A stretch of DNA of 63,816 bases, the filler included, from Deltaproteobacteria bacterium (lineage in GTDB: Bacteria > JAEEML01): assembly GCA_016283195.1 (NCBI GenBank). It is 8 parts of 8 records of this genome, joined end to end, with 100 filler letters (N's around TTAATTAATTAA, not from the genome) between each part and the next. Parts side by side here need not be neighbours in the genome. Positions count along the whole stretch, not along the records: positions 37,577 to 45,271 come from JAEEML010000110.1; 7 more parts are not named here. The stretch is one strand, 5' to 3'. Within the stretch, counting starts at the first letter, position 1, and each line of letters begins with the position of its first letter. The notes beneath the pieces are model-generated. The model was not told the DNA's origin. It did not search any database and saw only the letters and a list, made by a program, of their open reading frames with translations. A program made the position numbers and the translations under genes. Shown here piece after piece: positions 1-63,816 of the stretch.

Positions 1-93
1 AGAACTAGCCGCAGCCGCTCCATCTTCTTGAGCGAAAGACCTGGAGGAGACACATAAGAGCACTGCACACACTAACAAAGCTATCTTTTTCAT
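1..93 (-). CDS. Secreted protein, N-terminal fragment (runs off window start)
   Basis: Manual translation MKKIALLVCAVLLCVSSRSFAQEDGAAAASS; signal peptide ending SFA|QE; AGGAG SD at 101-105. Confidence 0.7.
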   Translation of the reverse strand, partial: MKKIALLVCAVLLCVSSRSFAQEDGAAAASS

Positions 94-182
94 AACGCTA
101 CTCCTTTCAAAAGCTTAACAGCGTTAATAAATTTGCGCATCCGTAGCTTTTTTTTTAAGCCCCGAGGCACAACAAAAAGCCT

Positions 183-198
183 TGCAAAAAGCATGCCA
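183..198 (-). promoter_or_regulatory. Sigma54 (-24/-12) promoter
   Basis: Minus strand TGGCATG-CTTT-TTGCA matches TGGCACG-N4-TTGCW with correct spacing; oriented toward the ORF starting at 93. Confidence 0.75.
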
Positions 199-291
199 GT
201 TTATTGCAATAGATAATTTAGTGTTATTTCAATAGGTTATTGCGTGATGCTCAGAATGTTATTTATTTTTTTAGCTATGGCTGGCAGAAAC

Positions 292-309
292 TATGACAAT
301 AATGTCATA
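292..309. promoter_or_regulatory. Palindromic upstream activator site (candidate bEBP binding site)
   Basis: Perfect 7-4-7 palindrome TATGACA-ATAA-TGTCATA about 95 bp upstream of the sigma54 element; IHF-like TTTCAATAGGTTA at 227-239 lies between them. Confidence 0.55.
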
Positions 310-348
310 AAAAATGGTTTTATGGCTGAAAAAAATATTTGTTATTTT

Positions 349-600
349 TCACCCCATGTATGATTCGTCCTGCCGGGTGCGGCTTAAGGCCCAATCGAAA
401 TTGCCGCTCGTTACCACCGTGCCGCAGTATTCATACTTACCGGCCTGATTAAGCTTAATCTCCGCACCGCAATTCGGGCATTCATGCGAATTATAAGCCT
501 TTTCGCTAAAATCGCGGCTTCTGATAAAAGTCCAATATTCGGTAAAGCTGCGCGCCTTAAATCTATCGCCGGAGGTAACCTTACCGCCAAACATAATCAA
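349..600 (-). pseudogene. C-terminal remnant of a TIM44-like/zinc-ribbon domain protein
   Basis: TEYWTFIR...CPNCGA...YCG...SGNFDW resembles the C-terminus of bacterial Tim44-like zinc-ribbon proteins; the N-terminal part is missing or interrupted. Confidence 0.5.
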
Positions 601-798
601 GCATGGACCAGGTATTTAGGCGGAATTTAGGGAATTTACGAAAATTTTTAGCCATATTTAACCTTTGGGTAAAAAAAGCCACTCCACGCCCCAAATCACC
701 CCCACACCCAGAGCGAGGCTAAGTAAAACATAGAGGAGCGCCACCACTAAAAAATTCAGCATTTTGTCACATTTCTTTTTAAATTCATGATGGTTATC

Positions 799-1551
799 TT
801 ATTTTTTAAACACATAATAATTTTGGTATGGCAAAAGTTCATCCAGGCGCTTTTCCAGCCTTAGGCCGGAACTTTGGGCAATTTCTATTAACTTTTCCGG
901 CGCCATTTTGACACTCTCCGGCGGGCCGCTGGGCAAGTCGCCCGGCTTAAACTCAATTATGTGCATTTGCGCGCCGGGTGGGAGCTGGGCGGTGATGCCG
1001 GTTAGCCAGTCTTTAGGGCTTTTTACATGGTGCAGAACATCGCAAATAAAGACAATATCTATATCCTCCGGCAGCTTGGGCTTTTCGGGGTCAATGAGCA
1101 ATACTTCAATATTTTTGGCTCCTTGCGTCATGGCTTTGTGGTGAATATGGCGCACCATTTCCGGCTCCACATCGGCGGCAAAGAGGCGCCCCAGCGGCAG
1201 CTTTTCGGCAATGGGGAAAGAAAAATAGCCGGAGCCGGCCCCCAAATCAAGCACCCGCTCATGGCCCTTTAGCTGCAGGGCGGCCACCACTTCTTGCGGC
1301 TTTTGCCAAGCTTTGCGGCTCTCTTGATCAAGAAAGTTGATATAAGCCTCCATCTGCTCAAAGGGCTTTAATTTACTGGGGTCGATGCCCTGTTTGCGCA
1401 GGGGGCAATCAATGGGCGGATGAGCCGGATCGTGCTTCATAATAGCGGGCTTAGCTGTAGCCGCTTGCCTATCGGCCTCACTTTCACTATTTTTGGTAGA
1501 GTTGCAGGCGCTAAGCATGGCCACACACATGAGTAAACATATTAATTTCAT
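799..1551 (-). CDS. Class I SAM-dependent methyltransferase, lipoprotein
   Basis: Lipobox MLSAC; SAM motif VLDLGAGSGY; DVLHH. Confidence 0.85.
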   Translation of the reverse strand: MKLICLLMCVAMLSACNSTKNSESEADRQAATAKPAIMKHDPAHPPIDCPLRKQGIDPSKLKPFEQMEAYINFLDQESRKAWQKPQEVVAALQLKGHERVLDLGAGSGYFSFPIAEKLPLGRLFAADVEPEMVRHIHHKAMTQGAKNIEVLLIDPEKPKLPEDIDIVFICDVLHHVKSPKDWLTGITAQLPPGAQMHIIEFKPGDLPSGPPESVKMAPEKLIEIAQSSGLRLEKRLDELLPYQNYYVFKK

Positions 1552-1907
1552 TAAGCTTTATTCCTTCTTATAATTTCCAGTTTAGCCAACATCATGTAGG
1601 CTCCGGGCTTTACTTTTATAGCAAAAACTGGGAGGCGGCAAAAGGGAAAAGCGCTGGCGAATTTCTCTTAAAATACTGGCATATTCTCTTTTCGCGAGAC
1701 AAAATATGTGGTTTCCACAAGTTTTACACATAAGCATCCTTGCCACCTTCAATATTTGGCTTATCCTGCCTAGCAGCTTAAGCCGAAAATCCATTGAATG
1801 AGAGCCTTTAATACCATATAATAATCGCCTAAATAGCTAAGCATCCACTATGGATGTTTATGCCAAAGCGCTATTTTATATTGATGCGCGGGTAAGGAAA
1901 AATTTCT

Positions 1908-2246
1908 ATGGCAACTGAAATACGCATAGAGACAAAAGAAGATTCGATATATTTAGAGGATCAAAACATTCAGGCCCTAGCCAGTGGCCAGGAATATCTA
2001 TTTGCTCTGTCGGCAGTAAAAAAAATTGTTTTAATCACCACAGATTTAGGCCCTTTTTTGGATGATATGTGTTTGGCCGTTGATGTGGGGAATGATACGG
2101 TTATTTTTATAATGTCTCAGCATGAATGCTTTAAACCTTTTTTGTTTGACCAAATTGGGGAAGCGTTACCTATTGATTATGATCAAGTAATTGCTGCCGG
2201 AACCTCAATTGAAGACAATGTTTTTGAAATATATAATAGGCCTTAA
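1908..2246 (+). CDS. Hypothetical protein
   Basis: 112 aa ORF with AAGGA SD and globular composition. Confidence 0.7.
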   Translation: MATEIRIETKEDSIYLEDQNIQALASGQEYLFALSAVKKIVLITTDLGPFLDDMCLAVDVGNDTVIFIMSQHECFKPFLFDQIGEALPIDYDQVIAAGTSIEDNVFEIYNRP

Positions 2247-2297
2247 CAAAGATAAAGAAGAGATGATGAGAATCCAGCGCGGAAAACGGGCGGCAGT

Positions 2298-3104
2298 TTA
2301 GAAGACTAGCGCCACTCCGCCGCTAGCGCCGTCCATTTGGCCTCTTCTGTTAATAAGCGGCGCGGCAGTGGGCAGAATCTTTACCCGTTCTTTTTGGGCA
2401 ACTTGGCTATTTTGTTCTTTTTTTTGCATATAACTAGCCATTTTATAAGTGATAATACCCTTTATGCCAAAAAAGACTAAAGCTGTGGCCCCAAAAGCAC
2501 TGATAAAAATAGGTATGGTGTCAATCATATTGGTATTGGGAATAATGCGCTTATTGACACCAAGCGGCGCAGTGAGCCAAATAAAGCCGTAGGAAGCAAA
2601 GGTAAAAATATAAAAAGCCCAGCCCAAAACATCAATAGCCAGATGATATTTATAACTTGGCCAAACAGCTGATGTTTTCACCAAATACGAAGAAAAGGGA
2701 GCAATAAAAGCTGTTTGCAAAAAGTTTAAGCCATCGAGCAGTAAGGCGAAGGTCAAAAGAGCTCCATCATTATGATTGCAGCACTCAAGAAAGCAAACGC
2801 CTCCACGACAGGTGTAGGTTTTTTGTTTCTGGTGATAGCGCATAGTGTAATACATGGCTGCCGAGGCACTGCCCATGGCGATACTGCTGGCGGCAGCACT
2901 AAAAGCCAGAATAGCCGCCGTCAGCGGGCGGGCGCTGTCAAAAGCAATGGCATAAAGGGATTCATCTGGCGGGAGCATATAAGACGGGCGCGTTAAAAAA
3001 GAGGAGCTCTCAGCCTCTTTGACTTTTGGGGCAGCATAAAGCGGGCCGGCAAAAAAAGAAAGAGTTAAAAGATAGGCGATAATTCTTAAACATCTCGTAT
3101 TCAC
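2298..3104 (-). CDS. Hypothetical multi-pass membrane protein
   Basis: Signal peptide plus about four hydrophobic segments; GGAGG SD. Confidence 0.7.
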   Translation of the reverse strand: MNTRCLRIIAYLLTLSFFAGPLYAAPKVKEAESSSFLTRPSYMLPPDESLYAIAFDSARPLTAAILAFSAAASSIAMGSASAAMYYTMRYHQKQKTYTCRGGVCFLECCNHNDGALLTFALLLDGLNFLQTAFIAPFSSYLVKTSAVWPSYKYHLAIDVLGWAFYIFTFASYGFIWLTAPLGVNKRIIPNTNMIDTIPIFISAFGATALVFFGIKGIITYKMASYMQKKEQNSQVAQKERVKILPTAAPLINRRGQMDGASGGVALVF

Positions 3105-3197
3105 AAGAAAATACCTCCATAAAAAACGGAATTATTTTAGCAGAATATGAAAATTAAAGTCAACGGACGGATCAGGGTAAATGTGGGCCTAATTCTC

Positions 3198-3318
3198 AAA
3201 ATTGCCTATGATTTGTGACAAAAAACAACCAAAATTGCCTATAGTTTGTGACATAGTCTACCAAAATTGCCTATGTTCTATGACAAGTTTTTGTTGAAAT
3301 TGCCTATGTTATGTGACA
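3198..3318 (+). repeat. Four 23-bp direct repeats with 33/32/33-bp period upstream of an AAA ATPase gene
   Basis: Consensus AAAATTGCCTATNNTNTRTGACA, copies starting at 3198, 3231, 3263 and 3296. Confidence 0.9.
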
Positions 3319-3374
3319 AATTCATTAAGGTTATGTGGCGTAAAGCCTAATAAACTCCAAACCAGGAGAGCAAA

Positions 3375-4718
3375 ATGGCATTTTATCGGCAAATATTAGA
3401 GGGGCTTCATAGCTGGAAAAAAAATGAGCTACATAAACCATTAATCATTCGCGGCGCCCGTCAGGTTGGTAAAACCACTATCATTAAAGATTTTGGTCAA
3501 ACTTTTGATACCTTTATCATGCTCAATCTGGAGCGTCCACAGGATCGCCGCCTCTTTGAAAGCGAGCTCCCGCCGTCTCAGCTCTTGCAGAGAATCTGTT
3601 TGGAAAAGCATATTCGCCAACAGGGGAAAACGCTCTTATTTCTTGATGAAATCCAGAATTCACCGGCAGCGGTAGCCATGCTGCGCTATTTTTATGAAGA
3701 TTTGCCGGAATTATATGTCATCGGTGCCGGATCATTACTGGAAATTATGATGGATGTGCACAAAATCAGCTTTCCGGTAGGACGCGTTGAGTATTTGTAC
3801 CTATACCCCATGACCTTTAGTGAATTTTTGCTGGCCATGAAAGAAGAGGAGGCTTTAGCCCTGCTCAATGAAACGCCAGTTCCTGAATGGGCGCTTTCCA
3901 CATTATATCAGTTATTTAGAGAATATACCATGGTGGGCGGTATGCCGGAGGCGGTGGCTAATTATATAAAACGACGCTCTATTTTGGACTGCCAGCCAGT
4001 ATATAGGAATCTATATATTTCCTACACCGATGATGTGGCCAAATATGCCAACAACAGCCAGCAGGAACAGATTTTGCGCCTTTATATAGAAGCGGCACCG
4101 CTGGAAAGCGGTAAGCGCATCACTTTTGAAAAATTTGGCGGCACCAATTATAAATCGCGTGAATCAGCTGAAGCGCTGCGTATACTGGAACGAGCTATGT
4201 TAATTTATTTGCGTTATCCGGTAGCCGCCACCGCTTTGCCGCTCCAGCCCAGTTTAAAGCATAAACCCCGCTTACAATTTTTAGATATTGGCCTCATTAA
4301 TTATAAAGCCGATATACAGAGTGTTTATCTAACGGAGATTACTCTAGACGCCATGTATAACGGTATGCTGGCCGAGCAAATTGTTGGCCAAGAACTTTTG
4401 GCCGCTAATTGTTATGAACTCAAAAAACCGCTTTTTTGGGTGCGTGAAGCGGCCGGCTCCAATGCCGAAGTGGATTTTCTTATGTCATATCAAGGAAATC
4501 CCTTGCCCATAGAAGTTAAAGCAGGCAAAACCGGCACCCTGCGTTCTCTTCATTCGTTTATTCATCTTTCCGGAGCGAGTTACGCTGTGCGCTTTTACGG
4601 CGGTCCCATCAGTGTGGAAACAGTCAAAATCACCACCGGCGAAACTTACCGTCTGATAAACCTGCCTTGGTTTTTGGCGGCTAAGGTTAGTCAATATGTG
4701 GCCTTTTTAGAAAATTAG
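3375..4718 (+). CDS. AAA+ ATPase (AAA_14) with C-terminal DUF4143 / PD-(D/E)XK-like domain
   Basis: Walker A GARQVGKT, Walker B LFLDEIQ, GGMPEAV, EVDFL...PIEVK. Confidence 0.9.
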   Translation: MAFYRQILEGLHSWKKNELHKPLIIRGARQVGKTTIIKDFGQTFDTFIMLNLERPQDRRLFESELPPSQLLQRICLEKHIRQQGKTLLFLDEIQNSPAAVAMLRYFYEDLPELYVIGAGSLLEIMMDVHKISFPVGRVEYLYLYPMTFSEFLLAMKEEEALALLNETPVPEWALSTLYQLFREYTMVGGMPEAVANYIKRRSILDCQPVYRNLYISYTDDVAKYANNSQQEQILRLYIEAAPLESGKRITFEKFGGTNYKSRESAEALRILERAMLIYLRYPVAATALPLQPSLKHKPRLQFLDIGLINYKADIQSVYLTEITLDAMYNGMLAEQIVGQELLAANCYELKKPLFWVREAAGSNAEVDFLMSYQGNPLPIEVKAGKTGTLRSLHSFIHLSGASYAVRFYGGPISVETVKITTGETYRLINLPWFLAAKVSQYVAFLEN

Positions 4719-4747
4719 GCGCCTAGGGCAGCGGCCAAGCGACCAGG

Positions 4748-5473
4748 TCACCCATTCTTTTTGGGCTTAAACTGAAAATAGAAACCGAAATGGAGCGCGA
4801 CATAGCCCTGCGGCAAAGCCGGCCAGGGGGTTAAACTGCTGCATGCTCCGCTCGTAGAATTCTGACAATTTTTCTCATGGTAATCATCCGGCATATAGGC
4901 ACTGGAAAAAGCTTCTACTAAGCCCAAATCAAGGCCGATGAAGCCTCGCTTGCTTTTGCCAACATGTAAGTCCAAAGATACTCCGGCTCTAATATCAAAG
5001 TACGCAAAGCCGACAGGCCAGAGGCCAAGAAGAAGGCCGTTAAAGCCGACACCAAGTCCGACAAATGGCGAAAAGACAAAGCGCTTATTAATTATATGAA
5101 ACTTAACAATAGCGTCGACATCCCATGATATGCCCGCGGGAAAAAGGCTATAACCTGCCCCTATACCCCCGGTTACCTGGCCGTATAGACCAAGAGCAAA
5201 GTGTTCACTTTTTTTGTTTTTAAACTTATACCCAACATTAAGACCTAACATACCGGCTTGAACCGGCACATAGCCGGCAAAAAATTCCATGCGGATGCCG
5301 TGGCCGGCAAAAGGTGTCTTACTGGTGGTGCTGAGCGTTTGATTATCCGCTACTTGCGTACTTTCATTCTCCATAGCCGCTGCGCCGCTATCATCGGCGG
5401 ATGTAGATTCTTGAGCGTAGGCCGCGGAGGAGAAAAGGACAAGAGCACTAAAGATTAACAGGAGACGCTTCAT
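4748..5473 (-). CDS. Exported, probable outer-membrane beta-barrel protein
   Basis: Signal peptide AYA|QE; alternating Gly/aromatic strands; aromatic-rich C-terminal strand. Confidence 0.6.
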   Translation of the reverse strand: MKRLLLIFSALVLFSSAAYAQESTSADDSGAAAMENESTQVADNQTLSTTSKTPFAGHGIRMEFFAGYVPVQAGMLGLNVGYKFKNKKSEHFALGLYGQVTGGIGAGYSLFPAGISWDVDAIVKFHIINKRFVFSPFVGLGVGFNGLLLGLWPVGFAYFDIRAGVSLDLHVGKSKRGFIGLDLGLVEAFSSAYMPDDYHEKNCQNSTSGACSSLTPWPALPQGYVALHFGFYFQFKPKKNG

Positions 5474-5664
5474 AATTAACTTCCTTTCCGGTAGAAAATT
5501 TACCTTATTTATCTTATATTTATTATGAAAGTTCTAAGCAACCTCCATTCTGGGGTTATCCGAAGACTTTTTATATGAAATCATTTTTACACCTCTCTTA
5601 GCAGACGCTCTCTTCCAAAGTTCCCCTTATTCCTGCTATACAGGCGTTGCGATAGGAGGCTCTA

Positions 5665-6303
5665 ATGTCTAGGATATTTCACGATAGGCCAAGATTACTT
5701 GTCTTTTCTTTATGCTTTCTGGCCGCCTGGCTCTTTGTGGGGCGCCCCAAGGCGGCTTTAGCTCACTGCCCCGGGTGCGGAATATTTGCCTTTGCTGGTG
5801 CCGATGCCGGCTGGGAGGGCATGCTAACCAAAGGTGATAATTACAAAAAGCTTGATAATGGCTTTAAAGTCAGCCTCTCGGCGGGCATCTCGGCCGCCTA
5901 CTTATTTGGCTTACAAATCGAGCAAGAACTGGGTTTTATCCATTATCGCCCCAAGGCGGAGAGCCTAAGTCTTAACGCCCTTTTTAAAGGTGGTACTTTT
6001 TTTATGTGGCCTTTAGTGGCTCCTCTTCCGCATCTACTTATTATGCCGCGAGTAGGTATTGGTGTTATCTATATGGGAACGCCGGAAGGAATAGAGAAAA
6101 AAGTGCAAAACTTTTTTGGCTTTAAAGCCGCACTCTCCCTCATAATCACCGCTGATGATGATCCTCCAGAAAGCGGTGAATTAAATTTAGGCGGCGGCCT
6201 GGATTTGGATTACACCATGGGAGCCGCCAAAGATAATGTTTTCAGCGCCCAAAATATTTATCATTTTTTTGCTATTAAAGCTAAGTTTCTGGTTACTTTT
6301 TAA
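5665..6303 (+). CDS. Probable outer-membrane beta-barrel protein
   Basis: Signal peptide; amphipathic strands; C-terminal Phe (KFLVTF); AGGAGG SD. Confidence 0.6.
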   Translation: MSRIFHDRPRLLVFSLCFLAAWLFVGRPKAALAHCPGCGIFAFAGADAGWEGMLTKGDNYKKLDNGFKVSLSAGISAAYLFGLQIEQELGFIHYRPKAESLSLNALFKGGTFFMWPLVAPLPHLLIMPRVGIGVIYMGTPEGIEKKVQNFFGFKAALSLIITADDDPPESGELNLGGGLDLDYTMGAAKDNVFSAQNIYHFFAIKAKFLVTF

Positions 6304-6348
6304 ATTTGGCCGGGCGAAAAAGCGGGGGAAAATTGTGAGAAGTCAGCT

Positions 6349-7707
6349 TTATAGCACCGCCGCCATATAATATGGGAGAAAAATCACTTCGTTATCTCGT
6401 TTTATATCACCGTCATAAAGGACGTACTGCAAGCCGACCTTATCGGAAAACTTCGTTTTAAAATTCCGCAGTGATTTTGCTGCCAGCTCCCGGCCGGATT
6501 TTACTTCAAGCGGAACAACTTTTTTATCTTTTCTGATTAAAAAGTCTATTTCCATAAGTGGTTTACCTTTATCGCTGTATTCAACATAAAAAAGTATTTT
6601 ATGTCCGCTACTGCGCAGGCATTGCGCAACCGCATTTTCTACAAACATTCCTTCGTTTATATGCAAACGGTCAGTAAGAATTGCTTTATAAAAATCGTTA
6701 GTTATAAATGACCCATCACCAAAACTGAGATTTATAAGCAAACCTGTATCAAGCAAGTAGCATTTGAAGCGTTCGTTATCCATATTGAGAGTGAGTGCCG
6801 GACTTGGGTCGGTAACATTTCTGGCAATGCTTATGATCATGGCTTCCGCCAGCCAGGTGAGCGGTCCACTATATTCGCGGTACCTAGCGTTTTTATTTAC
6901 ATGTGATAAGCGAAAAGACCGGCTCTTTTCGTGCCTTGAGAGCTCGGAAGGAATGTTGTCCAGAATATTGCCCAAATAGACACTGTTTTCCTCTTTTTGA
7001 ATTTTGATATCGTTTCGGTAAAGAGCCAGAATTTCTTTTTTGGCAAAATCGACTTTTTCAAAATTCTTTGTCTGGACATATTTTACAACTGCTTGCGGCA
7101 TTCCGCCCACACACATATATTCTCTGAATTTTCTAAAAATATCTTTGTGCAGTTTACCAAGCGGTTTAGTGTTTTCATAACTGCTTTTTATAATGGAAAA
7201 CGTGAATTCATCGCCAATTGCCCAAAGAAATTCCTCAAAATCAAGCGGGAACATTTCTACGGCATATTCTTCAGAAGGAATCAGTATTTCCGCTTTTTCG
7301 GTCCTCTTTTTTATACCGGCTAGAGAGCCTGTTTCGATATAATCGTATCTACCATCCGCCAGCAAGGTTTTCAGCGCCTGACGCGCCAAAGGGTAAAGCT
7401 GTATTTCATCTAAAATAATCAGCGATTCGCGCTTATAAAGCTTTTTTCCGTATTGCAGCTGAATGACATTAAAAAAATAATCTAGGTCCAAAAGGCTGTT
7501 TACGAAAAGATCGCGAATAGTGTCATTGGTCGATTGAAAATTTATAGTTATAAAGGATTTATATGCGCTTCTTCCGAGCTCTTCCGCAATCGTTGTTTTG
7601 CCGACACGGCGGGCGCCTTGCAAAAACAAGGCATACTCGGGGGCATATTCGCTTTTCCATTTGAGTAATTCCCTAAATATCTTTCTTTTCAATATGATTT
7701 CTGCCAT
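6349..7707 (-). CDS. AAA+ ATPase (AAA_14) with C-terminal DUF4143 / PD-(D/E)XK-like domain
   Basis: GARRVGKT, IILDEIQ, GGMPQAV, EIDFL...PLEVK; start set at MAEIILKRK (7707, AGAGG SD) rather than 7791. Confidence 0.9.
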   Translation of the reverse strand: MAEIILKRKIFRELLKWKSEYAPEYALFLQGARRVGKTTIAEELGRSAYKSFITINFQSTNDTIRDLFVNSLLDLDYFFNVIQLQYGKKLYKRESLIILDEIQLYPLARQALKTLLADGRYDYIETGSLAGIKKRTEKAEILIPSEEYAVEMFPLDFEEFLWAIGDEFTFSIIKSSYENTKPLGKLHKDIFRKFREYMCVGGMPQAVVKYVQTKNFEKVDFAKKEILALYRNDIKIQKEENSVYLGNILDNIPSELSRHEKSRSFRLSHVNKNARYREYSGPLTWLAEAMIISIARNVTDPSPALTLNMDNERFKCYLLDTGLLINLSFGDGSFITNDFYKAILTDRLHINEGMFVENAVAQCLRSSGHKILFYVEYSDKGKPLMEIDFLIRKDKKVVPLEVKSGRELAAKSLRNFKTKFSDKVGLQYVLYDGDIKRDNEVIFLPYYMAAVL

Positions 7708-7721
7708 GCGCCAGCCTCTTT

Positions 7722-7814
7722 TCACAAAATCTCCGCTTTTTTTAGTGGCAGATTTCACAAAATCTCCACTTTTATAGAGGCAAAATATCACAAAATCTCC
7801 ACTTTCTCCACTTT
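7722..7814 (-). repeat. Three 18-bp direct repeats with 33-bp period upstream of an AAA ATPase gene
   Basis: Plus-strand TCACAAAATCTCCRCTTT at 7722, 7755 and 7788, plus a partial TCTCCACTTT at 7805. Confidence 0.9.
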
Positions 7815-7897
7815 TTCTTATTTTGCGGGCAAAAAAAGGGCATTAAAAGAGAGATGAAGCAGCGATAAAAGAGCTCTTATGAGGTAAGGGAAAGTAG

Positions 7898-8719
7898 CTA
7901 AAATTTAAGCGCTTTTCTAATAGTGAGCGCCTCTTCGAGCAGAGCTTTTAACTTATCCAGCGGCCAAATATTGCTGCTATCCGAGGGCGAGCGCTCCGGC
8001 TCTTCATGCACTTCCAGAAAGAGGCCGTCGATGCCGGCCGCCACGGCCGCCCGCACCAGATGGGGAATATATTCTCTAAGGCCGCCGGTGGCTCCGCCTA
8101 GGCCGCCCGGCAGCTGCAGTGAATGAGTGCCATCGTAAATCACCGGATAATTTAGCTTTTTCATAATGGGAAAGGAGCGCATATCCACCACTAAGTTGTG
8201 GTAACCAAAACTTACTCCCCGCTCGGTGAGGAGAATTTTGTTATTGCCCTGGGCCGCAATTTTGGCCGCTGCCGGGCCCATATCTTCCGGAGCCATAAAT
8301 TGCCCTTTTTTGATATTTACCGTTTTGCCGGTGCGGGCGGCCGCTTCCAAAAGGTCGGTCTGGCGGCATAAAAAAGCCGGAATCTGAATAATATCGGCAA
8401 CTTTGGCTACTTCTTCGGCCTGCCAGGGCTCATGAATATCGGTGCAAATGGGGAGAGAGAGCTCTTCTTTTACTGCGGCCAGCATAGAAAGCCCCGCCTC
8501 TAAACCGGGGCCGCGATAAGCCGTGCCGCTGCTTCTATTGGCTTTAGTAAAGCTGGCCTTAAAAATATAGGGCAGGGAAAGCGCGGCACATATCTTCTTG
8601 ATTTCGCCGGCCAGCCACAAAAGATGCTCTTCGCTTTCTATGACGCAGGGGCCGGCAATGAGGCAGAGCGGCGCACCTTCGCCGCAGCAAATATCTTTAG
8701 TTATCGCCACCTTAGCCAT
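7898..8719 (-). CDS. kdsA: 3-deoxy-8-phosphooctulonate (KDO8P) synthase
   Basis: IAGPCVIES, KANRSS, QIPAFLCRQTDL, NIKKGQF, ERG..FGY.NLVVD motifs. Confidence 0.95.
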   Translation of the reverse strand: MAKVAITKDICCGEGAPLCLIAGPCVIESEEHLLWLAGEIKKICAALSLPYIFKASFTKANRSSGTAYRGPGLEAGLSMLAAVKEELSLPICTDIHEPWQAEEVAKVADIIQIPAFLCRQTDLLEAAARTGKTVNIKKGQFMAPEDMGPAAAKIAAQGNNKILLTERGVSFGYHNLVVDMRSFPIMKKLNYPVIYDGTHSLQLPGGLGGATGGLREYIPHLVRAAVAAGIDGLFLEVHEEPERSPSDSSNIWPLDKLKALLEEALTIRKALKF

Positions 8720-8720
8720 T

Positions 8721-9306
8721 TTATCGTTCCTCGGCAATGGGCGGCAAGAGAGCTTCTATCTCTTTTAATTGCGCCGGTGTATCCACGCCGAAAAAGCTCT
8801 TTTCCACCGCCACTAGGCGAATTTTGTAACCGTTTTCCAGCACTCTTAGCTGCTCCAGCTGCTCGGTCTCTTCCAGCGGGCTTTTAGTCATCTTACTGAT
8901 TTTTAATAAGAAATCGCGGCGATAAACATATAAGCCAATATGCTTATGGGGAATATATCTGTTCCCGCGCGCCCTACTCGGAATGAGGCTTCTGGAAAAA
9001 TAGAGGGCATTTCCCTGTAAATCACCAACCACTTTGACAATATTCGTGTTATTTAGCTCCGCTTCATCATGGATAGGGGCCATCAAGGTGGCCATGGGCA
9101 GATTGTCATCTTTTAAAAGCGGCTCTATGGCTTTTTCAATGGCTAAAGGCTCAATAGCCGGTTCATCGCCCTGCACATTGACGACAATATCGGCATCTAT
9201 GGAAAGAGCCGCTTCGGCCACTCTATCGGTGCCGGAGGCGCAACTCTCCGAAGTCATTACTACTTTTCCGCCAAAAAGGCGCACCGCTTCTTTTATGCGT
9301 TCATCG
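8721..9306 (-). CDS. kdsB: CMP-KDO synthetase, 5'-truncated by contig end
   Basis: SGTDR, VNVQGDEP, ALYFSRS, HIGLY.YR, LEQLR motifs. Confidence 0.93.
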
Positions 9307-9406
9307 NNNNNNNNNNNNNNNNNNNNNNNNNNNNNNNNNNNNNNNNNNNNTTAATTAATTAANNNNNNNNNNNNNNNNNNNNNNNNNNNNNNNNNNNNNN
9401 NNNNNN
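9307..9406. other. Artificial contig spacer (also at 15455, 31791, 37477, 45272, 55328 and 60990)
   Basis: N44-TTAATTAATTAA-N44 six-frame stop linker. Confidence 0.98.
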
Positions 9407-9966
9407 AATTTGCCTAAGTTTTTAGGCTCCAGCAATAAATAAGAATCGCGCGAAGTGCTGGCCACCTCAATACCCATAAGCCGGTTAAGCGGCGCTGTAA
9501 AAGGTCTTTTGCGCGAATAAGGGTGCGCGGCGATAGAGAGGGCCTCTTTATCTTTGGCAATAATAGCCTCAGGTACGCTGCCGCGCTCCGGCAAATTTTG
9601 GGGATTTAAGAGCACCATGTGGCCGGCACTTGTAGAGGTCTCCAGGCCAGGAGCAAATAGTAAATCCTCAGTAATATAGGGCTTTTTAATGTCAATGACA
9701 TCGTGGTCGGTGATAATGGCAAAAGTGAGATGATTATCTTTTAAAGCTTTAGCTATAGCCGCCGGTTCACCTTGGGAATCATGTGAAAACTTAGTGTGCA
9801 CATGATAAGCCCCCGGCCGCTGTTCCGGCCACCACTCCGGGGCTTGGCCTTCCGGGCTGAGCGGTGCCAGGGACAGGTGCCATGCCAGTATGGTCAAAAG
9901 GAGAATAAAGGCCACTAGCAAAATAGCAAAATGCTTGATATGTTTAATTATTTTTTTGAGTAGCAC
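9407..9966 (-). CDS. PHP-domain phosphoesterase, 3'-truncated
   Basis: HVHT..SHD, ITDHD, AHP motifs; N-terminal TM helix. Confidence 0.8.
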
Positions 9967-9972
9967 TAAGAA

Positions 9973-10293
9973 TTATCCCTTAAAAAGTACTTTGGCGCCG
10001 GAGTTTTCCTCTTCTTCATCCAAACCCAGTATCTCTCTTTGATAAGCCGAAAGCAAGCCACCGCCGCGTGAGGGTTTTAAAGGCAAAGCCTCGCCTTCAT
10101 CGGGAGCCGCCTCTTTGGCTACCCGCTCCATAGCTTCACTCAAAACAGCGGAAAAAGGGCGCTCCGGCGGCGGGCGGTTAAGGCGCTCTGATTGAATACG
10201 CCGGGCTTCAATTTCTTCCAGTCGCTCCGGGGTTACCCCCATGCCGGTGCCAACCAAAATATTTCGGGGTTCTACCCGCCATTCATTATCCAC
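9973..10293 (-). CDS. Hypothetical protein
   Basis: 106 aa ORF with GAGG SD, directly upstream of the PHP gene. Confidence 0.65.
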   Translation of the reverse strand: MDNEWRVEPRNILVGTGMGVTPERLEEIEARRIQSERLNRPPPERPFSAVLSEAMERVAKEAAPDEGEALPLKPSRGGGLLSAYQREILGLDEEEENSGAKVLFKG

Positions 10294-10508
10294 GGCTTAC
10301 CTCACCCAAAATCCAATCCAGTATATGATTTTAGCTAAAATAGGCAAGAGCAAAGCATTAATTTACCTGCTTAAGGAGTTTGGTGTGAAAACCGGCCCGG
10401 CCATTTGTAGTTTTGTTAACTCTGGCAGAGAATACAATAATGTGCTAAAAGGAGGCGCGAATGGACGGTGATCCGGGAGAGATGCTTGCCTAAAACCGCC
10501 TGCCTATA

Positions 10509-12314
10509 ATGCTTTGGAGCTTGCTTTTAATGATGCTTTATAAAGAGGATAGAAATTTTTATTTGCCTAATATTGTAGTGATTTTGTCATCTTTTTATCT
10601 GCTTGTTATCTTAAATTTGCTAAAACTTTGCCGCAAAGTTGCCCTCTTTGGCGGCTTTTCTCTCAAAACAGCGCTGCCCATTATAATATTGCTCCTGCTT
10701 TTACCTGGAGTGGCCGTACTTTTCAGGGTAATAATAAAGCAGCTTGATATAAAACCGTTAAAAATTCCGACTAAAGCGCGAACTAATCTTTTAGTGCTCG
10801 GTTGGTTTTTGTATTTTCTGAATCTGATACTGTTTTTTGCCGAAACTTGGGCTTTAGACCGCTTTCCCATGCAGGAACCTTTAATTGTATTTTTTACACT
10901 GACCGATGTTGGCGGTGATTTTGATAAAAGCATTCTTATCCAGGTGGCTGCTATGGTTTTCTTCTCTTTCGCTGTTTCACTAGCCGGTTTTTTAACTGTG
11001 CTCCGCAGCGAAAAAAAGCTTGGAATTTATGCTGTTTCGCTAAAAATCTGGCGGTTTGGCACCAAGAATTTTAGCCTCGGTACTTTTTATCTTTTTCTTG
11101 GCCTTTTGTTTTTTATTTATTCTTTTTACATTATGTACACCGGCTTAATGGTGAGTGATTATATCGCTGTTATAAATAAATACTCCCGGCCGGCGGTAAA
11201 TTCGGAATTTTACCTTAAAGAGTATATAACACCTAAGTATGAAAATATAATTTTTCCGGAAAAAAAGAAGAATCTCATTATAATACTTATGGAATCAATG
11301 GAGAGTTCTTATGCCGATGCGGCAGGCGGCGGGCTGATGGAAAAGAATTTTATTCCCCACCTGAGTAATTTGGCGGCCGAAAATATTAATTTTTCGCCTA
11401 CCGAAAAGTTGGGCGGCGGAGCCGATTTGCCTCTAACTAATTGGACTATAGCGGCCATGCTGGCTAAATTCGGCGGTTTACCTTTCGCTATGATTGGGGT
11501 GGAGAATAAAACGCAGCCCAGTTTTGTACCCGGGGCGCTTACCCTAAACGATATTTTGGCTAAAAACGGTTATAAACAACTTTATGTCTTTGGCAGCGAC
11601 AAACATTTTTCCGGGGCCAATGCCTTGCTGGAAACACATGGAAATGTAGAAATTCACGATATTTATTGGTATAAAGAACACAAAAAGCTGCCGCCTAATT
11701 ATTATGTTTTTTGGGGTATGGAAGACAAAAAAGTATATGATTTTGTAAAAGAAGAGCTGACGAATTTGGCTAAAGAAGATAAGCCTTTTATGCTAGGCTT
11801 TAATACGCTCGATACCCATATGCCCAGAGGTTATCTGGACAAAAATTGTCAGGATAGCGAGGATATGCCGCTAAAAAGCGCTATAGTTTGCGCCGATAAA
11901 ATGATTGCCGAATTTCTTGATTGGTGTAATGGCGAGAGCTGGTATAAAGATAGCGTGATTGTTATTATGGGCGACCATCTCTTTATGGCGACAGAAGCCA
12001 CAAATCCTTTTAATTCGCCGGATTATCTTGGCGGTGGCGACTTGCAGGAATTGCATGACCAAAGAAGATGGCTCGATATTTTTATTGGTGCTGAGCCTAT
12101 AAACCAAGAATTTGCCGTAAAAGAGCGGGAATTTTCTTCGTTTGATATGTTTCCCACTATCTTAGCGGCTATCGGTTGCCAAATAAAAGGTGAGCGCCTT
12201 GGTTTTGGGGTAAATCTTTTTAGCCGGGAAAAAACTCTTAGAGAAAGGTTTTCCAAAGACTACTTGGATGAGGAAATAAGCAAGAAAACCACACAGTTTG
12301 AGAGCCTGAAATAG
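10509..12314 (+). CDS. LTA synthase / phosphoglycerol transferase (OpgB/MdoB-like) sulfatase-family membrane protein
   Basis: Several N-terminal TMs; NLIIILMES, WT (catalytic Thr), DTH and GDH metal ligands. Confidence 0.85.
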   Translation: MLWSLLLMMLYKEDRNFYLPNIVVILSSFYLLVILNLLKLCRKVALFGGFSLKTALPIIILLLLLPGVAVLFRVIIKQLDIKPLKIPTKARTNLLVLGWFLYFLNLILFFAETWALDRFPMQEPLIVFFTLTDVGGDFDKSILIQVAAMVFFSFAVSLAGFLTVLRSEKKLGIYAVSLKIWRFGTKNFSLGTFYLFLGLLFFIYSFYIMYTGLMVSDYIAVINKYSRPAVNSEFYLKEYITPKYENIIFPEKKKNLIIILMESMESSYADAAGGGLMEKNFIPHLSNLAAENINFSPTEKLGGGADLPLTNWTIAAMLAKFGGLPFAMIGVENKTQPSFVPGALTLNDILAKNGYKQLYVFGSDKHFSGANALLETHGNVEIHDIYWYKEHKKLPPNYYVFWGMEDKKVYDFVKEELTNLAKEDKPFMLGFNTLDTHMPRGYLDKNCQDSEDMPLKSAIVCADKMIAEFLDWCNGESWYKDSVIVIMGDHLFMATEATNPFNSPDYLGGGDLQELHDQRRWLDIFIGAEPINQEFAVKEREFSSFDMFPTILAAIGCQIKGERLGFGVNLFSREKTLRERFSKDYLDEEISKKTTQFESLK

Positions 12315-12408
12315 ATTTTAAAATAGGCCAGGCTCTGCTTTTAGTTTACTGCCATTTGACATTTATTTATAAGCTCATTACTCTCGGCACGGAAAGTTGA
12401 GGTGCCTC

Positions 12409-14526
12409 TTGGAAGAAGATAAATTAGCCCGTATAAAAGAACTAGAACAAAAGATAATTCACCACAAAACACTTTATTATCGCGGAGAAACAGAGATAAG
12501 TGATGCTGAATACGACGCTCTTGAAGATGAGCTGAAAAAACTTTCCCCCACCTCACCCGCTTTGGAACTAGTGGGTAGTGCCTTTTTGGCCAAAGAGGTG
12601 CCCCATGAAGTGCCCATGCTCTCTTTGGGCAAAAGCCGCGACCCCAAAGATATTGAAAACTGGCTAAGGGCGGCTAACATCAAAGAGCAGAAATCACTGG
12701 CTAAAGCCAAGGGCGTGAGTGCCGATAAGGTGGAGCTGGCTTTTGAAAAGGCCCTCGTTTCCGTAAAAATGGATGGCAGTTCGGCCTCACTTATTTATAA
12801 AGATGGCCGCTTTGTTTCCGCCAGCACGCGTGGCGACGGCTATTTTGGGGAAAATATCAGCGCCCAGCTCTCTTTTGCCTCTTTCCCCAAAGAGGTGCTA
12901 CTTGGCGGAAAAATTAAGAATTTTGAAATACGCGGCGAGGTGTGTATCAGCAAGGAAAATTTTGGCGCTTTAAGCCAAAAGATCATCGAAAAGAATATTG
13001 CGGAACGTAAGGCGGAAGAAAAGGCAATAGACCAAGTAGCGGAGGGCGGTGAAAAAAATATAGAGGGGCCCAAATCCATCCGCAACATTGTAGCCGGGCT
13101 TTTACACACTAAAGCCGATAACAGCGCCATTGCCAATTGCTCTTTTTTGGATTTTATCGCTTATGAAATAATAGCTCCCGCTATGGATATTAAGAGCGAA
13201 GAGGAAAAATTTCTCCTTTTGGCCGATGCCGGTTTTATTGTGCCGCCGCACTGGCTCTGGGAAAAAGATGGTGATTTTGCTGATATCATTAAGGAATACC
13301 GGCAGCTTTGCGAGGAGTTCCCCTATCTTAGCGATGGCCTGGTTATTGCCATAGATAACCTCAAAAGGCAAAAGGCCCGTGGCCTCACCGCGCACCATCC
13401 CAAAGGGAAAATGGCTTTTAAATTCCAGGCCGAGACAGCTAAAACCACGCTACGCGAGGTGGAGATTAGCATCGGGCGCACCGGTAAGCTCAGCTTTGTG
13501 GGCATTGTCGATCCGGTTAATCTCTCCGGGGCCACGGTGAGCCGGGTGACTTTGCACAATAGCAGCTATATTGAGGCCGAAGAGCTGGGCGTGGGAGCGG
13601 TGATTGAAATATCGCGCTCCGGCGAAGTGATTCCCAAACATGAGCGCACGCTGGTGCCGGCCAAAGAGCCGCTCCCCATGCCGGAAAAGTGCCCCTACTG
13701 CGGTGCGCCTCTAAGCCGCTCGGAATCCGGTGTCGATCTTTTGTGTCAAAATGAAGCTTGCTTTGGCCGGCGGGTTAATGCCTTGCTCTATTTTATAAAT
13801 ACCTGCGGTATTGAATTTATCGGAGAGCGCACTCTCTGGCGCCTTATGGCAGAAGAAAAAGTTAAAAATATTTCTGATTTATATCGTCTTGATGCAGAAA
13901 AATTACAAGTGCTTAAGCAAGGAGACAGCGTAAGCGACAAATTAGAGCAAAAAATACTTAATAGCATTGATGAGCATCGCGTTTTGCCCTTAAACACTTT
14001 TTTGGCCGCTTGCGGCATCGACGGCTTTGGCCATGCGGCGGTAAAAGCACTTTTGGAAAAACACCCGAAAATTACCGAACTTAAGGAGCTAAAAAGCGCG
14101 GAGATTTGCCAGATATCCGGCCTGGGTGAAGTGCTCTCAAAAAATATAGAAGAGGGGCTTAAAGAAAAGGCTTGGCCCCTTTTGGATGCCCTTACAGCTG
14201 CCGGAGTGCGGGTAATTACCGCTGCCGGCAGTGGTCCATTAAAAGATCTCACATTTGTGGTAACCGGCTCTTTGGAACATATCAGCCGCAAAGAGGCGGA
14301 AGAGCGCATTGAACGCCTGGGCGGCACTTTTAGCAGTAGTGTGGGCAAGAAAACCAGCTATTTGGTATGCAATAAGCCTTCAAACAGCACCAAGTATCAG
14401 CGGGCCCTTAGTTACGGCGTTAAAATAATTAATGAAGAAGAGCTTTTAAGGCTCTTAAACGGTGAGGCGCCGGCAGCGGAAACGGCTGGGGCCAGTAGCG
14501 GGCCGCAGCAGCTGGAAATATTTTGA
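12409..14526 (+). CDS. ligA: NAD-dependent DNA ligase
   Basis: ISDAEYD, PMLSL, KMDG adenylation motif, TRGDG, CPYC zinc finger, C-terminal BRCT; likely TTG start after GAGGT SD. Confidence 0.95.
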   Translation: MEEDKLARIKELEQKIIHHKTLYYRGETEISDAEYDALEDELKKLSPTSPALELVGSAFLAKEVPHEVPMLSLGKSRDPKDIENWLRAANIKEQKSLAKAKGVSADKVELAFEKALVSVKMDGSSASLIYKDGRFVSASTRGDGYFGENISAQLSFASFPKEVLLGGKIKNFEIRGEVCISKENFGALSQKIIEKNIAERKAEEKAIDQVAEGGEKNIEGPKSIRNIVAGLLHTKADNSAIANCSFLDFIAYEIIAPAMDIKSEEEKFLLLADAGFIVPPHWLWEKDGDFADIIKEYRQLCEEFPYLSDGLVIAIDNLKRQKARGLTAHHPKGKMAFKFQAETAKTTLREVEISIGRTGKLSFVGIVDPVNLSGATVSRVTLHNSSYIEAEELGVGAVIEISRSGEVIPKHERTLVPAKEPLPMPEKCPYCGAPLSRSESGVDLLCQNEACFGRRVNALLYFINTCGIEFIGERTLWRLMAEEKVKNISDLYRLDAEKLQVLKQGDSVSDKLEQKILNSIDEHRVLPLNTFLAACGIDGFGHAAVKALLEKHPKITELKELKSAEICQISGLGEVLSKNIEEGLKEKAWPLLDALTAAGVRVITAAGSGPLKDLTFVVTGSLEHISRKEAEERIERLGGTFSSSVGKKTSYLVCNKPSNSTKYQRALSYGVKIINEEELLRLLNGEAPAAETAGASSGPQQLEIF

Positions 14527-14602
14527 GAGCTTTAAGAGTGCCACCTTGTGGTGACTTGTAATCTTTTGAAATTTTTATATATAATAGGGAGGGAGGTGCC
14601 TT

Positions 14603-14830
14603 ATGTTATATGAAACAGTTGTAGAGCGGATGAAAACTGTACCACCTATGGCCTTGGAAGAAATTTACTCCTATATCGAATCTGTATGCAACAAATACAG
14701 CATGGCTACTACTAACGCGGCTGAAGGGCTTGCTTTTATCAAAAAATATAGCGGAAAAATAGACCGTGATATAGATTGTAAGGCTGAACTTCTGCAAACA
14801 TTGGATGAAAAGTATGAAAATATTACTTGA
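14603..14830 (+). CDS. Putative antitoxin of a type II TA pair
   Basis: Small ORF overlapping the downstream PIN gene; GGAGG SD. Confidence 0.65.
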   Translation: MLYETVVERMKTVPPMALEEIYSYIESVCNKYSMATTNAAEGLAFIKKYSGKIDRDIDCKAELLQTLDEKYENIT

Positions 14831-15242
14831 TACCAATGTTTTCATTGATATGTTTCAAAAACGACAGCCATTTATGGAATTTGCAGCTAATATAATTAGC
14901 TCATGTGTTCAGAAAACTAATATCGGTTATGTTTCAGCGCACTCACTTTCTGATTTGTTTTACATCTTGCGCAAAGATTTTTCGAGTGCTGAACGCAAAG
15001 AGTGCGTGCGGTTTATTTGCACATATTTTGAGGTAATATCCGAGCACAAGACTGATTTTTTGGCAGTTGCTAACAATGAGCGTGTACTTGATATGGAAGA
15101 CGGCTTACAGATGCAATGTGCTGCAGCATACAATCTTGATTATATAGTAACGCGCAATGTAAAGGATTTTGTAAATTCTGGTGTTCCGGCTATTACACCA
15201 GCTGAGCTCTTAGCTCTTTCGCCTGTTTATATAGAGAATTGA
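14814..15242 (+). CDS. PIN-domain (VapC-like) ribonuclease toxin
   Basis: MKILLDTNV, DMEDGLQ..CA, IVTRNVKDF. Confidence 0.9.
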   Translation: MKILLDTNVFIDMFQKRQPFMEFAANIISSCVQKTNIGYVSAHSLSDLFYILRKDFSSAERKECVRFICTYFEVISEHKTDFLAVANNERVLDMEDGLQMQCAAAYNLDYIVTRNVKDFVNSGVPAITPAELLALSPVYIEN

Positions 15243-15554
15243 ATAACCACGCCACAAAAGTCTGGTGGTATATTTGGGCTTTTGTCAGCATACCCTGTGG
15301 CATACGGAAAAAGCTCATAAAGTTTGTTAATAAATATAGGCCGAAATATTTTAACATTTTTTACAAAATATCTTTTCCTTAAAAGCCCTCTTGTGGCATT
15401 AAGGGGCAGGGCGCAATATCTCGCCCCGAAAGTGAGATTTTTTATGAAAATACCNNNNNNNNNNNNNNNNNNNNNNNNNNNNNNNNNNNNNNNNNNNNTT
15501 AATTAATTAANNNNNNNNNNNNNNNNNNNNNNNNNNNNNNNNNNNNNNNNNNNN

Positions 15555-15892
15555 GCTTTACCACTAAATGGGCCGTTTGGGCAAAAACCATTATGCGGCT
15601 TATCCACAAAAATGGCTTCTCCAGCCTTTAATTCTCTGGTTAAAAGGCCGTTTTCCGTATAAAGAACCAGCGTTATGGCTCCGCTTAAAAGGGTGAAAAA
15701 CTCCGGGCAGGTATGCTTTTCCAACTCGCTGATTTCAGCCAAAGAAACAGCCTTGGGGCTATAAACGCCAATGCGATAGTGCTCGGCATCACCGCATAAA
15801 ACCTGCCATTCTTTTTCATTGGCCCAGCTAAAGGGCTCATTGCGCGTGGCCTCCGGAAACGACGGCGCGGTAACAGTCACTTTACGGCTCAT
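15555..15892 (-). CDS. Cupin-fold protein (ureidoglycolate lyase-like), 3'-truncated
   Basis: LEKH.CPE.F.LLSG and a later H motif; overlaps the hydE stop. Confidence 0.55.
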
Positions 15893-17025
15893 GGGCGTTC
15901 CTCCCCTAAACGGCTCGCAGCCTGTTTTTTATCACAATTTAAAAATTTCTGCTCATCAGGCGGAATTAAGCTTTCTATTTTCCGCCGATCGCCACGAGAG
16001 CACACCACTTTGTAGCCAATGCTCTTAATGCGTCCACTCAGGCAGAGGCGGCACTGGGCGCTCTCTTCTCCGGTGCAAATTTTGCCATCATAAAGTTCGT
16101 ATTTTTTGCGCACGGAAACCGGCGAGAGGTTAGGCATCAGCACATTGGCCCCGCTTAAAATGCCCTTTTCGCGGCCATCTTCCGCCAGGGTGCCAAGAGC
16201 TGTGGTCGCCGGCAACAAAATATCCGGTATAATCAGGCGAATAATTGATAGCAAATAGCAAGTAAGCTCCACGCTGCCGGCTCTTTCCCCGGCAAATGGC
16301 GTGGCCGCGTGGGGAATGAACGGGCCAATTCCGCACATATCAGGCTGAAATTCTTCAATAAATTGCAAATCAGCAACTATATTTTCCACTGTTTGAAAAG
16401 GCGAGCCAACCATAAAGCCCACTCCCACGGCATAGCCAAGCTCACGCAAATAATTTAGGCAATTAAGGCGCGTTTTTAGGCTCATCTCGGCCGGATGCAA
16501 CTTGGCATAGTGAGCGGGTGTAGCCGTTTCATGGCGCAAGAGGTAGCGGTCGGCCCCCGCCGTGCGCAGAGCCTTATAGCTCTCATAGCTGCGCTCGCCC
16601 AAAGAGAGCGTAACAGCCACTTCAGGGTAGCTCTCTTTTATAGCGGCTATAAGCGGCACCAGCACCTTATCGCTAAAAAAAGGGTCTTCGCCGCTTTGCA
16701 AAACAAAAGTGCGGTAACCGAGTCTATAACCCTCATCGCAGCAGGAAAAAATCTCTTCCGGGCTCAAGCGATAACGCGCAGCCAGGCGGTTACTACGCCT
16801 AATTCCGCAATAATAACAATCATTTTTACAATAATTACTAAATTCTATAAGCCCGCGCAAAAATACTTCACGCCCATAAACAGCGCCTGCTACCGCCCGC
16901 GCCTTTTCGGCCAAAAGCTCGGCCGCCTCAGCCTCCCGGCTACTAAGCAGTTCTATATATTCGGCACAACTTAAATGGTGCTCACTCGCCAGTTTTTCTA
17001 TAAGCGCCCGCACATTGTCATTCAT
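15889..17025 (-). CDS. hydE: [FeFe]-hydrogenase H-cluster radical SAM maturase
   Basis: RGLIEFSNYCKNDCYYCG, LQSGED, LRHET, GIGPFIPH..TP, PATTAL, GANV.MPNLSP, YELYDGK. Confidence 0.9.
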   Translation of the reverse strand: MNDNVRALIEKLASEHHLSCAEYIELLSSREAEAAELLAEKARAVAGAVYGREVFLRGLIEFSNYCKNDCYYCGIRRSNRLAARYRLSPEEIFSCCDEGYRLGYRTFVLQSGEDPFFSDKVLVPLIAAIKESYPEVAVTLSLGERSYESYKALRTAGADRYLLRHETATPAHYAKLHPAEMSLKTRLNCLNYLRELGYAVGVGFMVGSPFQTVENIVADLQFIEEFQPDMCGIGPFIPHAATPFAGERAGSVELTCYLLSIIRLIIPDILLPATTALGTLAEDGREKGILSGANVLMPNLSPVSVRKKYELYDGKICTGEESAQCRLCLSGRIKSIGYKVVCSRGDRRKIESLIPPDEQKFLNCDKKQAASRLGEERP

Positions 17026-17039
17026 TGGGCACCAAGAGG

Positions 17040-17975
17040 TTAATCACCCTCAACATAGCGAATTTCTTTCAATTTTGGATAAATATTTTTTAAAACTTCC
17101 AAATATAGTTTGCGCTTTCCCACTACTTTGTCTTTGGCATATTCCGCCTGCCTATCGCTAAAACGCCGCGCTGCCCCTTCGGCCGTCAAAATAGTCTGTT
17201 TTTTGGCTGAGGTGGCCTCACTCACTAAATTTATCGCCTCGCTGCGAGCAGCGGAAAGAGTATTATTCTTAAAAGTTTCAGCTTCGTTTTTATTGCGCTT
17301 TTGCTCCACATCGGCCTGAATCACCTCATCAAAACTGCGCTGTACTTCATCCGGCGGCGTCACCTCGCGAATCTCCACAAAAGAGATGGCCACCCCGGCC
17401 TCAAGCGCATCCAACTCGGCTTGCAAAGCCAGGCGCACACTATCTTCGATGCGCTTTTTGCCGGAGGTTAAAATATCATCAACCGGCATAGCGGCCAGCG
17501 TATGAATCACCACTTTAGCCGCCATGTTACTAATCAGCTTTTTCACATCATTATTATGCAGGAGGTAATTATGGGCACTGGCTATAGTATATTTCACCAA
17601 AAGATATATGTTTAAAATATTGTTATCGCCCGATATAGCATAGGGCATAAGGCGAGAAGTGAGCACAAAAGTTTCCACCCGGCTGCCGCGCTCATAATTA
17701 TCGGGAATAAAATCATTCACTATGAGAGTATCCATCTGCTTGGCCGGGAGTTTTGTAATATTATCAATTGGATACGGCAAAGCATAGTGCAGGCCTGGCA
17801 ACACTGCGTCATCAACCACTTTGCCAAATCTAGTTAAAATGCCAATCTCACTCTGCTCAATTTTATAAATGCCGGAGACAAAATAAAGCACAATCAGCCC
17901 GCCAAGCACCCAAAGGCCGTAAGAATAAATGAGCTTTTTCAAGGCTTTTTGCAAAATAGCTCTGATTTCCATCAC
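17040..17975 (-). CDS. hflK: FtsH protease modulator HflK-like (SPFH)
   Basis: TM, RFGK...PGLHY.LPYPID, PPDEVQ.SF.EV, AEG.A.RF. Confidence 0.8.
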   Translation of the reverse strand: MMEIRAILQKALKKLIYSYGLWVLGGLIVLYFVSGIYKIEQSEIGILTRFGKVVDDAVLPGLHYALPYPIDNITKLPAKQMDTLIVNDFIPDNYERGSRVETFVLTSRLMPYAISGDNNILNIYLLVKYTIASAHNYLLHNNDVKKLISNMAAKVVIHTLAAMPVDDILTSGKKRIEDSVRLALQAELDALEAGVAISFVEIREVTPPDEVQRSFDEVIQADVEQKRNKNEAETFKNNTLSAARSEAINLVSEATSAKKQTILTAEGAARRFSDRQAEYAKDKVVGKRKLYLEVLKNIYPKLKEIRYVEGD

Positions 17976-18883
17976 TTACTGCCTTTGGAGCTGCCTTTGG
18001 AAGCCTCTTTGCCCATATCGAGGTATTTAAAGAGCTCTGATTTGGTGGATAATACCAAAACAGTATTATTGCCCAAAACCTTTTTATAAAGCTCAATAGA
18101 ATTTAAAAAGTCAAAAAATTCCGGATCTTTGCCATAGGCCTCACGATAGATGCGCATGGCCTCCTTTTCGCCTTCGCCACGAATAATGAGAGCCTCTTTT
18201 TGCGCTTTAGCTGTTATTTCTGCTGCTTGTTTGGCGGCATCGGCGCGAATTTTATCGGCCACTTCCCGCCCTTCAGCGCGGATTTTCTCGGCTTCCTTAT
18301 TGCGCTCAGAACGCATACGGTCATAAACAGCGCTAACAACAATGGCCGGATAAGCCAGGCGCGAAATGCCCACTTTTTCTACTTTAATGCCATATTTTTG
18401 CTCGGCATTGGCCGTCACCCGCTGTTGAATATCAAGCTCTATCTGGGCCAGTTTTACCTTATCTTGCTCGGTATTAATAATATTATCGATGGAATATTCA
18501 CTAATTACCCCGCCCAGTTGGGAATTTAAAATATCACCGATTTTGCGCGCTCCCTCATCTAAATCTATGCCGATAGTTTGGAAAAAAATCAGCGGATCAA
18601 TAATTTTCCAGGCTGCATAACAACCTATAATCAAAGGATTTTTATCACCCAAGAGCAACTGAATAGCCTCAGTTTCATATACCTGCATCCGCTTATCAAA
18701 ACGGTTGACCTTTTGCCAAAAAGCCGGGCGCTTTACATAGAGGCCGGCATCAGTAACTGTGCGCACCGGCTCACCAAATTGCGTTATAATCACCCACTCG
18801 CGCTCATCAACGGTATAAAGCGAATAATAGGCTAAAAGCCCTAAGAGAACAAGCAGACTAAGTGGGATAAGTATCTTTTTCAT
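17972..18883 (-). CDS. hflC: FtsH protease modulator HflC (SPFH)
   Basis: TQFG.PV, YDRMRSER..EA...RAEG, AY.KDPEFF.F..S. Confidence 0.88.
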   Translation of the reverse strand: MKKILIPLSLLVLLGLLAYYSLYTVDEREWVIITQFGEPVRTVTDAGLYVKRPAFWQKVNRFDKRMQVYETEAIQLLLGDKNPLIIGCYAAWKIIDPLIFFQTIGIDLDEGARKIGDILNSQLGGVISEYSIDNIINTEQDKVKLAQIELDIQQRVTANAEQKYGIKVEKVGISRLAYPAIVVSAVYDRMRSERNKEAEKIRAEGREVADKIRADAAKQAAEITAKAQKEALIIRGEGEKEAMRIYREAYGKDPEFFDFLNSIELYKKVLGNNTVLVLSTKSELFKYLDMGKEASKGSSKGSK

Positions 18884-18921
18884 CTGGCACCTAATGATAA
18901 TTTGGCGAAGTGAAAAGAGGA

Positions 18922-18999
18922 TGGTCGGGGCGAGAGGATTCGAACCTCCGGCATCCAGCTCCCAAAGCTGGCGCTCTAGCCAGGCTGAGCTACGCCCCG
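18922..18999 (-). tRNA. tRNA-Pro(TGG)
   Basis: CGGGGCG acceptor stem, CCAGC-TT-TGG-GA-GCTGG anticodon arm, GGTTCGAATCC T-arm, encoded CCA. Confidence 0.97.
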
Positions 19000-19068
19000 A
19001 CTACGACGGCTTCTTCTAGTACATTTTCAAATAGTTGGCAAGAGAAAAATGCGGAAAAAGATCAAAGA

Positions 19069-19599
19069 TTAATTGCGCTCAACATAATCGGCATACCAAA
19101 CTTTGCCTTTTTTGGCTTTCAGGCGCACCACGACTTTGTCACCATCACGCAGATAGAAGGCACCGGCGTTGATCATGGTAGTTGGATCTTTCATGTTGGG
19201 CACGCCGCCTTTGATATCCATCACCGGAATCACTACGATTTCGTCATTGGCTTTGAAATTTTGGTCGGCAGCCACAGCGCAAGGAGCTTTCTCACCCTTT
19301 TTGGCCGGTTGGCAAGCCGGCTTTTGGATTTTCACCTTTAGAGCCACGCGCGGGAAGTCACTCTTGTTGACCATCACCACCTTGGCTTGGATGTTTTTCA
19401 CATCTTTACGGCGATTGAGATCCTTGTTGTCAGCATCTTTACGGGCGCGGATAGAGCCGCCGGCCTCCGGGCCGTCAGAAGCCAGGCTGTCACCGAGTTC
19501 GGCCAGTTCTGCCAAGGGGTCGTCATCATCGGCATGAGCGGTAACAGGCATCATCAGCAGCATCAAAGCACTCATCATCATTAGCATCTTTTTCATCAC
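19069..19599 (-). CDS. Exported hypothetical protein
   Basis: Signal peptide AHA|DD; AAGGAG SD. Confidence 0.75.
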   Translation of the reverse strand: MMKKMLMMMSALMLLMMPVTAHADDDDPLAELAELGDSLASDGPEAGGSIRARKDADNKDLNRRKDVKNIQAKVVMVNKSDFPRVALKVKIQKPACQPAKKGEKAPCAVAADQNFKANDEIVVIPVMDIKGGVPNMKDPTTMINAGAFYLRDGDKVVVRLKAKKGKVWYADYVERN

Positions 19600-19626
19600 T
19601 TCACTCCTTTATCGTGATGTTAAGGT

Positions 19627-20193
19627 TCACCGGATTACCGGGTCGCCTTGGTTTAACTTTTGTTCTGCCGTTTTAGCCTGATATATAAGGCCAAAACGTT
19701 GCAATTTTGTTTTGCCATCGGGCAGCTTTTTGGTCACAAACCAAACAAGGCCGTCATTCACCTTAAAGAGGCGGCTATGCGCCGCTTTGCCGGTAATAGC
19801 TATAGGCTCGCCGGTAGCTTGTGGCGCCAAGGTGCTGATTACAGCTTCACTTAAAGGAACTATAGCACACTCAGTCTCGCTTTGGCAACGCACATAGCCA
19901 ACTTGCGGCTTAAGATTGGCGCCGACATTAACCAGCTCATAAGAGGAAACAACAAAAGAATTTCCTGCGCGCTCGCCATTCACCCGCACAGTAAGAGCAG
20001 TAAGCATCGGCAGGTGCTTGGCTGCCAGTTCGCCGCTAAGTACCGTGCGCTCTTCACCGACAATGAGAGCCACCTGAGCATTGGCCGCCGATGGGCCAAG
20101 AACTGCCAGGGTACCGGTAAGCTGCTCGGCAGCCGCAGCTTTTCCACCAAAAAGCAGCCCAATTAAAGAAAAAACTAATAACAATTTTCTCAT
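19627..20193 (-). CDS. Exported hypothetical protein
   Basis: Signal peptide; AGGAG SD; same orientation as neighbours. Confidence 0.75.
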   Translation of the reverse strand: MRKLLLVFSLIGLLFGGKAAAAEQLTGTLAVLGPSAANAQVALIVGEERTVLSGELAAKHLPMLTALTVRVNGERAGNSFVVSSYELVNVGANLKPQVGYVRCQSETECAIVPLSEAVISTLAPQATGEPIAITGKAAHSRLFKVNDGLVWFVTKKLPDGKTKLQRFGLIYQAKTAEQKLNQGDPVIR

Positions 20194-20206
20194 TTAAAAC
20201 TCCTGC

Positions 20207-22147
20207 TTATAAGAAGTCGGCTTTAAACACAGCGAGATGGCCATCAAAAGCCGCATCGGCAGTACCGGCAATGGTCATCAGCTCATCACCGGAGAGGACA
20301 ATATAATTAATTGCACCTTCACCTTCTATCATCGCTTCAATGCCATCGGAGATGAGTGTGTCAACATCATATTCATCAATAAGCGCCGGTCCTTCAAAAG
20401 TGTGGTTTACACCATCGGAATCGGTAAAAGTCTCCCCGCGCAATTTAATACCGCGCACAAAGCCGGTAATCGGATCATCCACCGGAGTAGCAAAACCTCT
20501 GCCTTCTTCAATACCGTCAAAGAGGAGCTCTTCCACATAATCAGCCATGATGTCGGCTATTTTTTTGCCGCTGGCCTGAGCCACATTGGAAAGGCCGGCA
20601 TAATCGCTGTTATAAAGTTTTTGCAAGAAGGCAATACCACCTTCATCTTTAATATCGGCGGCTTTGCTCTCATCGTCAGAAGCGGAATAAGTGGCCCCGC
20701 CCAAAGATTCAAAGATATAGCGCAAGAAGAGATAAGCAGCGGCCCGGCCGGCCACATGCTGCTCCGCTGTGGAACCTGTACTGGGGTATGAAGCGCTAAA
20801 AGAAACATCATTAAACATATCAAGATATTTGGCAATAACAGAATAGTTACCGCTACCGTAACCGGTGAGGTCTTCGGCCAGGTGAGCAATACCTTCATCG
20901 AGCCAGAGGAGCTCTTTAGCCGCTGTTTTATTTTTGGCATATACGCGGCGGCCATAGCTTATAAGGTGCTGATACTCATGGGCCATGGTGCCGAGAATTT
21001 TTTCCACACTGGCTTCGCTTTCACAATCGCCAACGGCGCCGATGGAGCGCACCCAGAGGATATCCGCCTCATTGCCGGAAGCGCCTTCATATTCTTTGCC
21101 GGCTGAGCCAACCATTGAGCTATCCATATAATCTCTGTCATCAAAGAAACCAAGCACATTAAGTTTAGAATTACAGAGTTTGCTGGAGAGAACCACAGTC
21201 ATATAACCATTGCCATCACGGTCGAGCGGGCCTTCGTGTTTGTCGCCGGGGCCAAAGAACTTCAAATCGCGCGGCATAATAATTTTGGCAAAAACATCGC
21301 CGATTTGGTTTTTAATTATTTCGTAACTGTCGTTATCTTCTTCTTCGTAATCATCGGCATCCATAAAAATAGCCACGCCGTTTTCGTGGTACATAAGCAC
21401 TGCATCCAAATCAGTTTTGGCATCCTGCATCCAGAGATTAAATTTAGGATAATCATCATCACCAACGCAGGCACCCTTCACACAAACGCCGTCACATTTT
21501 TTCGGGTCACAGGTGCCGCCGTCTTTTTTCATGTGCCATTTTTGTTTACCGGCTCTTAAAGCTTTAACTGTGCGGCCAATACGGTTACTACGCGCAGTGT
21601 CGAAAGCCAAACGGGCTTGCCACTCCGGAGAGAGGTTGGAAGAAGCCAGTTTCTTTTGCAAGGCAGCCATGCCGCCTTCTTCTTCACTGTCGCTGTCGGT
21701 GTCGGCATCGGCATCGCTAATCGCGTCGGATGTAGCATCTTCCTCGGCTTCTTCTTCAAAAATGGACAAAGTGTAAGAAATACTGCCCAATTTGGCCTCA
21801 TCGCCCGTCGGCACGCTATAAACAGCTACTATTAAATCTTGGTTTTCATCAAAACCGAGATCGATTTTACCGAAAACGCGCTCTTCCTCGGCTTCGGCGG
21901 CCTGGCACAATTTGCCATCGGCACCGGGCACATCGCGGCAAACTTCGCCAACTTTGCAATCCCAGTCATGGCTACATTTAGTAGGCGTTGGCGGCAATGG
22001 GTCATCATCGCTCTTACCGTCAATGGGCTTAGCATCGGTTTTGCCGTCGTCGGGGTCAGTAGTAGAGCTACCACCGCCGCCGGTACAGGCTGTAAGCGGT
22101 GCTGCAACCAAAGCCATTGCCATTATCCACATATTTAGCTTTTTCAT
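20207..22147 (-). CDS. Zinc metallopeptidase lipoprotein (gluzincin, M30/hyicolysin-like)
   Basis: Lipobox LTAC; AHEYQHLI...WLDEGIAHLAE; Cys-rich linker modules. Confidence 0.8.
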   Translation of the reverse strand: MKKLNMWIMAMALVAAPLTACTGGGGSSTTDPDDGKTDAKPIDGKSDDDPLPPTPTKCSHDWDCKVGEVCRDVPGADGKLCQAAEAEEERVFGKIDLGFDENQDLIVAVYSVPTGDEAKLGSISYTLSIFEEEAEEDATSDAISDADADTDSDSEEEGGMAALQKKLASSNLSPEWQARLAFDTARSNRIGRTVKALRAGKQKWHMKKDGGTCDPKKCDGVCVKGACVGDDDYPKFNLWMQDAKTDLDAVLMYHENGVAIFMDADDYEEEDNDSYEIIKNQIGDVFAKIIMPRDLKFFGPGDKHEGPLDRDGNGYMTVVLSSKLCNSKLNVLGFFDDRDYMDSSMVGSAGKEYEGASGNEADILWVRSIGAVGDCESEASVEKILGTMAHEYQHLISYGRRVYAKNKTAAKELLWLDEGIAHLAEDLTGYGSGNYSVIAKYLDMFNDVSFSASYPSTGSTAEQHVAGRAAAYLFLRYIFESLGGATYSASDDESKAADIKDEGGIAFLQKLYNSDYAGLSNVAQASGKKIADIMADYVEELLFDGIEEGRGFATPVDDPITGFVRGIKLRGETFTDSDGVNHTFEGPALIDEYDVDTLISDGIEAMIEGEGAINYIVLSGDELMTIAGTADAAFDGHLAVFKADFL

Positions 22148-22370
22148 AATTACACTCCTTGGTAGTAATTAAAATTCTACCACACCACAGACCATGAAGT
22201 ATTTCACGATCTCCATTTAATTTCAACCTGAAAGATTGTGACATAAGTCATAGAGCGATTTAAAGCTTAAGATTAATTTAGCCTTGCAGAGTAAAGTTAG
22301 CCCTTGCAAATAAGTAGGCTATCTAGTACCATTCGCCGCGAGAGATTTCTCTCTCACGGAGGTATTCCAC

Positions 22371-23795
22371 ATGCCTACTATATATATAAGCCCACATTTC
22401 AAGCTGGCCAGCCAATTATCGTTTGCTTTTTTGCTTGCAGCCTGCGCCAGTAAAGATCCCGATAATTACGCTCTAACTTCTTCGAATGATTATCTTTATA
22501 CCAACGGCGAAGCACCCACTACCACTTATGAACTCCCTGTGCCTATCGTCCAGGAGCTCACACCAACCTACGTTGCCGCCGGCGATACTTTAACTGCTTA
22601 TGGTTCCGGTTTTGTGCCCAAGCGCTATGGTTATACCTCACTGCGTCTTTTAGGCAATTTCGTAAATAAGCAGGGCGCAAGCAAAAATATCGATTACACA
22701 GTAAAAGCCAATTATATCAACAGCGGCAAGGTTTCTTTTACCTTTGAGCCGGCCGAAGCAGGCTCTTTCGGCGAAGAAATGGGCTCTTTTGACGGCTATG
22801 TCTGGGCCATTAACCATGGCAACGACGGAGCCATGGCCGAACAGGAAGAAGAGCCGGCCAAATTTACTGTCGCCACCAAGCCGTCTATTGTTGTAAATTC
22901 CATCTACCCCATGAAAAAGTCCTGCAAAGATCCGCTTTTAAAGCGCAGCTTGGAAAATACGCCCATCGGCCTCGATGTTTCTCTCATCGGCCTGAAAAAT
23001 CCGGAAAATTTCAGCCCTATTACTGTCGATATTATTTATATGGATTTAGCTACAGCTAGCGAAGCCCCCTGCCCCATCAGTCAGCTTGATTTGCCGGGTT
23101 GCTCAGTTGGCGATTCATCCGTAGTTCATCGGGATCATAGAGAAATTAACAGCAGTTACGAAACGAGCTTTACTATTTCAGATATCGATTTCGGCCCATT
23201 GCCCGATGGCGTTTTGCAAAGCGACGGCATGATCAGCATCCGCGCCACCGACGGCGAAACCACCCTGCAACGCACTGTCACCGTTACCATGTACAACGAG
23301 CCTTTTATTGTAGAATACGACGGCTCGGTGGAAGTGGCTGAAATTTACGCTCCGGAAGCAGTTAGCGGCTGCGTTCCCGGCGGCGAATACGGTTCCAGCC
23401 TCTCGTACAACGAAGGCCACAGCGACAGCCGCTCACGTTCATGCAGCCTTAGCATCGGCCTCTCGGCTAAAATTCCTTATGTAGAAAAAATTTTGGGTTT
23501 AAGCTTCGGCATGAGTGTCAACGCCTCTGTCAGCTCCAGTGACAGTCACGGTTTAAGCATTAACCGCCATGTTCTCGCCAACCAATATGGCGTGGTTTAT
23601 CGCCAAACCCAGCGGCTTTTACGCCGTGGCGATATTGTGGAATATTCCGAATGCGGCGAAAAAAATGTCATCGGCGAGGCCCAGCTGACCGATTGGAGCT
23701 GGGCTCCGGATATCGCCATCACCCACAATGGCGTATGCCCCCCGCTGCCGCCCTCTAACCTGCCGCCGGCCAAATGCTATATTAACTGCGACTAA
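22371..23795 (+). CDS. Lipoprotein with IPT-like N-terminal region and Ser-rich, possibly aerolysin-like C-terminal domain
   Basis: Lipobox LAAC; P.V..LTP....AGD.LT.YGSGF; Ser-rich amphipathic hairpin near aa 340-400. Confidence 0.7.
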   Translation: MPTIYISPHFKLASQLSFAFLLAACASKDPDNYALTSSNDYLYTNGEAPTTTYELPVPIVQELTPTYVAAGDTLTAYGSGFVPKRYGYTSLRLLGNFVNKQGASKNIDYTVKANYINSGKVSFTFEPAEAGSFGEEMGSFDGYVWAINHGNDGAMAEQEEEPAKFTVATKPSIVVNSIYPMKKSCKDPLLKRSLENTPIGLDVSLIGLKNPENFSPITVDIIYMDLATASEAPCPISQLDLPGCSVGDSSVVHRDHREINSSYETSFTISDIDFGPLPDGVLQSDGMISIRATDGETTLQRTVTVTMYNEPFIVEYDGSVEVAEIYAPEAVSGCVPGGEYGSSLSYNEGHSDSRSRSCSLSIGLSAKIPYVEKILGLSFGMSVNASVSSSDSHGLSINRHVLANQYGVVYRQTQRLLRRGDIVEYSECGEKNVIGEAQLTDWSWAPDIAITHNGVCPPLPPSNLPPAKCYINCD

Positions 23796-23827
23796 GCGCG
23801 GCTAGGTCATGTAAGGCACAAAAAGCC

Positions 23828-24847
23828 ATGAAAGGAGCGCCAATGAGAGTTTTGACCATTCTTCCGCTGGCGGCCTTGTTTGTTTTGCTGGGTTCCTGCA
23901 GAATGCCGGAAGATCCTATGGGTGACCCAAATTATAAGCCCATGTTTACTGTGGAAAAGCCGAGCGATGATACCTCTCTTGAAGATATAGCCACCTTGGA
24001 GCCGCCGGAGCCGCCGCAACTGGCTAAATTGCCCGCAATTTATCTCTTTGATTCTCTGCCTGTTAGAGGCCAGGCCACACCCAATACCGATATTGTCGTT
24101 AAATCTTCCGCTATGGGGGCTGTAGCCGGCCGGGTGGGCAGTGACGGCACTTTTTGCGTTGATTTGCCTCTCGCTGCCAACACCACGCAGGAGATTTCGG
24201 CCAGAGTGCATAACGGCCTCTTTTCCGATTACGCCACAACAACCATCACCCAAGAAGGCGGCACCACAAATGATACGCCTGATACTCCGCGGCCCACTAT
24301 ATTTTACCGCAATGTCGCTCTGGGCAAAAATGTCTATAGTGATCCCTACCCCGAAGGCGATGGGCTTGTAAACGAGCTAACCGACGGTAACGAAAGCAAA
24401 ATGATCACTTTTAAAGAGGGCTCGCTCTCCGACAATTACATCTGGATTGATTTGGAAGAGGTTTACGAGATTTATAAGGTCGATCTTATTTTCAGCACTG
24501 CCGAAGAAGAATATCCCGATGAAATCACTGTCTTTACTTCCACTGCCAAAAATATCGACGATTATCCTTCAGAAGACAATTGGGGCGAAGAAGCGGAAGT
24601 CATGACTATTAAAACAAACAGTCAGAGCATAGTCAGCAACGGCGGCCTGGTTTCCAAATGGCTACCCACAAATCCGGAGGCCCGTTTTATTGGTTTCGCG
24701 CTCAATCACACAACAAATATACGCAGTAAATACAATGTTTTAAGCGAAATAAAGGTTACGGTGCTCAGCACAGAGGAAGAGGAGGAAGAGCAAACACCGA
24801 TAGAGGAGCTCACTACCCCCACCTGTGCTAACGGCCTGGTTATTTAA
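23828..24847 (+). CDS. Lipoprotein with Ig-like and discoidin (F5/8 type C)-like domains
   Basis: Lipobox LGSC; NVALGK.V.S...LTDG...IWIDL...ARFI...LSEI.V. Confidence 0.7.
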   Translation: MKGAPMRVLTILPLAALFVLLGSCRMPEDPMGDPNYKPMFTVEKPSDDTSLEDIATLEPPEPPQLAKLPAIYLFDSLPVRGQATPNTDIVVKSSAMGAVAGRVGSDGTFCVDLPLAANTTQEISARVHNGLFSDYATTTITQEGGTTNDTPDTPRPTIFYRNVALGKNVYSDPYPEGDGLVNELTDGNESKMITFKEGSLSDNYIWIDLEEVYEIYKVDLIFSTAEEEYPDEITVFTSTAKNIDDYPSEDNWGEEAEVMTIKTNSQSIVSNGGLVSKWLPTNPEARFIGFALNHTTNIRSKYNVLSEIKVTVLSTEEEEEEQTPIEELTTPTCANGLVI

Positions 24848-24859
24848 AAGGGCGTTTTT

Positions 24860-26113
24860 ATGAAGAAATATCTGTCTTCCATTACCTTATGCGCTCTTAT
24901 GGTTGCCTGCTCGCCGGATCCTATTGAGTTGGAGCCTGTCCCACGCCGTGACGATACCGCAAAAGATACGCCGGCAAATAACCACGACACAACCAGTGAT
25001 AACCACGATGCCGCCAGCGAAAAGCCCTGCAATTGGTGGCAAACTGGTTGTAACGAGCCACCACCAGACGACAAAATACTCAATAATAACAACGAGATTG
25101 ATCAAAATAGCGATAAGGATATTACCACTAAAACTACCCTCAGCGAGCTTATTATTGGTAATTGGTATGGCGAAGTAAATTGGAATATTTCCTCAAAAAG
25201 ATTGCTCTTTTTGTATTTCGATTTAGACGGAACTATGGATTTTATCATCAATCCCTACGGCCCGGCCCGCGAGGATTACACCGGCACTTGGTCAATAGAT
25301 GAGGATTTGGCCACTCTGACAATGCAAATTCCCGAGCTCGATAATTTACACAAAACGCTTTACTGGAATAATATAACCTTTACTTCGGCCAATGCTTTTA
25401 CTTTCACCGGTGGTTTTCAAGAAGGCGAAACTACTATGCAATATGGCCTTTCTGTGCCCAAAGAGGGCTTGGTGGCTGAGGTATATACCTTTTCCGAAGA
25501 TTATGAAGATGACATATTTTCCACTTCCGGCTTCTGGCCGCTAAGATACCTCCATTTTGACAGCATCTTATTATTGCTCCGGCAGGGCTCGCCCAAGATC
25601 GCTTGCAGCGACTGGACCTACGGCGCCACAAAACTTAATTTTGAATCCGGTGAATCATTCGGAGTGAACCAAATTGCCGGCTTTGACCGCTACGGCGGCT
25701 CACGTTGCAATGTAAAAGACCGCTTTATTGTTGACTTTTACGGCTCTATATCACTCCCGGCCGGCTTTTCAAAAATTCGCTTTAATACTAAGAAAAATGA
25801 GATAGATGAAGCTGCTATTCTTTTCATTGACGATGAATCAGGCAACACCGGCGTCCTGCGCGATATGACCGAAGCCAAAGCCGCTTTGTGTAATTCCGAC
25901 CGCTACTACATAGAATGTCTTACCGATGATTCCGAGCCGGTTTACGATATTGACGCCGGCACCACCGGCGGTTTTTTGCCTATAGAGATTATTTATGTCG
26001 AACTGGAAGATGATGTATTTATGAATGTTGAGCTCTCGATTCATAGCGATAACAGCTTTGCGCCCATTCCCAAAGAAATAATCTCTTACCCCAAATGGTG
26101 GGATGAGGAATAA
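24860..26113 (+). CDS. Acidic lipoprotein, possible PA14-like C-terminal domain
   Basis: Lipobox MVAC; GLVAEVY...LNF...DRF.VDFYGSI..P...G..PIEI.Y.E pattern. Confidence 0.6.
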   Translation: MKKYLSSITLCALMVACSPDPIELEPVPRRDDTAKDTPANNHDTTSDNHDAASEKPCNWWQTGCNEPPPDDKILNNNNEIDQNSDKDITTKTTLSELIIGNWYGEVNWNISSKRLLFLYFDLDGTMDFIINPYGPAREDYTGTWSIDEDLATLTMQIPELDNLHKTLYWNNITFTSANAFTFTGGFQEGETTMQYGLSVPKEGLVAEVYTFSEDYEDDIFSTSGFWPLRYLHFDSILLLLRQGSPKIACSDWTYGATKLNFESGESFGVNQIAGFDRYGGSRCNVKDRFIVDFYGSISLPAGFSKIRFNTKKNEIDEAAILFIDDESGNTGVLRDMTEAKAALCNSDRYYIECLTDDSEPVYDIDAGTTGGFLPIEIIYVELEDDVFMNVELSIHSDNSFAPIPKEIISYPKWWDEE

Positions 26114-26115
26114 AG

Positions 26116-26895
26116 GTGGCCACGAAAATCCGCGCTGACCTCTTAACCGTGAGTTTAGGGCTCGCCAAAAGCCGCAATGAGGCCCAAGCCATGATCATGG
26201 CCGGGGAAATTTTCAAAGTTATCAATGAGAGCGCAGGCGGCCTTTTGCGTATTGAAAAAGCCGGAGAAATGGTACCGGAAGACACAAAGCTAATTTCCAA
26301 AGGCAATTCCTGTCCTTATGTTTCCCGCGGCGGTTTAAAACTGGAAGCCGGCATAAAGGCCTCCGGCTTCGATTTAACGGGCGCTCGTATTCTCGATGTC
26401 GGTGCCTCCACCGGCGGCTTTACCCACTGCGCACTCCTTCATGGAGCTAAAGAAGTAGTGGCTCTCGATGTCGGCCATAGCCAGCTGCATGATTCCTTGC
26501 GCCACGATAGCCGCGTAGAGGTAATAGAACATTGTAATATTCGCTACTTAGAGCCTGGAGCCATTGCGCCGGTTGATGGCATTGTCATTGATGTCAGCTT
26601 TATCAGCCTCATCAAGGCACTGCCGCCTGCTCTGCCCTTTTTAAAAGAAAATGGCTGGGTTATCTGCCTCATTAAGCCCCAATTTGAAGCTGCGCGTAAC
26701 GAAATAGGCAAAGGCGGCGTAGTGCGCGATGACGCCATAAGAGAGGAAATTCTCCGGCGCACCATTGCGGCTCTTAATGAAAATGGGCTCCTAATAACAG
26801 GGCATATCGAGAGTCCGATAGAGGGACAAAAAAAAGGCAATATCGAATACCTGGCCTGGGGGCACAAAGTGCATACTGAGGTTTCTGCCAATTGA
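26116..26895 (+). CDS. tlyA: TlyA-family rRNA 2'-O-methyltransferase
   Basis: S4 domain, YVSRGGLKL, DVGASTGGFT, DVSFISL, LIKPQFE, GNIEYL. Confidence 0.95.
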   Translation: MATKIRADLLTVSLGLAKSRNEAQAMIMAGEIFKVINESAGGLLRIEKAGEMVPEDTKLISKGNSCPYVSRGGLKLEAGIKASGFDLTGARILDVGASTGGFTHCALLHGAKEVVALDVGHSQLHDSLRHDSRVEVIEHCNIRYLEPGAIAPVDGIVIDVSFISLIKALPPALPFLKENGWVICLIKPQFEAARNEIGKGGVVRDDAIREEILRRTIAALNENGLLITGHIESPIEGQKKGNIEYLAWGHKVHTEVSAN

Positions 26896-26919
26896 CAAGC
26901 CTAATAGGAGTGCTATAGT
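26892..26919 (+). promoter_or_regulatory. Sigma70-type promoter for the FliA/WhiG-like sigma gene
   Basis: TTGACA-N16-TATAGT with extended TG. Confidence 0.6.
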
Positions 26920-26952
26920 TCGCCTGCGGAAAATAGTCGAGAGAGGTTAGAA

Positions 26953-27660
26953 GTGGCCGCTAAGACATCCAACCAAGAAATCAAAAAGCTTTCTAAGTCT
27001 GAGTTGGTGTCGCAATATAGCCCACTGGTGCGTTCAATAGCCGCAAAGATAAAAAAGCGCCTGCCGCAATCCATTGAATTTGAAGAACTTGTTGCCTATG
27101 GAACACTTGGCCTTTTGGAGGCTGCCGACCGTTTTGACAGCAAACAGGAAACAGCCTTTGTCACTTTTGCTTATTACCGCATCCGCGGAGCTATTTATGA
27201 CGGGCTACGCAATATGGGCTGGCTGGGGCGCGGCGAATATGCCCGTTACAAATATGAAGCCGGGGCCAGTGAATACCTGGCGGCCGTGGAGCAGGATTTA
27301 GCCCCGGAGCTGGCCGGCATGAGCCCGGAAACCGCTGCCAACCGCTTAAATACCATTGTAAACAACCTGGCCACTATTTTTATCACCTCCATGGACGGGC
27401 TGGAAAACCTGCAAATAGCCGACAACAGCGAAAAAGCGCAGGATGAACAGCTTATAAGCGGTGAAACAACCACCTTGCTGAAAAAGGCTATCACCGCCCT
27501 TAACGAACAAGAGCGCCAAGTTATCGAGATGTATTATTATCAAGACAAGTCTTTGCAGGAAATCGGCGAAAGCCTGGGACTTTCCAAATCCTGGACCAGC
27601 CGCCTGCATGCGCGGATTATTGAAAAACTCTATAGAATTCTCGAACGCACTATGTTATAA
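26953..27660 (+). CDS. FliA/WhiG-family RNA polymerase sigma factor
   Basis: Y.PLV..IA, GLLEAA.RFD, FAYYRIRGAI.D.LR, LQEIG..LGLS.SW.SRLH. Confidence 0.9.
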   Translation: MAAKTSNQEIKKLSKSELVSQYSPLVRSIAAKIKKRLPQSIEFEELVAYGTLGLLEAADRFDSKQETAFVTFAYYRIRGAIYDGLRNMGWLGRGEYARYKYEAGASEYLAAVEQDLAPELAGMSPETAANRLNTIVNNLATIFITSMDGLENLQIADNSEKAQDEQLISGETTTLLKKAITALNEQERQVIEMYYYQDKSLQEIGESLGLSKSWTSRLHARIIEKLYRILERTML

Positions 27661-27759
27661 ATATTTTAGCCAATATGGCGGCTTTCTGGTATGTAGTCAG
27701 TGAATGTTTCCCAGATGCCAGAATTGGCTAGGGTTACTTAAATAATTTGGAGGTGCATT

Positions 27760-28269
27760 ATGAGCGCAACCGCAGGAATGGGACATGCTTCAGCTGAGTT
27801 ACTTCAAGAGATGCAGCGCGCCCAGCAATCCATGCAGCAAATGGAACAATCAACCCAAGCCCAAAATGTCGGCGGCGGAGCCAAGTTTGAAGCGGCCATG
27901 GCCAATCAAGCCAACGGTGTACAACAAACACAGCAAATCAGCCAAATGGAGCATGTGAATAAAGCTCCCGAAGCCTCCAATATTTTGATGCAAGCCAAAG
28001 TCGGCATGGCCGATCCCACTCTTGGTGTACAGCGGGTCAACGGCACACAAAAATCCGGTATGCAAAACATGGTCAAAAATTTGGTAGACGGCCAAAACAA
28101 GATGGAAAAAATCATGAATTTGGCTATGTCCGGCCGTCAATTCTCTCCCCAGGAAATGATTGTCATGCAAGCCGGCGTTATGCGCTATTCTCAAGAGATG
28201 GATCTCACCGGTAAGGTTATTGATAAAGCCACCTCCGGTATTAAGCAGACCATGAACACTCAAGTTTGA
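27760..28269 (+). CDS. T3SS inner-rod-like protein (SctI/HrpB2-like, myxobacterial type)
   Basis: Low-complexity Gln/Met N-terminus; C-terminus FSPQEMIVMQAGVMRYSQEMDLTGKVIDKATSGIKQTMNTQV matches the rod-family pattern. Confidence 0.7.
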   Translation: MSATAGMGHASAELLQEMQRAQQSMQQMEQSTQAQNVGGGAKFEAAMANQANGVQQTQQISQMEHVNKAPEASNILMQAKVGMADPTLGVQRVNGTQKSGMQNMVKNLVDGQNKMEKIMNLAMSGRQFSPQEMIVMQAGVMRYSQEMDLTGKVIDKATSGIKQTMNTQV

Positions 28270-28385
28270 TTTTTTCTCCTTAAAAGTGTCTAAACAAAAT
28301 AATTCCACATATTTTTGTGCAAAAAACATGACAAGCGGCCCTTCTTTTAATATGCTGGCCCAGGTTTTTATTTGAGGAACCAACC

Positions 28386-29066
28386 ATGTGGCTAGTACGC
28401 AATAAAGAGCTATTAAAACGCTTTCGCAATGGTGATCAAGAGGCTATGGCCAAGGTTTACCGCTATTATGAGCCGGGAGTAACGGCCTTTTTACGCAAAG
28501 GCTTTAGCTTCCGCAGCGGTTCTTCTTATTTCTTCTTCAAGGGCTCCCGCAATCAAAGTGAGCTCGAAAGCTTTGTGCAGGAAGTTTTCCGCCGCTCTTT
28601 TGAGGAAAAAGCCCGCGAATCTTACAATGGCACCACCTCTTTTTCTAATTGGATTTTAGCCATTGCCCGCAATATGGTTATTAACCAATTTCGCAATAAA
28701 GAGATTGCTTTCAGCCAGTTTTTTCAGCCTGATGCCGAAGATAATAACCGCACTCCGCTGGATGAAGAGTTGCCGGAAGAATACTCCGGCGTGCTATATG
28801 GCCAGCCCAGCAATAAGCAAGATCGCCACCTGGAGCAGGAAGAGCTCCATGAGCTTTTAGACACTTTTTTAAGCGATTTAAGCGAGGACGATCGCAATCT
28901 CATTATGCTGCGCTTTTCCGATGGCCTCGGCCAGGAAGAAACGGCCGCTGCTCTAGGCTCCACCCGCATGAAGGTGCGCACAGCCGAAAGCCGCCTGAAA
29001 AGCCGCTTAAAAGCTTATTTACGCCACACTGGCTATTTGAGTGAAAGCGAGCTTAAAAGCAAATAG
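28386..29066 (+). CDS. ECF-type sigma-70 factor
   Basis: GD..A...VY, VQEVF, F..W...IARN, region 4 HTH. Confidence 0.85.
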   Translation: MWLVRNKELLKRFRNGDQEAMAKVYRYYEPGVTAFLRKGFSFRSGSSYFFFKGSRNQSELESFVQEVFRRSFEEKARESYNGTTSFSNWILAIARNMVINQFRNKEIAFSQFFQPDAEDNNRTPLDEELPEEYSGVLYGQPSNKQDRHLEQEELHELLDTFLSDLSEDDRNLIMLRFSDGLGQEETAAALGSTRMKVRTAESRLKSRLKAYLRHTGYLSESELKSK

Positions 29067-29075
29067 CTTCTCTCC

Positions 29076-30908
29076 TCACACCCGCCTATTTACCCCTTTT
29101 TCAAGCTCGGCTCTGGTGAGTTTCATCATAATTGAGCGCCCATGTGGGCAAAAAGGCGCGGCTTTCATGTGGTCCAGCTTTTGCAAAATAGCCACCGCTT
29201 CGGCCTCGGAGAGCAAATCGCCGGCGCGCACCGCCGAATGGCAAGCCATGGTGGCTAGAATATGGTCTTTAATATCCTGAATGGGCCTACTGGTTGAATC
29301 TTCCCCGGCTGATATAGCTATGGCTTGCAAAAGTTCATAAATGCGCTTTTTGTCCAGCTTCATGCCCGGTGGCAGAGAGTTTACCACCAGTTGCTGTGCC
29401 CCAAAGGGCTCAACTTCAATGCCGAGGTCTGCCAGCAATGAAAAATAAGGCGCCAGGCGGTGATAATCATTGGCCGGTAAATCCATTATTTCCGGAAAGA
29501 GTAGAGGCTGTGTCAATTTGTCCGGCGGGCGCGCCGCCAATTCCTGGCGTCTGATGCGCTCATGCGCGGCATGCTGATCGATAATAACTAAGTTGCCCTC
29601 TTTATCTTCGCAAAGGAGATAAGTGCGGGCTAATTGGCCCTTATATTCCAGAGTAGCAAAATAGCCGCTATTTTCTTCCGGTAATAATTCGTTATAATTT
29701 TCCGCTACTTGCCTATCAAGAGCCGCACTATACGGCTCACTTATAAGCGGGCGTACTTTGGCCGGCACGCGCTCAAAGTCATAAATAGTCTTTTTCCCGG
29801 CAGGGGCCGCCGATGCAGCAGGAGTATAAGGCAAAAAAGCAGTGCTACTCCCCTCCTCTTCCAGGCGCTGCGGCTTATATTCGGCCACAGAAGCCGCTTC
29901 GTGCTTTAACCAGGGTGAGAGAGCCAGCGCTTTGGCCAAAGTGCGGCCAATGAGAGCGTATATATCCTGCGGGGCCGAAAAGCGCACTTCCAGCTTTTGC
30001 GGATGCACATTGACATCCACCAGCCCATCATCCGTTTCCAGGTAAATAAGAGCCACCGGCTGGCGGTCGTGGGGCAAAAGAGTGCGATAGCCCTCACGCA
30101 CTGCCCCTTGCAAGAGGCGGTCGCGCACCATGCGGCCATTGACATAGACATAAAGTGCTTTGTTATCGCGCCGGGCATCCTGCGGCGGCGCAAAATAGCC
30201 CGATACAGTAAGGCCCTTGTAACTGGCCGGAGGCAGGCGGTAGAGGCCGTTTTTAGCCATGCCTTCAAGGGCCTCTTTTACCCGCTTATATTCATCTTTG
30301 TTGTCGTGAATCATTAGGAGGCGGCGCTCATCCTCAGTTACTTTAAAAGTACCGTGGCGCGCTCCCATAGCCAGGCGCAAAACAGTTTCCACAATATGGC
30401 TGCGCTCGGTAGCCGCCTGGCGCAAAAATTTTTGCCGCGCCGGTGTATTGTAAAAAAGATTTTCCACCCGCACCAAAGTGCCAACCGGCGCACCGATAGG
30501 AGCTATTTTAATAGCCCCCTCCTCATCGAAAGTGAGTATATGGCCCATTTCGGCATCCGGCGGGCGGGAAATAATGGTGAGATGAGCAACAGAAGCAATA
30601 GAAGCCATGGCCTCACCGCGAAAGCCCATGGTGCGGATAGAATCCAAATCACTGATAGCCTTTATTTTGCTGGTGGCATGGCGCATAACGGCCATTTTGA
30701 GCTCTTCGGCACTCATACCGGAGCCGTTGTCGCTCACTTCTATCAGCTGGCGCCCGCCTTCAACAAGGCGCACCTCGATAATAGAAGCGCCGCTATCCAG
30801 CGAATTTTCCACTAGTTCTTTTACTACCGAGGCCGGCCGCTCAACCACCTCACCGGCGGCTATTTGGTTAATAGTCTCTTCGCTTAGAAGCCTTATTTTG
30901 CAGGTCAT
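29076..30908 (-). CDS. mutL: DNA mismatch repair endonuclease MutL
   Basis: IAAGEVVERPASVVKELVENSLD, GFRGEA, DVNVHP.K, DQHAAHER, ACH, CPHGR. Confidence 0.97.
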   Translation of the reverse strand: MTCKIRLLSEETINQIAAGEVVERPASVVKELVENSLDSGASIIEVRLVEGGRQLIEVSDNGSGMSAEELKMAVMRHATSKIKAISDLDSIRTMGFRGEAMASIASVAHLTIISRPPDAEMGHILTFDEEGAIKIAPIGAPVGTLVRVENLFYNTPARQKFLRQAATERSHIVETVLRLAMGARHGTFKVTEDERRLLMIHDNKDEYKRVKEALEGMAKNGLYRLPPASYKGLTVSGYFAPPQDARRDNKALYVYVNGRMVRDRLLQGAVREGYRTLLPHDRQPVALIYLETDDGLVDVNVHPQKLEVRFSAPQDIYALIGRTLAKALALSPWLKHEAASVAEYKPQRLEEEGSSTAFLPYTPAASAAPAGKKTIYDFERVPAKVRPLISEPYSAALDRQVAENYNELLPEENSGYFATLEYKGQLARTYLLCEDKEGNLVIIDQHAAHERIRRQELAARPPDKLTQPLLFPEIMDLPANDYHRLAPYFSLLADLGIEVEPFGAQQLVVNSLPPGMKLDKKRIYELLQAIAISAGEDSTSRPIQDIKDHILATMACHSAVRAGDLLSEAEAVAILQKLDHMKAAPFCPHGRSIMMKLTRAELEKGVNRRV

Positions 30909-30923
30909 TATTCTGCCCGAATA

Positions 30924-31568
30924 TCAGTAGGGTACATCGAGTAGCGGATTACGCTTTTTTTGCTGCGATTGCTCAATTTGCTCAATAGTGGGGCGCGGAG
31001 TAAAAGTGGAATAAAAAGTTTCCAGCATACCGGAATATTGCTGCACCACACCGGTAAAGCACTCAAAATGCAAAATAAAGGCTTCATTTTCGAGTGCCAG
31101 GATGACTTCTTCGGCCACAATGGGATATTCACGATTGCCTTGATAATTGTAAGTGCCGGTAATCACTACAGCTTGGCGCCCGGCCACCACCGCTTTTCGT
31201 GTGGAGCTCTCTTGCCAGAGGGGCAATAATTGCAAGCGCTGTTCTTTAGCATTTAGAGCTATTTGCACCGCCGAAGCCCCGGTCGGTATGGGCATCCGGC
31301 GCACAGCCATAAAAATTCGTAAATTGGTATTTTGCGGCACAAAAGTGATAGTGGATTGATCATCGCCAACCATCACTCCCCAATTGGTGGGAATTTCCAC
31401 TTGGAACATCTGCCCGGGAGCTAGATATTTTTGCTGCCCTTTGTTGGCCACTTTACTCTTACCGCCGCCGGGCATAAGCAAATCCATATACTGGGCGCCG
31501 GCCACACTGCAGGTAGTCAAAAGAACCAAGCTTATGACCAAAGCCAACTTGTTACTCACGAAGCGCAT
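30924..31568 (-). CDS. Exported PsbP/DcrB-like hypothetical protein
   Basis: Signal peptide from MRFVSNKL; F.V.IP..W and V.G..A motifs. Confidence 0.6.
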   Translation of the reverse strand: MRFVSNKLALVISLVLLTTCSVAGAQYMDLLMPGGGKSKVANKGQQKYLAPGQMFQVEIPTNWGVMVGDDQSTITFVPQNTNLRIFMAVRRMPIPTGASAVQIALNAKEQRLQLLPLWQESSTRKAVVAGRQAVVITGTYNYQGNREYPIVAEEVILALENEAFILHFECFTGVVQQYSGMLETFYSTFTPRPTIEQIEQSQQKKRNPLLDVPY

Positions 31569-31890
31569 CAAATACCTCGCTCTCCAACTGACCTTCGCTG
31601 GCAAATTCCAAGTTAGTATTAAGCTCCAAAGCCGTAGAAGCCGAGAAACTGCCCTCAGCATCCGACTTGGCATTGAGTGCCAAGCGAAAATGGCCATCAG
31701 CACTCAGGTCAGTCATCTTCATTTTTACCATATCGGCCCCAACTTTGGCAATATCGGAGGAATTAAAGTCAATAGTACCGTCGATAAGGANNNNNNNNNN
31801 NNNNNNNNNNNNNNNNNNNNNNNNNNNNNNNNNNTTAATTAATTAANNNNNNNNNNNNNNNNNNNNNNNNNNNNNNNNNNNNNNNNNNNN

Positions 31891-33306
31891 AAAAAGCAGC
31901 TGAGTAAAGCTTACGATAAGCCTCTCGATGAAATTTTTGCCGAATTTGAGATGACGCCCATCGCCTCGGCCTCCATCTCCCAGGTGCATAAGGCCCGCTT
32001 AAAAAACGGCGATTTGGTGGCGGTAAAAATTCAGCGGCCGGAGCTTTTAAACGAGGTGCGGGCCGATATTGATATTCTCTACTATTTGGCTCGCCTTTTG
32101 GAAGCCATTGTGGAAGCCAGCGGCTTTACCGCGCCGCGCAGCCTGGTAAAGGAATTTGAAGATTCTCTCTTAAAAGAGCTGGATTTTCGCCGCGAAGTAG
32201 CCACGATAAAGCGCTTTTACGAAAATGCCATCGGCCGCGAAGGCGTTGTAATTCCGCAAGTTTACGATGATCTCTGCCGCGATGATGTCATTGTGATGGA
32301 ATTTATTGAGGGCTATTCGCTACGCGAAGTCGATCCGCAAAAAGATCCGGAACTGGCCCATAAACTGGCGGCTATTGCCGTGGATACCACTCTGGCTCAG
32401 GTTTTTGCCGACGGCCTCTATCATGCCGACCCGCATCCCGGTAACCTTTTGGTGATGAAAGACGGGCGCATCGGCCTCCTCGATTTTGGCGCTGTCGGTG
32501 AGCTCACTCCGCCCATGCGCGATACCTGTCTCGCCTTTTTAATGAGCATTGTTTTGCAAGATGCCGAGGCCATGACGCGCCTCATTTACCGCATTACTAC
32601 TTCCAATAAGCGCCTAGAAGTCCGCACTTTGCAAAATGAGTGCGCCGTTATTTTGCATCGCCATTTGATCCACGGCGGCAAATTGGGCGAAATTTCCGTC
32701 ACCCATGTTTTGCAGGATGTCTCCGATCTCATCACCGCCCATCAGCTCAAAGTGCCGCCGGAATACGCCCTCGTAATAAAGGCCGGCCTAACTATCGAAG
32801 GGGTGATGATGGCGCTTGACCCCAAGATGGATATTATCGAGCGCGCCCGCCCCTATTTGCAACAAGTGATGACCGAGCGTTTTTCGCCCAAAGATTTGAG
32901 CACCGCTCTCGCCAAAAACTTTTTTGACAGCACCGGCATTGTACAAGACGCCTATACCAGCCTGGCTCAGGTGCTCATGGATGTCGAACATGGGCAACTG
33001 CATATAAATATCAGCAATCCGGAAGTAACAAAACTGCGCCGCAGCGTTGATACTCTGGGTTTGCTCATCTCTATTTGCCTCATTTCGGCTGCTTTCATCG
33101 TCGGCGCCTTTATTAATTTGCAGCAATACGATTTATCAGTTTACGGCATACCGGTTATTTCCATCATCGCTGTTTTAGTAGCAGCCGTCCTCTGCGGCGG
33201 CTCCATCATGTTTCTTTTGCTGCGCGACAGAGTGAAAAAGCCATCTCTCGCCGCCATAATCAAGCGCTTTCAAAAAGGCTCTAAAAAACGGGAACTTAAA
33301 AAGTGA
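31891..33306 (+). CDS. ABC1/UbiB atypical kinase, 5'-truncated
   Basis: IASASISQVH.A, VAVKIQRP, HADPHPGN, LLDFG; C-terminal TMs. Confidence 0.92.
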   Translation, partial: KKQLSKAYDKPLDEIFAEFEMTPIASASISQVHKARLKNGDLVAVKIQRPELLNEVRADIDILYYLARLLEAIVEASGFTAPRSLVKEFEDSLLKELDFRREVATIKRFYENAIGREGVVIPQVYDDLCRDDVIVMEFIEGYSLREVDPQKDPELAHKLAAIAVDTTLAQVFADGLYHADPHPGNLLVMKDGRIGLLDFGAVGELTPPMRDTCLAFLMSIVLQDAEAMTRLIYRITTSNKRLEVRTLQNECAVILHRHLIHGGKLGEISVTHVLQDVSDLITAHQLKVPPEYALVIKAGLTIEGVMMALDPKMDIIERARPYLQQVMTERFSPKDLSTALAKNFFDSTGIVQDAYTSLAQVLMDVEHGQLHINISNPEVTKLRRSVDTLGLLISICLISAAFIVGAFINLQQYDLSVYGIPVISIIAVLVAAVLCGGSIMFLLLRDRVKKPSLAAIIKRFQKGSKKRELKK

Positions 33307-33974
33307 CAGAACCTGTTTTGGAGCTAAAGAACCTCTGTCTCACTTTTGGCGCTAAAGATATTTTAAAAAATATTTCCCTAAAAATAGCGCGCGGTGAGCT
33401 GGTGGGGCTAGTGGGCGGTGCCGGCAGCGGCAAGAGTTCACTGCTCAAAATCATTGCCGGTCTCTACAAGCTGACCGGCGGCACACTTACTTATAATTTG
33501 CCGCCTAGGCAGCAAGAAATCGGCATGTCGTTTCAAAATAATGCCCTCTTTGATTTTTTAAATGTGGCCGAAAATGTGGCTTTTCCCTTAAGGCAAAAGC
33601 GCTGCTTTAGCGAAGAGGAAATAGCCGAGCGCACCCAAAAAATTTTGGCCGCTGTGGACCTCGCCGCTTTTGGTAATTATGCCCCCAAAGATCTCTCCGG
33701 CGGTATGCAGCGGCGCGTGGGTATTGCCCGGGCGATGGTGCTAAATCCGCTAATAACCCTCTTTGACGACCCTTCGGCCGGCCTGGACCCGGTAACAAGT
33801 ATGCGCATTTTTAAATTAATTGCCGATTATGCCGCTAAAAACCTGGCGGCGGCCATTGTTGTTTCCAGCGATGTGGTGACCCTTTGCACCATCGTTAAGA
33901 GAGTAATTTGGCTGGAGAATGGGCAAATTGTCTTTGACGGCCCGCCGGAAAAAATAGATGTCAATCAGATTTGA
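33303..33974 (+). CDS. ABC transporter ATP-binding protein (MlaF-like)
   Basis: GGAGSGKS, FQ..ALFD, LSGGMQRRV.IARA, AGLDP. Confidence 0.88.
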   Translation: MTEPVLELKNLCLTFGAKDILKNISLKIARGELVGLVGGAGSGKSSLLKIIAGLYKLTGGTLTYNLPPRQQEIGMSFQNNALFDFLNVAENVAFPLRQKRCFSEEEIAERTQKILAAVDLAAFGNYAPKDLSGGMQRRVGIARAMVLNPLITLFDDPSAGLDPVTSMRIFKLIADYAAKNLAAAIVVSSDVVTLCTIVKRVIWLENGQIVFDGPPEKIDVNQI

Positions 33975-33991
33975 TATTCTGGCTACTGCGC

Positions 33992-34399
33992 TCACAAAGC
34001 GCTTTTTATGCGTGCGGCTATTTCGGCCAGTTCGTCACCGGCCGGTTGCGGTTTCCAGGGGGTTAAGAGGCCATCACCGCTCTTGCGCGGAATAATATGT
34101 ACATGCACATGGGGCACCACTTGGCCGGCAGCACTGCCGTTATTTTGCAAAATATTTATGCCTTCCGGATTTAAAGCCTTTTTTATAGCCGCCGCCACTT
34201 TGCTGACAGCCCGAAAAAGGTTGCCCAGTTCATCGGCACTCATTTCACTGATTGTTTGCGCGTGTTTTTTGGGAATTACCAGGGTATGACCGGGGCTCGC
34301 CGGGTTAACATCCATAAAAGCAATAGCCGTTTCATCCTCGTAAACAGTAGCACTTTTAATATCTTTGGCGGCTATTTTACAAAAAATACAATCACTCAT
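33992..34399 (-). CDS. HIT-family nucleotide hydrolase
   Basis: CIFCKI, GHTLVIPK, HVHVHIIPR. Confidence 0.95.
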   Translation of the reverse strand: MSDCIFCKIAAKDIKSATVYEDETAIAFMDVNPASPGHTLVIPKKHAQTISEMSADELGNLFRAVSKVAAAIKKALNPEGINILQNNGSAAGQVVPHVHVHIIPRKSGDGLLTPWKPQPAGDELAEIAARIKSAL

Positions 34400-34510
34400 G
34401 TTTTTTCCTTTCTTTAATAAATTTGCGCCATTTTTTTGACCATGCCCAAAGCTCCGCTATATTGGCGGAGAATAGTGGTGTAGCCTTTTCTACACTACGA
34501 GGGAGTTATC

Positions 34511-35572
34511 ATGGCTGTCAAGCCGGTATTAGGATTGGATATTGGCTCAAATTCGGTAAAACTATGCCAATTAAAGCCCACAAAACAGGGCTGGCAACTA
34601 CTTTCTCTGGGAGTAGCCCCCCTGCCACACGAAGCTATTGTCGATGGAGCGCTCATGAATTCCGGCGCGGTGGTGGATGCCATTATGGAACTGGTGGCCA
34701 CCAACAAAGTGCGCGAAAAGAATGCCGCCGTCTCCATCTCCGGGCACTCGGTGATTATCAAAAAAATTCCCATGAGCCAGATGAGCATGGAAGAGTTGGA
34801 AGAATCCATTCGCTGGGAAGCCGAGCAATTTATCCCCTTCGATATTGAAGATGTGAATATCGATGTGCAAATTGTCCGCGAAGAAACGGAGATGGCTAAC
34901 CAAATGGAAGTGGTTTTGGTCGCCGCCAAAAAGGATATGATCAACGATTATACCTCCGTGGTGGTGGAAGCCGGTTTAAACCCGCTCATTTGCGATGTTG
35001 ACGTTTTTGCCGTGCAAAATATGTTTGAGCACAATTACCCGAATTACGGCGACAACACCATCGCCATCGTCAATATCGGGGCCAGTAACGCCAATATCAA
35101 TGTAGTGGCCGGCGGCATTCCTACCTTCACTCGCGATATCAGCTTCGGCGGCAATCAGTTTACCGAAGAACTGCAAAAAGAGCTGGGTATCAGCTACGAC
35201 GAAGCCGAAACAGTAAAACACGGCGGCCCGGATGCCGATGCCATTGCCAACAAAAACAACGCCGAACGTATTTTGGAAGGAGTGAGCGAAACTTTCAGCA
35301 TGGAGCTCCAGCGCTCACTGGAATTTTTCAGTGCCACCAGCACCGAGCGCCCGCTTTCCAAAATATTTCTCTCCGGCGGCAGCAGCCACCTAAAAAGCTT
35401 GCAAACAGTGATGAGCCATAAATTGGGACTCCCTATTGAGGTCATAGATCCTTTTAAAAATATCAATCTGGACCACCAGGGCGTCGATCGCGAATTTATC
35501 AAAAATGTTGGTCATGTGGCCGGAGTTGCCGTGGGCTTGGCGATGCGCGCCCCCGGCGACCGTTATCTATAA
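34511..35572 (+). CDS. pilM: Type IV pilus assembly protein PilM
   Basis: GLDIGSNSVK actin-like fold; EAEQFIPF; VLVAAKK. Confidence 0.95.
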   Translation: MAVKPVLGLDIGSNSVKLCQLKPTKQGWQLLSLGVAPLPHEAIVDGALMNSGAVVDAIMELVATNKVREKNAAVSISGHSVIIKKIPMSQMSMEELEESIRWEAEQFIPFDIEDVNIDVQIVREETEMANQMEVVLVAAKKDMINDYTSVVVEAGLNPLICDVDVFAVQNMFEHNYPNYGDNTIAIVNIGASNANINVVAGGIPTFTRDISFGGNQFTEELQKELGISYDEAETVKHGGPDADAIANKNNAERILEGVSETFSMELQRSLEFFSATSTERPLSKIFLSGGSSHLKSLQTVMSHKLGLPIEVIDPFKNINLDHQGVDREFIKNVGHVAGVAVGLAMRAPGDRYL

Positions 35573-35587
35573 AGGCGGGGTATAGCT

Positions 35588-36172
35588 ATGCGGATGCGCA
35601 TTAATTTACTGCCCACTAAATTCAGCAAAAAGCGGGCCCAGAATGTCCAAGAACTCATTATTATGGTCGTTATCTTGGTGGTAACACTTGCTGGGCTTTT
35701 TGTTTGGTATAAAGCTCTCGACAACAAGCTGACAACCGCTAAACGCAATGTAAGAGAGGTTCAAGCTCAGGTTGATAAGCTGAAACAAGATATTGCCAAA
35801 GTCGATGAATTTAAGGCCAGCACCAAAGTTTTGGAAGACAAATTAAAAGTAATCGATGAGCTTAAAGCCAAAAAAACCGGGCCCGTTTTGGTGCTCGATG
35901 AACTGGCTACAGCCATTACCTTAACCGGCGATGTCTGGGTGCGCCGCCTAGTAGAAAAAGAAGGGGTAATGGAACTGCAAATGAGCTCCTTGCGCCAGGA
36001 TAAAATATCCGACTTTATGCTGGCTCTCGAAAGCAAAGCGAAATTATTCCAAAATGTACGCCTCATCCTCACCGAGGCGCAAAAAGATAAAGACAAAGAT
36101 GACACATATTACAACTTTACCGTTTCATGCGAGGTTCTCTACGGCGGCCAGCAGAAGCAAGAGCAGGAGTAG
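35588..36172 (+). CDS. pilN: Type IV pilus assembly protein PilN
   Basis: RINLLP motif, TM, coiled coil; operon position. Confidence 0.92.
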   Translation: MRMRINLLPTKFSKKRAQNVQELIIMVVILVVTLAGLFVWYKALDNKLTTAKRNVREVQAQVDKLKQDIAKVDEFKASTKVLEDKLKVIDELKAKKTGPVLVLDELATAITLTGDVWVRRLVEKEGVMELQMSSLRQDKISDFMLALESKAKLFQNVRLILTEAQKDKDKDDTYYNFTVSCEVLYGGQQKQEQE

Positions 36173-36181
36173 GAGTCTAAA

Positions 36182-36820
36182 GTGCAGGAACAACTAGACA
36201 AAGTACTGGAGTTTTTGGAGAAGCTGACACCACAGCAAAAATGGGGCGGTCTGGCGGCTATTGTTGTCGTCCTCTGCGGCGCTTTTTACTATTTCGTGGC
36301 GATGGATCTCTCGAGCAAAATCACCAAGGCGGAAAAAGATTACAACAGGATCAATGCCGAGCGCATCGAAAAAGAGAGCTATGCCAAGAATCTGGCTCTT
36401 TATGAAGCCAAGTTTAACGAACTGCAGGGCAAATTGAAAAGAGCGCAAAATTTGTTGCCCGACAGCGACGAAGTGCCGGGGCTGCTCAGCAGTCTTTCCA
36501 GTCTTGGCGAAACAGTCGGCCTCACCATCGAGCGCTTTGTGCCCAAAGAAGAAGAGCTTTTCTCCTTTTATGCGGCTATTCCCTTTAACCTGACGGTGCA
36601 CGGCAATTACCATGATATAGCCATGTATATAGATGCCATCAGCCGTTTGGACCGTATTGTCAATGTGAGCAATATTGAAATGAGCTCACCTAAAGTGGTC
36701 AACAAAAAAATTGTTTTGGATAGCCAGTTTATCATCACCACTTACCGTTTTCTTAAAGAGGGCGAGAGCGCCGATGCAGATAACGGAAAAGGGAAAAAAG
36801 GCAAGGGAGGTAAAAAATGA
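36182..36820 (+). CDS. pilO: Type IV pilus assembly protein PilO
   Basis: TM, LP...EVP.LL, G.YH.I......I..L.RIV. Confidence 0.92.
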   Translation: MQEQLDKVLEFLEKLTPQQKWGGLAAIVVVLCGAFYYFVAMDLSSKITKAEKDYNRINAERIEKESYAKNLALYEAKFNELQGKLKRAQNLLPDSDEVPGLLSSLSSLGETVGLTIERFVPKEEELFSFYAAIPFNLTVHGNYHDIAMYIDAISRLDRIVNVSNIEMSSPKVVNKKIVLDSQFIITTYRFLKEGESADADNGKGKKGKGGKK

Positions 36821-37368
36821 AGAGATTAAACGGCCGTAAGGCTCTTCTCTTTTTGCTGTTACCGCTTTGTTTTCTCTCTTTGAGCGCCTGTTCCGGCGGC
36901 TCCAAAAAGAAAAGCAATACCACCACCGCTGCTCCGGCCGCACCAGTAATAGAAACTCCGGCCGAACACCAGGAGCCGGTAGCCAAAGGGCCGCGTTACA
37001 GCTACAACCCCATTGGCAAACGCGACCCCTTTAAATCCTATTTGGAACTTGAAGAGGAAAATCGCCAGGTGATGGATAAAGGCAACGAACGGCGAAAAAG
37101 CCCCTTGGAAAAATACACCTTCGATCAGCTTCGTCTTACGGCCATCATCAGCGGCACCAGCCGGCCGCTGGCCATGGTAGAAGACCCCACTAATCAAGGG
37201 TGGACGGTGCATGTGGGAACACGTATCGGCAACAACGGCGGAAAAGTATCGGCTATTACTCGTAACGGTATCATTATTACCGAGGAATATCGTGATGCTG
37301 CCGGCCGCAAAAGAAAGAACAAAGTTACTTTGTCAATGCCGGTGGAAGAACTTAGTTTAGGCCAATAA
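36817..37368 (+). CDS. pilP: Type IV pilus lipoprotein PilP
   Basis: Lipobox LSAC; YNPIGKRDPF; PLE.Y..DQL.L. Confidence 0.92.
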   Translation: MKRLNGRKALLFLLLPLCFLSLSACSGGSKKKSNTTTAAPAAPVIETPAEHQEPVAKGPRYSYNPIGKRDPFKSYLELEEENRQVMDKGNERRKSPLEKYTFDQLRLTAIISGTSRPLAMVEDPTNQGWTVHVGTRIGNNGGKVSAITRNGIIITEEYRDAAGRKRKNKVTLSMPVEELSLGQ

Positions 37369-37432
37369 TTTGACCTTTTACCAAAGTGGTAAGAGACTTC
37401 TCTTGCGGCGGTGCCGCACTAGAGGAAAAGCG

Positions 37433-37476
37433 ATGAGAACAAGAAGTGTGAAGAATCTGTCGTTACTGGTACTCAC
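37433..37476 (+). CDS. Probable start of secretin PilQ (truncated by contig end)
   Basis: GAGG SD and ATG with a signal-peptide-like start after pilP; identity inferred from synteny only. Confidence 0.4.
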
Positions 37477-37576
37477 NNNNNNNNNNNNNNNNNNNNNNNN
37501 NNNNNNNNNNNNNNNNNNNNTTAATTAATTAANNNNNNNNNNNNNNNNNNNNNNNNNNNNNNNNNNNNNNNNNNNN

Positions 37577-38959
37577 ACTTTCATGCTTTTCCAAAACAGC
37601 TGTTATTTCCTCTTTGGATTTAAAGCTGCTTTCCATCAAAGCGGTAATATAATCACTCCCGGCTGCGTAAACAAAAAAGTTATCTTTTAATGCCCAGCCG
37701 ACTTTGGATTTCTCACCGGTGCTATACACGGTGGCTCCGCTTATTTCACTTTTTATTAAATCCTTTTCCAAGGCTTTGGAAAGCGGCGCGGAGAGCTCCT
37801 CGAGAAGAGGCGAAAAAGCATTGGTATCTTTTACGTGCGCACTCACGGCTATTTGCACTAATTCTAAAAATATCGCTTCTTTATTAACTTTACCGCCGCC
37901 TTTAAGAAGCACAGGCAAAATACGCAAAACATCGCCCAGATGCACCGAAGCTATATATGGAGCGTTAAATTGCTGCACCAATTTACCGGCATAAGGCAGC
38001 AGGGGATTGGCCTCGCTATCGCTTGCGGCATCGGCAATAAGCGCCGCCACTTTATCTTCCATAAGAGAAATATCTGCCGTAGCTAAGGCGTATAAGATTG
38101 TTTCAGCCGGCACATCCTGGGCGCCGTCGGCCAGTTTTCCGGCCGAGAGTACTCGCTGGGCCAAAGCGGCTGTCGCCTGGCCCATTTGCAATTGCCCGGA
38201 GAGGTCAAAACGGCCTTTTTCGGCAGTAAAATCAAGCAATGCTCCGGTCACAATATCATCAAGTTTTTTAGTAAAAGGCGCTTTATCATTGTTAAAGACA
38301 TAAAAAGCGCCTTTGGGTGCCACCCGCTTTTTGAGCTCATTAAATTTAGGTAAATTACTGAGCTCCCGGCCGTTGCTGTTTTTGAGAAAAGCGGCGAATT
38401 TTTGTGCCCATTCACTTTTATTAAATATATAGGCATACTTACCTTCAAAGGTGTAATAAACAGTGTGCTTATTGCTAAGTTGCTCAAAAATACGGTCCTC
38501 AATAACCTGCTGCGAAACTGTTGGCTGCTCATCAATTTGGCCAAAAACATATTTAAATTGCTCAGCAAATTTCTTTTCATCAGCCACCGGCAAAATCGCA
38601 GCCAAACCGGCAGTTTCCCCCTTTTGCGGCACATTTTGATTATAGGCAAAAAAGGCCGCCCCGGCCGAGACATCGAGGCCCATTTTTTTATAATCTCCGG
38701 CTACTGTGGGGTCAAAACCGTAGCGCACCTTAATACTCGCTTTAATGTTTTCCAAATCGGCGGCGCTATCAGGTGAAACCAAGCCGTTTATAAAATCGTT
38801 CATTGCAGCTACAGCTTTTGAAAGCTCAGGAATTATCGCCACTTGCGAGCTATCGCCGGGTACAGCCGCTTCAATCGGCTTACGCCCACTACCGCAAGTA
38901 CAACCGCCAGCGCATAAAATAGCCGAGAAAAGAAGACAAATTTTTAATTGCTTTCTCAT
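37577..38959 (-). CDS. Hypothetical lipoprotein, 3'-truncated
   Basis: Lipobox AGGC; long ORF. Confidence 0.75.
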
Positions 38960-39015
38960 TTTTATTAGTTATTCCTATAGTCAAACACTATGTTAATTAG
39001 TTATTCGTTTTTGGC

Positions 39016-40677
39016 TTAGCTGTTTTTCTTTAAAGATTCCGGCATAATATCAGCAAGTTGTCCGAGTGTTTTATTTTGGTCGGCCAAATAATCAAGCGTG
39101 CCACTGCCCTCTTTCACCGCCTTCATGGAGAGGGAGATCTTTTGCTTTTTGGTGTCAACGGAAAGAATAGCGGCATCCACTTCCTGGCCGATGGTCAAAA
39201 AGGAGCTTATATCTTCTACTCTTTCTTCAGCTAGCTCGCTCACATGGCAAAGGCCGACAAAACCTGGCTCGATTTCCAAGAAAGCGCCAAAAGATTCAAT
39301 GCTTTTCACCTTGGCCGTTACTACGGAGCCGGGTTTGTTTTTAGCGGCAAAGACCTGCCAGGGATCTTCTGTAAGCTGCTTAAGCCCCAGCGAAAGACGC
39401 TCTTTTTCAAGATCAATAGCTAAAACCACCACTTCCAGCTCATCACCGGTTTTAAAGCGCTCACCAAGTACAATATTGCGCTCTGTCCAGGAAATGTCGC
39501 TGCGGTGCAAAAGGCCGGTGAGCCCATGCGGCACATCCACAAAAAGGCCAAATTCGGCGATATCTTTAATCACGCCTTTAACATGGCTATTCACAGGATA
39601 TTCCTTAGCAAATAATTCCCACGGATTAGGATCCACATGTTTTAAACTGAGCGACAAACGATGAGCCTTTTCATCTACTTCCAAAATATAAACTTTAACT
39701 TCGTCGCCAACAGCAAGAGCATCACTTGGTTTACTAATGCGCTTATTCCAGCTAAAAGTAGAAATGTGTGCCAGCCCCTCAACGCCGGGGAAAAGCTCAA
39801 TAAAAGCGCCATATTTGGTCAGAGAGCTCACCTTGCCTTTTAAAATCGCCCCCACCTTTAATTCTGCCTGCGCGGCTGCCCATGGGTCGGCGGAAAGCTG
39901 CTTTAAGCCTAAATTAACCTTTTGATTTTCTTCATCAATTTTTAGCACTTTTACCTTGAGCTTTTGGCCCACTGCCACTATATCGGCCACATTGGCCCGG
40001 CGGTCGTAACTCATGTCATTTATGTGCAAAAGGCCGCTGAAACCGCCAATATCCAAAAAAGCGCCATACTTTGTAATACTCTCCACAACGCCTTCCACCA
40101 CATCGCCCTCTTTTAATTTACTCAGCAATGCTTTTTGTGAAAGGCCGCGCTCAGCCGCCAAAATTGGCCGCCTACTCACAACAATTTGGCCCTTCTTCTC
40201 ATCCAATTTTGTAATAATAACGGCTACTTTTTTATCAACAACCGAGAGAGGATCACTTAATGGTTTTAAATCAACCTGGCTGTTTGGCAAAAAAGCTTTG
40301 GTGCCGATATCCACAGCATAGCCGCCTTTTATTTGCGCTACCACCACACCGGAGAGCTCTTTTTTTTCTGCAAAGGCCTCCTGCAAATCGCTCCAGAGTT
40401 TAAGGCGATCGGCCATGACTTTGGAGAGCAAAACTTTTTTATTTTCAGCATCAAGCTCCTCAATATAAAAGTTGAATGATTCTCCACTTTTAGGCGCATG
40501 AACAAACTGTTTCAATGAAACTTCTGCCGGAAATCCGGCGCCAAAATCCACCACCGCGAATTCATCTTTAAGCGCCGTAACTTTGCCTTTTACGGTGGCT
40601 CCGGCATTGAGGCCGGTAATAGGTTCGCTGGTGGCTGCTTCAACTTCTTCCTGAATTACCTGATTTGTGTTTTCCAT
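39016..40677 (-). CDS. rpsA: 30S ribosomal protein S1
   Basis: Six S1 repeats (YGAF.DIGG..GLLH, LGLKQL..DPW). Confidence 0.93.
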   Translation of the reverse strand: MENTNQVIQEEVEAATSEPITGLNAGATVKGKVTALKDEFAVVDFGAGFPAEVSLKQFVHAPKSGESFNFYIEELDAENKKVLLSKVMADRLKLWSDLQEAFAEKKELSGVVVAQIKGGYAVDIGTKAFLPNSQVDLKPLSDPLSVVDKKVAVIITKLDEKKGQIVVSRRPILAAERGLSQKALLSKLKEGDVVEGVVESITKYGAFLDIGGFSGLLHINDMSYDRRANVADIVAVGQKLKVKVLKIDEENQKVNLGLKQLSADPWAAAQAELKVGAILKGKVSSLTKYGAFIELFPGVEGLAHISTFSWNKRISKPSDALAVGDEVKVYILEVDEKAHRLSLSLKHVDPNPWELFAKEYPVNSHVKGVIKDIAEFGLFVDVPHGLTGLLHRSDISWTERNIVLGERFKTGDELEVVVLAIDLEKERLSLGLKQLTEDPWQVFAAKNKPGSVVTAKVKSIESFGAFLEIEPGFVGLCHVSELAEERVEDISSFLTIGQEVDAAILSVDTKKQKISLSMKAVKEGSGTLDYLADQNKTLGQLADIMPESLKKNS

Positions 40678-40832
40678 AAAAATCCTCACAAAATAGAATA
40701 GAACCCAATCAATGTGGGCGCGCTATTATAGGGTCTTTAAAAACTGGTTTGCAAGAGTTAGTGTAATTTATAGAAAAAAAGTTCCCCGGTTTTTAATGGC
40801 GGCGCCAAAAATTTTTTTAATTTTTTCAAAAC

Positions 40833-40867
40833 ACCTATTGACATAGTAGGTAAATAGGATTTATAAG
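40833..40867 (+). promoter_or_regulatory. cysK promoter with overlapping inverted repeat (candidate Rrf2/CymR-type operator)
   Basis: TTGACA(40838)-N18-TATAAG; ACCTATT-N5-AGTAGGT inverted repeat over the -35. Confidence 0.55.
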
Positions 40868-40917
40868 AGCGCTTGCTTGCCACGGTGGCAAGCCTAAAAC
40901 GATTATGGAGAATTAAA

Positions 40918-41850
40918 ATGGCTAATATTTTTAAAGCAGTTGATGAACTTATCGGGAAAACTCCTCTTCTGGAGGTTAGCAAAATTGAGAAAAAATTGGC
41001 TCTAAAGGCACGCGTTTTGGTAAAACTCGAGGCCTTTAACCCAGCCGGCTCGGTAAAAGACCGCATCGCCATGAACATGATAAACGAAGCCGAAAAGAGC
41101 GGCAAATTGGCTCCCGGCGGCACTATTATCGAGCCCACTTCCGGCAATACCGGCATCGGTCTCGCCATGGTAGCTGCCGCACGCGGCTATCGCCTCATTA
41201 TCGTTATGCCGGAAACCATGTCCATTGAGCGCCGCCAACTGGTAAAGGCTTACGGCGCCGAAGTAGTGCTTTCCGAAGGCGCCAAAGGCATGAAGGGCGC
41301 TATTGCCAAAGCCGAAGAACTTTCCAAAGAAATCCCCGGCAGCTTCATCGCCGGCCAATTTGTCAACCCGGCCAACCCGGCTATTCACCGGGCGACAACC
41401 GGCCCGGAAATCTTTGCCGATACCGACGGGGCGGTGGATATTTTTGTGGCCGGCGTAGGCACCGGCGGCACCATCACCGGCGTGGGCGAATATTTAAAGA
41501 GCCAAAAGCCCTCTATCAAAGTGGTGGCCGTTGAGCCCAAGAGCTCGGCTGTGCTCTCCACCGGCGTGGCCGGCGCGCACAAAATCCAGGGCATCGGCGC
41601 CGGCTTTGTCCCGGATGTTTTAAACACCAAGATTTATGATGAAATTATCCCTGTGGCCAACGAAGACGCCTTTGCCACCGGCAAACTTTTGGGCAAAACC
41701 GAGGGCTTTTTGGCCGGTATCTCCTCCGGCGCCGCCCTCTGGGCTGCTATTGAGCTAGCTAAGCGCCCGGAAAATGAAGGCAAAACCATTGTGGCTCTTT
41801 TGCCCGATAGCGGCGACCGCTACTTCTCCACTCCCCTCTTTGAGGGCTAA
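40918..41850 (+). CDS. cysK: Cysteine synthase A
   Basis: NPAGSVKDR (PLP Lys), PTSGNTG, GVGTGGT, HKIQGIG. Confidence 0.96.
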   Translation: MANIFKAVDELIGKTPLLEVSKIEKKLALKARVLVKLEAFNPAGSVKDRIAMNMINEAEKSGKLAPGGTIIEPTSGNTGIGLAMVAAARGYRLIIVMPETMSIERRQLVKAYGAEVVLSEGAKGMKGAIAKAEELSKEIPGSFIAGQFVNPANPAIHRATTGPEIFADTDGAVDIFVAGVGTGGTITGVGEYLKSQKPSIKVVAVEPKSSAVLSTGVAGAHKIQGIGAGFVPDVLNTKIYDEIIPVANEDAFATGKLLGKTEGFLAGISSGAALWAAIELAKRPENEGKTIVALLPDSGDRYFSTPLFEG

Positions 41851-42001
41851 AACAACTGCGCTTTCGGGCAACAAAAATAATTACCACCCTTTAAATCAAC
41901 TTTTAAGTCGGCATACCATTTGACAAATTCCTCCCTTTGGCTATATACTACGCGCTATGCACTCAAGATGATTGCATTTTTATTAAGCTTAAAAAGGAGT
42001 C

Positions 42002-42805
42002 TTGGTTTTGGAAGAGCAAGAGCCGAAAGTTGAGAATAACTTACCGCAATTATTTAGTTTTCAATATCAATTTGTGGCCAGTGCCGCTGAAGGCGGCTTT
42101 ATTGCCGAAGATCGCTATAGCCAAGGCCGCAAAGTCCATATCTGGCCTATAGAGTTCACCGCCAAGCCGGATCTCCTGGCCATGATTGATTTTCAAAGCG
42201 CCATATATGATTTTAGAGCTCAACAGCGTAAAGACGAGCCGGCACTTTTAGAAGTAAAAGAAGATAGCTTCAAAAGCCCGCCAATAATATATATTATTGA
42301 AGAATTTAAGGAAGATAGCCACCGCTTAGCCGAAAAACCTTTTTATAAGCTATTAACTAAACATTTGGGCCGCTGGCTAAGAGAAGCTGAGGAATCGGAG
42401 CAGAAAATAGCGTCTTTTGAGGTAGTTAACTCCGATTCGCCTGCTCCTATGGAGCCCCGCCAAGAAGCACCGGAGCCGATGGAAGCAGAGCCGCTAAAAG
42501 CCGCAGTGCCACAGCAACTGCCGGAGCCGCCGCTCTCCGCTCAGCCACCGGAGCCGGCCCAGAATTTTTCAGTGCCGCCAACAGAGCTTTCTTATGATGA
42601 GGAGCTGGAATTACCACCTTATTCTGAAAATAGCGCTGACGATGACCCTTTAATCGACAGCTTTAAACCGCCGCTGATAGTACGCCTGGTAGAAACCGTG
42701 CATGATATGGATGAACAGGGAAAAACGGCACTACCTCTCCTCATTTTCCCAGGAATCATTGTATTAATCTTTTTTGTAATGCTCTATGCCCATATATACG
42801 GCTAG
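42002..42805 (+). CDS. Hypothetical protein with Pro/Glu-rich linker and C-terminal TM
   Basis: AAGGAG SD with TTG start; C-terminal hydrophobic helix. Confidence 0.7.
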   Translation: MVLEEQEPKVENNLPQLFSFQYQFVASAAEGGFIAEDRYSQGRKVHIWPIEFTAKPDLLAMIDFQSAIYDFRAQQRKDEPALLEVKEDSFKSPPIIYIIEEFKEDSHRLAEKPFYKLLTKHLGRWLREAEESEQKIASFEVVNSDSPAPMEPRQEAPEPMEAEPLKAAVPQQLPEPPLSAQPPEPAQNFSVPPTELSYDEELELPPYSENSADDDPLIDSFKPPLIVRLVETVHDMDEQGKTALPLLIFPGIIVLIFFVMLYAHIYG

Positions 42806-44014
42806 TTATGGTTTACGCAAAAAAGCATAATATTCATGTCTTAGCGGGCGATAGCCGTTTTCTTTCATCGCTGCGTAGCGGTAGTTATAGGCCGCTTTTT
42901 TGTGGCTGCCGGTGGCAATATAGCGCATAGATTCCTGCATATAGCTATCTATCTTATGCAAACTGTCTGTCGTATTTATCACCGGAAAATACCAGCGGCA
43001 CCAGGTGAGCTCATTTTTTGTGGGGTTATCATAAAATTTGCGCTTAAAGTAGCGGATAAAAACGCGCACCGCCTGGTCACCCGTCGCCCCCTTTTTGCGC
43101 CGCCAGCGATAGATAGCGCGGGCCTTGCGCCGCACTTTGGCTTTTATTTTCTGCAAAGCAACCGCCGAAATATCAATAGTGCCGTTATGATAAAAAAAGC
43201 CTAAAAATTCCCAGCCTTCACCGGGGGCGCTGTGTTTTATTTTGCGCGGATTCAGCGTTAAGCCGCGCTCAGCCAAAAAGCTTTTTATAAATTCAAAATG
43301 GCCGTTAAGCTCCTCCGCCGTCGGCGCAAAAAGAATAATATCATCAGCATAACGGGCATAAGGTATTTTAAGCGCCCAAAAGTGTTCGTCCAGAGCCGCA
43401 AGATACAAATCGGCCAAAAAAGGCGAAAGCGGGCTACCGGCGATTATGCCCTTCTGCATGGCTTCCGGCCCACTCTGGGTTATTGCGTAAGGGTCGCGCA
43501 AAATAGCGGCCATAAAGTCATAAAGGCGATCCTCACCTTTAAGCACCTCTTGCAACATAGGCAAAAGCAAAGCAACATCCACAGAATTAAAATAATCGTG
43601 AATATCCAGCTTTAGGGCATACATGGCTCTTATGCGCGGCCGCTTTACCAAATAGCGCAGGGCATCTTTGGCGCTCTTGCCGCTGATAAAAGAATAGAGA
43701 TTTTTGGCAAAGAGGCTGTCGTAGCGGTGGAGCGCATGGCCGAAAAAGCGCAAGAGCTCATTTTCGGCCTGGGGAAAAGCAAAAACCGCCCGTTTGCGGT
43801 CGGTGCCCTTTTTGTTTAAAAGGATCCGCTCAGGGTGCGGGAAAGGCAGCCCGGCCGCTAAATTTTCCAAAATAGGCAGATACTGTTTTTCATCAATAAA
43901 CTTGCGCAGATAGCGTTCTTCGCGCTTAGTAAGATGGCCGCTATCCAGCACCTTATTGTAATATTCTTCCCAAGCTGCCGGGCTCCATGCCTGCTCATAT
44001 ATATCTTTTGGCAA
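42806..44014 (-). CDS. Stand-alone reverse transcriptase (group II-like)
   Basis: K....KR, YSF..G, KLDIHDYFNSV, GIIAGSPLSPFLA.LYL, YARYADD, GL.LN..K, EFLGF; GGAG SD before TTG. Confidence 0.92.
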   Translation of the reverse strand: MPKDIYEQAWSPAAWEEYYNKVLDSGHLTKREERYLRKFIDEKQYLPILENLAAGLPFPHPERILLNKKGTDRKRAVFAFPQAENELLRFFGHALHRYDSLFAKNLYSFISGKSAKDALRYLVKRPRIRAMYALKLDIHDYFNSVDVALLLPMLQEVLKGEDRLYDFMAAILRDPYAITQSGPEAMQKGIIAGSPLSPFLADLYLAALDEHFWALKIPYARYADDIILFAPTAEELNGHFEFIKSFLAERGLTLNPRKIKHSAPGEGWEFLGFFYHNGTIDISAVALQKIKAKVRRKARAIYRWRRKKGATGDQAVRVFIRYFKRKFYDNPTKNELTWCRWYFPVINTTDSLHKIDSYMQESMRYIATGSHKKAAYNYRYAAMKENGYRPLRHEYYAFLRKP

Positions 44015-44042
44015 TTCTCTTGCTCCAAATCACGCTTGCCCC

Positions 44043-44076
44043 AAAAAAACAAAAGCCCATGAAGTCATGGGCCTTT
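44043..44076 (-). terminator. Intrinsic terminator between the structured RNA and the RT gene
   Basis: AAAGGCCCATG-ACTT-CATGGGCTTTT hairpin followed by GTTTTTTT. Confidence 0.75.
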
Positions 44077-44079
44077 GCC

Positions 44080-44222
44080 AAAGCAGCGGAAATATTTAAA
44101 AGTTTTCCGAAATTCGGAAACCTGTACCGGGTGATACCAAATAGGCCACATGCACGGCCCGCCTTGTCGGCGCTTAGGTATTTAGCTGCACCCTCTGCAT
44201 GTGCATAAGCCTCCGCCGCTTT
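44080..44222 (-). ncRNA. Putative RT-associated structured ncRNA
   Basis: 11-bp closing stem AAAGCGGCGGA/TCCGCTGCTTT, internal 8-bp and 7-bp stems, and possible pseudoknot pairings; lies immediately 5' of the RT. Confidence 0.65.
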
Positions 44223-44224
44223 TA

Positions 44225-44707
44225 TCAAAGAAGAGCGTTTTTGATGCGGTCAGTTACAAAGCTCTCTTTATTTTCGTAAACATAATACATAGTTACATAT
44301 TTTACATTATGTTTTCTACAAACAATCGGAGCCTTTTTAGAAGCCTTATCCTTGGCAATAGCAATAGCCAAAACCGGCTGCCCGTCTTTTACGAGGAGAA
44401 AATCAAGGGGTTTAAAAAACTTGCTCGCTTCCGCATCAATCTCAGTCATGGGCACATTTTCGCGGAGGGTGTATTCAGCAAAATTGCGGGCAATAATTTC
44501 TTTAAAATAGGCATGATTGCGATGAAAATCCTTAGTGTAATCAATGCCGTTTATCATAACGCGCCCGTTTTCTATGGTAGCTTTGGGGAGAGATGGAGCC
44601 GGTTTATTGGCGGGAGCGCCAGCAGAAGAAGAGCCACCTTTTTTGCCTTTTGTAGCCGTGTAAATCACAAAAATAACAATCGCCGCAATTATAATTACTT
44701 TTACCAT
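44225..44707 (-). CDS. Membrane-anchored DUF2726-like protein
   Basis: N-terminal TM, Pro/Ser linker, NVPMTEI...PLDFLLVKDGQPVLAIAI...CRKHNVKYV pattern. Confidence 0.6.
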   Translation of the reverse strand: MVKVIIIAAIVIFVIYTATKGKKGGSSSAGAPANKPAPSLPKATIENGRVMINGIDYTKDFHRNHAYFKEIIARNFAEYTLRENVPMTEIDAEASKFFKPLDFLLVKDGQPVLAIAIAKDKASKKAPIVCRKHNVKYVTMYYVYENKESFVTDRIKNALL

Positions 44708-44748
44708 TTTCTGCCTCGGCAGCCAGTTTAGAAAAGCCGCAACTGAGT

Positions 44749-44777
44749 ATGATAAATGACACCGAAGTTATTGTCAA
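44749..44777 (-). promoter_or_regulatory. Sigma70 promoter for the DUF2726-like/ncRNA/RT cassette
   Basis: TTGACA-N17-TATCAT on the minus strand. Confidence 0.7.
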
Positions 44778-44896
44778 TCAACCATTTTGCCCACCCAAAA
44801 GTCTATACTAAGTAAGTGGGGGGCTGGCAGTAGCTTTCCCCTACGCCCTCGGCGGTGCTACAATCCATAACGCAGCTCACATCTCCCGCACCTTGC

Positions 44897-45034
44897 TCAG
44901 GGTAAACTCCGCTTCTTCCTCATTTGAGCCATATTTTTTCTAGCGGCCTGTGCGCTCTCATCAAAACCGCAAATCGACTTTAGATACTCATCGCGCCAGG
45001 ATTCCTTATATTCGATTAACTGGCTCTCTGGCAT
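44897..45034 (-). pseudogene. Truncated Schlafen/AlbA_2-domain gene remnant
   Basis: MPESQLIEYKESWRDEYLKSICGF then diverges and stops at 45 aa; GAGGAG SD. Confidence 0.75.
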
Positions 45035-45371
45035 TGTGCACTCCTCTCTTTTCCGCTACTGGCGGGAAAAGCCCACAACTTGTATTATCCGGCGGCGGCG
45101 CTTTTGGCTAGCTAAAAAGCCGGATGGGGGGCAGGAATTATGGAGGGATAGAACTGGCAGACGGTAGGCTGGCATTACCAAGACAACTATTGGATTTTAT
45201 TGGTATCTAACACTCCATGGTTTCGCCTTCATCTCTCTTTGCCCCTCACATTTCTCGCAACTTGCACTCTANNNNNNNNNNNNNNNNNNNNNNNNNNNNN
45301 NNNNNNNNNNNNNNNTTAATTAATTAANNNNNNNNNNNNNNNNNNNNNNNNNNNNNNNNNNNNNNNNNNNN

Positions 45372-46457
45372 AGAGGCAAAATTTCTGGGATTCATCATAA
45401 CATCGCCGCTCCTCGCTTTACAGCGGACCCATTTGCCGTTTTCGCCGCATTTTTGCATACCGGCTCGGCAATAAGCTGAGCCCTTGTCATCATATTTGCG
45501 GGTGGCGCGTCTTTCGCGTTCGGCTATTTGCATTGTACCGCCATTATTGGCTATGTAATTTTCACGGTAAATAAGCTGGCTTTGATCTTGGCTTACTACG
45601 TTATTCCAGCAAAAGCGCTCTTCGCCGTTTTGACAATCGCAACCGTCGTCAACGGAACCATTACAATCATCGTCTATGCCGTTATTGCAAATCTCTTCTT
45701 CATTGCGCTCAACATAACCGCGGCACTCGTTTTCCCATTCTTGATTTTCATTGCATCTTTGGAAGCCTAAAATACATTTGCCAATGCCGGCTTGGGCTTC
45801 ATGCTCTTTGGGATAGCATGGGCGGTAGGAACCGGTGGTGCATTTACAGCCTTCGTCAATGACATCATTACAGTTTTCATCAATGCTGGGTGAATTTTCT
45901 TTGGTACATATTTCTTTGACGAAAGGATTTATTGCATAGTTTTGCTCATTGCAGTCATTAAGCGCATAATCGGCAGATTCTTTAGCCATACCAACAGAAA
46001 AGCAGTCTTCATCGCCATCGGGATAATCGTCGATGCTGCGAATTGTGATGGTCACTTCGGTGGTGAGGCCGGGGATGAAATTGGCGATGGCTACGCCTTG
46101 CATGAGCACATCTTGTTTGCCCATATAGCCGCGGGCGCAAATAGCTACTTTGCCGGCCATTTCTTTACTGGGTGCTAGTTCAAGCAATATCGGGTCGTTT
46201 GACAAATCGCGGCCATAGACATCCAGAGTAGGGCGCATATTGTCGTTTGTTTTTTCAAAAAAAACAGCTTTTTTGAAACTTTCTGAACTATCGTCCATGC
46301 GGCGAACACCCAGGCGTAGCTGCATCATGTTATCCGGCGGCGGAGTCTCGGCTTTTATTTTTAAGGTGATGGTTGTTGGCGGTTCTTTGGATTTACAGGA
46401 AGTGAGAGAAAAGCTAAGAGCAAGTAAGAGAGCAAAAACAGCAGAATAATGTCTCAT
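45372..46457 (-). CDS. Cys-rich lipoprotein with putative metal-binding (MopE-related) repeats, 3'-truncated
   Basis: Lipobox LTSC; DCNE....INP...EIC...IDENCN..IDEG and EICNNGIDDDCNG.VDDG. Confidence 0.8.
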
Positions 46458-46653
46458 GCGAAAACTCCCGCCAACCGGCGGCACACAGCCAAGCCGGTGA
46501 GTAATACGGAACAAGAGGGGCAACAACTGCACCGACCGCCTATTATAAATGGATAAAAGTCGTTTGTCGAGATACTTTAGCACTCTTGAAAGCAGATGGC
46601 TAAATGAATTAAATAACCCGGTGGATGGTTGAACCAACCGAAAGGAGTTTATA

Positions 46654-47982
46654 GTGAGAAGAATCAAAAAAGCAGTTTTAGTCGGTACTCTCGGTTTATT
46701 CTTCTGCGGCGGCGCTTATGGCTGCGGCGGCAAGGTGGCATCGGCCCAGGGCGGCGAGGTGGCGGCCGGTCCCAGGGAGGCAGGTGGTAAGGCCTATTAT
46801 GGCAAAGGAAAAGGCGGCAGGGGGCAAGCGCTAAAAGCGGTGGCGCTGGAAAAGGCCACTTTAGTGGAAAGTGTGCCGCTGGAAACTGAGGCGGTTTTAG
46901 ATCATCAAAATATTGATAATGCCGCGGAATTATGGCCAAAATTAGTGAAAAGTGCAGAAAAGAGCATCGATTGGGCTATGTTTTATGCCTCCGAGAAAAA
47001 GGGAGCGGCATTGACCCCGGTGGTGGAAGGGCTGTTGGCAGCGGCCGCCAAAGGGGTAAAGGTGCGCATAGTGGCCGATGCCTCTTTTTATAAAACTTAC
47101 CCGGAAACCCTGAATAGATTTGCCGCGGCCGGGGTGGAGGTGCACAAATGGGATGTAAAGAGTGCCACTAAAGGGGTGATGCATGCCAAGTATTTCATTG
47201 TTGATGGCAAAATAGCTTATATCGGTAGTCAGAATTTTGATTATCGTTCGCTGGAGCATGTCTATGAAACCGGCATCTTGCTGGAAAACGAGGAAATTGC
47301 CGCGCGGCTCACCGGCCTTTTTGAGCAGGATATTCGCGTAGCCGAAGATCCGAAACTGGAGCTCCCCAAAGTGCGCTGTCCCAAAGCAGAGTGGCTGGAA
47401 GAGGTGCCGCTGCAAGTTGAACTAACCTCAACACCAACTCGCTGGCAGACGGAAGAGACTCTCTGCGAGCGCCAGGAAATAGTAAATCTTATCGGCAAAG
47501 CCAAAGACGCCATAAGAATACAAGTGCTGCATTATTCGCCGGTTAGCCGTACCGGCAGGGATTATTTCGGCGATTTTGATGAGGTGTTGCGGCGGGCGGC
47601 GGCACGCGGAGTAAAAGTAGAACTTTTGGTTTCGGATTGGGGAGTGCGGGCGCCGGCTATCGAATGGCTCAAGAGTTTGAGCTTAATACCCGGTATTACA
47701 GTGAAAATTATTTCCATTCCAGCACATTCCGGCGGTTTTATCGACCACGCCAGGGTGGCCCACTCCAAATATATGACGATTGATAATCGTTGGTCTTGGG
47801 TGGGTTCAAGCAACTGGGAGAAAAATTATTTTACCGCTTCGCGCAATGTGGGAGTTATTGTGCGCGGAGTGCGTTTTACTCAGCAATTATCCGGAATGTT
47901 TGATAAAATTTGGAACAGTGAATATACTGAAGAACTAGATGTTACTAAGAATTATATCCCGCCGCGCACCACTGCCGAATAA
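46654..47982 (+). CDS. Phospholipase D superfamily lipoprotein (two HKD motifs)
   Basis: HAKYFIVD...GSQN and HSKYMTID...GSSN. Confidence 0.9.
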   Translation: MRRIKKAVLVGTLGLFFCGGAYGCGGKVASAQGGEVAAGPREAGGKAYYGKGKGGRGQALKAVALEKATLVESVPLETEAVLDHQNIDNAAELWPKLVKSAEKSIDWAMFYASEKKGAALTPVVEGLLAAAAKGVKVRIVADASFYKTYPETLNRFAAAGVEVHKWDVKSATKGVMHAKYFIVDGKIAYIGSQNFDYRSLEHVYETGILLENEEIAARLTGLFEQDIRVAEDPKLELPKVRCPKAEWLEEVPLQVELTSTPTRWQTEETLCERQEIVNLIGKAKDAIRIQVLHYSPVSRTGRDYFGDFDEVLRRAAARGVKVELLVSDWGVRAPAIEWLKSLSLIPGITVKIISIPAHSGGFIDHARVAHSKYMTIDNRWSWVGSSNWEKNYFTASRNVGVIVRGVRFTQQLSGMFDKIWNSEYTEELDVTKNYIPPRTTAE

Positions 47983-47987
47983 ATGAT

Positions 47988-49841
47988 TTAGTGTTCTATC
48001 GGCAGATAGAACATGACATAGTTACCATCAGAGCTATTTAACTGAGTGGTGCCACCTAAAGAGCTGTTTTTACCGCGCTCGCCGATTTCATAGATATAAA
48101 TAGGGTGTTTGTAAACGGTGTTATCAGCTTCGCCGTTGGTTAAGGGATCAGGGGCGTTATTAGCGCCGGCGGTGGTGAGTGAGAAGGCGTAACTGCCGGC
48201 AGTGCCTTCAAAGTCGGAGGCGGCATCAATGCTGGCGTTGGCCGCTACGGCGGTTACGCGGGTTTTATGGACATTTTGCGAAACAGCGGCTTTGTCGATG
48301 ATTTTGCCGGAAGGATCTTTTATCAGAACTACATCATCGATATCGTTACTTTCCCAAGTGCCTAATTTTTCATCAAAAATACGCCAATATAGACTTACTT
48401 TTTCTAAGGCGCCTGATTTTAAAACCGGGTTAAACAGCTGTGACCACTCGCTCATGGTATCGGCCGCTCTGGCAAAGACAATATAGTTGCCGGCGGTGAA
48501 ATTGCTCTGGAAAGTATAGGTGATTTTTTTGTAAGAACTCTTGCCCACATTTTGGTGCAATTCCACCACATAACCCTTGATATTAGCTGCAGTTTCCTTT
48601 TTGTAACCCTCGCCGCAGATGGTGAAGTAAAAATTGGCTTCGTCGGCATCGTCGTTGGGAATGGAAACTTTGGTGCAAGCGCGGCCTATTTCCGTTGGCG
48701 TGAAAATAAGCTTGGCTACCAAACTCTCATTGGGAGAAATATTGGGCTCTGAAGGCTGAGCGGCAATGGCAAAGCAAGAAGAATCGCCCTCTAATGAGAT
48801 GGAATCAGTTAAATGTAAATTAGCAGTGCCAACGTTTTTAATGAGAATATCTATATTCATGGGCTCATTTAAGGGAGCGGAACCAATGAGAATATTTTGG
48901 GAGGTATTTACCACATTGGAATTATTAACGCTGACGCTGATCTCCGGCCTATCGACATAAGAACCCTCGAAGCTGGTGCCTACCAGGGAGATGGAATAGG
49001 TGGAATTGTTGGGATCATCGCTCTCGATGGTGATGTTGGCAACGTGGGTGCCGATGGTGACGGGGGCATAGCGCAGTAGAAAAGTTGTGCTCCCGCCGGC
49101 GGCGACTTCAGCGGCAGCATCACTTATAATAGCAAAATTTTTAGTGTCACTTAAGTTAATAACCGAGTCGTCCTCTTTGTTTAGTGTAAGTTTTGAGCTG
49201 CCGCGGTTGAAAATGGTAAATTTCAGGTCAATGTGCTTTTTGGTTTCTGTTTTGCCGATATCGACATTTATGGTGCCGTTTGGCATATCGCGGCCTTTGG
49301 TATCGGTGATGGTGTCCGAAGTGATGCTGTCCAGATGAAGATCTATCTTGGGCTCATGAGTTACAGCTTTAGCAGATAATTTAATGATGAATTCTTTGGC
49401 ATTTTTGGCATCGGAATAGATTTTAACATCGCAATTGAAAGTGCCGGCGCTTTCCGGATTATAGAGTATGGTGAACTGATTAGCAGAGGAAGGTTGCAGT
49501 GATTTGGGCAATTCCTGGGTTATTTTATAGCCGAGGCAGCTAATAAAAACTGTAGGATTTTGGGTAAAACGTATCACCGCATCGCTGTTGTTATAAGCCG
49601 AAAAGATTAATTCAATCGGTTGCCCGAGCGGGTGCTCTCCCAGATAGAGGCTTTGACCGTTGGTAATAGTATTATTACCGAAGGTGATGGAGAGACCGCT
49701 GGGAATTGTTTGCGGAGTTTGGGAACCAGACCCCGGTTCATTAGTTTCTTCGCCTCCACAAGCGCCGGCGCCTAGAACCAAGGTGATGAGCAAGGCGGAA
49801 AGCAAGGTTTTATGGCCTATTATTGATTTAAAATGTTTCAT
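47988..49841 (-). CDS. Lipoprotein with three Ig-like (choice-of-anchor D/ASH-type) domains
   Basis: Lipobox AGAC; repeated F.I.N.G...L and I.SDD motifs. Confidence 0.75.
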   Translation of the reverse strand: MKHFKSIIGHKTLLSALLITLVLGAGACGGEETNEPGSGSQTPQTIPSGLSITFGNNTITNGQSLYLGEHPLGQPIELIFSAYNNSDAVIRFTQNPTVFISCLGYKITQELPKSLQPSSANQFTILYNPESAGTFNCDVKIYSDAKNAKEFIIKLSAKAVTHEPKIDLHLDSITSDTITDTKGRDMPNGTINVDIGKTETKKHIDLKFTIFNRGSSKLTLNKEDDSVINLSDTKNFAIISDAAAEVAAGGSTTFLLRYAPVTIGTHVANITIESDDPNNSTYSISLVGTSFEGSYVDRPEISVSVNNSNVVNTSQNILIGSAPLNEPMNIDILIKNVGTANLHLTDSISLEGDSSCFAIAAQPSEPNISPNESLVAKLIFTPTEIGRACTKVSIPNDDADEANFYFTICGEGYKKETAANIKGYVVELHQNVGKSSYKKITYTFQSNFTAGNYIVFARAADTMSEWSQLFNPVLKSGALEKVSLYWRIFDEKLGTWESNDIDDVVLIKDPSGKIIDKAAVSQNVHKTRVTAVAANASIDAASDFEGTAGSYAFSLTTAGANNAPDPLTNGEADNTVYKHPIYIYEIGERGKNSSLGGTTQLNSSDGNYVMFYLPIEH

Positions 49842-49876
49842 GTTGTTCCTCCCGAACAAAAAAAATCGGCATTATG

Positions 49877-50851
49877 TTAGCAGTTTTTGGAGTTTTTTGA
49901 AAGAAATTGGCATAGTAGATCGATTAAAGCGGCTTTGACGGTCATTTTATAGCGCTCAAATGCGGCTATTTCTTTGGCAAATGCCGGGTTTTTCTCTGCT
50001 TTCCAGCGGCGATGCAGCCACAGCCAGGCGGCCGGGTTTTCGCGGATCCAGCCCTCTACAATAGCGGTATATTTTTGGGTGTTATAGCGCAAGTTATCCA
50101 GATCGGCGGCAAAAGGTTCCTCATAATGTAGAGCTTTTTCGACATATAGCTTGTGTGTGCCATTGGGCTGCCGCACCATGTGGACGGGGATAATCGGTGC
50201 CCCGGTATCGCGGGCCAGGGCGGCCAGGCCGGCAGTGGTGGAGGCATAGCGGCCAAAAAATTCTACTATCATGCCGCGGCGGGGGCTGATATGCTGATCG
50301 ATGATGATGCCCACGGTTTCGCCGCGCTTTAAAGCCTCTTTAAGTTTGGAAAAACTGCCGCGCGGCTCGGCCATGACCATGCCGGAATTGCGGCGAATTT
50401 GTTCGATAAAGCGCTGAATGCCCTTGTTTTTAACGAGGCGCACCGGCACTGTTAGGGGCACGCCCATGTGAGCCTGGCTCATGGACATGAGATCCCAAGA
50501 GGTAATATGCGCGCAGAGTATGATGACGCCGCGTCCCTCCTTTAAGGCCTCGTAATAGTGCTCAACCTGCTGCCGCACGACCAATTTTGGGGCATTTTCG
50601 CTGTTTAAAAGCGGGAGGCGCAGATCTTCAATGAGATACTGGCCCATATTTATGAAAGTACCGCGGGCTATTTCTTTGATTTCTTTGGGGGATTTTTCCG
50701 GAAAGGCCCGCTTTAGATTCTTCAAAACTTCCCCGCGGCGGATGCGCAGAATATGAAACCAAAAGAGCCCGAGCCATTTCCCGGCCCTAAGTGCAGCGGT
50801 TAGAGACAGGCGGCAACAGATGAATGAGAGAAAAGTAATCAGATGATACAT
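49877..50851 (-). CDS. Lipid A late acyltransferase (LpxL/HtrB family)
   Basis: NL..AFPE, H...WD, DQH, FFG, WLWLHRRWK. Confidence 0.9.
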   Translation of the reverse strand: MYHLITFLSFICCRLSLTAALRAGKWLGLFWFHILRIRRGEVLKNLKRAFPEKSPKEIKEIARGTFINMGQYLIEDLRLPLLNSENAPKLVVRQQVEHYYEALKEGRGVIILCAHITSWDLMSMSQAHMGVPLTVPVRLVKNKGIQRFIEQIRRNSGMVMAEPRGSFSKLKEALKRGETVGIIIDQHISPRRGMIVEFFGRYASTTAGLAALARDTGAPIIPVHMVRQPNGTHKLYVEKALHYEEPFAADLDNLRYNTQKYTAIVEGWIRENPAAWLWLHRRWKAEKNPAFAKEIAAFERYKMTVKAALIDLLCQFLSKNSKNC

Positions 50852-50857
50852 GGCCGG

Positions 50858-52027
50858 TTATTCAGCGCTTATCGGCGTAAAGCCCAAAGGCTGCCAGGGT
50901 AAATCGGCCGGGGTAGCGATGAGAGCATAAGGGGAGGGCGCCAGTATAAGGCTGTTTTCCTGCTCTCGCACCGTGGGCCAGAGATTATGCCAGATGGTGT
51001 GTTCAAGGCCCGATAAATTGAGCGCCGATTCTTTAGCGGTAGTGATTTTGCTATAAGCGGAAAGAGCTTCTCTATAGCCATCTTTTATGAGCTCTTTATT
51101 CATAGATTCTTCCAGCTCGTCGCTGGGATAGAGGCCCTCTTTTTTGCACATAATGTGCAGGCGTAAAATAGCAGTGCGCAGGAGTTCCGGCGGATTTTGG
51201 GCGCTTTTTTGCCAATAAGCGGCGATTGAATGTTCGGCACGGCTATCGGAAGAATTATCGGCATCGCTCAGCATAAGATCACTGCCGCGTTTGCCGGCGG
51301 CCAGGCTCCACTCTTTAAATTCCACTCTGGTGATGCGCTGGCGGCCGCGATAATCGGGGTTATTTTTTTGTACCATGGCCATAAGCTCTAAAAATATCTC
51401 GCCCCAAGAGGGATTTTGCATAACTGCCCGGCGCAAAACAGCAAATTGCCCAACAGAGAAGATACCGAGAGCCGATAGGAGCAATATATCGTTGATATGT
51501 GGTTTTTGCGCCGCGGCGGCCAGTGGCAAGTCCAAAAGTTCGGCTCTGGCGGCGGCCATAAGCAAAATATATGGCGGCAGGCCGGTGGCGCTGTAAAGAT
51601 CTTGTCTGGCGGCCGGGATGGCGGCAGCACTCAAAAAATCGGCCAGATTATTAATACCAAGGCGGCTGAAAACAGGGCGGTAATTATTGGAAATAAATTG
51701 TAAAATCGGCACATTGCCGGCTTCTCCGCTATGGCCGCCGGCCGGCAAACCGGAAAGGTAATTAAGGCGATTCCCGCCGAGGCCCAGGGCATTTTGCCGG
51801 CGCTTTATAGCCGAGTTATCAACACGCTCTATTTGTTCGTCTTCGTCAGCCGAAGCACCGAATATTTTTGATAACCCGCTTACCAGCTTATCCAAAACAG
51901 AAGGGCCGCCGCCATCTTCGGCAGCTTTAACTGTTGGGATATATTGTGTTGTTTGGATTATATGCCGGCGCAGATCGGCCAGGACTTTTTGATCGCTTGT
52001 GGCTGATTTGGTTAAGGAAAGAGTCAT
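50858..52027 (-). CDS. Hypothetical protein with DUF4332-like region
   Basis: LGINNLADFL.AAA.PAARQDL...TGLP....L..AARAELL. Confidence 0.55.
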   Translation of the reverse strand: MTLSLTKSATSDQKVLADLRRHIIQTTQYIPTVKAAEDGGGPSVLDKLVSGLSKIFGASADEDEQIERVDNSAIKRRQNALGLGGNRLNYLSGLPAGGHSGEAGNVPILQFISNNYRPVFSRLGINNLADFLSAAAIPAARQDLYSATGLPPYILLMAAARAELLDLPLAAAAQKPHINDILLLSALGIFSVGQFAVLRRAVMQNPSWGEIFLELMAMVQKNNPDYRGRQRITRVEFKEWSLAAGKRGSDLMLSDADNSSDSRAEHSIAAYWQKSAQNPPELLRTAILRLHIMCKKEGLYPSDELEESMNKELIKDGYREALSAYSKITTAKESALNLSGLEHTIWHNLWPTVREQENSLILAPSPYALIATPADLPWQPLGFTPISAE

Positions 52028-52971
52028 TGGCGGCCGCTCCTTTTGTGGCTGTTTTTACCTTTTTTGCCTTTTGATCCCTTGGCCGGGCTGTTTTTGTCTT
52101 TGGCTGCTTTGGCTGGGGCAGAATCCTCCGCTTTAGCTGGCTGCCCGTTTTCCCGGCTGGCGGCGGCCGGCGGCGTTTTGCTCTTTTTAATTTCTTTTAT
52201 GGTGCCGGCAGGGGCACTTGGGGCGGAGGTGTCTTGGGGCTTTGGCGACTCATCTTTATAGATTTGTGAGGCTCTTGTTATCATGTCCGGCATGGGCAGA
52301 GAGCGCGGTTTAAAGAAGCTCTCGGCTTGCCTTGCCACCGGTTCTATACGCCCCTTAAGCCCGGGAACAATCGGCGTAATGCCTTCGATCATCCCTTCTA
52401 TTTCATCGCTGATGGGGAGATAAAGCTCGCTTATGCCAAAAGAGCTAATCATAACCAGGCGATCACCACGGTCAAAAAAGTAATTAATTTGGGAAATTAC
52501 AATATTTTGGCCGGAGAGCAACGTATAATCGTAGCGCAGGCGTACGGCGGCTATGTCATTAAATGTGACATTGCGCTGATCGCGATAAGTTATGCGAATT
52601 TGTTTGGCTTTTTCCTGGTCGGCCAGGGCGCGGAGATTTTTATTAATAAATTGCTTCAAAGTTGGAACATCATCTTGTTTGTTTTCCACATAAAAATCAA
52701 CACGCGGCGCGCCGGCTAAAGGCATATCTTTTATAAGGCGCAAGACAATAGCCGAATTTTCCGGCGGCAGATCATCCTTTTTCCAGCCGCTGGCCAAAGG
52801 AAAGGCAATGGCTGCTTCATCGAGGCGCAGCATATTCTGGCTTTCTTCCGGCGCGGCTCCGGCGCCGCCTGGCCAAGAGAGAAGCAAAAGCAGAGCGAGG
52901 GCCAGCTTTTTTACCAGGCGAGGGCCGCTTTTAAGAGCTCTTGCGGAACAGTTTGAACTTTTATATTGCAT
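52024..52971 (-). CDS. Exported hypothetical protein (PsbP-like core, basic Pro/Ala tail); true start probably downstream of 52971
   Basis: Signal peptide VKKLALALLLLLSWPGGAGA; operon context. Confidence 0.6.
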   Translation of the reverse strand: MQYKSSNCSARALKSGPRLVKKLALALLLLLSWPGGAGAAPEESQNMLRLDEAAIAFPLASGWKKDDLPPENSAIVLRLIKDMPLAGAPRVDFYVENKQDDVPTLKQFINKNLRALADQEKAKQIRITYRDQRNVTFNDIAAVRLRYDYTLLSGQNIVISQINYFFDRGDRLVMISSFGISELYLPISDEIEGMIEGITPIVPGLKGRIEPVARQAESFFKPRSLPMPDMITRASQIYKDESPKPQDTSAPSAPAGTIKEIKKSKTPPAAASRENGQPAKAEDSAPAKAAKDKNSPAKGSKGKKGKNSHKRSGRQ

Positions 52972-54092
52972 TGTAATCCATGCCTTAAAGCTAATTTGGC
53001 CAAAGTGAGCGCCGGCAAAGAAATCAGTTCCGGCCCCTCCTTGGCTGTGGCACTTTGAAATTCATAGCGCACAATAAAACGAATAGCACGATCAAATAGC
53101 ACTTGGTTGCCATCTAAAATAGCCAGCCAGGCCTCTACATAGGCACTGCGCATACCGTCGCTATGGCGATAATAACGCAAAAGTTCGCGCATCGGTGCCC
53201 ACTTTTGATCCAGATAAAAGCCCATGAGCCAAAAGCGCATTATATTGAAAATATTGTGAAAATAAAGAGCAGGGTCGCTGGTTATTTTAAAAAATTCTAG
53301 CGCTTTTGCGCTATGCCCCAGAAGCACTGCACTATAGAGTGCTTCCACACTGGCAGTGCTGCGGCCGCCAATCAGGTCGCTGTAGCGGTCCAGGCGGTAT
53401 TTGCCGGAGCGGATATCGCAGCTTAAGTCATAGACAATGCCAAAAGCGCCGCCCAAGGTCTTGGCCCAGCGTGCCGAATCTTTATCCAGATAATAATTGG
53501 CATGGGCCTCTTTGGTGACCGCGCTATATAAATCAGTGTAGAGATAGGGGCTCGGCAACATAGCTTGCAAATTAGAGAGCTCTTTTTGCACCGCGCGGTA
53601 TTGGTGATTATTTTCCTCGCGCCTGGCTTCTAAATCCTCCAGCGCTTTTTTATCGGCTTCAACTTGCGGTTTTAATTGGCTTAATTCGGCCTCTTTATCT
53701 TCAATACGCACATTGAGGCGGGCTCTTTCACGTTTTAATTTATTGGCCGATGGACTACGGCCCAATTTGGCTATTTCTTCTTTTATTTCCTCGGCTTTTT
53801 GCTTTAAAATGGCCACATCCTGATGCAAAGAGAGAATTTGGTCATTTTCGGCGCCGATTTTTTCGGAGAGCTCCTCTATATCTTTTTCGCCGCGCTGGAT
53901 AGTGGCGCGCAGGGTATCCAGGCGGCTTAAAATGCCGGCGAGTTCGGCTTTGGTGCTCTCGGCCAAAAGGCGGGCTTCTTTGACTTTGGCTTTGAGGTCT
54001 TCTACTTCGGCAGATAATTCTGCCAAAACAGTGAGTACCTGAGCCTCGTTAAAGGAGGGCAGAGCAAGTTTTTGCGGATTAAAGGCCGGCAT
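52911..54092 (-). CDS. Coiled-coil protein with C-terminal Imm49-like domain
   Basis: Long heptad region; C-terminus LISLPALTLAKLALRHGLQCNIKVQTVPQELL; AAGGAG SD. Confidence 0.6.
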   Translation of the reverse strand: MPAFNPQKLALPSFNEAQVLTVLAELSAEVEDLKAKVKEARLLAESTKAELAGILSRLDTLRATIQRGEKDIEELSEKIGAENDQILSLHQDVAILKQKAEEIKEEIAKLGRSPSANKLKRERARLNVRIEDKEAELSQLKPQVEADKKALEDLEARREENNHQYRAVQKELSNLQAMLPSPYLYTDLYSAVTKEAHANYYLDKDSARWAKTLGGAFGIVYDLSCDIRSGKYRLDRYSDLIGGRSTASVEALYSAVLLGHSAKALEFFKITSDPALYFHNIFNIMRFWLMGFYLDQKWAPMRELLRYYRHSDGMRSAYVEAWLAILDGNQVLFDRAIRFIVRYEFQSATAKEGPELISLPALTLAKLALRHGLQCNIKVQTVPQELLKAALAW

Positions 54093-54268
54093 GGCTACTC
54101 CTTCCGTTTCCACCACGCTACTTTAGCACGAACTTCCGGCCTTTCAAGTGAATAACCAACGAAGCAGGCCAGATAGAATAAAATAGTTGCAATAAGTTGC
54201 CATAAGCGCTAGATAAACTGCACTGTTTAGCCACTTTTGGCCACTTGGCGCGAAGGCGGGTATAGCGG

Positions 54269-54529
54269 ATGAAAAAAATTAACATTTTGTTTCTCTCTTC
54301 TTGGCTGCTTGCCGCGTGTGCCGATCCATGTATGGATTTGGCCAAGCAAATTTGCGCTTGTGAGCCTACTATTGTAAAACAGCAGAGTTGCGATCTTAGG
54401 GTAGAGGCTCAGGCTGAATATCGCGAGCCCACCAAGGAACAGATGGAACAGTGTGAAGTTATAAAAGAAAACTGCACATGTGAAAAATTAGCCGCCGGCG
54501 ACATGGCTGCGTGCGGGCTTGCACGTTAG
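54269..54529 (+). CDS. Small Cys-rich lipoprotein
   Basis: Lipobox LAAC followed by eight further Cys. Confidence 0.7.
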   Translation: MKKINILFLSSWLLAACADPCMDLAKQICACEPTIVKQQSCDLRVEAQAEYREPTKEQMEQCEVIKENCTCEKLAAGDMAACGLAR

Positions 54530-54545
54530 ACAATGTGAGGGTATT

Positions 54546-55327
54546 ATGGCTCCTGCCAAAATTATCGGGATTGATTTAGGTACTACCAATAGTTGCGCCG
54601 CCTATGTTGATGACCAGGGTAAGGTGGTGATTATTCCTTATCGTGGAGGGGAGTTTACCATTCCCTCGGTAGTGGCAGTGGACAGCAAGGGGCGAGAGCT
54701 GGTTGGCTATGAAGCCAAGCGCCAGATTAGCCTTAATCCCTTTAATACTGTTTATGGTTCCAAGCGCCTTTTGGGGATCAGCTACGATAGCGAAGTGGTA
54801 GCCAAAATGCGCGAGACGGTTTCCTTTACCATGCAGCGGGGGCCGGATAACTCGGTGGTGGTGCCGATAGCCGGCGTTATTTATACGCCTACTCAGTTGG
54901 CGAGCCGCATATTAGCCAAGATTCGTGAGGTAGCTTCGGCGCATTTTGGGGAAGAAGTTACCCAGGCGGTGGTGACCGTTCCGGCCTATTTTAACGAGCG
55001 CCAGCGCCATGAAGTAAAAGAAGCCGGCCGGCTTATCGGCCTGGAAATTGTTAGTATTATTAATGAACCAACGAGCGCGGCTTTAGCTTACGGCGCCGGT
55101 AGAAATCGCACCGAACGCGTTGCCGTTTATGACCTTGGCGGCGGTACTTTTGATATATCCATTATTGAAATTCGCGATCAGGTTTTTGAAGTAAAAGCCA
55201 CGGGCGGTGCCACTTTTTTGGGTGGCCTCGATTTTGACCGTGCTTTGGTGCAATATGTCCTTTCCAATTTTAAGATGGAATCGGGCATAGATTTAAGCGG
55301 TGACCCGGTGGCCATGCAGCGCATTCA
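54546..55327 (+). CDS. Hsp70/DnaK-family protein, 3'-truncated
   Basis: IGIDLGTTNS, TVPAYF, IINEPT.AALAYG, YDLGGGTFDIS. Confidence 0.93.
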
Positions 55328-55427
55328 NNNNNNNNNNNNNNNNNNNNNNNNNNNNNNNNNNNNNNNNNNNNTTAATTAATTAANNNNNNNNNNNNNNNNN
55401 NNNNNNNNNNNNNNNNNNNNNNNNNNN

Positions 55428-55763
55428 AAAGTAAAGAGCGGCAAGCGGGCCATTACCGACTACAAAACAGTAGCCACTTTTAACGGTGCCAGCGATTTGG
55501 AACTCTGCCTGCACACCGGCCGCACCCATCAAATCAGAGTGCATCTGGCCGATAACGGCTGCCCCATTATCGGCGACGACACCTACGGCCCGCACCATTT
55601 CGGCAATTTGCCGGAACCTTTGCGCACCATTTGCCAAAAAGCGGCGCGCCCCATGCTGCACTCCTTTTCGCTGACTATTTGCCACCCGGTGAGCGGTAAA
55701 GAGATGACCTTCACCGCCCCACTGCCGGATGATTACCGCGAATTACTTGGAGAACTGGGGTAA
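55428..55763 (+). CDS. RluA-family pseudouridine synthase, 5'-truncated
   Basis: A.T.Y, TGRTHQIRVHL...G.PI.GD..YG, LH...L...HP. Confidence 0.92.
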   Translation, partial: KVKSGKRAITDYKTVATFNGASDLELCLHTGRTHQIRVHLADNGCPIIGDDTYGPHHFGNLPEPLRTICQKAARPMLHSFSLTICHPVSGKEMTFTAPLPDDYRELLGELG

Positions 55764-55766
55764 AGA

Positions 55767-57233
55767 ATGGCCGAAAAAGGAGCAATTTACCGGGTTTTTA
55801 ACCAAGCCACTTTGGATAAAGCCGCCCCTATTCTCGATAGCAGCCCGCTATGGGGCATGGAAGCTCTTAAAGCCGGCGACAATGGGCTGCGCTATGTGGT
55901 GCTCTCCTCTTTTGATAACCAGGTTATCATAGCATTTGAAAACTGCGATGAAGCCGTTATTTCGGCACTTAGCCGTCTTTTACGTAGCAAATGGCTAATC
56001 ACTAAAGAGGCGCAGCGGCTCGGGGCCATATTTAGAGCTTCCGGGCTCACAAACGGCCTTAATATGGTTGATTTTGCTCTGCCGGCGAAGCTTTTGCACG
56101 CCGGAGAAAAGGCAGAGCCGCCGGGGCCCAAAGTACCCTCTTCTGCCGATGAACTGCAAAACATTTGCCGCCTTTCTTATGCCTATTTGGAGACCTTTAT
56201 TAATGATTTGCCGGCGGTAACAGCCAGTGGGCTCACCAAAATTTTGCAGCTGGAAGTAGCTTTAACGCCGGTACTTATGGCCATGGAAGCTAAAGGCATG
56301 CCCTTTTCCCTCAAAATCTGGCAGGAAAGCATTAGCCTCAAAAAGCAGGCGACGGAGCAAGATGGCGAGTGGGAGCGGGCTAAAGCTCTGGCTATGCGCG
56401 ATATTATTCCCCATTTAAGCAGCGATAATCGCCTGCACAGCCATTATAATTCCCTGGGGGCAGCCACCGGCCGGCTCAGTAGCTCGGCGCCTAATTTACA
56501 ATCTATTCCCAGCCATCCGCTGGTGCGCCGCGCTTTTGCCGCGCCGCTCGGGCATTTGCTTATCAGCGCCGATTATTCCGGCGCCGAGCTGCGCATATTG
56601 GCCGAGCTCTCCAAAGAGCCGGCTTTTTTGGAGGCCTTTGCCGCCGGAGTGGATTTTCATAGCGCCATTGCTACGCGCGTATTTGGGCAAAATGTCACCA
56701 AGGAGAGCCACCCCGAACTCAGAAAGCAGGCCAAAATCATCAATTTCGGCCTGGCTTACGGCATGGGGGCAGCCAGTCTGGCCAAAACGGCCAATATTTC
56801 TCTCGATGCGGCCCAAAAGCTTTTGATCCGCTATCAACACTCCTTCCCCACTCTCTTTGGTTATTTGCGCGAGAGCGCCGCCGCCGCCATAAATCGTGGC
56901 TATGCCGCCACGATTTTAGGCCGCCGCCGCTATCTGGGCGACCTGGAGCCGGCCGAAGCCGAGCGCGTGGCCAAAAATATGCCTATTCAGGGTAGCTGTG
57001 CCGATATTATTAAAATTGCCTTGGTGCGCCTCCACGCGCGCTTAAAAGAGAGCCTGCCGGAAGTGGCTATTATCAATACCGTGCATGATGAGATTATTCT
57101 GGAAGCTCCGGCCGAAAAGGCGGCGGCGGCCAGAGAGCTTGCAGCTCTCACTATGGCGGCGGCGGCGCGGGCTATCCTCCCCACTGTGGGCATGGAAGCG
57201 GATGTAAAAAGCGGCGAAAGCTGGGAGCATTAG
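55767..57233 (+). CDS. Compact family A DNA polymerase
   Basis: ATGRLSS..PNLQ.IP, motif A ADYSGAELR, motif B R..AK..NFG..YG, motif C VHDEI. Confidence 0.9.
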   Translation: MAEKGAIYRVFNQATLDKAAPILDSSPLWGMEALKAGDNGLRYVVLSSFDNQVIIAFENCDEAVISALSRLLRSKWLITKEAQRLGAIFRASGLTNGLNMVDFALPAKLLHAGEKAEPPGPKVPSSADELQNICRLSYAYLETFINDLPAVTASGLTKILQLEVALTPVLMAMEAKGMPFSLKIWQESISLKKQATEQDGEWERAKALAMRDIIPHLSSDNRLHSHYNSLGAATGRLSSSAPNLQSIPSHPLVRRAFAAPLGHLLISADYSGAELRILAELSKEPAFLEAFAAGVDFHSAIATRVFGQNVTKESHPELRKQAKIINFGLAYGMGAASLAKTANISLDAAQKLLIRYQHSFPTLFGYLRESAAAAINRGYAATILGRRRYLGDLEPAEAERVAKNMPIQGSCADIIKIALVRLHARLKESLPEVAIINTVHDEIILEAPAEKAAAARELAALTMAAAARAILPTVGMEADVKSGESWEH

Positions 57234-57370
57234 TGCCATCTATTGTCCCGGCCTTTGGGCCGCCGCCACACTAGCCGATTGGCCCCAAATACATCTTTTT
57301 CTCTCGCTATCTGCCGGTTATTCGCTATAATATTGCCACATGGGCGGCAGGGCTTCTCATGGGAGGATTC

Positions 57371-58303
57371 ATGGGCACCAAGGATAAAACCACGCGGCGG
57401 CTGGAAGAATACAACGATGTATTTGCCGACATCATCAATGTGCTGGTGTTTAAAGGAGAACGCCGGGTACTTGAGGATGATTTGGCCGATGTAACAACAA
57501 AATCTGAATTTCTAGCCGACAATAAAGGGCTACGCAGCCAGGATAGGGATATTGTTAAATTTTGGATGAAGCAGCAGGTTAAAATAGCTCTCTTTGGCCT
57601 TGAAAATCAGGCTAAACCTGATTTCCAAATGCCACTAAGAGTTTATAGCTACAACGGTGCTTCTTATAAAACCCAAATTATTCATGACAAAAAATCACCA
57701 AATCTTGAGCCGCAGCAAGGATTTTACCCTGTGCTGACGCTGGTGCTCTATTTTGGCCTGACGCGCTGGAATACCGCCAAAACATTGTATGAAGCGGTAA
57801 AAATTCCCGATGATATGAAGCCGTTTATCCCAGATTTGCCCATTAACCTGGTTGAAGTAGCCTGGCTGGATGATGAGGTTATTGATAAATTTCAAAGTGA
57901 TTTCAAGGTGGTGGCCAAATTTTTCAAGCAACTGCGTCTGCGTGGTGATACCTACATCGATATGCAGGATCCCACATTGTCACAAACAATTATCCATTTT
58001 ATAGAACTGATGCGCCTGATGAGTGCCTACTCCGGCGATTCCAGATTTGAAGCAGATGCGCAGAATATACCACCAACAAAGGAGAGAACCATGTTAGCTG
58101 TTTTAACAAGACTGGAAAACAATGGCCGAAATCAGGGCATGCGCGAAGAGCGTCTGGGCCTGACCACGCTTTTTGCCAACCTCTTTAAGCAGGGCCGCGG
58201 CAGTGACGTGCAGCGGGCCGTGGAAGAGCCGGAGTATTTAAAGAAGATTATGGAGGAATTTGGTATGAAAGATGATGTGGATATAGAGGAAGCCGGTAAA
58301 TAA
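57371..58303 (+). CDS. Rpn-family recombination-promoting nuclease / putative transposase (PD-(D/E)XK)
   Basis: D...K/R.L....DVFADI.N, RDI.K, GLENQ...D..MPLR...Y, PV.TLVLYFG...W. Confidence 0.85.
   Translation: MGTKDKTTRRLEEYNDVFADIINVLVFKGERRVLEDDLADVTTKSEFLADNKGLRSQDRDIVKFWMKQQVKIALFGLENQAKPDFQMPLRVYSYNGASYKTQIIHDKKSPNLEPQQGFYPVLTLVLYFGLTRWNTAKTLYEAVKIPDDMKPFIPDLPINLVEVAWLDDEVIDKFQSDFKVVAKFFKQLRLRGDTYIDMQDPTLSQTIIHFIELMRLMSAYSGDSRFEADAQNIPPTKERTMLAVLTRLENNGRNQGMREERLGLTTLFANLFKQGRGSDVQRAVEEPEYLKKIMEEFGMKDDVDIEEAGK
58091..58303 (+). CDS. Putative in-frame internal small protein (RpnS-like antitoxin), 70 aa
   Basis: AAGGAG (58079-58084), 6-nt spacer, then in-frame ATG at 58091. Confidence 0.6.
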   Translation: MLAVLTRLENNGRNQGMREERLGLTTLFANLFKQGRGSDVQRAVEEPEYLKKIMEEFGMKDDVDIEEAGK

Positions 58304-58304
58304 C

Positions 58305-58877
58305 ATGCACATTCTCTTACTCTACGGCAGCCCGCGCAAGAAAGGCCTCACCGCCCAAATGCTGAACATCATGCGCGAAGAGTGCGAAAAAAGAGGCGAC
58401 ACGGTTGAAGCCCTATTTATCAGCGAATTAACCGTAAAACCCTGCCTCGGTTGCAAAGTGTGCCGCGACAAGGGAGCCTGCGTTTTGCCTGAAGACGACG
58501 CCCAGCGAGTGCTCAAAATGCTGCAAAAGACCGATGCCGTCATCATTGGCTCGCCATGCTATTGGGGCAACATCCCCGGCCAGCTCAAAGTTCTCTTCGA
58601 CCGCCTGGTCTATGGCCTGATGCGCGACACTCCGCGCTTCCCCGAGCCGCTGATGAAAGGCAAAAAATGTCTTCTCGTCAGCACCGCCACCACCCCCTGG
58701 CCCTTCAATATTCTCTTTAACCAAACCCGCGGCGCCGTTAAAGCTCTGCGCGAAATATGCCGCTATTCCGGCTTTAAAATTGTCGCTGCCGTTGAGCGCG
58801 GCGGCACCGTAAAAGAACCAAAACTTACGGAAAAAGATCGCCGAAAATGCCTGGCGGCGGTTAAGAAATTAAAATAA
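58305..58877 (+). CDS. Flavodoxin-like / NADPH-dependent FMN reductase family protein (iron-sulfur flavoprotein type)
   Basis: GSPRK.G.T, C..C..C.....C, GSP.YW. Confidence 0.9.
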   Translation: MHILLLYGSPRKKGLTAQMLNIMREECEKRGDTVEALFISELTVKPCLGCKVCRDKGACVLPEDDAQRVLKMLQKTDAVIIGSPCYWGNIPGQLKVLFDRLVYGLMRDTPRFPEPLMKGKKCLLVSTATTPWPFNILFNQTRGAVKALREICRYSGFKIVAAVERGGTVKEPKLTEKDRRKCLAAVKKLK

Positions 58878-58893
58878 AAATCGCGCTTTTTGC

Positions 58894-60420
58894 TTAATTG
58901 TCGCTGGAGCCGTCAATACGGCTAAAGGTGAGCTTTTGATCGGTTCCGGCACTGTAATAATAGCCGCTTTGGGCCGGGCCGCCATCTTCCGGAAGGTCAA
59001 AATAAAGGACATCGCTGTTAGTTGCATGATAAAGCAGCGCATTTTCTTGGAACGGCAACAATGTGAAAGAACCGTCCTGGTCATCCACCAGTATGACATT
59101 GTCTTCGGCGCGATAAACAATGTTAAAATTATATGTTGGGCCCAAATCATCATATTGGTACTGCCCCAAAAGGCGCTGGCGTGCGTCAGCTGTCAGCTCA
59201 AACATTTCCGGAAAGACATCATCAACAAGGGCTTTAATGACTTTCTCATTTTCGCCCAATAATTGCGCGAGAGCCATCGGCGCCGTTTCATACACTGGCC
59301 CATCATTATTGCAAACAGCCGCAATACCTATTTGCGCATCTGGTGAAAAGCCTAAAAAGCTGATAAACGAACCGGTGTTGCCATCGTGATAGATAACATT
59401 GCCAATTTTAGCAATAGCGTCTTTATCCACTATATAGTCGGCAATCCAGCTGATACCGGTCATCCAAAGCATGCCGATTTGCGAGCCGTCACCAACATCG
59501 GTAATAGGCTCAAATGCTTTAAGCAGCATGTCCTTTCCTTGAAAATCTTCTTTACTCATGGCCATTTGCGCAAGGCGGGCCAATTCATTTAAATTGGCGT
59601 GCAAAGCTCCGGCCGGCGCATTGCCACCACCATTAAAATCGGTGTCGGCCATGGGCAAAAGATTATGGCCAAGACCATGAATGTTGATGGGCGATTTGGT
59701 GTTTATGCCAGGCACGCCCAATGGCTCGGTTACCCGGTGGGCAATTAAGGTTTCCCAAGATTCTTCTTTAGCGCAAATAGCCAGAGCATGGCTCAAAATA
59801 GAGAGGCCATAGTTGCTATAGGCATATTTGCCGATTTTTTTGCGTTTGGTTTTTGAGAGCTTTTGCCAAAACTGCTCTACCGTAATGTTGCTGATGACCC
59901 CGCCATTGCCATCCGGTATCTCTTCCCAAAGGTTTGGAGAATAATCACGCGGCAAACCTGATGTGTGCGTGGCCAGCATACCCAGAGTAATATCTTCCAA
60001 CCCGGTGGTATCTATACCTTTGGGCATACAGTCGGTGAGCGGGGTATCAATGGTAATCAGCCCTTCATTGACCATGGAAGCCATAGCGAGGCCGGTAAAA
60101 GTTTTGGAAATAGAACCAATCTGAAAATATTCGGCCCCGAGATTTTGCGAATTGGCATAGTCTCCCAATCCCCGCACCGAAACGCCATCGGCTGTTATCA
60201 CCGCATAAGCCACCCCTTTGGCATATTGCGAATCAACTAAACGCTGCATGGTATAAAGGATGGCATCGGCCGCTTTTTCGCTGGTAGCCGACGGCTTAGG
60301 CGCACCGACAAAGGCCTGTTTTGGCTTATTATCATCTTCTTCTTTATCTTGATGGCAAGCAGGCAGAATAACCGGCAAAACCAGCGCCAAGAGCAAAATA
60401 CTTTTTTTAAAAACAGACAT
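58894..60420 (-). CDS. Serine hydrolase (beta-lactamase class C/PBP family) lipoprotein
   Basis: Lipobox LPAC; SISK (SxxK), LATHTSGL, YSN, HDG. Confidence 0.88.
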   Translation of the reverse strand: MSVFKKSILLLALVLPVILPACHQDKEEDDNKPKQAFVGAPKPSATSEKAADAILYTMQRLVDSQYAKGVAYAVITADGVSVRGLGDYANSQNLGAEYFQIGSISKTFTGLAMASMVNEGLITIDTPLTDCMPKGIDTTGLEDITLGMLATHTSGLPRDYSPNLWEEIPDGNGGVISNITVEQFWQKLSKTKRKKIGKYAYSNYGLSILSHALAICAKEESWETLIAHRVTEPLGVPGINTKSPINIHGLGHNLLPMADTDFNGGGNAPAGALHANLNELARLAQMAMSKEDFQGKDMLLKAFEPITDVGDGSQIGMLWMTGISWIADYIVDKDAIAKIGNVIYHDGNTGSFISFLGFSPDAQIGIAAVCNNDGPVYETAPMALAQLLGENEKVIKALVDDVFPEMFELTADARQRLLGQYQYDDLGPTYNFNIVYRAEDNVILVDDQDGSFTLLPFQENALLYHATNSDVLYFDLPEDGGPAQSGYYYSAGTDQKLTFSRIDGSSDN

Positions 60421-60460
60421 ATTTATCTCCAAGTTAAAATATTTAGTGCATTCTTTAAAA

Positions 60461-60498
60461 AAAAAAGAGGCGGGGAAGTTACCCTCCCCGCCTCTTTT
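60461..60498 (-). terminator. Intrinsic terminator
   Basis: AAAAGAGGCGGGGA...TCCCCGCCTCTTTT hairpin with a long T tract on the minus strand. Confidence 0.85.
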
Positions 60499-60532
60499 AA
60501 ATCACCAAATGTGCTTCTATTTTCGCTTAAAA

Positions 60533-60760
60533 TCAGGCAGCATCGCTGGCCGCATCAGCGGCAGGAGCAGCATCGCTGGCCGCATCGGCGGCAGGAGCAG
60601 CTTCTTCAGCAGCAGCAGGAGCTTCTTCGGCAACAGGAGCAGCTTCAGCAGCAGGAGCAGCTTCGGGGCCGGCAGCCGGAGCAGGTTTATTACCACCGCA
60701 AGCGGCAACAGCAGAAAGAGCAAAGAAAGAAGCAGCAACAGCCAATGTTTTCAGTTTCAT
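60533..60760 (-). CDS. Small Ala/Pro/Glu-repeat lipoprotein
   Basis: Lipobox VAAC; AAPAAE-type repeats; 30-bp tandem duplication from 60537; AGGAGG SD. Confidence 0.8.
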   Translation of the reverse strand: MKLKTLAVAASFFALSAVAACGGNKPAPAAGPEAAPAAEAAPVAEEAPAAAEEAAPAADAASDAAPAADAASDAA

Positions 60761-60892
60761 AGTGTACCTCCTTAAGTATTCACTTACACGCTTCGATCGC
60801 TTATTTTGCCGAGGCATCTTCAACTTTCTTGCTCGGCAAGAACTGAAAGCAAAAGTCTTCTAACAAAATAAATATCGCATATCAACACTTTT

Positions 60893-60988
60893 TTACGATT
60901 TATTTTGTCCTTTTTTCATTGTGGTCCATCCCTCAATTACCCGCTGACGGCTACGGCCCAGAGCCAGCGAATCAGCCGGTACCTCCGA
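60893..60988 (-). CDS. glmU: C-terminal end of GlmU (5'-truncated)
   Basis: Manual translation SEVPADSLALGRSRQRVIEGW...stop matches the GlmU C-terminal pattern. Confidence 0.7.
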   Translation of the reverse strand, partial: SEVPADSLALGRSRQRVIEGWTTMKKGQNKS

Positions 60989-61089
60989 ANNNNNNNNNNN
61001 NNNNNNNNNNNNNNNNNNNNNNNNNNNNNNNNNTTAATTAATTAANNNNNNNNNNNNNNNNNNNNNNNNNNNNNNNNNNNNNNNNNNNN

Positions 61090-63535
61090 ATCAGCCATGC
61101 CGTTTATTTTGGTGATTGCCCTGTTAGTCATTGGCGGGGTGGCTTTGGAATATCTCACTCCTTATGGCTATTTTGGCTATAAACTCTTTAATGAGTCACT
61201 TGATGATTCACCTAAAGCCGAACCGGGAAAAGCGCCTCTGGCCGTGGCTACCACAAGTGATAGCGCTAGCGAAGCAAAAGCACCGCCAAAGGCCGAGGCC
61301 ATTAAGTCGCCGGGTGAAAACAGGGCGCAGGAGGCCGAAATACAAGGCCTGCCAACTATGACTGATGTCAACAAGTGGAATATTGAGCTTCTTGGCAACC
61401 TGATTAGCGATTATTTAACCGAGGGGGCCGATTCGGCTGAAATTAAGCCCTTGCTGGAAGTAGCTCTTTTGCGCTCTGCCGTTCTCTTGGAAAACAGTGA
61501 GAGCAAAGCTCGGCTCTTAGAAATAACCAAGAGTGATAATACCCCGACAGGTAAGGCCATTTATGCTGTTTTTGCGCCTAAAGGCACGCCGCTTGTAGCC
61601 ATAAACAAGCTGAATAAGACTCCAAACAGGCGGCAACTGGCCCATCAACTTACTCTCTATATGCATTTAAGACAAAAGGCTTATCCCAAAGCGTTGCAAG
61701 CCCTTAAAACACTTTGCAAATATCCCGATTATTGCCGCGATGGAGCTATCGCCTACCTGCTTAGGGCTCCGGCTCAGGGCCCTGCCGGTTATCAAGCAGC
61801 TTTTAATGCCCTGCCGGCAAAATTCAAACAGGATACCTTGCTGAAAGTTTTGGTGGCTCACCGCCTGGATAACGAGCGCCAACCGGTAAAGGCTAATATT
61901 TTACTCTCCGGTATTACTTTGCCGCAAAAAGAGCTCATGCCAAACGACCGCGGCTGGCTTACTATGCGCGATATAAATCGCCTGATTGCCAGAGGGCAAA
62001 TGAAAGAGGCACTGGCCACTATTGATGATTTACTGACCATCCAGCCTTATACACCGGCCTTGCAAAATGTTTCCGGCGATTTATATAGCTGGCTGGGAGA
62101 TTATGAGACAGCCATCAAAACTTTTGCCCGTTTAGCAGAAGAAGAAACACCGGAAAAACAGGAATATCAAGCCAAATTCTGGTTTACTATTCTTTTGAGC
62201 GGCGACAAAGATACCGCCGAAAAAGAGCTGGCCAATGTTGCTGCTGCCGATCAGCAAAAGCCCTATTATAAAGTGGCAAGTGCTTGGTTAAAGAGCCTGA
62301 GCGCAGAGCCGGCAAAAGCAGAAATTGCCGATTTAACTAAGATTTTCAATAAATATCCGGAAGTAACAGCTCTCTCTATGCATTATGAACCGCTAACCGC
62401 GCTCATGGATGACAATGCCATTCTTTTACCCACCAATAAACCTTGGAGCAGCAGACCGATAGCCATTATGCGCCGCCTGGCCTATTATACCGGGCGCCAC
62501 ATGCCGGTAAAAGCTCTGGAACAATTTAATCAAATAACTCCGGCCAATTACAGCGTTATAAATCCGGTAGAACTGCGCACCATAGTAGCTTCTCTGCATC
62601 TGATGATGAATCGCCTGCCTGATGCCCTAAGACAACTGGAACCCTTGGAAGAAGAAGTACCGAATAATCTGTCCTTTGTTACCACCATGGCCAAAATAAA
62701 AGCGGCTCTTAATGAGCACGCCAAAGCCGCCGAACTCTACAAAAGAGCCGCCGAGCTCAAAAAAGGCGATCAGGCGCTGGAACTGGCCGCGGCCAAAGAG
62801 TATATGGCTGCCGGCGAAATGGCCGCTGCTCAGGAAATTTTGACACCGCTTAACGAAGACCATGCCGGCAATGAGGAGATTCTGCTGGCACTGGCCGAAA
62901 GCTGGCTAAAGCAAGATAATAACAAAGCACGCCGCTATATCACCGAGGCTATCCAGATAAACGGTAAAAACAGCTACTATTTCACCATATTGGGTATTTG
63001 TGAGGCTGGTAGCGGCCGCACCGCCGATGCTTTTAAGAATTATGAAAAAGCTCTCTCTCTGGATGGGCAAAATAAGTTGGCACTGCGCAAAATGGCCGAG
63101 CTGGCCATGGAGCAGGAGAGTTATAAGCAGGCAACATCTTATATTGGTCGCTTATTAAAATTGACTCCCGCCGATGCCGCCTTGCACATCATGCTGGCCG
63201 AAGCCTACAGCGAGCTGGATGACCTCACCAAGGCCGCCGCTTCTTACCAAAGTGCCCTGCGCCTTGTGCCCAATAACAGTGATGTAATGGTAAAACTAGC
63301 GGCCATTTATAAGCAAATGGAGCGCTTAAATGATGCACAAAAGCTCTACGAAAATGCCGTAAAGGCCAATCCCAAAAATGCCGCTGCTCACCTTGAACTG
63401 GGCTATTTTTATAAAGATCTCGGCCGCGATGCCAAAGCTATTGCCATGTTTAAAAAGTATTTGGAACTGGCCCCAGATTCCGAAGAAGCCACCCAAGTAA
63501 AACAGGATATCGCCGATTTAACCGGTGGCAACTGA
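61090..63535 (+). CDS. Membrane-anchored TPR-repeat protein (probably 5'-truncated)
   Basis: TM helix followed by many TPR motifs. Confidence 0.85.
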
Positions 63536-63576
63536 TAAGCCTCTTTTCTGCGGCATAAGGTGCCGTTTAAACTCTC

Positions 63577-63816
63577 ATGAATAGCGGTTATCATATAAAA
63601 AACCTGGCTGTTTTTTATGGTCAAAAGCCGGCGCTCTCCATTACAGAGGCGCACATAGAGCCTGGCGAAATGGTGGCCCTCATCGGCCCCAACGGTGCCG
63701 GCAAAAGCACATTTTTGGCTACTATGGCCGGGCTCCTGCCGCCAGTTTCCGGAATCATCACCTTTAACGAGCGGACGCTTAAAGAGCTTACTTTATCAGA
63801 GCGGGCTAAGGAGCTA
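63577..63816 (+). CDS. ABC transporter ATP-binding protein (iron/cobalamin type), 3'-truncated
   Basis: Manual translation MNSGYHIKNL...LIGPNGAGKST. Confidence 0.85.
   Translation, partial: MNSGYHIKNLAVFYGQKPALSITEAHIEPGEMVALIGPNGAGKSTFLATMAGLLPPVSGIITFNERTLKELTLSERAKEL

Follow-up and report, generated by a model that had tools for sequence, protein, structure and literature searches.

Both main parts of the locus described here have been catalogued before. Mestre et al. (2022, NAR, PMC9226505) described the UG26 group of reverse transcriptases (RTs) together with a small COG2852/YcjD-like partner protein (their cluster 1531), which they found in 9 of 35 UG26 members; no ncRNA is reported for UG26 in the part of that paper drawn on here. 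Weinberg et al. (2017, NAR, PMC5737381) described the RT-5 RNA motif, held in Rfam as RF03026. The literature searched gives no product, RNA end or phenotype for any UG26 member. Mechanisms have been described for related groups: ncRNA-templated poly-dA synthesis for DRT9 (UG28), rolling-circle cDNA synthesis for DRT2 (UG2), and for DRT10 (UG17) a protein-primed, telomerase-like reaction in which a short template, lying downstream of a stem-loop, is copied into tandem repeats (Tang et al., 2025 preprint, PMC12632851). According to the same preprint, DRT10 is a tripartite system of ncRNA, RT and a membrane SLATT protein. Two stem-loops are reported to frame the template in DRT2, DRT3, DRT9 and DRT10 (preprint 10.64898/2026.06.29.735271).

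The window (the whole stretch of DNA analysed, 63,816 nt) is made up of several contigs with paired runs of N at the joins. Since the RT is on the stretch 37577..45271, statements that something is absent nearby hold inside those 7.7 kb only. The minus strand of this stretch carries a self-contained, three-part cassette of about 2 kb: a small membrane-anchored protein, a folded RNA and a reverse transcriptase. An earlier note on this DNA had proposed just such a unit, with a TTGACA-N17-TATCAT promoter, a 160-aa TM-anchored ORF, about 210 nt of structured intergenic sequence and an intact 402-aa stand-alone YADD RT, and all of these are present. What fell was its description of the system as unclassified and a candidate new one: the RT belongs to UG26 (500 bits) and the RNA to Rfam RT-5. 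The cassette is thus a new member of UG26 and RT-5, and its identity as these two with a cluster-1531-type partner is, in our view, close to certain. The RT does fall inside a catalogued family, though not inside an experimentally characterized one.

The surroundings of the cassette added no further component. The RT ends against a convergent gene, as the earlier note had it: an ORF of 267 aa (42002..42805) stops one base before the RT stop codon. This ORF was considered as a fourth component and rejected, since tblastn found no hit to it in any of 80 loci and neither Pfam nor PADLOC assigned it to a family. A short upstream ORF (44897-45034), considered for its resemblance to a known N-terminal domain, was dropped (0 Pfam families), and the pilMNOP genes and a PLD-domain protein (DrmC-like PADLOC hits) were set aside as context because they are on other contigs. 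The RT is neither that of a diversity-generating retroelement (DGR) nor a CRISPR-associated one. The same note had seen no TR/VR nearby, and there is indeed no direct repeat of 30 nt or longer in 41900-45271, the part of the contig that was scanned.

The RT gene (42806..44014, minus strand) encodes 402 aa from a TTG start. Against the PADLOC RT_UG26 model it scores 500 bits (E 9.7e-151), with residues 7-398 covering profile positions 5-395 of 398, and the next PADLOC model of any kind reaches 107 bits. Among the other specific models, UG17/DRT10 scores 90.4 bits, UG4 85, UG27 84 and Drt9 75, all of them Class 2. Judged by these HMM scores, the protein belongs, over its full length, to the Class 2 UG/Abi group UG26. 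Pfam finds RVT_1 and no additional known domain, which fits the definition of Class 2 as given in Mestre et al. (PMC9226505), and the protein carries the UG26-specific C-terminal region. The catalytic YADD occupies residues 222-225 (nt 43340-43351). Across 44 RT homologues (alignment A4) there are 45 invariant columns, among them Y-A/S-D-D and KLDIHDYFNS; Y380 is the sole tyrosine of the C-terminal part that never varies, and so a candidate primer for protein-primed synthesis. The AF2 model of the RT has a pLDDT of 92.7. The full-length HMM match, the lack of an extra domain and the adjoining small COG2852-like protein are all shared with the UG26 systems of Mestre et al.

The spacer between partner gene and RT (44015..44224, minus strand, 210 nt) folds with an MFE of -81.9 kcal/mol (z = -3.55), a stability that none of 200 shuffled sequences matches. 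Within it lies an ncRNA of about 143 nt (44080..44222, minus strand) that belongs to the RT-5 family and has an extra closing helix. The Rfam match (RF03026) runs from 44206 to 44088, 74 nt upstream of the RT start, and covers model positions 1-104 of 104 at 49.8 bits (gathering threshold 45.7; E 7e-8); the 16 other Rfam hits score 50.3-98.3 bits, so the window's RNA stands near the bottom of the 17, a point against the explanation preferred below. In having the whole 104-position model above gathering beside an RT gene, the window RNA is like RT-5 as catalogued. Compared with the Rfam model (as distinct from the drawing in the original paper), the window adds the closing helix P0, in which 44222-44210 pairs with 44092-44080; a pseudoknot between the 5' tail (44202-44196) and the loop of hairpin P2 (44154-44148); and an extra small hairpin within the P1b/P2 internal loop. 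Folding of the window sequence alone (MFE) gives P0, P1, P2 and P3, the last a hairpin at about 44113-44094. Between P3 and P0 lies a conserved single-stranded UUUUAAAUAU segment, and its U-U-Y-A-A-A part is conserved among the RT-5 RNAs of relatives.

Covariation across the relatives is strong. In the alignment 95.3% of cells are paired, compared with 79.9% in shuffles (none of 500 is paired as fully as the alignment), and pairing falls to 30-42% when the partners are slid. Pair 21-166 of the pseudoknot is GC in 51 sequences, AU in 23 and UA in 1, and in none is it unpaired; at pair 23-164, 76 sequences have CG and the window alone has AU. The closing helix has about 7-27 paired positions, mostly 11-15, with clade-specific sequences, and its z-score is below -2 in 64 of 76 RNAs. 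The RNA is a closed, pseudoknotted fold, and since the covarying P0 joins both flanks of the Rfam match, the functional RNA appears to be longer than the Rfam RT-5 model.

The partner gene (44225..44707, minus strand) encodes 160 aa. Residues 1-19 (nt 44651-44707) form a strongly hydrophobic TM helix (Kyte-Doolittle mean 2.49), the middle of the protein is a linker rich in G, S, P and A, and the C-terminal domain (residues ~62-160, nt 44228-44524) has a Vsr/DUF559-like PD-(D/E)xK fold. The protein matches the PADLOC model RTasCOG2852 at E 5.9e-5 (residues 65-159 on 77-166 of 167). Its AF2 model has pLDDT above 90 over residues ~70-160, with elements in the order H-E-E-E-H-E-H and a restriction-endonuclease-like alpha-beta-beta-beta-alpha-beta core. 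Superpositions by VIA-align place the C-terminal ~100 residues on 3hrl_A (Z 9.3), 3r3p_B (I-Bth0305I, Z 8.8) and Vsr (1cw0_A, Z 7.8), with rmsd 2.3-3.1 over 83-90 residues and Z 7.8-9.3 overall; the RAP fold (9gek) superposes on the same region. The protein differs from these Vsr, DUF559 and RAP proteins in having no Pfam or PDB sequence family match, no conserved catalytic motif and an N-terminal membrane element. Its profile found nothing significant in the PDB (best E 0.36, to LINE-1 ORF1p), and Foldseek gave 0 matches to its model at E<=1e-3. The earlier label "DUF2726-like" was right about a general nuclease fold and wrong about the family: the window's partner protein has no DUF2726 hit at E<=0.1, and DUF2726 is absent among the 25 families listed for 44 partner homologues (E<=1; each of the 45 further families matched one homologue at most).

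Attachment to the membrane takes another form in most of the family. An N-terminal amphipathic helix is found in 113 of 115 partner relatives (median hydrophobic moment 0.51; 86 of the 113 reach 0.4, compared with 8% of shuffles), and a TM helix only in the window and in the closest relative's cassette (L100). These two depart from the usual UG26 arrangement in this TM helix and in a terminator between RNA and RT. The terminator-like element (44043..44079, minus strand), found by a terminator scan and in the MFE fold, stands between the ncRNA and the start of the RT gene and is a hairpin of 14 pairs (6 G-C) and a 4-nt loop with a T-run behind it; L100 has a hairpin and T-run at the same place with a different stem sequence.

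The cassette begins at a sigma-70-like promoter (44749..44777, minus strand), with a -35 box TTGACA at 44777-44772, a 17-nt spacer and a -10 box TATCAT at 44754-44749. With 11 of 12 matches it ranks first among 3 sites in 42600-45000, a number of promoter-like sites that is not unusual, since shuffles average 4.2. By blastn, homology with L100 starts near 44788, about 10 nt before the -35 box, and L100 carries TTGACA-N17-TAATAT at the matching place; L100 2219-3569 aligns with the window contig at 81.8% over 1377 nt, and the alignment does not extend into the upstream flanks. Comparison of the two cassettes gives pN/pS values of 0.18 (RT) and 0.35 (partner). The sequencing runs listed for the cassette include none of RNA. 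The 12 DNA runs are Logan contigs of metagenomes that come from the gut or bear no label (share at most 0.31), and in four of them the cassette contigs are short (150-440 nt) and of low depth (2.4-5); no joint inside the cassette was seen in those short, low-depth contigs.

The association between RT, RNA and partner recurs throughout the family. RT-5 was found at the Rfam gathering threshold in 16 of 16 related loci tested. With our own covariance model, for which 16 species-genome loci served as seed, the RNA was found at 76 of the 80 loci from species genomes and at 71 of the 80 from metagenomes (one of the latter is the window's own contig). The partner stands beside the RT in 68 of 80 and 61 of 80, respectively. 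The conservation of RNA and partner that the earlier note had asked after is therefore real, and the partner is more regular here than in the UG26 set of Mestre et al., for which the RNA is an addition. There is no third conserved gene across loci. Three loci (L001, L013 and L101) have the order RT-partner-RNA, in which the RNA is still 3' of the partner gene. Five loci keep RNA and RT without the partner, which implies that the partner is not essential everywhere, and around seven related RTs both RNA and partner are missing from the nearest 3-4 kb. Among rumen and gut bacteria, the family is abundant in Lachnospiraceae, Bacteroidales and Erysipelotrichaceae.

Taken as a whole, the explanation we prefer is a UG26 cassette with RNA-templated DNA synthesis and a membrane partner, probably anti-phage, and we rate it as moderately probable. 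One promoter would drive the partner gene with the RT-5 ncRNA in its 3' UTR; given the terminator-like hairpin after the ncRNA, the RT gene would probably be expressed at a lower level, by read-through. The RT would bind the closed, pseudoknotted RNA and copy a short internal single-stranded template into DNA, the candidate being the conserved U-U-Y-A-A-A-N4 segment framed by P3 and P0. Synthesis of this kind seems quite likely from homology, from the architecture of the RNA and from analogy with DRT2, DRT9 and DRT10. The partner would hold a catalytically degenerate Vsr-like domain at the membrane, through the TM helix here and the amphipathic helix in most relatives, and would most likely serve as an accessory sensor or effector, reacting to the RNP or to the DNA that the RT makes, and not as a nuclease. 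That it acts at the membrane is a tentative suggestion, somewhat below an even chance. A complex prediction for the RT and partner residues 40-160 (alignments A4 and A1) gave a score of 0.00 and a mark of 0.32, which is no answer either way. The weakest step is the role in defence, argued by analogy with the tested Class 2 groups, where we see the chances as evenly balanced.

The same cassette could instead serve a cellular function, in DNA or RNA metabolism or a stress response, or be a selfish mobile module, and we consider a non-defence role of this sort somewhat unlikely. The genomic context gives no support to an anti-phage role or to a cDNA product linked with the membrane protein, both of which the earlier note had raised. 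Among the 123 nearest flanking ORFs of 70 loci, PADLOC matches at E<=1e-10 were limited to 19 models with one member each, and as these fall under four model names, the number of proteins behind them is probably about four. Metabolic or housekeeping families are the commonest Pfam matches of the flanking ORFs, and on the window's own contig the neighbours are S1 and CysK genes; because the flanking genes are mostly metabolic, the defence role is unproven. Carriage by phages was also explored: when viral contigs were searched with the invariant RT motifs, the 22 relatives that turned up had identities of 22-28%, too low for any of them to be UG26. The unrelated contexts of close relatives and the sharp boundary at the promoter are what would be expected of a moving module. 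However, a patchy, context-independent distribution fits defence genes too, and it is common for small defence cassettes to stand alone, outside islands. Mestre et al. rated the defence enrichment of UG26 as inconclusive (PMC9226505), but the Class 2 groups that have been tested (UG2, UG28, UG17, and UG3 with UG8) are all antiviral in the accounts drawn on here. An active partner would change the picture in another way: as a Vsr/DUF559-type endonuclease it could be a toxic effector, cutting DNA after the RT product has been made or lost. The proteins that match its fold best are indeed endonuclease-like (3hrl_A, I-Bth0305I, Vsr), yet RNA-binding RAP domains match the fold at Z 7.8-8.1, equal to Vsr. 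In 44 aligned partners (alignment A1) the sole invariant residue is R154, the near-invariant ones being hydrophobic or aromatic, and no D/E-x-K catalytic motif is conserved: strands 2-3 have no conserved acidic or lysine column, the third strand lacks an acidic-x-K, and where the window has D102, most relatives have T, S or V. Nor is there a Pfam nuclease family among the 25 families listed for these 44 partners (the other 45 matched at most one member each). An active nuclease is on these grounds improbable.

Two further readings concern the RT itself. Were the cassette a divergent retron, P0 would correspond to the a1/a2 inverted repeats and the product would be branched msDNA primed from an RNA 2'-OH. 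The effector-ncRNA-RT layout suits this, as does an ncRNA whose 5' and 3' ends pair into a closing helix, but the RNA is a pseudoknotted multi-helix core with no long msd-type stem, and retron models stay far below their cut-offs (NCBIfam retron_St85_RT 53.3 bits against 235, retron_Ec67_fus 18.6 against 450; PADLOC retron RT_II-A 50 bits against 500 for UG26). What we take to be the retron-type motifs are also absent from the RT sequence, and NLYSF (residues 105-109) and EFLGF (residues 268-272), by which the earlier note had separated it from retrons, are present. Even with the speculation by Weinberg et al. that many RT motifs act in retrons (PMC5737381), a retron is very improbable. A domesticated or decayed group II intron maturase/RT that has lost its retro-function would account for the closest solved structures, since the RT fold is nearest to group II intron RTs (GsI-IIC, E 4e-16, TM 0.76; DRT9, TM 0.57-0.62), and group II is the best NCBIfam hit. 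That hit, however, reaches 100.8 bits against a cut-off of 300 (TIGR04416), no intron family in Rfam matches at E<=1 in 42000-46000 (in agreement with the earlier note, which had seen no intron RNA), the catalytic motifs are invariant in the 44 homologues, purifying selection is strong, and the cassette has its own covarying RNA, which belongs to another family. We give this reading hardly any weight.

Within the preferred explanation of RNA-templated synthesis by a UG26 cassette, the described systems differ in how far they serve as guides. DRT9 and DRT2 share with the window an upstream ncRNA and a Class 2 RT, with fold matches at E 1e-13 (9vma_A) and E 3e-11 (9c0i_A). The sequence similarity is low (Drt9 75 bits, Drt2 56 bits), the RT-5 RNA has no conserved poly-U template, and DRT9 and DRT2 are two-component systems without an obligatory partner. 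DRT10 has more in common with the window: a Class 2 RT whose model is the best-scoring characterized UG model after UG26 (90 bits), a tripartite layout with a membrane-associated accessory protein, a short single-stranded segment framed by stems and, as described, an ncRNA of ~137 nt, near the window ncRNA in size. It differs in belonging to another HMM family and in its partner, which here is a degenerate nuclease fold without a SLATT match in Pfam or PADLOC. The order also differs, being partner-RNA-RT here, whereas the DRT10 RNA is described upstream of SLATT, and the window RNA has a pseudoknot and a closing helix. A score of 90.4 bits for UG17 against 500 for UG26, with no SLATT, makes it less probable that the cassette is a DRT10, but not less probable that it works like one.

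A bolder form of this likeness would make UG26 with RT-5 a further bacterial "telomerase-like" machine, whose tandem-repeat DNA is read by a membrane-tethered, dead Vsr-fold effector. The features that would point this way are the helix P0 enclosing the core, a true pseudoknot and a U-U-Y-A-A-A-N4 template bounded by a hairpin. The DRT10-type A-B-A' signature, a point against the preferred explanation as well, is weak: of 116 RNAs, 53 repeat the first 3 nt of the candidate template at +10 in the P3/P0 linker, and the C/U association is slight. We think this proposal unlikely, and would say the same of its corollary that the RT-5 core is nearer to the telomerase template/pseudoknot domain than the DRT10 RNA is.

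The finding is modest in itself, because both main parts were already catalogued. Its value lies in what the cassette can be used for: this locus and roughly 150 relatives form a compact test object of 2 kb, with known boundaries, a covariation-supported RNA model that includes pseudoknot and closing helix, a candidate template, and a partner with a degenerate nuclease site and conserved membrane targeting. Each of the Class 2 groups studied so far has turned out to use an unexpected mode of writing DNA, such as gene synthesis, poly-dA or telomerase-like repeats. If the telomerase-like proposal with a dead Vsr-fold effector were true, UG26 would be an un-numbered "DRT" type with a new sensor/effector logic. 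Given how abundant the family is in rumen and gut taxa, the function of UG26 would bear on phage-host dynamics there.

The cassette lies on the minus strand of a 7695-nt contig (37577..45271), where a 160-aa ORF (44225..44707) is followed by a structured spacer and a 402-aa RT ORF with a TTG start (42806..44014); a 267-aa ORF on the plus strand (42002..42805) is convergent with the RT. What the earlier note had observed here was confirmed: the ORFs, the promoter-like site, the structured 210-nt spacer and the RT motifs YADD, NLYSF and EFLGF are all present in the sequence. The promoter-like site, TTGACA-N17-TATCAT at 44777..44749 (minus strand), gives 11/12 matches in a promoter scan; the number of such sites in the region is not raised (3, against a shuffle mean of 4.2). 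A repeat scan of 41900-45271 found no TR/VR-type direct repeat of at least 30 nt, and no intron RNA appeared among Rfam matches at E<=1 in 42000-46000.

The same note had called the RT unclassified. An intact RT within a conserved trio was borne out, but the label was not: the protein matches the PADLOC model RT_UG26 over its full length (E 9.7e-151, 500 bits, residues 7-398 on positions 5-395 of 398). The runner-up specific PADLOC models, all of Class 2 UG/Abi groups, are UG17 (90 bits), UG4 (85), UG27 (84), Drt9 (75) and Drt3a (71). Pfam gives RVT_1 only, and all NCBIfam models stay below their cut-offs (100.8 bits for group II maturase, where 300 are required, and 53.3 for retron St85, where 235 are). 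The catalytic motifs are invariant among aligned homologues. By sequence, no solved structure of a close relative was found, the best being a 224-residue RT domain (8bgj_A, E 2.7e-19). The AF2 model (pLDDT 92.7) is nearest in fold to the group II intron RT GsI-IIC (E 4e-16, TM 0.76), followed by G2L4, DRT9 (E 1e-13) and DRT2 (E 3e-11).

Among 5418 candidates from a protein search with the RT, 1008 clusters reached E<=1e-10 (56% identity for the nearest one apart from the query itself), and a scan of one genome per species yielded 151 relatives. The best 80 of these 151 come from rumen and gut Lachnospiraceae, Bacteroidales/Prevotella, Erysipelotrichaceae and Oscillospiraceae, with RT identities of 39-49%. 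The window partner alone (tblastn, E<=1e-3) detects a partner in 55 of the 80 genome loci; after two HMM rounds the figure is 68, always on the strand of the RT, and among 80 metagenome loci it is 61. The Rfam RT-5 model reaches its gathering score in 16/16 loci tested. A covariance model seeded with these 16 loci, which match by construction, finds the RNA in 76/80 genome loci and the window, and in 71/80 metagenome loci, one of which is the window's own contig. Thus the proposal that an upstream RNA and a partner gene are conserved beside homologous RTs held when checked (RNA 76/80, partner 68/80 genome loci). Twelve genome loci lack a partner: a contig end truncates four (L002, L010, L037, L052), five keep RNA and RT (L005, L020, L021, L022, L032) and three are "solo" RTs (L011, L024, L025). 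Clustering of all flanking ORFs across the 80 genome loci revealed no third conserved gene: the RT cluster covers 79 loci and the partner cluster 68, and apart from antisense shadow ORFs the next largest spans 14 loci from related genomes.

Gene order is not fixed. Three loci have the order RT-partner-RNA (L001, 4001-6399; L013, 4001-6227; L101, 155-2395), and because the RNA follows the partner gene even there, it behaves as that gene's 3' UTR. In the L013 RNA, the internal loop that precedes hairpin P2 is enlarged by some 95 inserted nt. The gap between RNA end and RT start is about 10-60 nt in most loci and 60-280 nt in a Lachnospiraceae sub-group (L004, L015, L017, L019, L020, L023, L026). 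In L005, a 194-aa protein with two predicted hydrophobic segments (3143-3727) lies directly upstream of the RNA, the usual partner position, and may serve as a membrane partner in its stead. Seven UG26-like RTs that form a sub-clade (L011, L024, L025, L082, L085, L089, L110), 45-50% identical to the window RT, have neither RNA nor partner within 3-4 kb. Two genes that adjoin each other in L025, one encoding 633 aa and the other 2-hydroxyacid-dehydrogenase-like, enclose the RT with almost zero spacer in L011 and L089. Such RTs may be solo or trans-acting, or en route to decay.

The spacer RNA matches the whole Rfam RT-5 model (RF03026) at 44206..44088 (49.8 bits against a gathering score of 45.7, E 7e-8). 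With a few flanking bases, the 210-nt spacer folds at an MFE of -81.9 kcal/mol (z = -3.55), and 0/200 shuffles are as stable. In an alignment of 77 sequences, which was fitted to the model and so is biased towards nested helices, 95.3% of cells are paired against 79.9% in shuffles (none of 500 is as high); with the partners shifted by 1-3 columns, 30-42% remain paired, and both sides change in 18 of 25 pairs. A pseudoknot, absent from the covariance model itself, forms between the conserved 5' tail and the loop of P2 (8 nt). Its pair 21-166 is GC in 51 sequences, AU in 23, UA in one and never unpaired; pair 23-164, CG in the 76 other sequences, is AU in the window alone, whose RNA therefore has a compensatory change of its own. 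The flanks outside the Rfam model form a closing helix, P0 (in the window 44222-44210 with 44092-44080, minus strand), of about 7-27 paired positions, mostly 11-15. P0 has z < -2 in 64/76 sequences (median -3.3). Its sequence is clade-specific: Firmicutes have purine-rich A/G runs and Bacteroidales an A-run plus GGGG, and in the window and L002/L010 the helix is GC-rich. The single-sequence MFE fold of the window yields P0, the inner helices P1, P2 and P3, and a terminator hairpin unaided. The RNA structure is under selection. Between P3 and P0 runs a single-stranded segment, U-U-Y-A-A-A-N4-U-U, with U in 77/77 and A in 77/77 at two positions; it lies in the P0-closed loop that also holds the pseudoknot, a layout that, by our own comparison, resembles the template/pseudoknot core of telomerase.

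The partner is less easily named. It matches PADLOC RTasCOG2852 (E 5.9e-5) and no Pfam family. An AF2 model from a 44-row alignment exceeds pLDDT 90 over residues ~70-160 (helix, three strands, helix, strand, helix); Foldseek returned nothing for it at E<=1e-3. In an exhaustive VIA-align search the best match was the NGO0050 endonuclease-like protein (3hrl_A, Z 9.3, rmsd 2.5 over 85 residues), followed by I-Bth0305I (Z 8.8), a RAP-domain mitoribosomal protein (Z 8.1), Vsr (Z 7.8) and the FASTKD4 RAP domain (Z 7.8); as Z 7-8 is the usual top score without a clear match, only the first two stand out. Since R154 is the single invariant residue in the 44 rows, and strands 2-3 hold no conserved acidic or lysine position there, the protein probably has a nuclease fold without being a nuclease. 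Its N-terminal helix, followed by a low-complexity linker, is hydrophobic (Kyte-Doolittle about 2.5) only in the window and L100, the closest relative cassette, among 115 distinct partners. The remaining 113 have MGLF/MGLL/MDFG-type helices with a median hydrophobic moment of 0.51, which is at least 0.4 in 86/113 against 8% of shuffles. Two different devices at one position suggest that membrane association is a conserved partner property. In L079 (17-2110) the partner domain (residues 550-694) ends a 697-aa open frame whose N-terminus we take to resemble a translation-factor GTPase; a fusion, a frameshift or a wrongly assigned start could each account for this, and EF-G-type domains occur in 2/123 flanking ORFs.

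L100 sets the cassette boundary. Its RT is 90% identical over the 190 residues present before the contig end, and it too has a TTGACA-N17 promoter, a TM-bearing partner and the RNA, as well as a hairpin and T-run between RNA and RT whose stem sequence differs from the window's. Alignment with the window begins at ~44788, about 10 nt upstream of the -35 box (81.8% over 1377 nt), and upstream of that point the flanks are unrelated. With pN/pS of 0.18 for the RT and 0.35 for the partner, this boundary means that the cassette is a selected, self-contained module found at different sites in close relatives.

The window is a chain of separate contigs: seven pairs of 44-N runs, 12 bases apart within each pair, interrupt it (9307-9406, 15455-15554, 31791-31890, 37477-37576, 45272-45371, 55328-55427, 60990-61089), and the 7695 nt of 37577..45271 equal both the longest contig on record for the RT and for CysK and the contig of L081, a 100% match. 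Gene adjacency across the joints is therefore not physical; pilMNOP, a PLD-domain protein and a lipid A acyltransferase were rejected as neighbours, lying beyond N runs on other contigs. Beside the cassette on its own contig are the unannotated 267-aa ORF, a 6-domain S1 protein and a CysK that shares 82-84% identity with its counterparts in Clostridia, Lachnospiraceae among them. The 267-aa ORF is proline/glutamate-rich with a hydrophobic C-terminus, has no Pfam, PADLOC or NCBIfam family, and has no relatives beside UG26 RTs in the 80 genome loci by tblastn. Upstream, a 46-codon ORF (45034..44894, minus strand; no Pfam match) lies inside 44842-45135, a stretch covered by contigs of 4/4 metagenome runs at 85-95% likeness and at a summed depth above that of the cassette; this stretch resembles a piece of some gene that is widespread among other gut bacteria.

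The main rival to a defence role is that the cassette does something else. Consistent with a non-defence role, the 123 nearest flanking ORFs of 70 loci match 19 PADLOC models at E<=1e-10, one member each, under four names (PDC-S01, HEC-06, Orf5, SspE) and probably representing about four proteins; the commonest flanking Pfam families are HAD hydrolases, P-type ATPases, LUD-domain proteins, glycosyl hydrolases and EF-G. A viral-contig scan with invariant RT motifs found no UG26. Twenty viral contigs (19 from one IMG/VR data set) carry RTs that are 22-24% identical to the window's and contain one of the two invariant UG26 motifs with which the scan was run; these RTs are presumably members of a different, phage-carried UG group. 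Evidence for defence is thus thin, in agreement with Mestre et al., whose UG26 group (Class 2) comprises 35 members, nine of which adjoin "cluster 1531", a COG2852/YcjD-like protein, and who rated its defence association inconclusive (Mestre et al., 2022; PMC9226505). That paper reports no ncRNA for UG26. RT-1 to RT-19 were described as motifs near RT genes, for which a retron or DGR role was speculation (Weinberg et al., 2017; PMC5737381). Full-text search returned no paper naming RT-5 RNA or RF03026, and just two sources, Mestre et al. and one virome survey, in which UG26 denotes an RT group; the full texts searched contained no experimental UG26 study and no stated UG26/RT-5 link.

The three parts of the cassette travel together, and a possible model is DRT10 (UG17), in which ncRNA, RT and a membrane SLATT protein are all required, and the RT copies a short template, located downstream of a stem-loop, into tandem repeats that are protein-primed from a C-terminal Ser or Tyr (PMC12632851). 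Like DRT10, RT-5 has a candidate short single-stranded segment, between P3 and P0. In the UG26 RT, Y380 is the sole invariant hydroxyl residue in the C-terminal third of the homologue alignment. An A-B-A' template signature, found in 53/116 RNAs, is weak and unconvincing. With a terminator standing between RNA and RT, as in the window and L100, the RNA would probably outnumber the RT mRNA; for UG2 and UG28, ncRNA coverage is more than 1000-fold greater (Mestre et al., 2022; PMC9226505). By analogy, the favoured reading is that the RT would carry out RNA-templated, possibly reiterative, DNA synthesis, with the membrane-tethered partner acting as sensor or effector. The window locus is a real, intact and typical UG26/RT-5/partner cassette, another member of an already catalogued kind, and what is particular to this copy is the true TM anchor on its partner, a small extra RNA hairpin and the terminator before the RT.

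Follow-up and report, generated by a model that had tools for sequence, protein, structure and literature searches.

The minus-strand element at positions 44080-44222 is a genuine, pseudoknotted non-coding RNA (ncRNA), a member of the RT-5 family that adjoins the gene of a UG26-class reverse transcriptase (RT), and a retron is very unlikely. RNA family and RT group had both been catalogued already; RT-5 is the near-constant RNA partner of UG26. The window, i.e. the whole stretch of DNA that was analysed, comprises 63,816 nucleotides of the Deltaproteobacteria bacterium assembly GCA_016283195.1 in eight joined parts, and coordinates refer to it unless given for another locus. The contig that carries the element (37577-45271; 7695 nt) corresponds to metagenome record L161 with 100% identity. 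The spacers between contigs (9307-9406, 15455-15554, 31791-31890, 37477-37576, 45272-45371, 55328-55427 and 60990-61089) each consist of 44 N, TTAATTAATTAA and a further 44 N. A sequence-only reading of the locus had postulated a distinct structured RNA that serves the adjacent RT, is closed by a terminal stem and contains a pseudoknot, and it was right on all three points.

An RT-5 RNA beside a UG26 reverse transcriptase gene

Scanning positions 40000-48000 against Rfam yielded a single match above a gathering score. This was RF03026 (RT-5 RNA) at 44206-44088 on the minus strand (49.8 bits versus a gathering score of 45.7; E 1.4e-7), and the match spans the full model (positions 1-104 of 104). 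The pseudoknotted RNA proposed upstream of the RT, for which an Rfam search had been suggested, was thereby placed in a known family. Our own covariance model R1 matched the window at 44074-44227 with 60.4 bits. Together with a conserved block shared with the related locus L162, these matches define the element as 44080-44222, from the 5' arm to the 3' arm of closing stem P1. The 143-nt element folds with -55 kcal/mol (z = -4.0), a value equalled or surpassed by none of 200 shuffled sequences, and inclusion of the flanks gave a z of -4.8.

The RT gene (42806-44014, minus strand) begins 66 nt downstream of the RNA on the same strand, and adjacency to an RT gene is likewise shared with Rfam RT-5. 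It encodes a protein of 402 aa with a YADD active site. PADLOC model RT_UG26 matched it at E 9.7e-151 over profile positions 5-395 of 398, with the next model at E 2.2e-31, and Pfam RVT_1 matched at E 2.2e-23. The next-best DRT-class models of PADLOC were UG17, which is called DRT10 in preprints (E 2.7e-26), UG4, UG27 and Drt9 (E 1.5e-21). Retron models reached E 1e-13 to 1e-14 in PADLOC, and NCBIfam models, including those for retrons and Drt2, all remained far below their cut-offs (retron_St85: 53.3 bits versus 235). When compared by sequence with solved structures, the protein retrieved distant RTs only, with 8bgj as the best entry (E 2.7e-19) and the DRT9 entry 9ioa at E 8e-7. By these profile matches the window RT is classified as UG26, a Class 2 UG/Abi enzyme. 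Residues Y222, D224 and D225 were invariant in 80 of 80 RT sequences. Near the C terminus, Y380 was invariant, while Y395 and Y396 occurred in 57 and 68 of the 80, respectively.

Homologous loci were collected by a scan of one genome per species, which returned 151 RT relatives. Eighty loci (38-49% identity) were retained, from rumen and gut assemblies of Lachnospiraceae, Bacteroidales and Erysipelotrichaceae. In 20 of 20 loci chosen for diversity, Rfam RT-5 was located directly upstream of the RT gene. Alignment with the flanks included exposed two elements past the limits of the Rfam model, the closing stem P1 and the small hairpin P2, and model R1 was built from 21 sequences with a nested structure drawn by hand. 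With R1, RT-5 was detected beside the RT gene in 76 of the 80 genome loci and in 71 of 79 further metagenome loci. Distant viral RTs (22-26% identity) gave no match at E <= 1 across 80 loci totalling 654 kb, and the viral collection contained no UG26 relative above 26% identity. One of the four genome loci that lack the RNA, L045, is cut. In the other three (L023, L027 and L034) no RNA was found; with filters switched off, no RT-5 match was better than E 0.03 (15 bits). These three encode UG26-like RTs (45-46% identity) that have neither an RT-5 RNA nor a Vsr-fold partner within 3 kb. The RT of L023 is about 431 aa long, and a 313-aa open reading frame (ORF) overlaps its end instead.

Locus L162 is a close relative, with an RT that is 90% identical to the window RT over the 189 residues compared. 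The flanks of the two loci have diverged, and the segment from the 5' arm to the 3' arm of P1 is nearly identical. This pattern of conservation points to a functional unit that extends from one arm of the closing stem to the other. A 77-aa ORF overlaps the RNA. It was dismissed as a conserved protein, the finding of which would, according to the sequence-only reading, have spoken against the RNA, because the frames of homologues differ and three 1-nt indels relative to L162 shift the frame.

The closing stem P1 pairs 44212-44222 (5' arm) with 44080-44090. It comprises 11 bp including one G-U, exactly as foreseen from the sequence, can be extended by two more G-U pairs, and begins 2 nt past the stop codon of the upstream gene (TGA at 44227-44225), again as foreseen. 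In the family, changes on both sides occurred at 12 of 13 P1 pairs, 89% of the cells were paired, and the median was 12 of 13 pairs. The 5' arm consists of at least 90% purines in 61 of 76 rows and the 3' arm of at least 90% pyrimidines in 69 of 76, a strand type that the window P1 lacks. In the family alignment A3 (columns 4-16 and 288-300) a purine 5' strand and a pyrimidine 3' strand, followed by a U run, are found nearly always; a role of this arrangement in triplex formation or termination is conceivable. A G residue 1-2 nt after the 5' arm is kept in 74 of 76 rows, where it forms the first pair of helix P2.

Inside P1, the 5' strand of P3, GGGUG (44189-44193), pairs with CACCC at 44129-44133, with changes on both sides at 5 of 5 pairs and 96.4% of cells paired. 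This helix had already been recognized in the window. The sequence-only reading had continued it by pairing AUACC with GGUAU, a pairing displaced by the conserved helix P4 (44179-44186 with 44136-44143) that is present in the Rfam alignment and has changes on both sides at 7 of 9 pairs. Invariant CAGC and GUA letters flank the base of P4. P5 (44144-44159) is a GGCC hairpin with an 8-nt loop (GGCC, loop, GGCC; changes on both sides at 4 of 4 pairs), and its loop provides the 3' strand of the pseudoknot. The 5' strand of the pseudoknot, ACAUGCA (44196-44202), pairs with 44148-44154. The complementary segments CACAUGCA (44203-44196) and UGCAUGUG (44154-44147) had been noticed before, and the crossing pairing of CACAUGCA with UGCAUGU was borne out by the homologues: the pseudoknot columns, which model R1 did not contain, showed 99.3% and 95.8% pairing, and double-sided changes affected 4 of the 7 pairs. 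The proposed extension of this stem by AGGC and GCCU had to be abandoned, GCCU (44146-44143) being mostly part of the P5 3' strand GGCC (44147-44144). One crossing helix is real, as had been predicted, and which of the helices bears the name pseudoknot is a matter of naming.

The variable loop between P4 and P5 accommodates an additional, lineage-specific hairpin (44160-44172). The CGCC-GACAA-GGCG hairpin described earlier is indeed present there, at 44172-44160, and also in L162, and relative to the Rfam consensus it is an insertion of 11 nt. Toward the 3' end follows P6 (44104-44120), a hairpin that had likewise been noticed in the window; it has 5 pairs in the family model, all 5 changed on both sides, and 7 pairs in the window, and it is a candidate anchor for the 5' limit of the putative template window.

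Across an alignment of 77 rows, standard pairs were found in 92.7% of cells versus 74.8% with shuffled and 45-48% with slid partners, double-sided changes were present in 39 of 47 pairs, and every helix was supported; these counts lean towards the nested structure because the alignment was fitted to it. On a plain MAFFT alignment, RNAalifold predicted 26 pairs, 20 of them with double changes. Compensatory changes, the evidence the sequence-only reading had proposed to look for, were thus found in the outer stem, in five inner helices and in the pseudoknot. The most conserved letters of RT-5 are situated in the pseudoknotted core and not in a loop.

When compared with Rfam RT-5 (RF03026; Weinberg et al. 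2017, PMC5737381, in the part of the description available), the window copy has the nested helices in common and shares the conserved letters (CAGC, GUA twice and a UGCAGG-type loop). It is the weakest copy seen (49.8 bits versus 50-98 in 20 other loci), carries the additional hairpin, and differs in its closing stem, whose strands are not divided into purine and pyrimidine. The 104-position Rfam model leaves P1 and P2 out or reaches them only at its margin, and the Rfam alignment obtained with cmscan displays nested pairs alone. The window copy is a divergent new member of RT-5.

Partner gene and locus architecture

The module is arranged in the window in the order partner, RNA, RT. The partner gene (44225-44707, minus strand) encodes a protein of 160 aa with a hydrophobic N terminus, a low-complexity linker and a C-terminal fold resembling Vsr/DUF559-like restriction endonucleases. 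Most homologues start with MGLF or MGLL. The PADLOC model RTasCOG2852 matched the window protein weakly (E 5.9e-5) and 27 of 32 aligned homologues. No PDB match and no Pfam family were found by sequence, no match to SLATT was present in PADLOC or Pfam, and Foldseek returned no hit at E <= 0.001, its weak hits being mostly proteins with a restriction-endonuclease fold. The C-terminal domain was modelled with AlphaFold2 (pLDDT 83), and residues 61-160 were compared with known structures using VIA-align, which gave the DUF559-like protein 3hrl (Z 9.3; rmsd 2.7 over 86 residues), I-Bth0305I (Z 8.8) and Vsr 1cw0 (Z 8.0). In alignment A4 of 32 homologues R154 is the sole invariant residue, and the acidic catalytic residues are not conserved. 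The partner is therefore described here, on the strength of the predicted model, as a Vsr-fold protein without conserved catalytic residues.

With a partner profile, the gene was detected in 67 of the 80 loci, and in each case it immediately precedes the RNA on the same strand. The partner is not obligatory, since six loci with enough flanking sequence contain the RNA in its absence. The three RNA-less loci are also devoid of the partner. In L025 and L029 the gene order is RT, partner, RNA, terminator, and hence the RNA goes with the partner and is not simply a leader of the RT gene. The RNAs of these permuted modules were located at 5262-5413 (L025) and 4993-5225 (L029) of the respective loci; in L029 the P5 region is swapped for a long insertion, and the RNA match extends over 233 nt. 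In locus L015, 3.2 tandem copies of a 32-nt unit (2840-2942) separate the RT-5 RNA from the start of the RT gene, and a shorter version is found in the related L017.

About 40 nt before the partner gene, a consensus scan identified a promoter-like site (44749-44777, minus strand; TTGACA, 17 nt, TATCAT) with 11 of 12 matching positions. It is a pattern match only, of a kind that occurs twice in the region versus 4.0 times expected from shuffles. Between the RNA and the RT gene, a hairpin with a 14-pair stem followed by a T run resembles an intrinsic terminator (44040-44079, minus strand), and comparison with L162 shows two compensatory changes by which its stem stays paired. Its place between RNA and RT gene in the window is a further point against an RT leader. 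As a trait of the family, a canonical terminator downstream of the RNA was rejected, since it was present in just 5 of 77 rows, one of them inside the RT gene.

Two further ORFs were noted in the neighbourhood. The one at 44906-45034 (minus strand; 43 aa, MPESQLIEYKE...), upstream of the promoter-like site, resembles the stump of a longer gene and had no Pfam match. The other (42002-42805, plus strand; 267 aa) is convergent on the RT gene, with abutting stop codons, and matched no Pfam, PADLOC or NCBIfam model.

A candidate template window and competing readings

Our favoured reading, to which we assign a probability of roughly 60% by analogy with the Class 2 DRT scheme, is that RT-5 is the dedicated, trans-acting ncRNA of a three-part UG26 module, acts as both scaffold and short template, and is copied at J6/1. 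This stretch of the RNA (44091-44101, minus strand) is an 11-nt single strand, UUUUAAAUAUU, with the family pattern N-UU-Y-AA-R-NNNN. The approximately 143-nt RNA, closed by P1, consists of a pseudoknotted core (P3, P4, P5 and the pseudoknot) followed by P6, J6/1 and the 3' arm of P1, such that J6/1 is a short unpaired link bounded by two helices, P6 and P1. Its length is 11 nt in nearly all rows and 12 or 13 nt in a few. The UU and AA vary hardly or not at all, and the 5' half is conserved while the 3' half is variable.

In the related systems DRT9 and DRT10, Class 2 enzymes are reported to use as template a short single-stranded stretch held between two anchored stem-loops. The RNAs are about 140-150 nt long, the copied strand is near the 3' end, synthesis is reset by A-B-A' microhomology, and priming occurs at a C-terminal serine or tyrosine (10.1101/2025.10.16.682844; 10.64898/2026.04.29.721553; 10.64898/2026.06.29.735271; PMC12483538; each as far as its available text goes). 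The template occupies about positions 110-119 of 137 nt in DRT10 (10.1101/2025.10.16.682844) and U123-126 of about 150 nt in DRT9 (PMC12483538), and on these published positions its relative place equals that of J6/1 in RT-5. The predicted layout of anchors plus single strand matches DRT2, DRT3 (DRT3a), DRT9 and DRT10. Because RT-5 shares the layout of DRT9 and DRT10, J6/1 (44101-44091) was taken as the most likely template.

The following course of events would be compatible with this assignment. Partner and RNA would be co-transcribed from the promoter-like site (44777-44749), and the transcript would end at the terminator (44079-44040), so that mRNA of the RT gene would arise by read-through only. 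The RT would bind the conserved RNA core and be anchored at the bases of P6 and P1, the helices that frame J6/1. It would then copy J6/1 repeatedly into repetitive DNA, probably with a protein as primer, and readout of this DNA would fall to the Vsr-fold partner, which is taken to be membrane-anchored and catalytically dead. A role of the UG26 module in phage defence is plausible.

Several observations count against details of this course. A-B-A' microhomology of at least 3 nt was present in 35 of 49 distinct sequences versus 34.9 expected with shuffled partners, and of at least 4 nt in 7 of 49 versus 7.6. In a simpler count with a weak control of its own, a UUY recurs at a distance of 8-11 nt in 35 of 48 distinct sequences; by the test above, this is no excess over shuffled partners. 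In L001 and L004, the loci nearest to the window in RNA shape, the microhomology is 1 nt only. Resetting at J6/1 would moreover require a downstream copy that sits within the paired arm of P1, and of the tail tyrosines, as candidate primers, Y395 and Y396 are only partly conserved, though Y380 is invariant.

The lack of a convincing A-B-A' signal is in line with an unlikely alternative, namely that RT-5 is a scaffold or activator that assembles or licenses the RT and is itself not copied, with DNA synthesis being untemplated or protein-templated. There are precedents: according to the available text of PMC13213688, DRT4 makes random single-stranded DNA in the absence of a template, and Drt3b works without a nucleic-acid template. 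That the most conserved letters belong to the pseudoknotted core and not to a loop would also suit a scaffold. PADLOC profile scores, however, group UG26 with UG17, UG27 and Drt9, and in the papers cited here, within their available text, ncRNA-bearing Class 2 enzymes all copy their RNA. The constant length and the position of J6/1 also fit a template window.

A cis-regulatory leader or attenuator, in which P1 and the U run govern read-through into the RT gene and perhaps autoregulation by the RT, was considered improbable. In most loci the RT start codon follows 4-30 nt past the 3' arm of P1 and the U run, and in the window the RNA is followed by a terminator, as expected for an attenuator. 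In L025 and L029, however, the RNA comes after both genes and before the terminator, and six helices plus a pseudoknot are far more elaborate and conserved than attenuation requires.

Very little credence is given to an msr/msd-like RNA of a retron in which P1 would represent the a1/a2 stem, the conserved G would prime via its 2'-OH, and the segment from J6/1 to P6 would be copied into branched msDNA. The terminal stem does unite the 5' and 3' ends of the RNA in the manner of a1/a2 inverted repeats (P1, 11 bp, covarying), the G past its 5' arm is conserved as described, the RNA precedes the RT gene in most loci, and many RT-associated motifs have been speculated to belong to retrons in the available text of Weinberg et al. 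(2017; PMC5737381). The likeness to a1/a2 arms that the sequence-only reading had pointed out therefore holds for the closing stem; it does not extend to the RT, which belongs to the UG26 clade (RT_UG26 E 1e-150 versus 1e-13 to 1e-14 for retron models; NCBIfam retron_St85 53 bits versus a cut-off of 235), nor to the gene order, which is permuted in L025 and L029. The conserved G is paired, as first pair of P2. The 3' hairpin, envisaged as a retron-type template, was not upheld as such: P6 was modelled with only 5 pairs (7 in the window), and a long msd-like hairpin is missing. The retron reading fails because the class of the RT is wrong and the long template hairpin is absent.

A DRT2-like mechanism, in which the entire loop enclosed by P1 would be copied by rolling circle to yield a concatemer with an endless ORF, is the least credible reading and was rejected: the enclosed part measures 100-134 nt in 76 of 77 rows, near the approximately 120-nt DRT2 template (PMC12483538, available text), and P1 joins the two ends of the loop, but a consistently stop-free frame is absent (in 5 of 77 sequences every frame of both strands is closed, and no sequence is open in all three frames of one strand), and the length is not a multiple of three (35, 22 and 20 sequences in the three classes modulo 3).

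Copying at J6/1, the favoured reading, predicts RT-dependent DNA complementary to 44091-44101, and the module of partner, RNA and RT comprises about 2 kb. In a more speculative form, which we regard as possible and put forward tentatively, RT-5 would have a core like that of telomerase RNA (closing helix, pseudoknot and a short template that a hairpin delimits), and the UG26 RT would write the UUYAAR... repeats of J6/1 as tandem-repeat or A/T-rich DNA, in a protein-primed reaction, to be sensed by the membrane-anchored, dead Vsr-fold protein. If this were true, the repeat-writing Class 2 systems would gain a third kind, which would also be the first to possess a pseudoknot in the style of telomerase. 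Should the J6/1 prediction prove correct, a pseudoknot-bearing addition to the bacterial relatives of telomerase would be gained; should it prove false, UG26 and RT-5 would still constitute a clean, widespread RT-RNA module of rumen and gut.

Relation to known RT-RNA systems

No published link between RT-5 and UG26, and no test of either, was found in the article texts surveyed, and relevant items on UG26 were limited to Mestre et al. (2022) and a cold-seep virome paper. The RNA family was introduced by Weinberg et al. (2017; PMC5737381), who, in the available text, described motifs RT-1 to RT-19 near RT genes as possible parts of retrons or diversity-generating retroelements (DGRs). UG26 was placed in Class 2 by Mestre et al. 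(2022; PMC9226505), whose available text reports that 9 of 35 members have a COG2852 partner, regards an association with defence as inconclusive and describes no UG26 RNA. The window module shares with that group, as far as described there, the end-to-end RT_UG26 match and the RTasCOG2852/Vsr-like partner. Compared with the 9 of 35 members, 67 of the 80 loci analysed here have the partner and 76 have the RNA.

Adjacency to an RT gene and a closing pairing from end to end are shared with retron msr/msd RNAs; the clade of the RT differs, a long msd hairpin is absent, and gene order is permuted in some loci. DRT9 (UG28; PMC12483538, in its available text) has in common with the UG26 module a Class 2 RT with a structured ncRNA, tyrosines in the protein tail and, within the final quarter of the RNA, a conserved single strand with U residues. 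In contrast to DRT9, J6/1 contains 2-4 U followed by AAR and no U tract, the tail tyrosines are partly conserved, and sequence similarity is low (E 1.5e-21 with the Drt9 model; E 8e-7 with PDB 9ioa).

DRT10 differs from the UG26 module in the RT group (E 1e-150 for UG26 versus 2.7e-26 for UG17) and in its partner, which is a SLATT protein and not of Vsr fold. RT-5 is located between partner and RT, whereas the RNA of DRT10 is upstream of both; RT-5 is pseudoknotted, and its A-B-A' microhomology is no commoner than with shuffled partners. Within the available text of the DRT10 preprints (10.1101/2025.10.16.682844; 10.64898/2026.04.29.721553; 10.64898/2026.06.29.735271), the two systems share a three-part module with a membrane-associated partner and an RNA of about 140 nt that has a basal closing stem and a short single strand between its last hairpin and that stem.
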